Positions 1-33,905 of a stretch of DNA of 33,905 nucleotides are shown piece by piece (the first letter of the stretch is position 1; each line of letters begins with the position of its first letter). The notes below the pieces were generated by a model. The model worked only from the letters and a program-made list of their open reading frames with translations. It ran no database searches and was not told the DNA's origin. A program made the position numbers and the translations under genes. The DNA is taken from sequence record SRR22947725_3373. One strand, given 5' to 3'.

Positions 1-42
1 TTCAAATCTCGCCATCCCGACCAAAACACCAATCCTGCATTC

Positions 43-71
43 TTGGCGGGCTTGCCGCAGCCGTGTAGACT
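43..71 (+). promoter_or_regulatory. possible sigma70 promoter for the ALDH gene
   Basis: TTGGCG (43-48), 17-nt spacer, TAGACT (66-71). Partial consensus match only. Confidence 0.25.
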
Positions 72-108
72 TCAACCTCGTCATTTTCAAATTCTCCGGA
101 GAGTCTCT

Positions 109-1530
109 ATGTCCAGCACCACCGATCAAGCGCTTAGCCCAGCAGCAGCAGAAATTGCCGAGCTCATTCGACGCTCTCGAGCGGCTCAACACGCGATAGA
201 ACATTACACTCAAGAGCAGGTGGATGACCTGATCCGAGCCATGGTCTGGTCCGTTGCCCGTCCGGGCGTCGCCGAAGACATCGCTCAATTCACCGTCGAT
301 GAAACCCAACTTGGCAACTACGCCGGCAAGTTCCTTAAGATTCAGCGAAAAACTCGGGCAACGTTGATGGATATCATCCATGACCAATCCGTTGGCATCC
401 TTGAAGAAGACGTCGAGCGAAATCTCATCAAAATCGCAAAACCGATGGGCGTTATTGGCGCACTCTCGCCATCGACCAATCCTGAGGCCACCCCGGTCAT
501 TAAAGCCATTCATGCGGTGAAGGGCAGGAACGCGATTATCGTGGCCCCTCACCCAAGAGCCAAACTGACCAATAAGAAAATTTGCGATCTCATGCGCGCA
601 GCCCTCGAAAAACTCGGCGCGCCCGCGGATCTTGTTATTGGCATCGAGACCCCCAGCTTAGAACTGACAAACGAGCTGATGCGGCAATGTGATCGAGTCC
701 TCGCCACCGGCGGCGGTGCAATGGTGACCGCGGCTTATTCAAGCGGGACGCCAGCACTGGGCGTCGGCGTCGGAAATGCCGTCATAACGGTTGATGACAC
801 TGCTGACTTAGACGATGCTGCGACGAAAATTCATCTCTCTAAGACGCTGGACCTCGCGGCCTCCTGCTCTTCTGATAATTCCGTCATCCTGGTTGAGTCA
901 ATCTACGATGACATGATTGCCAAACTGCAAGCTAAGGGCGGCTACCTCTGCAACGCTGAAGAAAAGCAAAAGCTTCAAAAGACACTTTGGGATGACGAAG
1001 GCCACTTCAATACGACGATTGTTGCGCAAACGGCTGCAAAAATAGCCGAGATGGCAGGCCTAACGGTACCGGAAGGCACAGAATTTTATATTGTTATTGA
1101 ATCGGGCTGGGGTGCTGAATTTCCATTTTCAGGCGAAAAACTTTCAGTCATTATGGCCTTGTATCGAGCCTCAGACCTTGATCATGCCATCGAACTGACC
1201 AACAACATTCAAAGCTACCAAGGCCAAGGCCACTCCTGCGGTATTTATTCCAGCAGCGATGACAATATTATGAAACTCGCTAACGCCACCCGAACCTCAC
1301 GCGTGATGGTCAACCAGCCTCAAGCAGCGTCCAATAGCGGCAATCTCTGGAACGGCATGCGCCAAACCTTTTCATTGGGTTGCGGCTCTTGGGGTGGCAA
1401 CGGAACAAACAACAACATTTCTTGGCGCGATCTGATCAACGAGACCTGGATTTCCAAACCGCTGATCAAATCAAAAGAGCTGCCCTCTGATACAGAATTG
1501 TTTGGCCATATCATCGAAAAGCTCGGCTGA
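109..1530 (+). CDS. CoA-acylating aldehyde dehydrogenase, SauS (sulfoacetaldehyde dehydrogenase)-like
   Basis: ALDH motifs PSTNPEAT, ATGG and GTPALGVGVGN; catalytic Cys in ASCSSDN; PFSGEKLS; C-terminal LGCGSWGGN as in acylating ALDHs. ATG 109 follows GGAGAG (98-103). Substrate is not determinable from sequence. Confidence 0.85.
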   Translation: MSSTTDQALSPAAAEIAELIRRSRAAQHAIEHYTQEQVDDLIRAMVWSVARPGVAEDIAQFTVDETQLGNYAGKFLKIQRKTRATLMDIIHDQSVGILEEDVERNLIKIAKPMGVIGALSPSTNPEATPVIKAIHAVKGRNAIIVAPHPRAKLTNKKICDLMRAALEKLGAPADLVIGIETPSLELTNELMRQCDRVLATGGGAMVTAAYSSGTPALGVGVGNAVITVDDTADLDDAATKIHLSKTLDLAASCSSDNSVILVESIYDDMIAKLQAKGGYLCNAEEKQKLQKTLWDDEGHFNTTIVAQTAAKIAEMAGLTVPEGTEFYIVIESGWGAEFPFSGEKLSVIMALYRASDLDHAIELTNNIQSYQGQGHSCGIYSSSDDNIMKLANATRTSRVMVNQPQAASNSGNLWNGMRQTFSLGCGSWGGNGTNNNISWRDLINETWISKPLIKSKELPSDTELFGHIIEKLG

Positions 1531-1544
1531 ACACACGACGCGAC

Positions 1545-1594
1545 CTGGGATAGTCTCACTTGAGCCTATCCCAGCGCCTGTCACACCTGGGCGC
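1545..1594. terminator. tandem stem-loops between convergent ALDH and AraC genes
   Basis: CTGGGATAG (1545-1553)/CTATCCCAG (1566-1574), then GCGCCTG...TGGGCGC. No U-tract, so terminator function is uncertain. Confidence 0.35.
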
Positions 1595-1624
1595 AATAAG
1601 GGGATCTTTCGGCACTCGCTGAGA

Positions 1625-2605
1625 TCACGCCGCAACTTTCCGGGCGTCTTTGAGCAGCCGCCTAAGCGAGATAACAGACTGATACCCGAGACTGCGGCTA
1701 ATTTGAGCAAGGTCGTCATCTTTTAGCAATCTAAGCCCTGCCTCCTGAACCCGAAACTGCGCCAATAACCGAGAAAATGACTGGCCTTCGGCCTTTAATC
1801 GTCGCCGTAAGGTCGATTTTTCAGTGTGGAGCGCCACCGCAACCGAAACCATGTCCAGCGGCACGCCGGCAGCACAATGATCAATCAATATTTTAATCAC
1901 TCGATAGGTTGCGGACTGCTGCTTAAGCCGCAGCCCCATTAGCGGCTCTATAACCGATCGGGTAATGACCTCCCAGCTTTCACTGGCGGCTGGATTTTTT
2001 AGCTCTAAAATGGCGCGATCAAATACCACTTCCGATGCGCCAATTAACTCACGACAAGCTGAGGGCTCGCAAGCAGCCAATTGCTTGATCGTTTGAGGGC
2101 GCCCCGATAACACTACAGACCGCACCAGATTTTGATTGCCAACCAGCCTTGGAAACCCCAATGCCAACTGCTGTACTAGCATCAAGTGCTGCCATTCTGC
2201 CAAGGCCACAATCGGGTAGATGGTGACACTGACCGTTTCTAACCTTTTTTGTAGCGAAAAAATAAACGCACTCGAGTCAAGTAAGCTCAACCGAGCACCG
2301 GAACTGAGTACCTCATCAAAGGTCGGCGCAGCGGCGCAAAGTGTCCAGACGGTCGGGGCATACTGAAACGAGTCTTTACCCCAGAAACGTCCCCATTGTC
2401 CTGGCAGCAGCTGGCATTGAATTGCCTGATGCAGCGCACTGAGATCCCGTGGGCTGATCTTTTCAGGCAACGCATCAATCGATGCGGAGCTAGACACTCT
2501 GTCAAACCACGCCATTGGGCGGCCTAATCTTTTCGATAAAGCGCCTAAAGCAATGACAGATGGACCAAAATACCACTCGTTATTACATGCCTTAGTGTTC
2601 GACAT
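1625..2605 (-). CDS. AraC/XylS-family transcriptional regulator (divergent)
   Basis: C-terminal double HTH: VAVALHTEKSTLRRRLKAEGQSF...LAQISRSLGYQSVISLRR; 326 aa. Confidence 0.8.
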   Translation of the reverse strand: MSNTKACNNEWYFGPSVIALGALSKRLGRPMAWFDRVSSSASIDALPEKISPRDLSALHQAIQCQLLPGQWGRFWGKDSFQYAPTVWTLCAAAPTFDEVLSSGARLSLLDSSAFIFSLQKRLETVSVTIYPIVALAEWQHLMLVQQLALGFPRLVGNQNLVRSVVLSGRPQTIKQLAACEPSACRELIGASEVVFDRAILELKNPAASESWEVITRSVIEPLMGLRLKQQSATYRVIKILIDHCAAGVPLDMVSVAVALHTEKSTLRRRLKAEGQSFSRLLAQFRVQEAGLRLLKDDDLAQISRSLGYQSVISLRRLLKDARKVAA

Positions 2606-2834
2606 AGCTCAATTACATCCTGTATTCACAACCGTGCTTGGCTCAAACGCTTTATTGACCAAGCCATATTTTGAACCCATTACCGGCCCCATCCTATTGA
2701 ATCAAGCGGCTATAACCTAGCGATTGCGCAAAACGGATGCAAAAAGAACAATCTGCACCTCTTTTTGTCACATCAGGGCGAATATCGTGGAACTGGCTAT
2801 ATAATGCTTTTTTAACCCATGAAAAAGGATTTTC

Positions 2835-3308
2835 GTGAGCAAAATAACATTTATTATCGTTGTTTTAGCACTCTTGGCACCCTGCGTACTGAAGGGTGCC
2901 TCGATTAAAACCATTAAAACATTGGCAACCACCCCCCACCAAAAGGGCGTTCAACTCTTAACCAAAAAGGGCTACCAATGCCAAACTTCCAGCGAGGTAC
3001 AGACCTTAAACTGGCACTGCTTAAAACAAGAAAAAGAAATCTCTTTTACCCAATCGGCTATCTATACCAACTGCGACGCCCTTAACCTTTGCCACTTAGG
3101 CACGCAGGCAGCCCTGCGCAGCTTGTTTAAAGGCGAGCCAAGAGCTATCAAGACCTTTAGTGTTCATGGTCACATAGAATCCATACGCTGGCACTGCCTA
3201 GAACCCGACAGTGGCACCCTCACGATCTGTCTGAGCAGCCAAAACAGCCCGTATCAGCAAGATCGACCGCACTTCGGCTGGCCTAATCAATTAACCGCCA
3301 GACGTTAA
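2835..3308 (+). CDS. hypothetical secreted Cys-rich protein
   Basis: GTG start after AAGGA; hydrophobic N-terminal signal-like segment; 7 Cys; WHCL occurs twice. Confidence 0.55.
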   Translation: MSKITFIIVVLALLAPCVLKGASIKTIKTLATTPHQKGVQLLTKKGYQCQTSSEVQTLNWHCLKQEKEISFTQSAIYTNCDALNLCHLGTQAALRSLFKGEPRAIKTFSVHGHIESIRWHCLEPDSGTLTICLSSQNSPYQQDRPHFGWPNQLTARR

Positions 3309-3508
3309 ACCTCATTCAATCAACGAACGTCAACGGTGACAACATTGACGCCGCGAAACGGGCCCGCCACTCCGGCGCCCCTCGCGGCGCTCAGAACGGA
3401 GCCTCATTCTTGTTTTATTTCGCCTACTGACCTTGAACGGCACTTGTTGGACTGCTTCTCGAGATAACGCCACAACGCCTTAGCTCGGATCGCCTCGCGG
3501 TTACCCAA

Positions 3509-3685
3509 TCAACGGGTCACACCCATTTTGATCCGCTGAAGGATAGCAACTCTCTCAGCCGCAGATGCCTGCGCCCAAGCCTCTATCTCATCAACAGATC
3601 GACCACACCCGAGACAGGTAAGCCCATCTAGCGCACAAACGCCTATACAAGGCGACTCAATGCTTTCATTCGCCGGCCTATTCAT
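3509..3685 (-). CDS. DUF1289-type small Cys-rich (predicted Fe-S/metal-binding) protein, 58 aa
   Basis: Hand translation MNRPANESIESPCIGVCALDGLTCLGCGRSVDEIEAWAQASAAERVAILQRIKMGVTR* fits the SPCxxxC...CxGCxRxxxEIxxW family pattern. Not listed in the ORF track, whose shortest entries are 60 aa. Confidence 0.85.
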   Translation of the reverse strand: MNRPANESIESPCIGVCALDGLTCLGCGRSVDEIEAWAQASAAERVAILQRIKMGVTR

Positions 3686-3722
3686 GCGCGTGGCGCCCGC
3701 TCTGCGCGCTTACCAAATCTTC

Positions 3723-3742
3723 GACCGAGCAGGCGCTCGGTC
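3723..3742 (-). terminator. stem-loop 3' of the EF-G gene
   Basis: GACCGAGC-AGGC-GCTCGGTC perfect 8-bp stem about 20 nt after the fusA stop; no clear U-tract. Confidence 0.35.
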
Positions 3743-3761
3743 CATTGATAACCAACACGAT

Positions 3762-5852
3762 TTAACCTTTTGCGGCTTTACGCTCTTTGGCATCTTTAAT
3801 GACATCTTCAGCGACATTTCTAGGCGTTGGATCATAATGACTGAACTCCATTGAAAACTGACCACGACCAGAGGTCATCGTTCGAAGGTCACCAATATAA
3901 CCAAACATTTCAGATAGGGGCGCTGACGCCTTCACCCGAACACCTGTCGGACCAGGCTCTTGTCCTTGGATCATGCCGCGACGACGGTTCAAGTCACCAA
4001 TCACGTCACCCACATGGTCTTCTGGCGTGAACACATCGATTTTCATGATGGGCTCCATGATTTGAGGCGCCGCCTTGGGCATCGTTTGCCGATATGCCGC
4101 CCTGGAGGCAAGCTCATAAGCAATCGCGGACGAGTCAACAGCGTGGAAAGCACCATCAATCAGCGTCAACTTCACATCCAAACAGGGGTACCCTGCAAGT
4201 GGACCTTCCTCAAGGCAGACTCGAAAGCCCTTCTCGACCGCTGGCCAAAACTCTCGCGGCACGTTGCCCCCTGTGACAACCGATTCGAAGATATACCCTG
4301 TGCCTGCTTCTGCTGGCTCAACCGCGTAGTCGATTTTTGCAAACTGACCCGAGCCGCCGGATTGCTTTTTATGGGTGTAGCTGTCTTCGACGCGCTGGGT
4401 AATCGTCTCTCTATAGGCAACCAAGGGCTTGCCCACAACCACGTCAACGCCATGGGTTCGCCGAAGGATATCAACCTTAATATCCAGATGTAACTCGCCC
4501 ATACCTTTAATGATTGTCTCACCAGACTCTTGATCGGTTTCCATATGGAAGGAGGGATCTTCTTGAATCATTTTCGATAACGCCAGTCCCATCTTTTCAG
4601 CACCACCCTTATCTTTGGGCGAAATCGCGATGTAAATAACAGGCTCCGGAAAGACCATCGGCTCGAGGGTCGCAGGGTTCTTTTGATCGGCAAGTGTATG
4701 TCCCGTTTGGGTATTCTTAAGACCAATCAGTGCAACGATATCACCCGCTTCCGCTGAGTCTCGCTCGATCCGCTCATCGGCATGCATCTCAACAATCCGA
4801 CTGATCCGCTCCGTTTTACCCGTAAAAGTATTCAGGACCGTATCGCCCTTCTTCAATTTTCCTGAATAAACCCGCGTAAAGGTCAGCGCACCGAACCGAT
4901 CGTCCATAATTTTAAAGGCGAGCGCGCGCAACGGCTTACTGGCATCAACCAAAGCCAGACCACCCGTTGGGTTGCCTTCAATGTCGACTTCTTCTTGGGG
5001 CTCAACTTCCGTTGGATTCGGTAAATAATCAACGACCGCGTCTAAGATATTCTGAACGCCCTTGTTCTTGAATGCGGAACCGCAATAGGTTGGGAAGAAG
5101 TTCAGCCCAATTGTGCCCAACCGGATGCATCGCTTAAGCTCATCAATGGACGGCTCAACGCCATCTTCCAGATAAGACATCATAAGGTCTTCGTCCATCT
5201 CGATGGCCGCTTCGATCAACTTTTCACGATACTCTGCAACCAGTTCCACCATGTCCTCAGGGACATCAGATACTTCGTACTTCAAGGGGTCGCCCGAATC
5301 ATCCCAGATGTACGCCTTCTGAATAAGGACATCAACCACACCCTTGAAATGCTCTTCAGTTCCAATGGGGAGCGTCATCACCAAAGGATTCGCAGCAAGC
5401 ACAGTGCGGACCTGATCGACCACGCGGTAGAAGTCGGCACCCATGCGGTCGAGCTTATTCACAAAAATAATCCGCGCAACTTCCGATTCATTGGCATACC
5501 GCCAATTGGTTTCAGACTGCGGTTCAACGCCACCCGAGCCGCAAAAGACACCAACCCCGCCATCTAGAACCTTTAAAGACCGGTAAACCTCGATCGTAAA
5601 GTCAACGTGGCCCGGCGTATCAATGATATTCAGCCGATGATCCTTCCAAAAAGTCGTCGTTGCAGCAGACTGAATGGTAATGCCCCGCTCCTGTTCCTGA
5701 TCCATAAAGTCAGTGGTTGCCGCACCATCGTGCACTTCACCAATCTTGTGGATCTTCCCAGTAATGTTCAGGATTCTTTCTGTAGTGGTGGTTTTGCCCG
5801 CATCAACATGGGCAAAGATTCCAATATTTCTATATAGGCTTAAGTCTGTCAT
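3762..5852 (-). CDS. fusA: elongation factor G (stand-alone paralog)
   Basis: [57 protein letters not shown]; 696 aa; no rpsL/rpsG/tuf neighbours. Confidence 0.97.
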
Positions 5853-6316
5853 GGTACTTTCTCTTACATTAGAGGGGCGTGGGGGCGTAAAAACCGCGAG
5901 ATCTTATCCTTTGCTGGCCTTAGAATCCAGCTTTAGCGCTGGTTTTTCACTGTACCGGATAAAAGGTGTTTTCTCTTATACGGTTCATACCACGCATCAC
6001 GCCTTATCCTTGCGCCTGACAGGTCTCGGCAAGACCATGATCGATCGCTGGCTAATGGCGTTAGAACACTATTGGACGCCGCTCAACGCTTAACCTTAAG
6101 CGGCGCTAGCGACTTGCCGAACCCTTCACTTTAAGCATGACCACTTTAGCAAAGGCTAGCTTGAGAAAGCCGGGGGACCACTGCATCCCGGCGCAAGGCT
6201 TGCCGCAGCAGTGCGTGCAGAGGCGCATCTTGCACTCGGCAAGCAAAATCCGCTTCATTTTCAACCGGAATGTTCAACGCCGATCGAGCACTTGATTTGA
6301 TCAGCACGACACGCGT

Positions 6317-6336
6317 CAACACAACACAACACAACA
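6317..6336. repeat. (CAACA)4 pentanucleotide tandem repeat
   Basis: Read directly: CAACACAACACAACACAACA. Confidence 0.9.
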
Positions 6337-6407
6337 TAAACAGAGCCGCCAATCGCCTCTTGAAATGACTAGATCAGGATTTTTACGCGCGGTAATCGCC
6401 AGTTATT

Positions 6408-6615
6408 GGGTAATTACCCCTATTTAATACCGTAATTAATTAATATATTGGGAATATATTTTAAATTATGATTTATAAGAAAATTTATTAAAAATAAATT
6501 TTAAAATAGATTTATAGCTATTTAACTATTAATTTAATGCTATTTAAAAAATTCTGAGCCCTTAATTAATACAAAATTATCCATATTAGTTGTTAATTAT
6601 CCCTAAATTAATCCA
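6408..6615. other. extremely AT-rich intergenic block
   Basis: Hand count 25 G+C in 180 nt (6421-6600), about 14% GC. Begins with the perfect palindrome GGGTAATTACCC (6408-6419). Confidence 0.9.
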
Positions 6616-6781
6616 ATTGACTCGGATTCCCACCTGCAACCAAGCGATTATCAAATCAGTTAGTCCGCCTAACACCGCCGCCAGACACTTTCGAAGATAA
6701 CCGCGCGCGTTGAACGGTTGCATTCAACCAACACACCCTTTAGCTTTCAAACTCTCGCACCTCTTAAGGACGATATGAATC

Positions 6782-8161
6782 ATGGCGCAAACCTTTCCAG
6801 GCATCTTATCCTTTGCGTTTTTGGCGGCATTGCTCGTCTTTGGAACCCTGATCCGGGCCAATGTTCGGTTCTTCCAAATCAACCTGGTCCCAGCGAGCCT
6901 AATTGGCGGCACCCTCGGCTTCGGCCTGATCGCCCTTGATTGGGCTATGGGGTTCAAAGCAGCCGACTTTACCGCTTTTGCGTTTCATTTTTTTACCCTC
7001 AGCTTTATGTCTCTTGTGCTGACCAGCCGTGCTCAGCCCATTGCAGGGCAACAGCCTGTCGCGCTCGGAGGTTTGTGGCTATCGCTTATTTGGGTTATTT
7101 GCCTCGTGTTACAGGCCCTTGTTGGACTCGCGGCCATCAGCGCCTACAACACCATCGCGTCAGAGCCCCTTTCCGGCTTTCTCGGTTTAATTGCCACACA
7201 CGGCTTCACACAAGGCCCCGGCCAAGCTTTGGCGCTGGGAGATTTATGGACTACCGCCTATAACATTCAGCATGCGGTGGACTTTGGACTCATCTACGCA
7301 AGCCTTGGCTTTGTTGCCGCTTTTGCGGTGGGCGTCCCAATGGCGCGTTGGATTCTCAAAAAAAACTTGCACAGCGGAAGGGGCGGGTCGCTTGATCAGG
7401 ATTTCGAACGCGGACTCTACAGCGGGGACGCGGCCCCAGCTTCAGGCAAGCTCATCACGCATTCCGCTAATGTTGATTCATTCGCATTTCACATCGGTTT
7501 GCTCGGGTGCGCCTACCTCATCACCGATCAATACTTGAAGCTCGTTCACCCTTTCGTGGCCGGAACCCATTTTGAGAATATCTTTAGCTATAATCTTTTC
7601 TTTTTTCACGGACTGATGATCTGCGTGGGGTTACGTGCGCTCTTGGACCTTTTCAATCTCGGCCAATTTGTAGATGACGAAACCCAAAAACGGATTACCG
7701 GGTCCTCGGTGGACCTCATGGTTACCGCAAGCCTTTTGAGCATCAACTTCGCGCTGTTGACCCAGTTTTGGCAACCCATCTTACTGGTCGCGAGCCTCGT
7801 AACCTTGGTGACCGCTGCACTGTGCTTTACCGCAGGACTGCGCCTCAAAACATTGGGCGCCGAGCGCGGCCTCACGATTTTCGGCTGCTGTTGCGGCTCA
7901 ACCGGCAGCGGCATTTTATTACTTCGTATTCTGGATCCCAACCTTGCGAGCTCTGTCGCGAAAGAATTGGCCTTCTTCAACATTGCAATTTTGTTCCTGA
8001 GCTTTCATATCCTGGCCATTATGGCGCCGATCCTACCCAGCATTCCCGTTATCTGGATCATCCTGATCTACCTTGCAACCGCAGGATTCGGTTTAATCCT
8101 GGTTCAGCTGCTCGGCTCGAAGATGAGCGGAGATTATTCTCAAAAACCTGAATCCGGATAA
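6782..8161 (+). CDS. sodium:glutamate symporter (GltS/ESS family)-like transporter
   Basis: About 12 hydrophobic segments; VPASLIGG; re-entrant loop GFTQGPGQA; GILLLRILDP motif. Substrate is uncertain. Confidence 0.8.
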   Translation: MAQTFPGILSFAFLAALLVFGTLIRANVRFFQINLVPASLIGGTLGFGLIALDWAMGFKAADFTAFAFHFFTLSFMSLVLTSRAQPIAGQQPVALGGLWLSLIWVICLVLQALVGLAAISAYNTIASEPLSGFLGLIATHGFTQGPGQALALGDLWTTAYNIQHAVDFGLIYASLGFVAAFAVGVPMARWILKKNLHSGRGGSLDQDFERGLYSGDAAPASGKLITHSANVDSFAFHIGLLGCAYLITDQYLKLVHPFVAGTHFENIFSYNLFFFHGLMICVGLRALLDLFNLGQFVDDETQKRITGSSVDLMVTASLLSINFALLTQFWQPILLVASLVTLVTAALCFTAGLRLKTLGAERGLTIFGCCCGSTGSGILLLRILDPNLASSVAKELAFFNIAILFLSFHILAIMAPILPSIPVIWIILIYLATAGFGLILVQLLGSKMSGDYSQKPESG

Positions 8162-8177
8162 TGACCGCGCAACCCAA

Positions 8178-9119
8178 TTAAAGATCAAACCGGTCACCGA
8201 TTCGGGCGATCTTAAACCCCAAGGCAAGTACCGATTGCGTTGCTTTCGAACCCGGGTCGAGCAACGGGTTTGTATGGTTCATATGCGTGAATACAACCCT
8301 TGAGCGCACTGGCCTGGGCAGTTGCTTTAACAGCGCTATCGATTCCAGAACCGTTGGGTGAGGGATCAAGGCAATATCGCGACCAGGTAACTCATCCCCG
8401 CTGAAAAACGTGGCATCGAGCAATGCGACATCAACCGTTTTAAGAACCGTGGCCAAGTCTTGATCCCACTTTTGCCACTTATCAATATCTGGCAAGTACA
8501 CTGCCCGCTTATTGGGCCCTTCAATCAAATAACCGACGGTTTCACTAAACTCATCTCGATGAGGCACTAACCAAGGCGTTATCTTCGCGGCCCCAATCAC
8601 AACAGGCGTATTGGCGGTTAACGGACGCACCACAATATTTTGCGTCGATAACAATTGGCGCCAAGGTCCGTTTCGCGCAAGGAACGCCATCATTCTCGGC
8701 ATGGCATGCACTGGCACCCCGCGGGTGCTGGCAGCCTCTTTACCAAAATGCAGCAGTCCTGCGTAGTGACCCATATGGGCATGGGTTAACCAAACGCCGT
8801 CCAGGTCGCCCAAGGTTAAACCGGTCTCTGTCCAGAACTGATACAACTGGCGCGGCAGGGTCGGCGCCGCATCAAAAAGGTGAAATCGCCGGCCATCAAT
8901 TACCAGCGCCAGCATACTTGCGCCGGAGCCTAACTCGGGCTGTGCCCAGACCGGCAAGCACCGCGGCTCATAACAATTTACCTGCGGATAACCGGCATCT
9001 TGCGCGACCCCCAAAACATGCAGCACCACCTTCGAAGTGGCCGGTGGCGATAGCGCCGCATCTTCGCTGAACGCGGCCGAACTGACGGCAAACAAAACAA
9101 GCAGCAGTAAAACCTTCAT
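8178..9119 (-). CDS. metallo-beta-lactamase-fold hydrolase, PqqB-like, with signal peptide
   Basis: LGVAQDAGYPQVNCYEPRC, LTHAHMGHYAGL, VPHRDE, DATFF, HMNHTNP. ATG 9119 follows AGGA and begins MKVLLLLVLFAVSSAAFS. Confidence 0.85.
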   Translation of the reverse strand: MKVLLLLVLFAVSSAAFSEDAALSPPATSKVVLHVLGVAQDAGYPQVNCYEPRCLPVWAQPELGSGASMLALVIDGRRFHLFDAAPTLPRQLYQFWTETGLTLGDLDGVWLTHAHMGHYAGLLHFGKEAASTRGVPVHAMPRMMAFLARNGPWRQLLSTQNIVVRPLTANTPVVIGAAKITPWLVPHRDEFSETVGYLIEGPNKRAVYLPDIDKWQKWDQDLATVLKTVDVALLDATFFSGDELPGRDIALIPHPTVLESIALLKQLPRPVRSRVVFTHMNHTNPLLDPGSKATQSVLALGFKIARIGDRFDL

Positions 9120-9333
9120 AGACAGATCCTGGTTGACGAGATGACGCGCATTTTTACGATGCTTCCACGCCGAGTAAAGCAAACGAAGAATTTCAAGGAC
9201 GCAGACCTTCACCAAACCGGCGCTAGCGCTTACAACCCCAGAGGGCGATTCGCGCCCGGACACCTGCTTTGATTGTGCAAAAGAATCCGTTCGGATAACT
9301 TAAACAGAATTTTAGAGCAATTAGAAACCCAAC

Positions 9334-10233
9334 ATGAGTCAAATTATCAACTACGGATCCTGCTGCATTGATCACGTTTTTCAAATTCCGCATTTTGTTC
9401 GCGCAGGCGAAACCCTCAGCAGTACGGGTTACGCCATATTCCCGGGCGGGAAAGGTCTCAATCAATCCATCGCAGTTGCCGAAGCCGGTTGCGCGGTCAC
9501 CCATGTTGGCGCAGTCGGTGAGGACGGACGGTGGCTCGCAGAGCTTATGACCGCACGCGGCGTGAACATCACCCACCTCGGCATTACCGATACCCCAACA
9601 GGTCAGGCGATTTTACAAATCGATCCGAGCGGAGAAAATGCCATCATTATCTTGGGTGGTGCCAATCTAGCGGCACACGAGCATCTCATTGATGCGGCGC
9701 TTAACGACGCAACTGGCGATGAGATCTTACTCATTCAAAACGAAACCAGCGGCAACGAAGCTGCTATTCGTCAGGCCAAAGCAAAAGGCCTGCAAGTTGC
9801 TTTCAACATGGCACCGATGAACGCAAACGCCCGGGCCCTGCCCTTGGCGCTGATCGATTACTTTATTATTAACGAGACCGAAGGCGAGGCTTTAACGGGT
9901 AAAACCGAACCAAGCGAAATTTGCGATGCTGTCTTGGACCAATATCCCCATAGCGCGGTGGTCCTCACCTTAGGTCCAGCGGGCGTTCTGTTCCGAACCG
10001 CTGAACGCAAACTGTCGCAACCTGCCTATCCGGTTGAGACCGTTGACACCACTGGTGCGGGTGACACCTTCACCGGATATTTTCTCGCAACCTTGATGAA
10101 GACAAAGCAGGTCGAGCTGGCGCTGCAGACGGCTGCCGCCGCGGCGGCACTTTCGGTGACCCAACCGGGCGCCGCAACCTCAATTCCGACATTACACGAC
10201 GTCAATCAATTCCTGGCGACGCGCGCGTCCTAG
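9334..10233 (+). CDS. rbsK: ribokinase (PfkB family)
   Basis: PGGKGLNQ, GAVGEDG, GENAIII, QNE, NETE, DTTGAGDTF signatures. Confidence 0.88.
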   Translation: MSQIINYGSCCIDHVFQIPHFVRAGETLSSTGYAIFPGGKGLNQSIAVAEAGCAVTHVGAVGEDGRWLAELMTARGVNITHLGITDTPTGQAILQIDPSGENAIIILGGANLAAHEHLIDAALNDATGDEILLIQNETSGNEAAIRQAKAKGLQVAFNMAPMNANARALPLALIDYFIINETEGEALTGKTEPSEICDAVLDQYPHSAVVLTLGPAGVLFRTAERKLSQPAYPVETVDTTGAGDTFTGYFLATLMKTKQVELALQTAAAAAALSVTQPGAATSIPTLHDVNQFLATRAS

Positions 10234-10422
10234 AGACCCCGTAAGGATTGGTGTTTGTACCGGTAGACCTTTTAATCATGGGATGCCATGAACACGGCCA
10301 CTCGGGGCTTACGCCGATACCCCGCATTGGTTCCCCAACTCATGGGCTTTAATTGCGCTGGACCTCTCCAACCGGTCAGCGCGATTTAACCCTAAAGCCT
10401 GCAAAAACATAAAAGAATATTG

Positions 10423-10445
10423 AGAAGATAAGAAGATAAGAAGAT
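10423..10445. repeat. (AGAAGATA)~3 tandem repeat
   Basis: Read directly: AGAAGATA AGAAGATA AGAAGAT. Confidence 0.85.
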
Positions 10446-10631
10446 TTTAAACTCAGAATTTCCAGCATCGACCCGGACTCGGCACCCCACCCTACAGCCG
10501 CCTGCTGCGATCAGATTCAGATGAAACCGTGACCGTGTCCTGAACACGTTCTCACCACGTTCGGACAAACGGACGCAGATTAAATAACCAAGACAAGGCC
10601 CGCAATCGGGGCTCGGACAAAACGGCCTTAT

Positions 10632-10817
10632 TTAAGCCTCAGCCCTTGTCCAACCCAGCGCCGCGTCAACCGCTTCTGCTGGCCAATTTTTTGGTGGCAG
10701 TGCGGTCGCTCGAATCGTGCTCGCATGCAGAAAGCCAGCATCAAAGGGAACGCAGGAACCCTGGGTCACGAATTGCGCGAACTCTGGCTCGTCAGGCATT
10801 GGTAAGAACACTTTCAT
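10632..10817 (-). CDS. small hypothetical protein (61 aa)
   Basis: ATG preceded by GAGGAAG; divergent from the response regulator; no family recognised. Confidence 0.45.
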   Translation of the reverse strand: MKVFLPMPDEPEFAQFVTQGSCVPFDAGFLHASTIRATALPPKNWPAEAVDAALGWTRAEA

Positions 10818-11023
10818 AATGACTTCCTCTCGCAGTTGCCTTTATTTAAACCAAACTCATCGGAGTCAGCAGGAAGGAATGATGAATATTCGAGGTAAAA
10901 CCCTGTAGAACCGATGGAGCCTGCTATAAAATCGGCCTCTGATGCGGAAAGTAGCCCTTCCACACTACCCGCGAGCGAATGAATGCTTTAACTTTATCAA
11001 CACCTAGCGTGAGGACGACTGAT

Positions 11024-11722
11024 ATGGCAAAAAAGATCGTGATCGTCGAGGACGACATCGACCAAAGAAATAACTATATCGATGCGATCAGCAAGAAGGG
11101 ATATCAAGTTCGAGGCTTTTCAAGTCGGGCTGAAGCACTGCTCGGCTTCGACAGCGAACTCCCCGATCTTGTCATTTTAGATATCATTCTTGGCGATGAA
11201 GTTGATGCCGGATTCGAGATCTGTCGAGATCTTTTGGCCCGGTCTCCGAACCTACCGGTCATCTTCCTAACCGAACGTATTGCAGAAATCGATAAAATTA
11301 GCGGTCTGCGCTTGGGCGCCTGGGATTATTTACCCAAACCAATTTCATTGGATTACCTTTCAGAAAAAATTAGCTCCCTGCTCCGGATTCATGAAGTCCG
11401 AAACCTTGCAGCTCAAGGCACCGCGGAAGCCAAAATAGTCGGCGACATGTCGATCGACCAAGACGCTTTACTGGTCTCATGGAAAAATCATCCCATTAAT
11501 TTATCCGGAACCGAGTTTAGAATGCTGGCAAAACTCGTTCGCGTACCCGGTCATGCGGTCTCTTACGACACCCTAATGAATGCGACCATGCAGTCCTTGG
11601 TGACCAACAATACGATCAATACCCACATGCGTAATATTCGTAAGAAATTCGAGACCATCGATCCCGATTTTAAGTGCATCAAGAGTGAGTATGGCTTTGG
11701 ATACCGGTGGTCGACGCAATAA
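11024..11722 (+). CDS. OmpR-family response regulator, PdsR-like
   Basis: Receiver domain (VEDD, LDIILG, FLT, DYLPKP) plus winged helix (TINTHMRNIRKKF, YGFGYRW). ATG 11024 follows GAGGA. Confidence 0.9.
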   Translation: MAKKIVIVEDDIDQRNNYIDAISKKGYQVRGFSSRAEALLGFDSELPDLVILDIILGDEVDAGFEICRDLLARSPNLPVIFLTERIAEIDKISGLRLGAWDYLPKPISLDYLSEKISSLLRIHEVRNLAAQGTAEAKIVGDMSIDQDALLVSWKNHPINLSGTEFRMLAKLVRVPGHAVSYDTLMNATMQSLVTNNTINTHMRNIRKKFETIDPDFKCIKSEYGFGYRWSTQ

Positions 11723-11725
11723 CAC

Positions 11726-13894
11726 ATGGGCACCTTGACCTATAAGGGCCCAAAGCTGGGAACCAAGCTTTTTATTCTGACCAGTTTTATTTTGGTGGTC
11801 ATCCCCTGGTTCAGCTATCTCTACCTAAGCGAAATGGAAGAGATCCTGATTGATAGCCAAGCCAATGCCCAACTACTCACGGCAGAGGGAATTTCAACGC
11901 TTTTAAATGGTCGATCCGATCTTTTTGACGAGCTACCGATCAGTCCGGATGGCTACGAAAAACTCTATGCGCACCCCCTCGAGAAACCGATTCGAATCGA
12001 TGGCAAGAATTCAGACTGGGAGGATGTCCTGGATTTTAATGTTGGCTTTGGACAAGCGCCATCGCTTAACGCCAATGACCCAGAAGCCTTAAACCAGTTT
12101 TACCTCGTGTTGGGCGAACACAAAGGACAGGTTTATGCCTTAGTACAAGTCCTAGACGATCAAATGATTTATCGTGACAACGATATTCTAAGACTCGATT
12201 TATCTGACCATATCCGAGTGACCTACACCGATCAGGCCGGCCAAACACAGCAACTGGTGATCACGGCAACCGAAGAAGGCATCACAACCGCCTATCGAGT
12301 CGACCGAAACTGGCGCTATGCCCTTGATGGCGAGGCCGATAATCGGGTCCCGGGCGTCCAGCTGAAGACCGAAAATGGCTATGCTTTAGAGTTCCGGATT
12401 CCGCTTGAGCTGCTCGGACCAACGCGCAACTTTGGCCTTGCGGTCGTTGATGTCGACAACGACTCAACCCGTGCGATCGAGTCCATCACCGGCACCTTAC
12501 CATCAGGCGAGCGCGAGGCCTTCGGACTGGTTTTGCTCAAGACGCCAGAGGTCTTAAGAATTATTGAGGGCCTCGGATACTCAGGCGCCAACATTCAAGT
12601 GATCGATTCCCAAAGCCGCATTCGAGCCGAGGTCGGCAGCTATCACTCTGATGACGCAGTGCCCGCCGACGCGTCGAGCAGCGCAGGCTTTGGGCTCACC
12701 GCGATCAGCGCCTGGCTATTAGACCCATTTTACACTTTGGTCGAACGGACGCTGAGTACAACCCGCATCGGCCAAGAGGACAATATCATTACAGCGGCCC
12801 TCGCCGGCGAGCCAACCGTTGCTTATTTTATTTCGCCCATGGACGGTGAAATAATCGTCGCGGCGCACCCCATTATTGACGAGGGCGCAATATTAGGCGT
12901 GGTTGTATTAAAACAAACCACCGATCGGATTCTCAATCTCCGCCGGGATGCGCTCAAGCGGATCGTGAATTTTTCCGTCATCTCGGTGATCATTTTCGCC
13001 GGGATCATCCTGCTTTTTTCAGCGCGGTTAGCGCGCAGAATTCGCAGATTGGGTAACGAAGCCACCGGCGTGATCGACCGACACGGTCGACTGACCTCGC
13101 CCCGATTAACCTCGGAGACCAACTCTGGCGACGAGCTCGGTGATTTGGCCCGCGGGATCTCAAACATGCTCACAAGGCTCCATCAGCACAATCAATTTCT
13201 CGAAAACATGCCGCGAACGCTTCGCCATGAAATCAACAACCCACTCAACACGCTGTCAACATCGCTTGATAACTTAGCGACTGAACAAACCCCCGAGGGT
13301 CGGCAAAAGTACCTAGACAGCGCACGACGCGGCCTCAATCGCATTGGGTTAATCGTTCAGAATCTTGCCGATGCCGCAAACCTTGAAGAAGCACTCATTG
13401 GCGATGACCTTGAATGCATTGACCTCAAACTGCTGCTGCAATCCTATGTGAGCAACTGCAAGATGACGCAACCTGGCCGGGCATTCACCCTCAACGCGCC
13501 AGATGAGCCCCTGTTTGCTTGGATATGTGATTATCGAATTGAGCAGCTCCTCGACAAACTCATCGACAACGCAGTCGACTTTTCGGAGGTCGGTAGCACT
13601 ATCTGCGTCGATCTAAAGGCCGTCGGCACGGACCTAAACCTCGACATCACGAATGTCGGCCCGGGTATTCCAGAGAATTTGCTCACCAGTATTTTTGATT
13701 CAATGGTAACCGCCAGAGCAAACAATCCTGACAACCGCCTGCATTTCGGGATTGGCCTTTATGTTGTCCGGGTCATCGCCGACCACCATCAGGGTTCTGT
13801 CCACATCAACAATCTAGCGGACCCCTCTGGGGTTCGCGTTGGCGTCACCCTCCCGAGCGCTGCGCCGCCTGCAAACCAAACCTTGGCGCTTTAA
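11726..13894 (+). CDS. sensor histidine kinase, PdsS-like
   Basis: Two TM segments around a ~380-aa periplasmic region (IRIDGKNSDW...YALEFRIP); HAMP (DELGDLA); H-box RHEINNPL; LDKLIDNAVDFS; HFGIGLYVVR. Confidence 0.9.
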   Translation: MGTLTYKGPKLGTKLFILTSFILVVIPWFSYLYLSEMEEILIDSQANAQLLTAEGISTLLNGRSDLFDELPISPDGYEKLYAHPLEKPIRIDGKNSDWEDVLDFNVGFGQAPSLNANDPEALNQFYLVLGEHKGQVYALVQVLDDQMIYRDNDILRLDLSDHIRVTYTDQAGQTQQLVITATEEGITTAYRVDRNWRYALDGEADNRVPGVQLKTENGYALEFRIPLELLGPTRNFGLAVVDVDNDSTRAIESITGTLPSGEREAFGLVLLKTPEVLRIIEGLGYSGANIQVIDSQSRIRAEVGSYHSDDAVPADASSSAGFGLTAISAWLLDPFYTLVERTLSTTRIGQEDNIITAALAGEPTVAYFISPMDGEIIVAAHPIIDEGAILGVVVLKQTTDRILNLRRDALKRIVNFSVISVIIFAGIILLFSARLARRIRRLGNEATGVIDRHGRLTSPRLTSETNSGDELGDLARGISNMLTRLHQHNQFLENMPRTLRHEINNPLNTLSTSLDNLATEQTPEGRQKYLDSARRGLNRIGLIVQNLADAANLEEALIGDDLECIDLKLLLQSYVSNCKMTQPGRAFTLNAPDEPLFAWICDYRIEQLLDKLIDNAVDFSEVGSTICVDLKAVGTDLNLDITNVGPGIPENLLTSIFDSMVTARANNPDNRLHFGIGLYVVRVIADHHQGSVHINNLADPSGVRVGVTLPSAAPPANQTLAL

Positions 13895-14403
13895 TTCACG
13901 ACTTTAAGATTTTGTTGCACGAGCGGGTCAACTGGCGCTTGAATTCGCCAATCGGCTTTCGACGCTGCCGAATGCAAGATTGCCGTAATCGATACCGCGA
14001 TTTCATGATTGAAGGTTAAATTAAGGCCCTCACCCGCCTTCGGCAATAGCGATACGTGAAGCTGATCTTCTTTGATTCGGTAGGTCAGTTTGTAGGCAAG
14101 TTGGTATGCTTGCGGCGTACTGACTTCAGGGTCACTGGCAGCGGCAAAGGGCGTCTCAAAATTTGCCCGATCCAAGGCTTGACGCTCTTTATAATCCTGA
14201 ACATCCTGCCGATCCGAGGCAGACGCAAGGGTTCCCACATCAGGATCCGCAGCGGCGTATTGCCCGAGCGCCTTCAACAATAGCTGTAAATACCGCCGCG
14301 TGAGTAAGATGCCGTGGGCTTGCGCTTCATCTGTTCCCACACGTAGCAACAACCGATCTTCCTCGGCATCGTATTTTGCTTGTATTTGCCGAATCGAGGC
14401 CAT
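13891..14403 (-). CDS. conserved-looking hypothetical protein
   Basis: ATG 14403 after AGGAG; N-terminal YDAEEDRLLLR...LLTRR pattern; stop shares TTAA (13891-13894) with the kinase stop. Confidence 0.75.
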   Translation of the reverse strand: MASIRQIQAKYDAEEDRLLLRVGTDEAQAHGILLTRRYLQLLLKALGQYAAADPDVGTLASASDRQDVQDYKERQALDRANFETPFAAASDPEVSTPQAYQLAYKLTYRIKEDQLHVSLLPKAGEGLNLTFNHEIAVSITAILHSAASKADWRIQAPVDPLVQQNLKVVN

Positions 14404-14422
14404 AATCAATCGGCTCCTTCTT

Positions 14423-14442
14423 TTATCAATTTATTTTGATAT
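14423..14442. promoter_or_regulatory. putative SahR operator 1
   Basis: TTATCAATTTATTTTGATAT = ATCAA-N6-TTGAT palindrome upstream of sahR. Confidence 0.65.
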
Positions 14443-14470
14443 TTAATTGCACTCTGCGTTGTTTTGAGTA

Positions 14471-14494
14471 CTATATCGAAAAATTTTGATATAG
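14471..14494. promoter_or_regulatory. putative SahR operator 2
   Basis: CTATATCGAAAAATTTTGATATAG near-palindrome ending 4 nt before the sahR ATG; same core as site 1, offset by 50 bp. Confidence 0.7.
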
Positions 14495-14498
14495 CTCA

Positions 14499-15479
14499 AT
14501 GAACGCCCAACCTTTACCAACCCCAACCGCCCCCGCAGCCATTCTTGCGCTGTCAAAAGCTTTTGCAGATCCCTTACGCCTGGACGTCTTGCGACTGCTC
14601 CAAAACAACTCGTTCGGCGTATTGGAGCTTTGTCACATTACCACGACGCCCCAATCGGGCATGAGCCATCACTTAAAAATTCTCACCGGGTGCGGCCTGC
14701 TTGAAACAAAGCGCGAAGGCACCTCCATATTTTATCGTCGCGCGATGTTACCGCAGAACGGTTTCTTGAGCGATCTGACAAAAACCTTCTTAGAAACCCT
14801 TGACCAAACAGCCTTATCACCTGAGTTGCTCAAAACCCGTCAGGAAATCTACGATGACCGTAGTCAACAATCGGCTGACTTTTTTAAGCGCTGCGCGGCA
14901 CAGCTGAAGGAAAATCAGGATCTTGTCGCATCCTTCGAGCACTACTCCGGGTGTGTGGGAGACTTAATCGGCAACGAAAACCTTCCAAGAGAAACCCGGG
15001 TTATTGAAATCGGCGCCGGCGAAAGCCCGTTACTCACAAGCCTTTCAAGCACTTTTAAGTCCGTCCTGGTCGTTGATAACTCGGCCGAAATGCTCAAGAA
15101 GACCAAAGCAAGAGTACAACAAGAACAGCTCAAGAACGTTCACTTCATGCTGCAAGATTACGACACCCTGACCCTAGATTTCCCGGCGGACCTTTTGGTC
15201 TGCAACATGGTGCTCCATCACTTACCGGCGCCAGCCGCCTTTTTTCAAAAAGCAGCTGGACTCATCAAGCCAAAGGGCAAGCTGCTGTTAATTGACCTTT
15301 GCCCGCACCAACAAGACTGGACCCGGGACATTTGCGGGGACCTTTGGCTTGGATTCGAACCTGACGATCTCGATCTTTGGGCGAGCGCATCTGGCTTTCA
15401 GCGCGGGCAGGGCGCGTTCCTTGGTTTGAAAAATGGTTTTCAACTACAGCTGAAAATTTTCACAGCACATTCACTTTAA
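14499..15479 (+). CDS. sahR: ArsR-HTH / SAM-methyltransferase-fold regulator SahR
   Basis: KAFADPLRL...SHHLKIL...REG ArsR domain fused to an IEIGAGES...NMVLHH methyltransferase fold; lies directly upstream of ahcY. Confidence 0.85.
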   Translation: MNAQPLPTPTAPAAILALSKAFADPLRLDVLRLLQNNSFGVLELCHITTTPQSGMSHHLKILTGCGLLETKREGTSIFYRRAMLPQNGFLSDLTKTFLETLDQTALSPELLKTRQEIYDDRSQQSADFFKRCAAQLKENQDLVASFEHYSGCVGDLIGNENLPRETRVIEIGAGESPLLTSLSSTFKSVLVVDNSAEMLKKTKARVQQEQLKNVHFMLQDYDTLTLDFPADLLVCNMVLHHLPAPAAFFQKAAGLIKPKGKLLLIDLCPHQQDWTRDICGDLWLGFEPDDLDLWASASGFQRGQGAFLGLKNGFQLQLKIFTAHSL

Positions 15480-15500
15480 CACCCAACCTTAGGAGTCATC

Positions 15501-16862
15501 ATGACCGATTATAAAGTAGCCGATATTAGCCTCGCCGATTTTGGCCGAGCAGAAATTGAACTGGCTGAAGCAGAAATGCCAGCGCTGATGAAGCTGCGAG
15601 CCAAATACCAAACCGAACAACCGTTAAAAGGCGCCAAAGTTTTGGGTTGTATCCACATGACAATCCAGACCGCCGTTCTCATTGAGACCTTGGTTGATTT
15701 GGGTGCAGAAGTGCGCTGGTCGTCTTGCAACATTTTTTCAACCCAAGATCATGCTGCCGCGGCAATCGCTGCCAGCGGTATTGGTGTTTTCGCATGGAAG
15801 GGTCAGACTGAAGAAGAATTTCTCTGGTGTATTGAGCAAACCATCTTAAAAGATGGCAAGCCTTGGGATGCCAATATGATCTTAGATGACGGCGGCGACC
15901 TGACTGAAATGGTGCATAACAAATACCCAGATCTATTAGCGGCGATACACGGTATTACAGAAGAAACCACGACCGGGGTCCACAGACTCCAAGAAATGCT
16001 CAAAGCCGGCGAACTTAAAGTACCCGCCATTAATGTCAACGACTCTGTTACCAAATCCAAAAACGATAACAAGTATGGTTGTCGACACAGCCTGAACGAC
16101 GCAGTCAAGCGTGCAACCGACATGCTCATGGCGGGTAAAAAGGCCTTGGTCATTGGTTATGGCGATGTGGGTAAAGGCTCGGCTCAAAGTCTTCGCCAGG
16201 AAGGCATGATTGTCCGCGTCACAGAAATCGACCCTATTTGCGCCATGCAAGCCTGCATGGACGGCTACGAAGTCGTGTCTCCCTATATCAATGGCATTAA
16301 CACCGGAAAAAAAGAAGATATCGATCTACGATTGATGCAAGGCACCGATATGATTGTGACCTGCACCGGCAACGTCAATGTGTGCGATGAGAATTTGTTG
16401 GCAACGGTTGCGAGCAACGCGGTCGTTTGTAACATCGGACACTTCGACACTGAGATCGATACACAGTTCATGCGCGACAACTGGCGTTGGCAAGAAGTTA
16501 AACCGCAGGTTCATAAAATTTTCCGCAGCGACGATCCAACCGACTACATTTTGCTACTGTCAGAGGGCCGCTTGGTCAACCTTGGCAACGCGACCGGTCA
16601 CCCGTCACGCATCATGGACGGCTCTTTCGCGAACCAAGTTTTAGCACAAATGTATCTGTTCGAACGTGCGTGGGCGAGTCATGATCCGATGCAGCGGCAA
16701 CCGATCACGGTTGAGGTTTTGCCCAAAGCGCTCGATGAAGAGGTTGCGCAATACATGGTGGAAGGTTTTGGCGGGACGATTACTCGACTGACTCAAAAGC
16801 AAGCTGATTACATTAACGTGTCTGGAGAAGGTCCTTTTAAATCTGAAGAATACAAGTACTAA
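15501..16862 (+). CDS. ahcY: S-adenosylhomocysteine hydrolase
   Basis: [59 protein letters not shown]. Confidence 0.99.
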
Positions 16863-16869
16863 GAACCTG

Positions 16870-16893
16870 CAAACCCAACCCGCGTTGGGTTTG
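16870..16893 (+). terminator. stem-loop after ahcY
   Basis: CAAACCCAAC-CCGC-GTTGGGTTTG, perfect 10-bp stem, no U-tract. Confidence 0.45.
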
Positions 16894-16948
16894 GACTCGG
16901 CGTCTGAAGTCGGAGACAATAGTGTTTCGACTTCAGGCACCTTTTTCC

Positions 16949-17815
16949 ATGAAACAAGCGCTCTCAGATCTACTCACGCTTTTAGACCTCGAACAAATTG
17001 AAACCAATCTCTTTCGCGGCGTCAGCCCCGATGAAGGTTGGCAACGCGTTTATGGCGGTCAAGTTATTGGTCAAGCATTGGTCGCAGCATCCCGAACCGT
17101 CGACGATCCAAGTCGATCCGCACACTCTTTACATGGTTATTTTTTAAGACCGGGCGATACAACTTGTCCGATTCTGTATCAGGTCGATCGCATCCGTGAT
17201 GGCCGAAGTTTTACCACCCGACGCGTCAAAGCCATTCAGAAAGGCCAGGCGATCTTTAGCATGTCGGTTTCGTTTCAGGTTATGGAGGCAGGCCTAGAGC
17301 ACCAAATGACCGCGCCCAGTGCGCCGCCGCCTGAAGACTGCAAAAGCGAAGAGATGCTGATGGATGAATACCTTCGCGACGTGCCAGAGGCTGACTCAAC
17401 CTTTGTTAAACGCCCCCGTCCGATCGAGATGCGCTTTGCGGACCCAATGAATGATGCCAACCCGAAACCTCTGGCCCCAGAGCAAAGTGTCTGGATCAAA
17501 ACCATCGATACGATGCCCGATGATGTTCGCTTGAATCAGTGCCTGCTTGCTTACGCCTCAGACATGACCTTGATCGATACCAGTTACCGGCCCCATGCGA
17601 TCAATTGGCGTCAAGATAATTTTCAGGTCGCCAGCTTGGATCATGCTATGTGGTTTCATCGCCCGTTTAAAACGGATGAATGGCTTTTGTATCATCAAGA
17701 CAGTCCCTACTCTGGCGGCGCCCGAGGCTTTAGTCGCGGCACCTTTTACGACACAGATGGCATTTTAGTGGCGTCGTGTGCACAAGAAGGTCTTATCCGG
17801 CTACACACGTCATGA
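16949..17815 (+). CDS. tesB: acyl-CoA thioesterase II
   Basis: RVYGGQVIGQAL, HSLHGYFLRPGD, RDGRSFTTRRV, LAYASD, ASLDHAMWFH, QEGLIR. Confidence 0.95.
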   Translation: MKQALSDLLTLLDLEQIETNLFRGVSPDEGWQRVYGGQVIGQALVAASRTVDDPSRSAHSLHGYFLRPGDTTCPILYQVDRIRDGRSFTTRRVKAIQKGQAIFSMSVSFQVMEAGLEHQMTAPSAPPPEDCKSEEMLMDEYLRDVPEADSTFVKRPRPIEMRFADPMNDANPKPLAPEQSVWIKTIDTMPDDVRLNQCLLAYASDMTLIDTSYRPHAINWRQDNFQVASLDHAMWFHRPFKTDEWLLYHQDSPYSGGARGFSRGTFYDTDGILVASCAQEGLIRLHTS

Positions 17816-18663
17816 TTCGGTATATCGAGCGAACCAAAGCCTATTATCGGGCGCAAGGGTTTGACAAGGACTACCAATGGGCCACGAATACGCAGACGCC
17901 GTTCAGCAAACCCGCGAGGCCACTCAAATCTGCACGGATCACGCTTGTGACCACCGCTGTCGTTGAGCCCAGCATTCCCAAACCGATCCGGGCCGCTAAA
18001 AGCTATCGATTTTCTGACGTGCCTGCGCATTTCGACACCACTGAAGTGTCCTGGGACAAGATCACAACCCATACCAACGACCGAGAATCCTACTTTCCGC
18101 TACACGCGCTCAACAAACGGGTTGCCGCGGGCGACATCGGCTCCCTCGCGCCAAGATTTCATTTTATCCCGACCGAATATAGCCAGCGTCATACCCGCGA
18201 TCAGGATGCCCCGCTGATTGCCCAGCACTGCCTCGAGGATGCCGTTGATCTCGCGATCCTGATTCCGTTGTGACCGGTTTGCCATCAAACCGTCAGTTTG
18301 GCGGCCAGAGCACTAGAGTCCGCGGGGATTGCAACCGTTGTGATTGGCTCCGCGTTAGATATTTTGCAACAGGCTGGGACGCCCCGCATCGTCTTTAACG
18401 ACTTACCTTTGGGGAACCCTGTTGGCAAACCGTTTGATCGAGCAATGCAAAATCAAACTCTCGAGGCCGCCCTCGAACTGCTTTATCAGGCTCAAAATCC
18501 TGGCGTCGTTCAACAATTGCCGAACCAGTGGTCAGCGTCCGAGGACTGGCGAGACAATTTTATGGCCATCACAGCCTTTAATAAAGAACAGCTCTTATCC
18601 CTCGGTGACGAAAACCGGCGCCAGCGCCAACGCAATCGAGAACAGGGCTTGTTCCGGCCTTAA
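17812..18663 (+). CDS. PrdB/GrdB (reductase selenoprotein B)-family protein with selenocysteine at TGA 18271-18273 (283 aa, Sec at residue 154)
   Basis: ORFs 17776..18273 and 18298..18663 share a frame. Read-through gives DLAILIPL-U-PVCHQTVSLAARALESAGIATV...GTPRIV...PLGNPVGKP, matching the UxxCH active-site region of selenoprotein B as I recall it. ATG overlaps the tesB stop (ATGA). Confidence 0.85.
18281..18305 (+). promoter_or_regulatory. candidate bacterial SECIS element
   Basis: GCCATCAAAC-CGTCA-GTTTGGCGGC: 9 of 10 pairs, 5-nt apical loop with G at position 2, 17 nt between the UGA and the loop. Confidence 0.6.
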
Positions 18664-20027
18664 TCATTCTCAACCGCACGATTTTGCATGAGCGACCGCA
18701 AGGCAATAACCGTTCCGAGTACGCCCGAAATGACGGCTGGCCGAGGTTCGATCTGAAAAAGCGGCGAATGATGCGATGGCAGAGACTGGCCCTTTGCTTC
18801 AAAAGCTGCAAAACGCGCTTGGGATGTGCCGCCTACCGAGAAATAAACACTGGGTATACCAGGATCCTGGGTGAAAAACGGGAAATCTTCGCCGCCCATA
18901 CCCTCTCGCTCATAGACAGCAATGATGTCCTCACCCAGCTCGTCCGCCCAAGCCTTGAGTACCTGACTCGCCAAATCGGCATTATTTTCAGTAACCGGTA
19001 CGCCCCCTTTCATTTCAAGATAAGGCAACTGACTTTCTGGCAATCCACCCGCGCGCCCGATATTCACCGCGATGCGTTCAATCGCTGCGAGCAATAGGGT
19101 TCTGGTTTGCCCGGAATCTGACCGAACGGTTAACTCTAACCGCGCCTCTTCTCCGATGACATTGCGTTTGTTGCCGGCGCGAAAAACCCCAACGGTCACA
19201 ACTGCCGGCTCTCGTGGCGAGACCTCCCGCGCCACAATGGTTTGCAGCGCCAACACGATCTGCGCGCCGATGACGATCGGATCACGACCGCGATGCGGGC
19301 TCGCACCATGAGCCCCAATCCCCGGGACAACGATGTCCAAAGAATCGACCGCCGAATAAGCGGCGCCTCGGGATGCAAACAACTTGCCGGCCTCAATGTC
19401 CGCGGCAACATGAAACCCCAGCGCAAAGTCTGGCGTTCCAAAGCGCTGCCAAATGCCCGCGGCGCGCATGGCTGCAGCACCAGAATCCTTCCACTCCTCC
19501 GCCGGTTGCGCGATCAACATTAACGTGCCGGACCAGGTCTCTTTGTGCGCCGCCATTATCTGCGCTGTACCGATCAAGGAGGTGATATGAACATCGTGTC
19601 CGCAGGCATGCATGACAGGGAAACGCTGACCCTCTAAATTTTCCTGCACAACTTGCGACGCATAGGGTAAACCGCTGCGCTCTTTGACGGGCAAGGCGTC
19701 CATATCCGCCCGCATCATGACCAAGGGTCCAGCGCCATTGTGAAGCAGCGCAACAACTCCCGTCCTGGCAATGCCAGAATGCACCTCATAACCCAACGCG
19801 CTGAGTTCCTGAGCCATCCTTGCCGCCGTCTTAACCTCAACGAAAGACAGTTCCGGGTTGGCGTGAAAGTGTTTAAACAGCTGATCGAGGGATTGATCAT
19901 ACAAGGCTGCCACCTCCTGCTGCAGCGGGTCCTGCGCCGCCAAAGCAACACTGGGCACAGCCCAAAAACAGAAGCTCATAAACAACATGCGAAGGACTGA
20001 GTTCATCCAGTGGGCCATGATCTTCAT
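18660..20027 (-). CDS. M20D-family amidohydrolase/carboxypeptidase with signal peptide
   Basis: HANPELS, RADMDALP, MHACGHD, QPAEE, GAHGASP, GGEDF, HHSP; SD GAGG. Confidence 0.92.
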   Translation of the reverse strand: MKIMAHWMNSVLRMLFMSFCFWAVPSVALAAQDPLQQEVAALYDQSLDQLFKHFHANPELSFVEVKTAARMAQELSALGYEVHSGIARTGVVALLHNGAGPLVMMRADMDALPVKERSGLPYASQVVQENLEGQRFPVMHACGHDVHITSLIGTAQIMAAHKETWSGTLMLIAQPAEEWKDSGAAAMRAAGIWQRFGTPDFALGFHVAADIEAGKLFASRGAAYSAVDSLDIVVPGIGAHGASPHRGRDPIVIGAQIVLALQTIVAREVSPREPAVVTVGVFRAGNKRNVIGEEARLELTVRSDSGQTRTLLLAAIERIAVNIGRAGGLPESQLPYLEMKGGVPVTENNADLASQVLKAWADELGEDIIAVYEREGMGGEDFPFFTQDPGIPSVYFSVGGTSQARFAAFEAKGQSLPSHHSPLFQIEPRPAVISGVLGTVIALRSLMQNRAVEND

Positions 20028-20154
20028 TTGTTATGCCTCGTTAATTGCTGTTCGTTCCTTACCGCTTATCCTCGCACCCCGGTTTGAGCCGGTCGACACC
20101 CAATTTGGGGTCAAGCAACTTTACCAGCGCCGAGCGCTTGATTTGGCGCCAATC

Positions 20155-21402
20155 CTATTTAAGATTTAACAGTTCGACGTATCGCTTAGCCAAGGCATCC
20201 TGGCGTGTTTCAAGGTCAACCCGCGCGCCATCAATCAAAACCGCCACAGGCGCCGAGGTCACCTCAAGTGGATCACCATTCCAAATAACCAAATCAGCAA
20301 TAGCGCCTACCTCGATTCGACCAAGGCCTTTAAGTCCCCAGATTTCGGCAGGCGCGGCGGTGATCGCCGTGATCGCCTGCTGCCAGGACAAACCCTGAGC
20401 CACAGCAATCCCTGCCGCCTGACTCAATGAGCGGGTTTCCGAGTAAGGCGAGCCCGAGAAAAAGGCAAAGCGCACCCCCGCTTCCGCCAATAACGTCGCT
20501 TGATCCAGCCGAGCTCCCAATCGATCAAAATTTTGCGGCAGGTTCTCCATAACATTAATCAAAACCGGAATGTTTTCTGCCTTTAAAAGCGGCGCCACTT
20601 TCCAAGCTTCCGTCGCGCTCGCCAAAACCAGGCGCAGCGCCGGGTACGAACCAAAGGCCGTCACCACCTTAATGATGTCGGCCGCGCGATCAACCTGCAC
20701 CACCAGCGGTACCTTGCCGCGCCGCACCGCCGACAACGCGACAAGATCCGATTCATCTAGGTTAAAAGACCGATTCTTGTTGGTATTGAAAGCCCGCGGC
20801 TGTTGATCATATCGCGCAGACTCCTCAAGCGCCTCGAGCGCCGCAGCAAGCGCACTGGACCGAGATCCCCCCGCTCGCCGCCGATCGCCCTCACGCAAAT
20901 ACAAATGCTGCGCCACCGTTTGCTGCTGCAAAAACGCAGCACCACGCGTAAATCGGACCAACGCGCTCTGACCAGCATAATTGCTATCCCCCGCCTCCGG
21001 CACAATCAGACCGCGCGTGATGCCATCGTTACTGGCGTTGGGGATGAGGCTTGAGTCTTCGTTTAAGGCCAAATAAACCTGAAAGCCCGCCGTCATATCA
21101 TCATCCACCTGCTCGCCGTCACGGCTTATGCCAAGGCCACTGACTTCGGCAAGACCGATGGTCGTGCCTGAATCAATAAAACCGGCTGTCACCGGCTGAT
21201 TTTCACCATCGAGAAAGGTGGCACCCGGGCTTGGCGCTAGGTCAGCGCCGATCTCCGTAATAATGCCATCTTCAACCCGAAGATCGACGATAACGCCAGA
21301 TTCGAAGCTGGTTGTAAGCAGCCTTACGTTCTGAATCAGCAATTCATTCGCTGACAGGTTAGACATAACCAACATCGTAGTAACCAGGAGTAATCGTTTC
21401 AT
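20155..21402 (-). CDS. amidohydrolase-family protein, exported, lacking HxH
   Basis: AGFIDSGT replaces the usual PGxIDxHxH; GRIEVGAIADLVIWNGDPLE C-terminus; start overlaps the upstream stop (TGATG). Confidence 0.85.
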   Translation of the reverse strand: MKRLLLVTTMLVMSNLSANELLIQNVRLLTTSFESGVIVDLRVEDGIITEIGADLAPSPGATFLDGENQPVTAGFIDSGTTIGLAEVSGLGISRDGEQVDDDMTAGFQVYLALNEDSSLIPNASNDGITRGLIVPEAGDSNYAGQSALVRFTRGAAFLQQQTVAQHLYLREGDRRRAGGSRSSALAAALEALEESARYDQQPRAFNTNKNRSFNLDESDLVALSAVRRGKVPLVVQVDRAADIIKVVTAFGSYPALRLVLASATEAWKVAPLLKAENIPVLINVMENLPQNFDRLGARLDQATLLAEAGVRFAFFSGSPYSETRSLSQAAGIAVAQGLSWQQAITAITAAPAEIWGLKGLGRIEVGAIADLVIWNGDPLEVTSAPVAVLIDGARVDLETRQDALAKRYVELLNLK

Positions 21403-22790
21403 CAAAACACCTCTTCGCGTTGACCCAGTTCAAAGTCGGTCACCGGACTCAGTCCAGCGGCTCGATCAAGGCGGCGAACGCCATCAATGAACACTGTTTC
21501 GGCGCGTGCATAAACACTCATCGGCGGATGGCTCCAGAGCACCATATCCGCCATTTTACCGACTGCTAGGGTCCCAGTTTGATCGGCAACGCCAAGCGCT
21601 TGTGCCGCATTTCTTGTAATCCAGGTCAGCGCGACCGAGGCATCAACACGCAGACCCAACCGTTGCCCGGCAGCCATCGCCTTTGCGGCCTCTTGATTCA
21701 AGCGTTGTATGCCTGTTGCCGAATCCGAATGAACAATGGCGCAAGCGCCAGCTGCTTGAACCATCGCGACGTTCTCTTTGATGCCATCAAAGGACTCCAG
21801 TTTAAACTGCCACCAATCCGCCCACATTGCCGAGCAAATGTTATTCGCAGCCAAGAGATCGCCAATTTTGTAAGCCTCGACCGCATGGTGAAATGCGGTC
21901 ACTTGGTAACCGAACTCGTGGCTCAAATCAATAATCTGGGCCATCTCATCTGCTCGATAACAGTGGTTATGAACTAGAATTTCGCCCTTTAACACGCCAA
22001 CCAAGGTTTCCATCTGCAAGTTGCGCTTAGGGGGCGAGGGCGGCTCCTTGTAATCTGATTCGCCCTCGTTGCTGGTACGCCAAAGTTCGTACTCACCCAA
22101 CGCTTTTTCAAAGCGTACCCATTTTTTTTGATATTCTTGAGCATCGATCCAGGCCTTTCGATAACCTGCAAAGTTGCCCATACGTGTTGAAGGGGACTGG
22201 GAGCGACCGCCATAAACCCGTTTTGGGTTTTCGCCGCACGCCATTTTCAAACCGTAGGGTGCGCCTGGGAACTTCATACCTTGGACCGTCCGCGACCAAA
22301 TGTTTTTCAAAACGACGCTGCGCCCACCAAACAGATTCGCGGAACCCGGCAGCACTTGCAGGGTTGTGACGCCCCCAGCAAGGGCAAGCGGAAACTGTGG
22401 GTCTTGAGGCCAAACACTGTGCTCAGCCCAAACTTCAGCCGTCACGGGTGACGTGGCTTCGTTGCCATCACTGTGCGCCCGATATCCGGGCGACGGATAG
22501 TCCCCTAAATGACTATGGACATCGATCACGCCGGGCGTCAGCCAGCGGCCGCCCGCATTGATTTCGAGTGCATCACCGGGTGTTGGTTCGTCCATCCTGC
22601 CAATGGCCGCAATCTTGCCATCGGCCACCGATACCCAGCCGTTGAACTCGCCCTGCCCTTCGCCAATGTCAACGATTGCATGGGTCAGCACGAAAGCTGC
22701 ATGGGGTGGCGGTTCATAGGTCGACGGATAATCAGCGCAAACTGCCCAACTCAATGCAACGCCTACAATCAATAGCCAAAGTTTTGTCAT
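21402..22790 (-). CDS. amidohydrolase-family protein, exported
   Basis: PGVIDVHSH, LKMACGENPK, HNHCYRADE, FHHAVE, HSDS, GKMADMVLW; signal peptide. Confidence 0.92.
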   Translation of the reverse strand: MTKLWLLIVGVALSWAVCADYPSTYEPPPHAAFVLTHAIVDIGEGQGEFNGWVSVADGKIAAIGRMDEPTPGDALEINAGGRWLTPGVIDVHSHLGDYPSPGYRAHSDGNEATSPVTAEVWAEHSVWPQDPQFPLALAGGVTTLQVLPGSANLFGGRSVVLKNIWSRTVQGMKFPGAPYGLKMACGENPKRVYGGRSQSPSTRMGNFAGYRKAWIDAQEYQKKWVRFEKALGEYELWRTSNEGESDYKEPPSPPKRNLQMETLVGVLKGEILVHNHCYRADEMAQIIDLSHEFGYQVTAFHHAVEAYKIGDLLAANNICSAMWADWWQFKLESFDGIKENVAMVQAAGACAIVHSDSATGIQRLNQEAAKAMAAGQRLGLRVDASVALTWITRNAAQALGVADQTGTLAVGKMADMVLWSHPPMSVYARAETVFIDGVRRLDRAAGLSPVTDFELGQREEVF

Positions 22791-23231
22791 GATCCCCTCA
22801 TAAATTTACCCCTTGTCCGAAAAATAACAGCTTAGAGTGCAAATCACGAGCAAGGGCTCACTGACACTAACCGAATTAACCCAGTCCCATTTTTGGGAAA
22901 GTGCTCAGCAAACGCACCCACGGTCTCGCGCCACACGATAGGCTGCGCCGCCATTCGCTAAGATAATCTCAGCTGCACGGCGCGAGAAAATGCAAAGCTC
23001 GGCTTACGCGCTTGACTCGTTAGGCCTAAGCAGACGCTGTTCCGGATCACAAGTTCGCCTTGAGCGCGTCATCTATCATTCAACATGATCCATAGGGATC
23101 GCCATGAATGATAGTCTGACTCTGTCTGTACAAGTTATCGTGGTCTTTCCATAATGCCTGACGCATTATTAGCCCGCGCCGTGCAACCACTGCCTGTCGC
23201 ATTACCTAATCTATTCAAAAGGGGATCACCG

Positions 23232-24182
23232 TTGACCTTAGACCGCGACGAGCACCTAGCGACCATTGAGGCCATCCACTCCGGCCTAGCAGGGTTAAAC
23301 TATATATCCAATGAACAGATCGCGACCGCGGTTTTCCTGGCCTATCACTTAGACAAGCCAGTACTCATTGAAGGCCCTCCCGGCGTTGGTAAGACGGAGC
23401 TGGCGAAATCCGTGGCCGATATGCTCGGCATCAGTTGTATTCGATTGCAATGTTACGAGGGCCTAGACGAATCAAAGGCCATCTATGAGTGGAAATACGG
23501 CAAGCAGTTGCTTTATACCCAAGTCCTCAAGGAAACCCTGGGCGAGATTTTAGACGGCGCAAAAGGCCTGACAGAGTCGGTGGCGAAACTTCATGAATTC
23601 GGCGATGTCTTCTTTTCAGAGGAGTTTTTAGAACCAAGACCGTTGATGAAAGCTTTAAAAGAAGAAGCGGGCTGCGTTTTATTAATTGATGAGGTCGACA
23701 AGAGTGATCATGAATTTGAATCCCTGCTCTTAGAGATGCTGTCCGACTACCAACTCTCAATTCCCGAAATTGGCACGATTAAAGCAAACCCCGATCGCAA
23801 GCCCTTGGTTTTCTTAACCAGCAATAATACCCGTGAGATCAGCGATGCCTTAAAGCGGCGCTGCTTACACCTTTATATCCCGTTTCCAGACGCCGACCTT
23901 GAAAGCCAGATCGTTCAAGCCCGCGTGCCAGAGGTTCCAGCGGAACTCAGGCGACAACTGGTTACCTTTATTCAAGCGTTGCGTGAAATGGACCTTAAAA
24001 AAGTGCCTGCCATCAGCGAGACCATCGACTGGGCAAAGGCGTTAATTCTGCTGCATACAGAATCCCTCGATGCGGACTTGGTCAAGCAAACCCTGAACGT
24101 CATCTTGAAGTTTCAAGAGGACATTGAATCCGTGACCGGCGAGGTGCAAATGTTGACGAACAAGGCACTTAAGGGCAGTTAA
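23232..24182 (+). CDS. MoxR-family AAA+ ATPase (CoxD-like)
   Basis: GPPGVGKT, RLQCYEGLD, YEWKY, LLIDEVDK, LTSN, DALKRRC. Probable TTG start at 23232 after AAGGGGA; the track uses 23154. Confidence 0.9.
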   Translation: MTLDRDEHLATIEAIHSGLAGLNYISNEQIATAVFLAYHLDKPVLIEGPPGVGKTELAKSVADMLGISCIRLQCYEGLDESKAIYEWKYGKQLLYTQVLKETLGEILDGAKGLTESVAKLHEFGDVFFSEEFLEPRPLMKALKEEAGCVLLIDEVDKSDHEFESLLLEMLSDYQLSIPEIGTIKANPDRKPLVFLTSNNTREISDALKRRCLHLYIPFPDADLESQIVQARVPEVPAELRRQLVTFIQALREMDLKKVPAISETIDWAKALILLHTESLDADLVKQTLNVILKFQEDIESVTGEVQMLTNKALKGS

Positions 24183-25642
24183 TGGAGAAAACAATCGTCG
24201 ATTTTGTGAAGGTTCTGCGGACGGCCGAGGTTAAGGTTTCTCCGGCTGAGACCCTCGATGTCATGGCCGCCATTGAGTTTGTCGGCTACGAAGATCGTGC
24301 GTTGTTTAAAAACACCCTGTCGATGTTGTTGGCCAAGAACCCTGAAGAAAAAGAAACGTTTGAAACCTGTTTTGAAAAGTTCTTCACCTTTGATGATGTT
24401 ATGCAGGCCCCAGTCGCTGGCGGCAGTCCGGATGAGGCAGAGGATAGCGATGCCTTTGAGGATGAAAATTCCGACAACAATCCCCAAGGGCAACCTGGCG
24501 GCAAAGGATCAGGCCAAGGCTCAGGCAACCCCTCTGAGGCCGAGGATGCGGAAAGCGGCAATGAAGACACGCCCCCACCCACCTCAGCCCTGGGTCAACT
24601 GCTATTGCAAGGCACCCGCAGCGACTTAATGGTTGCGATGGCCGAAGCCGGCCGGGCAGTTGAAGTCAACCAAATCGTTGTGTTCACCCAAAAAGGGCTC
24701 TATACCCGAAAGATCATGGACCAAATGGGCCTGAAGGCCCTGCAAGAGGAGATTACCGAGCGCCAAGAGGCCGCTGATCGCGGCGAGCAGCGCTTGGCCG
24801 GGAAATTAAAACGCGCGCGGGATCAGCTTCGAGACCAGGTCCGCGATTATGTCGAGAAGCAATTCTTTCTTCATGCAGACGAACATGGCAAGCAGCTGCG
24901 AGAAGAGCTGCTCAAGAAGGTCAAACTCAGTAACCTTGAGAAACGCAATCATAAGGACGTACAAGAAATTGTCTTTAAGATGGCCAAAAAATTGGTATCC
25001 ATTCATTCAAAACGGCGCAAAACGCACAAACGAGGCCAACTCGATATTCGAAAAACGCTTCGGCATAACATGCAATACGATGGCGTGTTTTTCGATCTAA
25101 AGTGGAAATCAGTAAAAGTTGATCGGCCTAAAGTCATGTGCATCTGCGACGTCAGCGGCTCAGTCAGCAATTACTCTCGATTTTTGCTGATGTTTTTGTA
25201 CAGCCTTGCGGAAATCATCCCAAAAGTGCGCAGCTTTGCCTTTTCGTCTGATCTGGGCGAAGTGACCCGACTGTTCCAGAGCAGCAACCTTGAAGATGCT
25301 ATGGCAAAGACGATGCGTGATTATGGCAATGGCTCGACCGACTACGGCCAAATGCTCGAGGATTTCAAGCGCAACTGTATGGATGATGTGGACAACAAAA
25401 CCACCATTATCGTTTTAGGGGATGCCCGCAACAATCACGGCGATCCAAAGGCTGAAATTCTCCGAGAAATGTACGAGAAATCCAAACGGGTTATCTGGCT
25501 CAATCCTGAGCCGCGATCAAACTGGCTCGTGGGCGATGCTGAGATGAAAAAGTACGGCCCCAATTGCCACCAAACCGAAGTGTGTAACTCGCTCACCCAC
25601 TTAGAGCGCGTTGTTTCCAATCTGTTAAAATACGCGGCCTAA
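24182..25642 (+). CDS. VWA-domain CoxE-like protein
   Basis: MIDAS DVSGS, GSTDYG, LGDARNN, WLNPE; acidic/Gly-rich linker; start overlaps the ATPase stop (TAATG). Confidence 0.9.
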   Translation: MEKTIVDFVKVLRTAEVKVSPAETLDVMAAIEFVGYEDRALFKNTLSMLLAKNPEEKETFETCFEKFFTFDDVMQAPVAGGSPDEAEDSDAFEDENSDNNPQGQPGGKGSGQGSGNPSEAEDAESGNEDTPPPTSALGQLLLQGTRSDLMVAMAEAGRAVEVNQIVVFTQKGLYTRKIMDQMGLKALQEEITERQEAADRGEQRLAGKLKRARDQLRDQVRDYVEKQFFLHADEHGKQLREELLKKVKLSNLEKRNHKDVQEIVFKMAKKLVSIHSKRRKTHKRGQLDIRKTLRHNMQYDGVFFDLKWKSVKVDRPKVMCICDVSGSVSNYSRFLLMFLYSLAEIIPKVRSFAFSSDLGEVTRLFQSSNLEDAMAKTMRDYGNGSTDYGQMLEDFKRNCMDDVDNKTTIIVLGDARNNHGDPKAEILREMYEKSKRVIWLNPEPRSNWLVGDAEMKKYGPNCHQTEVCNSLTHLERVVSNLLKYAA

Positions 25643-25723
25643 ACCGCTTAGGTCGTCTCAGGTATTCGGACAAATCAGTGGCCCATGCTAGACTTCGATT
25701 TCCGTGACCTCGAATCAATCACC

Positions 25724-27322
25724 ATGCCAAAATTTTTTATTCTGACACTGTTCCTCTTCGCTTTTTCAAATCCTATCCTGGCGCAATCAGTCGATGCCGC
25801 GGCTCAAACGGTCAAAATTGCCTTGGCCCAAGAGCCACCACAACTGAACAACATGACCGCAACCGATCAGGTGTCCATTTTTGTGTTGGGACATGTTATG
25901 GAAGGTTTAACGCGATATGACCGTCGCGGCAACTTGGCGCCGGGCGTTGCGGAGCGGTGGGCGTTAACGGAAGATTCCGCCACATTTTGGTTAAGAAAAG
26001 ATGCCAAGTGGAGCAATGGCGACCCGGTAACAGCACACGACTTTGTGTTTGCCTGGCGCAACGTGGTCGACCCTAAAACGGCCTCCCAATACGCTTTTAT
26101 CCTCTACCCCGTAAAAAACGCCGAGGCCATTAATCAAGGCAACAAGCCTCTAACCGATCTTGGCATCGAAGCCATCGATGACTTTACGCTCCAAATTACC
26201 TTGGAGCGCCCAACCGGTTACTTCCTCAAATTAACCGCCTTCGTGACGACCTTCCCTGTTCAGGAAAAATTCTACCGCGCCACCGGCAGCGCCTATGCCG
26301 CCGACAGCAAAGACATTCTGTATAACGGCGCCTTCAGAATTTCGGACTGGGTCCACAGTGCTTCACTGAAAATGGAAAAGAACCCGAACTATTGGAATAG
26401 CGAGGCCATTTCCTTAGAGGTCATTGACGCTGAATACATTACTGCCGATACGCGAGCACGCCTCAATCTATTTATTGACGACAAGATTGCCTATACCCAA
26501 CTCGATGGCGAGACCTACAAAGATGCCTTAAACAATCAATTTAGAATTAAGAAATTCGTAACCGGCAGCGTCTACTTTTTAGAGTACAACTACCGGCCAG
26601 AACGCATTACCCACAATAAAAAGCTCCGCCAAGCCATCCAAGCCGTATTCGATGCTGACGAGTTCGTGAATAAGGTTCTGCAAACGCCGGGCAATTTACC
26701 GGGGGCCAGCTTATTCCCAAGTTGGATTATGGGCGTGAACAAACCCTTCCGACAAGAATATCCAGCGGTCGTCACTCGACCGGATTTGGCTAAAGCAAAG
26801 CAATTACTCCAAGAGGCAAAAGCCGAGCTTGGTTTAGAGGCGATTCCACCCTTAATCTTGCTCGTCAGCGACAGCCCAACCGCGACCAAACAAGCGGAAT
26901 ACATGCAAGGCATGCTGAAGACCAAGCTTGATCTTGATCTTAAAATTGATGTTCAAACGTTTAAGCAACGATTGGCTAAAATGACCAACGGCGACTTTGA
27001 CATCGTTGGCGCGGGCTGGGGTCCGGATTTTGACGACATCATGACCTTTGGCGATTTGTTCGCCTCTTGGAATTTGAACAATCGGGGTCGCTACAACAAT
27101 CCGGAGTATGACCGCTTGGTTCGAAAAGCGATGAACAGTAATGATCCTGAAGTTAGAATGGCGGCTATGGCAGGCCTTCAAACCATTGTGCATGAAGATG
27201 CCATTATCCTCCCCATGTATGAGCAGGGCGTGATTTATCTACAGCATCCTAAAATCAAGGGCATGCGACGCACCGTCGTTGGCTCTGATCCTGACTTCAC
27301 TTACGCCCGCATTGTGCCCTGA
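25724..27322 (+). CDS. oppA: oligopeptide ABC transporter substrate-binding protein
   Basis: Signal peptide; EGLTRYD, AKWSNGDPVTAHDFVFAW, KNPNYWN, GWGPDF. Confidence 0.9.
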   Translation: MPKFFILTLFLFAFSNPILAQSVDAAAQTVKIALAQEPPQLNNMTATDQVSIFVLGHVMEGLTRYDRRGNLAPGVAERWALTEDSATFWLRKDAKWSNGDPVTAHDFVFAWRNVVDPKTASQYAFILYPVKNAEAINQGNKPLTDLGIEAIDDFTLQITLERPTGYFLKLTAFVTTFPVQEKFYRATGSAYAADSKDILYNGAFRISDWVHSASLKMEKNPNYWNSEAISLEVIDAEYITADTRARLNLFIDDKIAYTQLDGETYKDALNNQFRIKKFVTGSVYFLEYNYRPERITHNKKLRQAIQAVFDADEFVNKVLQTPGNLPGASLFPSWIMGVNKPFRQEYPAVVTRPDLAKAKQLLQEAKAELGLEAIPPLILLVSDSPTATKQAEYMQGMLKTKLDLDLKIDVQTFKQRLAKMTNGDFDIVGAGWGPDFDDIMTFGDLFASWNLNNRGRYNNPEYDRLVRKAMNSNDPEVRMAAMAGLQTIVHEDAIILPMYEQGVIYLQHPKIKGMRRTVVGSDPDFTYARIVP

Positions 27323-27327
27323 CCCCA

Positions 27328-28260
27328 ATGTTGAAATACACGCTTGGACGCATTCTATCGGGACTGGTCACTATCTGGTTCATCGCAACCGCCACCTTTC
27401 TGGCAATGCACGCCGTGCCCGGCGACCCGTTGATGAACGAAAAAGCCACGACCCCCGAAATTCGCGAGAACCTTGCGCGAAAATACGGCCTAGATAAACC
27501 GATCGTCGAGCAATACGTCATCTATTTGGGCAATATGGTGCAAGGTGATTTCGGCATCTCCTTTACCCAACAAAATAGAAAAGTGAACGACATCATCCAA
27601 GACCACTTTCCGGTTTCGGCAGCCCTTGGCATCTTAGCCATTACCTTTGCCGCGCTGGGCGGCATTCTCTGGGGCGCTTTAACCGCGCTGTACCGAAATC
27701 ATCTGCCCGATATCATCATTATGTTCCTGGTGATTCTTGGTATTTCCGTACCCAGCTTTGTCTTTGCTGCTTTGGGCCAACTCCTTCTGGTTAACATTAA
27801 TCAGTGGTTCAATATTTCCTTTTTACCCGTAGCGGGCTGGGGCACCTTTGCTCATATGATCGTGCCGTCTCTGGTGCTCGGGCTCGGTACCATGGCCCTA
27901 CTGACGCGACTCATGCGCTCGTCTATGCTTGAGATTGTAAACGAAGACTTCATCCGAACCGCACGGGCCAAAGGCCTTTCACCGAGCCGGATCTTTTTTC
28001 AACACCAGCTCCGCAATGCCATCCTGCCGGTTGTCACCGTTTTAGGACCCCAAATTGCGGCGATTACGACGGGCGGCTTTGTTGTCGAGCTTGTTTTCGC
28101 GATCCCCGGTCTGGGCCGATATTTTGTCCAAGCCGTTCAACAGCTCGATTACACGGTCATCATGGGAACCACCGTATTTTATGGCGCCTTCCTTGTTTTT
28201 ATGGTCATTCTGGTTGACATCATTTACGGCTTTATTGACCCCAGAGTGAGGCTGAAATGA
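27328..28260 (+). CDS. oppB: oligopeptide ABC transporter permease
   Basis: PGDP, YGLDKP, EDFIRTARAKGL, FAIPGLG, DPRV. Confidence 0.93.
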   Translation: MLKYTLGRILSGLVTIWFIATATFLAMHAVPGDPLMNEKATTPEIRENLARKYGLDKPIVEQYVIYLGNMVQGDFGISFTQQNRKVNDIIQDHFPVSAALGILAITFAALGGILWGALTALYRNHLPDIIIMFLVILGISVPSFVFAALGQLLLVNINQWFNISFLPVAGWGTFAHMIVPSLVLGLGTMALLTRLMRSSMLEIVNEDFIRTARAKGLSPSRIFFQHQLRNAILPVVTVLGPQIAAITTGGFVVELVFAIPGLGRYFVQAVQQLDYTVIMGTTVFYGAFLVFMVILVDIIYGFIDPRVRLK

Positions 28261-29663
28261 TCCCTCATCCCGCGCTGCAAGCAGACGATTTCACGCCAGA
28301 GCTGTCGACTGACAGCCTTGAACAGCTTTCAAGGCCATCGCTGTCCTACTGGCAAGACGCTTGGATTCGGTTAAAGAAAAACACCCGCGCCATCATCTCC
28401 CTATACCTGATCATTGGTCTTGCGCTCTTTACCATCCTAGGCCCCTTTCTTTGGACCAAGGACCCAAGTGCTCAAGATCTGGATCAAATATCCCAAGCCC
28501 CGGCACTGCCCAAAACCGCGCTTTTGGTCAGCGACTATCTGCCTTGGACGCCGCCGGTTGACCAAGGACATCCCGCCGAGCCGACCGGATATCCCGATAC
28601 CCTCGACGCCGTCACGGGCTTTGCGACCATGGGGACGCCAAACACCCAATCCATACGGTTAACTTGGTCACCGGTTCAGGACGCAGGAGGCTATAGCATC
28701 TATCGAAGTGAGTCCGAGCCAAGCGGCCTGCAAGGACTTGGACTGCCCCTTGAGACGATTGACGCGGGCAACATCCTAGGCTTCGAAGATCGACTTAATC
28801 TCAAGTCTCAAACTTACTTTTATTCGATCATTCCAACGGACGGGCTCGATGAGTTCGATGTTGTTACCACCCTCAAGGTGACCCCCGTGCAATCCATTAC
28901 CATGAGTCAGGCCCTGGAACGCGGTCTCATTGATCCATCAGACGCGCCTGGACGCTCGGTATCGCTCGCCTTTCATCCTTTCGGAACCGATTACCTTGGT
29001 CGAGATATGCTGGCAAGGCTAATGCAAGGCGCTCGAGTTTCTTTATTTATTGGTGTTGTTGCGCCATTCATCTATGTGCTTTTCGGTGTTTTTTATGGCG
29101 GCTTTGCCGGCTACCTTGGTGGCAAGATTGATCAATTTTTAATGCGCTTTGCCGACTTTGTGGTCGCCCTACCCTTCCTGCTGTTTATGATCCTGTTTAA
29201 AATCGGCTTCGGCATCGGACCAGGCGAAAGCGGTGTCCTGCCGATGCTCGTTGCGCTGATCCTGCTGCTCTGGCCGAGCACCGCACGTTTGGTGAGGGGT
29301 CAGGTTTTAAAGATCCGGGAGCAAGGCTATATTGAAGCGGCTCGCCTGCTCGGCGGCAGACCCAGCTATTTGATTGCAAGACACATCATTCCCAACACCA
29401 TGGGCGTGATCCTTGTGACCTTAACCTTTGCCGTGCCCTCCGCGATCTTCACCGAGGCCTTTTTATCGTTTATTGGCATGGGGGTTGCGCCACCCACGCC
29501 GTCCTGGGGATCAATGTGCAATGAAGGCGTGAAAACGATGCTCAGTCATCCCCATGAACTATTTTTCCCTGCCCTTTTTATCAGTATCACTGTGCTCGCG
29601 TTTAACCTGCTGGGTGATGGACTAACCGAGGCCTTAGATTCAAAGATGAGGTCGCGAGAATAA
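28257..29663 (+). CDS. oppC: oligopeptide ABC transporter permease with periplasmic FN3-like insert
   Basis: SYWQDAWIRLKKN, HPFGTDYLGRD, EAARLLG, EAFLSFIG, FNLLGDGL; about 150 aa longer than a typical OppC. Confidence 0.92.
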   Translation: MIPHPALQADDFTPELSTDSLEQLSRPSLSYWQDAWIRLKKNTRAIISLYLIIGLALFTILGPFLWTKDPSAQDLDQISQAPALPKTALLVSDYLPWTPPVDQGHPAEPTGYPDTLDAVTGFATMGTPNTQSIRLTWSPVQDAGGYSIYRSESEPSGLQGLGLPLETIDAGNILGFEDRLNLKSQTYFYSIIPTDGLDEFDVVTTLKVTPVQSITMSQALERGLIDPSDAPGRSVSLAFHPFGTDYLGRDMLARLMQGARVSLFIGVVAPFIYVLFGVFYGGFAGYLGGKIDQFLMRFADFVVALPFLLFMILFKIGFGIGPGESGVLPMLVALILLLWPSTARLVRGQVLKIREQGYIEAARLLGGRPSYLIARHIIPNTMGVILVTLTFAVPSAIFTEAFLSFIGMGVAPPTPSWGSMCNEGVKTMLSHPHELFFPALFISITVLAFNLLGDGLTEALDSKMRSRE

Positions 29664-30703
29664 TGGGCACCCATAAACTGCTTGAGGTTAGCAACCTTTC
29701 CGTTGAGTTTGAGACCTATGGCGGCGTCGTTAAAGCTGTCAGAGGCGTTGATTTCAGCGTCGATGCCGGGGAAGTCTTGGCGATCGTCGGTGAATCGGGA
29801 TGCGGCAAAAGTGTGACCGTGCAATCCATCATGGGCATCATTCCAATGCCGCCCGGCAAAATCACGGGCGGCTCTGCAAAACTCAAGGGTGAAGAGATTC
29901 TAGGACTCCAGGCTCAAGCCGCGAATCAATTTCGGGGTAAGGAGATCGGGATGATTTTCCAGGACCCTATGACGTCTCTTAATCCAACCATGACTATTGG
30001 CGCCCAGATCGCAGAAACCTTAAAGGTCCACCGCGGCCTGAGCACTCAACAGGCAAGCGAGATTGCCAGCGAACTCCTGATCAGAACGCGGATCCCAGAA
30101 GCGCAAAAACGCCTTAATCAATATCCCTTTGAGTTTTCAGGCGGCATGCTCCAACGCGCCATGATTGCCCAAAGCCTCGCCTGCTCGCCATCACTATTGA
30201 TTGCAGACGAGCCAACCACCGCTTTGGATGTGACCATACAAGCGCAAATTCTAGACTTGTTGAAAGAGCTTCAATCCCGCGATGGCATGGCAATCATACT
30301 GATCACTCACGACCTTGCCGTTGTCGCAAGGACAGCCCAGAACGTTTGCGTCATGTACGCCGGCCAAATCGTCGAGCAGGGCAGCGTCGATGATATTTTC
30401 TATAAGAGCGCCCACCCCTATACCCTTGGGTTGAAGTTGGCGATGCCTAGCAATGTGAGCCAGCAAAACAAAAAGCTTGAGCCCATACCCGGTAGTCCCC
30501 CTGATTTGTTTTCACCGCCAAGCGGTTGCGGTTATGCGGCTCGGTGCCCACATGCCATGCGTATTTGTCACAAAGAAAACCCGCCATTGTTCAGCGACCC
30601 ACGCGAGCCCCTTCATGCCGCTCGATGTTGGCTGCAAGCGCCCGGGGCACCCAAAACCCAAGGCCTGTATCAGCCCAACCTGATTGCGAGTCATGGCGCA
30701 TGA
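29663..30703 (+). CDS. oppD: oligopeptide ABC transporter ATP-binding protein
   Basis: [26 protein letters not shown]-terminal GC..RC...C...C. Confidence 0.93.
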
Positions 30704-31650
30704 TAGAAACCAAAAACCTTAAAAAGCACTTTCATATTGGGCGCAACCAGACGCTTCATGCCGTTGACGGCATCTCTCTTTCGATTGCCGAAAACGAGAT
30801 TCTAGGTCTGGTTGGCGAGAGCGGATCCGGAAAATCCACCTTTGGAAAAACCCTAATTGGCTTGCATGAGCGGACAGCCGGCGACGTCTTTTTTAAAGGC
30901 TCGCCCTTGCCGCAGAAATACACCGCAAAAGACCACTTGCGATATTCCGCTGATATTCAAATGATTTTCCAAGACCCTTATGCATCCCTCAACCCGCGCA
31001 TGACGGTGCTGGATATCATCGGCGAGGGTCTTGCGCTCAAGGGCATCCCGCGTGCCGATATCCAAGACGAAGTGGGTTTTTGGCTACGTCGAGTTGGCCT
31101 GCACCCTGATCATATGTCACGGTTTCCCCATGAGTTCTCAGGCGGTCAACGACAAAGAATCGGGATCGCTCGCGCTATGATCATCAAGCCTAAGTTTGTG
31201 GTGTGTGATGAGCCGATATCCGCGCTCGACGTCTCCGTTCAAGCCCAAGTGGTTAACCTGCTCGAAGACCTAAAAGATTCATTGGGCTTGACGCTATTAT
31301 TTATTGCCCATGACCTCTCGATGGTGCGTTATATCTCCGATCGAATGGCCGTTATGTATTTGGGAACGCTCGTTGAGAGCGGTCCATCGGACGCTGTTTT
31401 CTTCGAGCCTAAACATCCTTACACCCGACTGCTGATTCAATCCAACCCGGAAGCAGACCCAGTGCTTGAGCGCACTCGGCCAAGTGCCGAGCTGACGGGT
31501 GAGATTACCTCGCCGATCAATATGGGCCCCGGGTGCCGATTTGCCGACCGCTGTCCTGAGGTTATGCCCCAATGTCAATCTGTGACGCCCGAATCTCGAC
31601 TGATCGCCTCGGATCACCAGGTTGCCTGTCATCTTTATGACGAAAGGTGA
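30700..31650 (+). CDS. oppF: oligopeptide ABC transporter ATP-binding protein
   Basis: ATG 30700 overlaps the oppD stop (ATGA); GESGSGKS, FSGGQRQR, CDEPISALD, HQVACH. Confidence 0.93.
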   Translation: MIETKNLKKHFHIGRNQTLHAVDGISLSIAENEILGLVGESGSGKSTFGKTLIGLHERTAGDVFFKGSPLPQKYTAKDHLRYSADIQMIFQDPYASLNPRMTVLDIIGEGLALKGIPRADIQDEVGFWLRRVGLHPDHMSRFPHEFSGGQRQRIGIARAMIIKPKFVVCDEPISALDVSVQAQVVNLLEDLKDSLGLTLLFIAHDLSMVRYISDRMAVMYLGTLVESGPSDAVFFEPKHPYTRLLIQSNPEADPVLERTRPSAELTGEITSPINMGPGCRFADRCPEVMPQCQSVTPESRLIASDHQVACHLYDER

Positions 31651-31663
31651 GTCGGCTGGCGGT

Positions 31664-32197
31664 TTAACCCGTTTTTCGAACCATTCTTAAAATAGAATCC
31701 TCGCTCGTGTAGGTCTCAATTGCTGACAGCGCAGCCCAAGCTAACTCATTCGACTCCTCGCTGACTGTTAAAGCCGGATCCCCAGCGCACTCAAACAGAT
31801 AACGAACATCATAGTGGTAATGCGCAGGCTCAGTACCGCGTTCAGGAATCAAATGCACATCCAGATCAAAAATCTCAGAACTCACGAGCTGCAGCGCTTC
31901 AAGACCAGACTCTTCATAGGCTTCCCGGGTCGCAACCCGCGCAATATCGTCATCGCCGTCCGCATGGCCACCTAACTGCAACCACCGGTCGAGTTTGCGA
32001 TGGTGGGTTAACAAACAGTGCTTGTGGGGCTGGTCTACAATCCAGGCCGATCCTGTCACGTGTCCCACCGTGAGGGAGCGTTCAAAGCAATTTTCATGAC
32101 CGCGAACAAAGTCCTCGAAGGACGCAATGACGTCGGCTTCTTCAGGATACCGACGACCATAACGATCGATTAACTTTAACAAGATAACTCTCGACAC
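31664..32197 (-). CDS. NUDIX hydrolase
   Basis: Nudix box GGHADGDDDIARVATREAYEESGL; GHVTGS; HYHYD. Confidence 0.9.
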   Translation of the reverse strand: MSRVILLKLIDRYGRRYPEEADVIASFEDFVRGHENCFERSLTVGHVTGSAWIVDQPHKHCLLTHHRKLDRWLQLGGHADGDDDIARVATREAYEESGLEALQLVSSEIFDLDVHLIPERGTEPAHYHYDVRYLFECAGDPALTVSEESNELAWAALSAIETYTSEDSILRMVRKTG

Positions 32198-32200
32198 TGA

Positions 32201-33905
32201 TTACCGCCTTTGAACCGGTGAACCTGACTTTTGCTCGTCAAACAAGCCCACCAACTGCTCAGTCATGGCATCGCCAAGTTGTTCCGCATCCGTAATGGTG
32301 ACGGCGCGCTCATAATGGTGCGTGACATCATGACCAATACCAATCGCCACCAGCTCAACACTTTTGGTGTTTTCAATTTGATCGATGGCGAACTTTAAAT
32401 GCTGTTCCAGGAAGTTACTCGGATTGACCAAGAGGGTGCTGTTATCAACGGGCAGACCATCCGAGATCACCATCAAAATCTTGCGATCCTCGGGTCGACC
32501 ATGAATACGGTTATAGGCCCAGAGTAGCGCTTCACCATCAATGTTTTCCTTGAGCAACTCTTCGCGCATCATCAGCCCCAAATTCCGCCTTGCACGACGC
32601 CAGGGCATATCCGCGGCCTTGTAAATAATATGCCGCAAATCATTCAGGCGCCCGGGTTGCTGCGGTTTTCCGCGCTGCAACCACAACTCCCGCGATTGAC
32701 CACCCCGCCAAGCCTTGGTCGTGAACCCCAAAATCTCAACTTTAACCGAGCACCGCTCAAGGGTTCTGCCCAAAATATCAGCACACATCGCCGCGATCGA
32801 AATGGATCGGCCGCGCATTGATCCGGAGCTATCGATCAAAATCGACACGACCGTATCTTTAAATTTAGTTTCTTTTTCCTGCTTAAACGCCAGCGAGGAA
32901 AATGGATCCATGATAATGGTCGGCAGCCGTGAGGTATCCAGTACGCCTTCCTCAAGATCAAACTCCCAAGCACGGCTCTGCTGCGCCATCAATTTACGCT
33001 GTAATCGATTGGCAAGCTTACTGATAATGATCTGAGAGTTTTGCAGATGCTGATCCAGAACGCCTCTAAGGCGATCCAACTCTTCGCTGTCACAAAGCTG
33101 ATCCGCAAACACCACTTCATCAAACTCTGTGGTGTAGGCTTGATATTCAAAGGTCTTCGGGCGCGCCCAACTTCTTTGCGCATTAGCGTCAGGCGGCGCG
33201 CCACCGTCGTCTTCAGACCCATCGGATTCTGTTAAATCAGATGCATCCATATCAACGGGCACATCGCCTTCGATGGCGTCTGAAAGATCACCTTCAGCGC
33301 CCTGGTCTTGATCTGCCCCTTCGTCCCCGGCCTCGGCTTCGGCCTCTTGTTCCTGATCATCCGTATCATCTTGATCCCCGTTCTGATCATCTTGACCAAA
33401 ATCTTCGGCCAACCCAAAATCAGCGATCAAACTGCGCGCCAGTTCTGAGAAGGCTTCCTGATCAAAGACCTTCCCTTCGAAATCACTTAACTGCGTACCG
33501 ACCCGATCTTCAATATACGTCCGCCAAGGATCCAGCACGCGCGCGGCGGACTCTGGCAACTCGGCGGCAATTAATTTTTCGCGGAGAAACAACCCGACTG
33601 CCTGGCCAAGGGGAGCGTCTTCTGTTGAGGTAATGTCGTAGGCGCCTTGTTGTTGCAAGGCATCATCCAGCTGGTGATGCAAATTATCTTGCACCCCGCG
33701 CATGAGATACGTGCCGATCGCTGCAATCCGGGATTCCTCCACCGCATCAAACAGATCTTGGGCAACCCCGGCCGCTGGCCGGCCCTGATCGTGCAGGGCC
33801 TCGTCATGGTATCGCGTGCGCAGCGCAAACCGATCCGCGGTGCCCCGCAAAGCCGCAAGCGCCGCTTGCGAGCCACCGACTTCCGGCACGGGAATCCTCG
33901 CCTTA
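32201..33905 (-). CDS. cobT: cobaltochelatase subunit CobT (5' end outside the window)
   Basis: Acidic linker, [66 protein letters not shown]. Confidence 0.9.

Follow-up and report, generated by a model that had tools for sequence, protein, structure and literature searches.

Two adjacent open reading frames that lie in the same frame and are parted by a single TGA raise the question of whether they are the remains of a broken gene or one gene whose UGA is decoded as selenocysteine (Sec). The locus is found in a 33,905-nucleotide stretch of DNA from sequence record SRR22947725_3373, hereafter called the window. Under genetic code table 11, the first ORF ends at TGA 18271-18273, and the same frame then continues as CCG GTT TGC CAT CAA ACC GTC. 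The second ORF has TTG 18298 as its sole table-11 start, as a preliminary description of this DNA had pointed out. Translation with TGA as U yields a protein of 283 residues with U154, followed by P-V-C-H-Q, and a terminal TAA at 18661-18663, and we thus recover the rejoined U-P-V-C-H-Q-T-V frame just as it had been proposed. The preliminary description also had the gene fill the space between the tesB stop and the stop of a convergent M20 gene. This arrangement is indeed present: the ATG at 17812-17814 overlaps the tesB stop at 17813-17815 (ATGA), and the terminal TTAA is common to the stops of the selenoprotein and M20 genes.

The features of the locus are collected in Table 1. The genes surrounding the selenoprotein gene in the window are tesB, ahcY, and the M20 gene. 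TesB scores 304 bits against TIGR00189 (cut-off 292.85), and the M20 ORF scores 254.5 bits against TIGR01891 (cut-off 153.75). Given the ATGA overlap, tesB and the selenoprotein gene are probably co-transcribed and translationally coupled. Contigs assembled from RNA libraries cover the selenoprotein gene, which is no proof of transcription. We consider it highly probable that positions 17812-18663 constitute a single gene for a cytoplasmic selenoprotein of the GrdB/PrdB superfamily that has the PrdB domain architecture, whose UGA is decoded via SelB, and which acts independently of a partner rather than as a subunit of D-proline reductase.

Table 1. Features of the PrdB-like selenoprotein locus (window coordinates)
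Feature	Position	Strand	Description and basis
Acyl-CoA thioesterase II gene (tesB), upstream	16922..17815	+	TIGR00189, Pfam
PrdB-like selenoprotein CDS	17812..18663	+	ATG to TAA, 283 codons, one in-frame TGA
In-frame TGA, Sec codon (residue 154)	18271..18273	+	TGA in 76/78 related loci
TGC, Cys157, second UxxC residue	18280..18282	+	Presumed resolving Cys; invariant column, role inferred
Hairpin A, family-wide SECIS-type	18285..18301	+	Stem 18285-18290/18296-18301, loop 18291-18295 CGUCA; RNAalifold, covariation
Hairpin B, alternative overlapping hairpin A	18290..18304	+	Stem 18290-18295/18299-18304, loop GUU; genus-level group of the window only
M20-family amidohydrolase gene, convergent	18660..20027	-	455 aa; Pfam Peptidase_M20 and M20_dimer, TIGR01891

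We hold with near certainty that UGA 18271-18273 encodes Sec because the reading frame, homology across the UGA, conservation of the TGA, a SECIS hairpin, and the presence of Sec machinery all point to the same conclusion. Of 78 motif-bearing related loci, drawn from several phyla, 76 have TGA at codon 154 and the other two have a Cys codon (TGC or TGT). Matches were found in 24 of 41 related genomes, and exactly one TGA is present in 75 of these 76 matches; the 76th is a fragment of 45 residues. Orthologues from the same genus, which are 58-99% identical, likewise retain the two halves in one frame, interrupted by a single TGA. Among 121 database homologues, residue 154 is Cys in 118 and Trp in two, and the motif is absent in one, which agrees with the expectation expressed in advance that homologues should carry Cys or Sec at this site. 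Natural substitutes for the TGA codon are exclusively Cys codons.

At least 590 relatives are present among species-representative genomes, where the family is scattered and is represented by a single gene in many lineages, with up to six copies in some genomes. Such sets of up to 6 paralogues per genome occur in the marine gammaproteobacterial family to which the window belongs. The holders are labelled as marine and soil Gamma- and Alphaproteobacteria, Myxococcota, Chloroflexota, and Acidimicrobiia, and one alphaproteobacterial order holds a mixture of Sec and Cys forms.

The minimal SECIS geometry of Escherichia coli comprises an 11-nt spacer and a 17-nt upper stem-loop, with a G and a U in the loop making contacts. 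In the family studied here, a conserved hairpin region is located 14-32 nt after the UGA, and the stem begins 11-12 nt after this codon. This is hairpin A, whose stem corresponds to positions 15-20/26-31 of the alignment (position 15 is 18285) and which was predicted independently by RNAalifold. Its partners are paired in 95.4% of cells, compared to 15-32% when the partner strand is slid. The observed values for paired cells, for cells changed on both sides, and for the covariation score were never attained in 500 shuffles. Compensatory changes occur at pairs 15-31 and 18-28 and are synonymous. Pair 18-28, which joins the wobble base of the Gln codon with the first base of the Leu codon, is GC in 62 sequences, AU in 9, GU in 6, and broken in none. 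Position 27 is U in all 77 Sec sequences. The five core pairs are kept in all 10 motif-bearing paralogues, which build them from other stems (CAGUC/GACUG, CGCGC/GCGCG). Furthermore, within the alphaproteobacterial order of mixed composition, all five core pairs are present in 14 of 14 Sec loci versus 1 of 16 Cys loci; in other words, the hairpin has been lost in 15 of the 16 Cys forms.

In the window itself, hairpin A is weak (-3.0 kcal/mol) and is rivalled locally by hairpins of -7.0 and -7.7 kcal/mol. The former is hairpin B, all six pairs of which form in 9 of the 77 Sec sequences. They also form in 8 of 9 orthologues from the genus, where pair 21-33 shows an exchange of C-G for U-A. The latter, at alignment positions 5-11/16-22, forms 7/7 pairs in the window and was rejected as a SECIS because the P-V-C-H-Q-T codons dictate five of its pairs, because its two wobble pairs form in only 24 and 53 of the 77 sequences, and because it is too close to the UGA. 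The fold of the 70 nt downstream of the UGA is no better than that of shuffled sequences (z 0.16), and the SECIS is visible only by sequence comparison. We propose that the short hairpin within the H-Q-T-V-S-L codons would recruit SelB, and that SelA, SelB, SelC, and SelD would together decode the UGA.

Genes for this machinery are present in G001, which is the nearest genome examined rather than the assembly of the window itself and which shares 85% of sampled words. Profile scores there are 370.5 bits for selB, 563.9 for selA, and 252.8 for selD; alongside these genes is a tRNA-Sec whose anticodon is tca. Three marks by which bacterial selenoproteins are recognized were found: a UGA that aligns with Cys, a SECIS downstream, and selA/selB/selC/selD, the latter in G001. 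The preliminary description had named four outcomes that would speak against Sec, namely a residue other than Cys at this position in homologues, halves that match unrelated families, a lack of sel genes, and a sequencing error. Every one of these tests came out in favor of Sec. Nearly all homologues have Cys, both halves match a single family continuously across the TGA (TIGR04483, residues 31-240), the sel genes are found in G001, and the contigs of four independent runs, from four studies, are identical at 18271-18273, with the TGA unchanged.

These same data bear on two readings in which no Sec is inserted. A pseudogene created by a nonsense mutation, or a sequencing error, would make the TGA a true stop with an untranslated downstream part, and such a gene would indeed appear as two table-11 ORFs whose halves are separate in public records. 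This is very improbable given a TGA that recurs in 76/78 loci and in 75/76 of the relatives' matches with both halves conserved as protein, a linked hairpin that is maintained by synonymous covariation, and the identical TGA in four independent assemblies. It is still harder to credit that the UGA is read as Trp or another standard residue through an altered code or general read-through. The two database homologues with W at the site, P0110 and P0002, could be taken to favor a Trp reading; P0002 is known from one record only. In the P0110 cluster, however, the gene caller read the TGA as Trp, and the 298-aa W forms are restricted to short contigs of 1.2-2 kb, whereas long contigs are cut exactly at the codon, giving 173-aa members that stop just before W174. 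Moreover, the neighboring tesB gene ends with a TGA, the codon is replaced naturally by Cys codons only, and complete Sec machinery is present in G001.

By profile homology, the predicted protein belongs to the GrdB/PrdB superfamily. The NCBIfam PrdB profile TIGR04483 matches residues 31-240 of 283 (profile 20-234 of 238) with an E value of 1.8e-26, and U154-P-V-C157 falls inside this aligned stretch at the position equivalent to the UxxC of PrdB. The score is 93 bits, which is below the equivalog cut-off of 300; paralogues reach 159.8 and 111 bits. The GrdH, GrdF, TIGR01917, and TIGR01918 profiles match with E values of 3.5e-7 to 3.4e-6, and the TIGR01918 score of 27.8 bits is under its cut-off of 65.45. 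With Pfam GRDB (PF07355), the whole protein obtains 14.5 bits and its N-terminal half 17.1, both short of the threshold of 22, which is exceeded by paralogues L002 and L003 (32.9 and 33 bits). The designation PrdB/GrdB-like in the preliminary description is therefore sound with regard to a relationship to PrdB, but the protein remains under the curated cut-offs of PrdB, GrdB, and Pfam GRDB. On these scores it classifies as a PrdB-like relative that is neither PrdB nor GrdB proper.

The database searches returned 419 homologues, and the full-length ones are approximately 290 aa long and align with 92-100% of the read-through product. C157, H158, and Q159 are invariant in alignments of 19 and 65 sequences, and position 154 is nearly invariantly Cys. 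P155 and V156 are invariant in the 19-sequence alignment and conserved to at least 90% in the 65-sequence alignment. Invariant polar residues are also found far from the motif (D82, D90, S124, T128, D132, R192, D197, and N202).

A family with these properties has been described before. Since 2005, marine selenoproteome surveys have listed 'proline reductase PrdB', with its UxxC motif, among the leading selenoprotein families (PMC1088965, PMC2398784). The Sargasso Sea survey of 2005 counted 42 Sec forms of PrdB versus 1 Cys form (PMC1088965), and the GOS survey of 2008 counted 235 Sec forms (PMC2398784). In their passages on this family, the surveys treat it as proline reductase, and the missing PrdA is not addressed there (PMC1088965, PMC2398784). 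As far as those accounts describe it, the survey family resembles the protein studied here in its UxxC motif, its weak relation to pfam07355, its marine origin, and its preponderance of Sec over Cys (here 76 TGA versus 2 Cys). From these shared properties, we tentatively infer that both belong to the same clade. Members of related clusters in Tara and JGI also bear the name PrdB, and JGI fragments are called 'D-proline reductase (dithiol) PrdB'. Judging from the surveys, then, the gene is not new as a kind, since its family is already known from the ocean. The preliminary description's term 'hidden' is apt for the database records, in which annotation has yielded two pieces, as anticipated: NCBI nr, ENA, and JGI each contain the N-terminal piece of exactly 153 aa and the C-terminal piece of exactly 121 aa as separate proteins. 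It is not apt for the family, whose status as a selenoprotein family has been in print since 2005.

PF09338, the PrdA/GrdE family, was not found in 46 genomes, nor did it match in 14 control genomes. The 46 comprise 41 genomes from the set of G001 relatives (G001 included) and five holders from other phyla, and 29 of them hold the PrdB-like family. The five holders from other phyla, in which PF09338 was sought as a positive control, gave no match either. A GRDA search produced a single sub-threshold match of 20.3 bits. Across 56 related loci, the neighbors are diverse and none is conserved immediately beside the gene: the tesB neighbor recurs only at L022, L024, and L025, and the M20 neighbor only at L022 and L024. 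No PrdA, PrdC, PrdH, or GrdA-type gene adjoins any of the 56 loci. The co-encoded PrdA and the PrdH, PrdC, and PrdF cluster that accompany a true PrdB were not found beside the gene in the window, and the PF09338 search across genomes had no positive control. A proline racemase gene adjoins one of the 56 loci (L095), and some paralogues adjoin genes for transporters or dioxygenases (a Na+/solute symporter, a TauD-type dioxygenase). It is likely that the protein works without a partner of the PrdA/GrdE type.

Two other functions must be weighed at this point. The protein could be the B subunit of a canonical D-proline, glycine, sarcosine, or betaine reductase whose PrdA or GrdE is encoded elsewhere in the genome, and with PrdB as the best family match, a UxxC at the same place, the name carried by the JGI fragments, the proline racemase gene beside L095, and PrdA searches that lacked a positive control, this view has some support. 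We nevertheless find it improbable. The score of 93 bits is far from the equivalog cut-off of 300, PF09338 was not found in the 46 genomes, of which 29 carry the family and some have as many as six copies, no PrdA, PrdC, PrdH, or GrdA-type gene lies beside any of the 56 loci, and the holders are labelled as marine and soil Gamma- and Alphaproteobacteria, Myxococcota, Chloroflexota, and Acidimicrobiia, not as Stickland fermenters. Because no PrdA/GrdE-type partner and no fixed neighbor are apparent, we do not regard the protein as a D-proline reductase subunit.

A real selenoprotein might instead serve as a general oxidoreductase of the thiol-disulfide or peroxide type, or as a redox sensor, rather than as an enzyme that cleaves small molecules. 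The placement of UxxC at a strand-to-helix junction in an AF2 model would suit such a role, as would the lack of a conserved metabolic neighbor and the occurrence of the gene singly and scattered across many lineages. However, the only characterized relatives, as presented in PMC11229817, are substrate-cleaving reductases. Likewise, the large number of invariant polar residues distant from the motif, and the diverged paralogues, up to six per genome and some of them by transporters or dioxygenases, fit substrate-specific enzymes better. We therefore see a general oxidoreductase as an unlikely reading, and favor a partner-independent selenoenzyme related to PrdB.

The AF2 model of the protein has a pLDDT of 92.4 over the whole chain and a pTM of 0.92. 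A strand at 147-151 is followed by a helix at 155-170, which places Sec154 where the beta-strand ends and the helix is capped at its N-terminus, with Cys157 one turn on. A profile search of PDB sequences gave no relative (best E 0.068), and Foldseek gave no PDB match at E <= 0.001. Therefore, no solved structure informs function. A wide VIA-align comparison returned only unspecific matches of the Rossmann-like and periplasmic-binding-like types. Their Z scores, 8.8 at most, stay within the stated background of the tool, and these matches were set aside. By analogy with PrdB, in so far as PMC11229817 describes it, and from the geometry of the model, the chemistry most likely resides in a Sec154/Cys157 redox pair. 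The Sec154 selenolate would attack the substrate, Cys157 would resolve the adduct to form a selenenyl-sulfide, and a dithiol donor would then re-reduce the selenenyl-sulfide.

What such an enzyme might do in the sea is a matter for speculation. One doubtful idea is that aerobic PrdB-like selenoproteins are self-sufficient, need no pyruvoyl partner, and have radiated into substrate-specific paralogues that cleave C-N or C-S bonds of marine solutes. By the same tentative reasoning, osmolytes or amino-acid derivatives might be cleaved reductively under oxic conditions. If self-sufficient selenoenzymes of this sort exist, they would amount to a branch of selenium-dependent catabolism that has not been described, and would explain why the family ranks among the commonest selenoprotein families in the sea. 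One of the most abundant marine selenoprotein families is still labelled 'proline reductase', and the indispensable PrdA was not found in the 46 genomes examined. There are practical consequences as well, since public databases contain this gene, like hundreds of its relatives, in the form of two truncated proteins. The SECIS register (a stem 11-12 nt after the UGA, a G-U in the loop, a Ser codon fixed as AGU, and Gln and Leu codons that co-vary) would make automatic annotation feasible. In addition, the mixture of Sec and Cys forms in one alphaproteobacterial order constitutes a natural experiment on Sec/Cys exchange and the decay of a SECIS.

Comparison with known systems places the gene at some distance from each of them. 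The SECIS is similar to that of E. coli fdhF in that a short stem-loop is embedded in the coding region, with a stem that begins 11-12 nt downstream of the UGA and a G-U in the apical loop. It differs in that the stem comprises only 5-7 bp, the loop has 5 nt, and a bulged U is absent; in the lineage of the window, an alternative hairpin whose loop is GUU overlaps it. GrdB, GrdF, and GrdH (PF07355, TIGR01917/01918) are homologous around the Sec site and have the UxxC in common with the protein described here. Unlike GrdB, however, this protein is without the N-terminal segment of approximately 200 residues, such that matches begin near position 200 of 431-435, and our searches found no GrdE and only the sub-threshold GrdA match. 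The closest counterpart is the D-proline reductase PrdB of Clostridium sticklandii and Clostridioides difficile (TIGR04483), which is the best profile match and is alike in size and domain architecture. PrdB has its Sec in a UxxC near residue 150, as compared with U154 here, and a U151C variant of the C. difficile protein has been published (PMC11229817). In contrast to PrdB, the protein from the window extends further at its C-terminus by approximately 45 residues, which include a basic helix (258-277), and its gene lacks the PrdA, PrdH, PrdC, and PrdF context. In D-proline reductase, the pyruvoyl group of PrdA holds the substrate, whereas the protein described here apparently acts on its own.

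The PrdB-like selenoprotein gene begins at an ATG whose last two bases overlap the upstream gene's TGA stop (ATGA), and under translation table 11 the ORF from this ATG terminates at TGA 18271-18273. Beyond the TGA, the codons CCG GTT TGC CAT CAA ACC GTC follow in the same frame, which remains open until a TAA. A 455-aa ORF converges on the gene, and the two stops share TTAA. A second table-11 ORF has TTG 18298 as its sole start. The features given in the preliminary description are all present. Translation with TGA read as selenocysteine (Sec, U) yields 283 residues, with U154 located within U-P-V-C-H-Q. The data show a single frame whose UGA is conserved together with a linked SECIS, and the nearest relative genome (G001) carries Sec machinery, observations that bear out the earlier proposal that this UGA encodes selenocysteine.

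Features of the selenoprotein gene and its surroundings in the window
Feature	Position	Strand	Remarks
ArsR-type HTH fused to SAM-dependent methyltransferase	14499-15479		Upstream of S-adenosylhomocysteine hydrolase
S-adenosylhomocysteine hydrolase (ahcY)	15501-16862		Followed by tesB, then the selenoprotein gene
Acyl-CoA thioesterase II (tesB)			Directly upstream; TGA stop overlaps selenoprotein ATG
PrdB-like selenoprotein CDS	17812-18663	+	ATG 17812 to TAA 18661-18663, TGA read as U
Hairpin A	18285-18301	+	Intact, 6 pairs including one G-U; weak, -3.0 kcal/mol
Hairpin B	18290-18304	+	Overlaps A, loop GUU; stronger, -7.0 kcal/mol
M20 amidohydrolase (455-aa convergent ORF) and two further amidohydrolases		opposite	Downstream

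Homology extends across the TGA. Residues 31-240 match the PrdB profile of NCBIfam, TIGR04483 (E = 1.8e-26), over positions 20-234 of its 238. From the 5.8 billion proteins searched, 419 homologues were recovered, the best 120 of which are mostly ~290 aa with query coverage of 78-100%. C157, H158, and Q159 are invariant in alignments of both 19 and 65 sequences, P155 and V156 are invariant in the former and at least 90% conserved in the latter, and no less than 90% of rows in either alignment have Cys at residue 154. Among 121 stored homologues, site 154 is Cys in 118 and Trp in 2, and the motif is missing from 1. Thus, homologues do carry Cys at this residue and align through the UGA as had been anticipated. 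The suggested comparison with Pfam GRDB succeeded only in part, as a match is found (14.5-17.1 bits) but it is restricted to the N-terminal half and misses the cut-off of 22. Indeed, the protein is below every curated cut-off tried: it scores 93 bits for TIGR04483 (cut-off 300), 27.8 bits for TIGR01918 (cut-off 65.45), and 14.5 bits for GRDB.

The Trp at this site in the database homologue P0110 is an artefact of a gene caller that read TGA as Trp. Within the P0110 cluster, 173-aa members stop exactly before W174, 118-aa members begin just after it, and the 298-aa W forms are restricted to contigs of 1.2-2 kb. The other W form, P0002, is a single record.

In a scan using one genome per species, at least 590 relatives were found, of which the 80 top-ranking loci were retained. 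PVCHQ is present in 78 of these (the pattern is unmatched in L087 and L093), where the preceding codon is TGA in 76, TGC in 1, and TGT in 1. The holders of the best 80 loci are labeled as MAGs of Gammaproteobacteria/Pseudomonadales, Alphaproteobacteria (Reyranella, Rhodospirillaceae), Myxococcota/'Deltaproteobacteria', Chloroflexota, Acidimicrobiia, and Burkholderiales. When 41 genomes around G001 were searched, matches emerged in 24, representing 24 of the 25 genomes of its own family versus 0 of 16 from the order's other families, with 1-6 copies per matching genome. Exactly one TGA occurs in 75 of the 76 matches from these 24 genomes, and the remaining match is a 45-residue fragment. All genus orthologues, from 99% down to 58% identity, keep the TGA. 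Furthermore, the gene is covered by contigs of 2 DNA runs and 2 RNA-library runs from 4 different studies, which match the window except at 17866, 17931, 18312, 18584, and 18759. Because these contigs never differ at 18271-18273, the sequencing error that had been named as a potential refutation is excluded. Separately, 15 studies contribute 19 public runs in which positions 17700-18800 are near-intact (a share of 0.77-0.90 of sampled words); the runs are labeled as marine, estuary, aquatic, and freshwater metagenomes, and 6 of them are metatranscriptome libraries.

The Sec machinery was sought in G001, a 98% complete genome that shares 85% of sampled words and has an orthologue at 99% identity. 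The preliminary description had called for selA, selB, selC, and selD, and all four are present. The selB (370.5 bits) and selA (563.9 bits) genes are mutually adjacent, selD scores 252.8 bits, and ARAGORN calls tRNA-SeC with anticodon tca, for which the Rfam tRNA-Sec score (45.8 bits) is slightly below the gathering score of 47. The selD gene (locus L012, 1396-3618, minus strand) encodes a 740-aa protein in which a pyridine nucleotide-disulphide oxidoreductase domain is fused N-terminally to SelD (AIRS/AIRS_C) domains. NADH-dehydrogenase-like SelD fusions are already in the literature.

Across the window and 76 loci, 77 Sec-type sequences in all, RNAalifold predicts a SECIS-type hairpin (hairpin A) with stem 15-20/26-31 and loop 21-25, counted from the U of UGA as 1 and frequently lengthened by pair 14-32. 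The loop is CGUGA in most sequences and CGUCA in the window. In hairpin A, 95.4% of cells are paired, a share that drops to 15-32% when the partner is shifted by 1-3 columns, and 0 of 500 shuffles matched its paired fraction, doubly changed cells, or covariation score. Pair 18-28, between the Gln-codon wobble base and the first Leu-codon base, is never broken (62 GC, 9 AU, 6 GU); pair 15-31 is broken in 4 sequences and is otherwise CG (62), UA (8), or UG (3). The Ser codon is AGU throughout, with U27 in 77 of 77. The five core pairs are kept in all 10 motif-bearing paralogues (11 were fetched), whose stems vary (CAGUC/GACUG, CGCGC/GCGCG); the most distant paralogues also differ in peptide.

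The natural Cys forms serve as a control. We took the 30 best matches in the alphaproteobacterial order of genome G042, where 66 of 121 genomes match; this tally includes G142 and G115 (flagged unpublished), from which none of the 30 loci derive. All five core pairs are retained in 14 of 14 Sec loci, whereas the 16 Cys loci retain five in one case, four in five, three in nine, and two in one, with a Ser codon that is mostly AGC and a Leu codon that is often CUC. From the paralogues and the Cys forms, hairpin A is not simply a consequence of the encoded peptide. Close orthologues in this order (L123-L152) form a mosaic of 14 Sec and 16 Cys loci, and nearly all matching genomes there also carry a longer GrdB-like paralogue (a frame of ~400-490 aa with one TGA). 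The order therefore offers a natural series for Sec/Cys exchange and SECIS decay.

The overlapping hairpin B is fully paired (6 of 6) in just 9 of the 77 Sec sequences but in 8 of 9 genus orthologues, and its pair 21-33 shows an exchange of C-G for U-A. In one orthologue (L103), hairpin A contains a mismatch and hairpin B does not. In the window's lineage, SelB may bind either hairpin. A perfect 7-bp hairpin, CGGUUUG/CAAACCG (18275-18292, -7.7 kcal/mol), also lies immediately 3' of the UGA; the P-V-C-H-Q-T codons force 5 of its pairs, and it is an overlapping competitor of the SECIS hairpin. The SECIS geometry resembles that of E. coli fdhF in three respects: a stem that starts 11-12 nt past the UGA, a short helix, and a G-U in the loop.

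An AF2 model from the 65-sequence alignment (pLDDT 92.4, pTM 0.92) has an alpha/beta fold. Strand 147-151 runs into helix 155-170, which would place Sec154 at the predicted junction and Cys157 in the opening helical turn. Neither a PDB sequence-profile search (best E 0.068) nor Foldseek (best E 0.011) found a solved relative. Matches of VIA-align to LacI-type and short-chain-dehydrogenase folds (Z up to 8.8) are within that tool's stated background and were set aside.

By analogy with PrdB, Sec154 probably serves as the nucleophile, Cys157 would resolve the adduct to give a selenenyl-sulfide, and a dithiol donor would then reduce this bond. The enzyme probably works without a pyruvoyl partner. 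Given the ATGA overlap, the gene and tesB probably share one transcript. Polar residues are invariant at many sites beyond the motif and the paralogues have diverged, both of which tilt the balance, tentatively, toward enzymes with specific substrates and away from a general disulfide reductase. Two such paralogues in G001 are PrdB/GrdB-like, each with one in-frame TGA and a hairpin in the same register 3' of the UGA. The first (L002, 1351-2289, minus strand) is a 312-aa UPVCHQ form that adjoins a sodium:solute symporter and a glyoxalase-type gene, and the other (L003, 964-2196, minus strand; ~410 aa) has a UPNC motif and adjoins a TauD-type dioxygenase.

The PrdB-like selenoprotein family is already in print. 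Relevant passages rank 'proline reductase PrdB' (UxxC) third by abundance among Sargasso Sea selenoprotein families (42 Sec genes against 1 Cys homologue; PMC1088965), count 235 Sec genes in GOS (PMC2398784), and list 'proline reductase' selenoproteins in Anaeromyxobacter and Geobacter (PMC1794560). D-proline reductase is likewise among the most widespread families in 2022 and 2026 reviews and a 2016 survey (PMC9312934, PMC13188914, PMC5029168). The marine 'PrdB' of the surveys is probably the clade of the window protein. The corresponding passages of these six sources do not discuss a missing PrdA, and no paper on the function of stand-alone PrdB-like proteins in aerobes turned up in the full-text literature searched. 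The gene is thus an additional member of a known family, stored by databases in two pieces as had been predicted, and would not surprise a selenoprotein specialist. New here are the precise mapping of the SECIS with Cys forms as control, evidence for a PrdB-like family standing alone without PrdA, and the paralogue expansion in G001's gammaproteobacterial family.

Neighboring genes are diverse across 56 related loci. TesB is an immediate neighbor only in L022, L024, and L025, which also share the ahcY-tesB-selenoprotein order (by ORF sizes and Pfam on tesB), and M20 only in L022 and L024; others include HpcH-type aldolases (3), alpha/beta hydrolases (5), and a proline racemase (1). PrdA, the pyruvoyl-bearing subunit, is an immediate neighbor in 0 of 56. 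Its family PF09338 (PrdA/GrdE) was not found in the 41 genomes around and including G001 or in 5 holders from other phyla, a search without a positive control since 0 of 14 control genomes matched, and Pfam GRDA gave a single sub-threshold match (20.3 bits). In D-proline reductase, as described in PMC11229817, the substrate is held on the PrdA pyruvoyl group, the PrdB Sec attacks the alpha-carbon, PrdC regenerates the enzyme, and PrdA, PrdB, and PrdH are encoded together. This PrdA/PrdC/PrdH context was not found around the window gene. The protein itself is homologous to PrdB and has the same architecture; compared with GrdB it lacks the N-terminal ~200 residues, and it adds ~45 C-terminal residues that include a basic helix.
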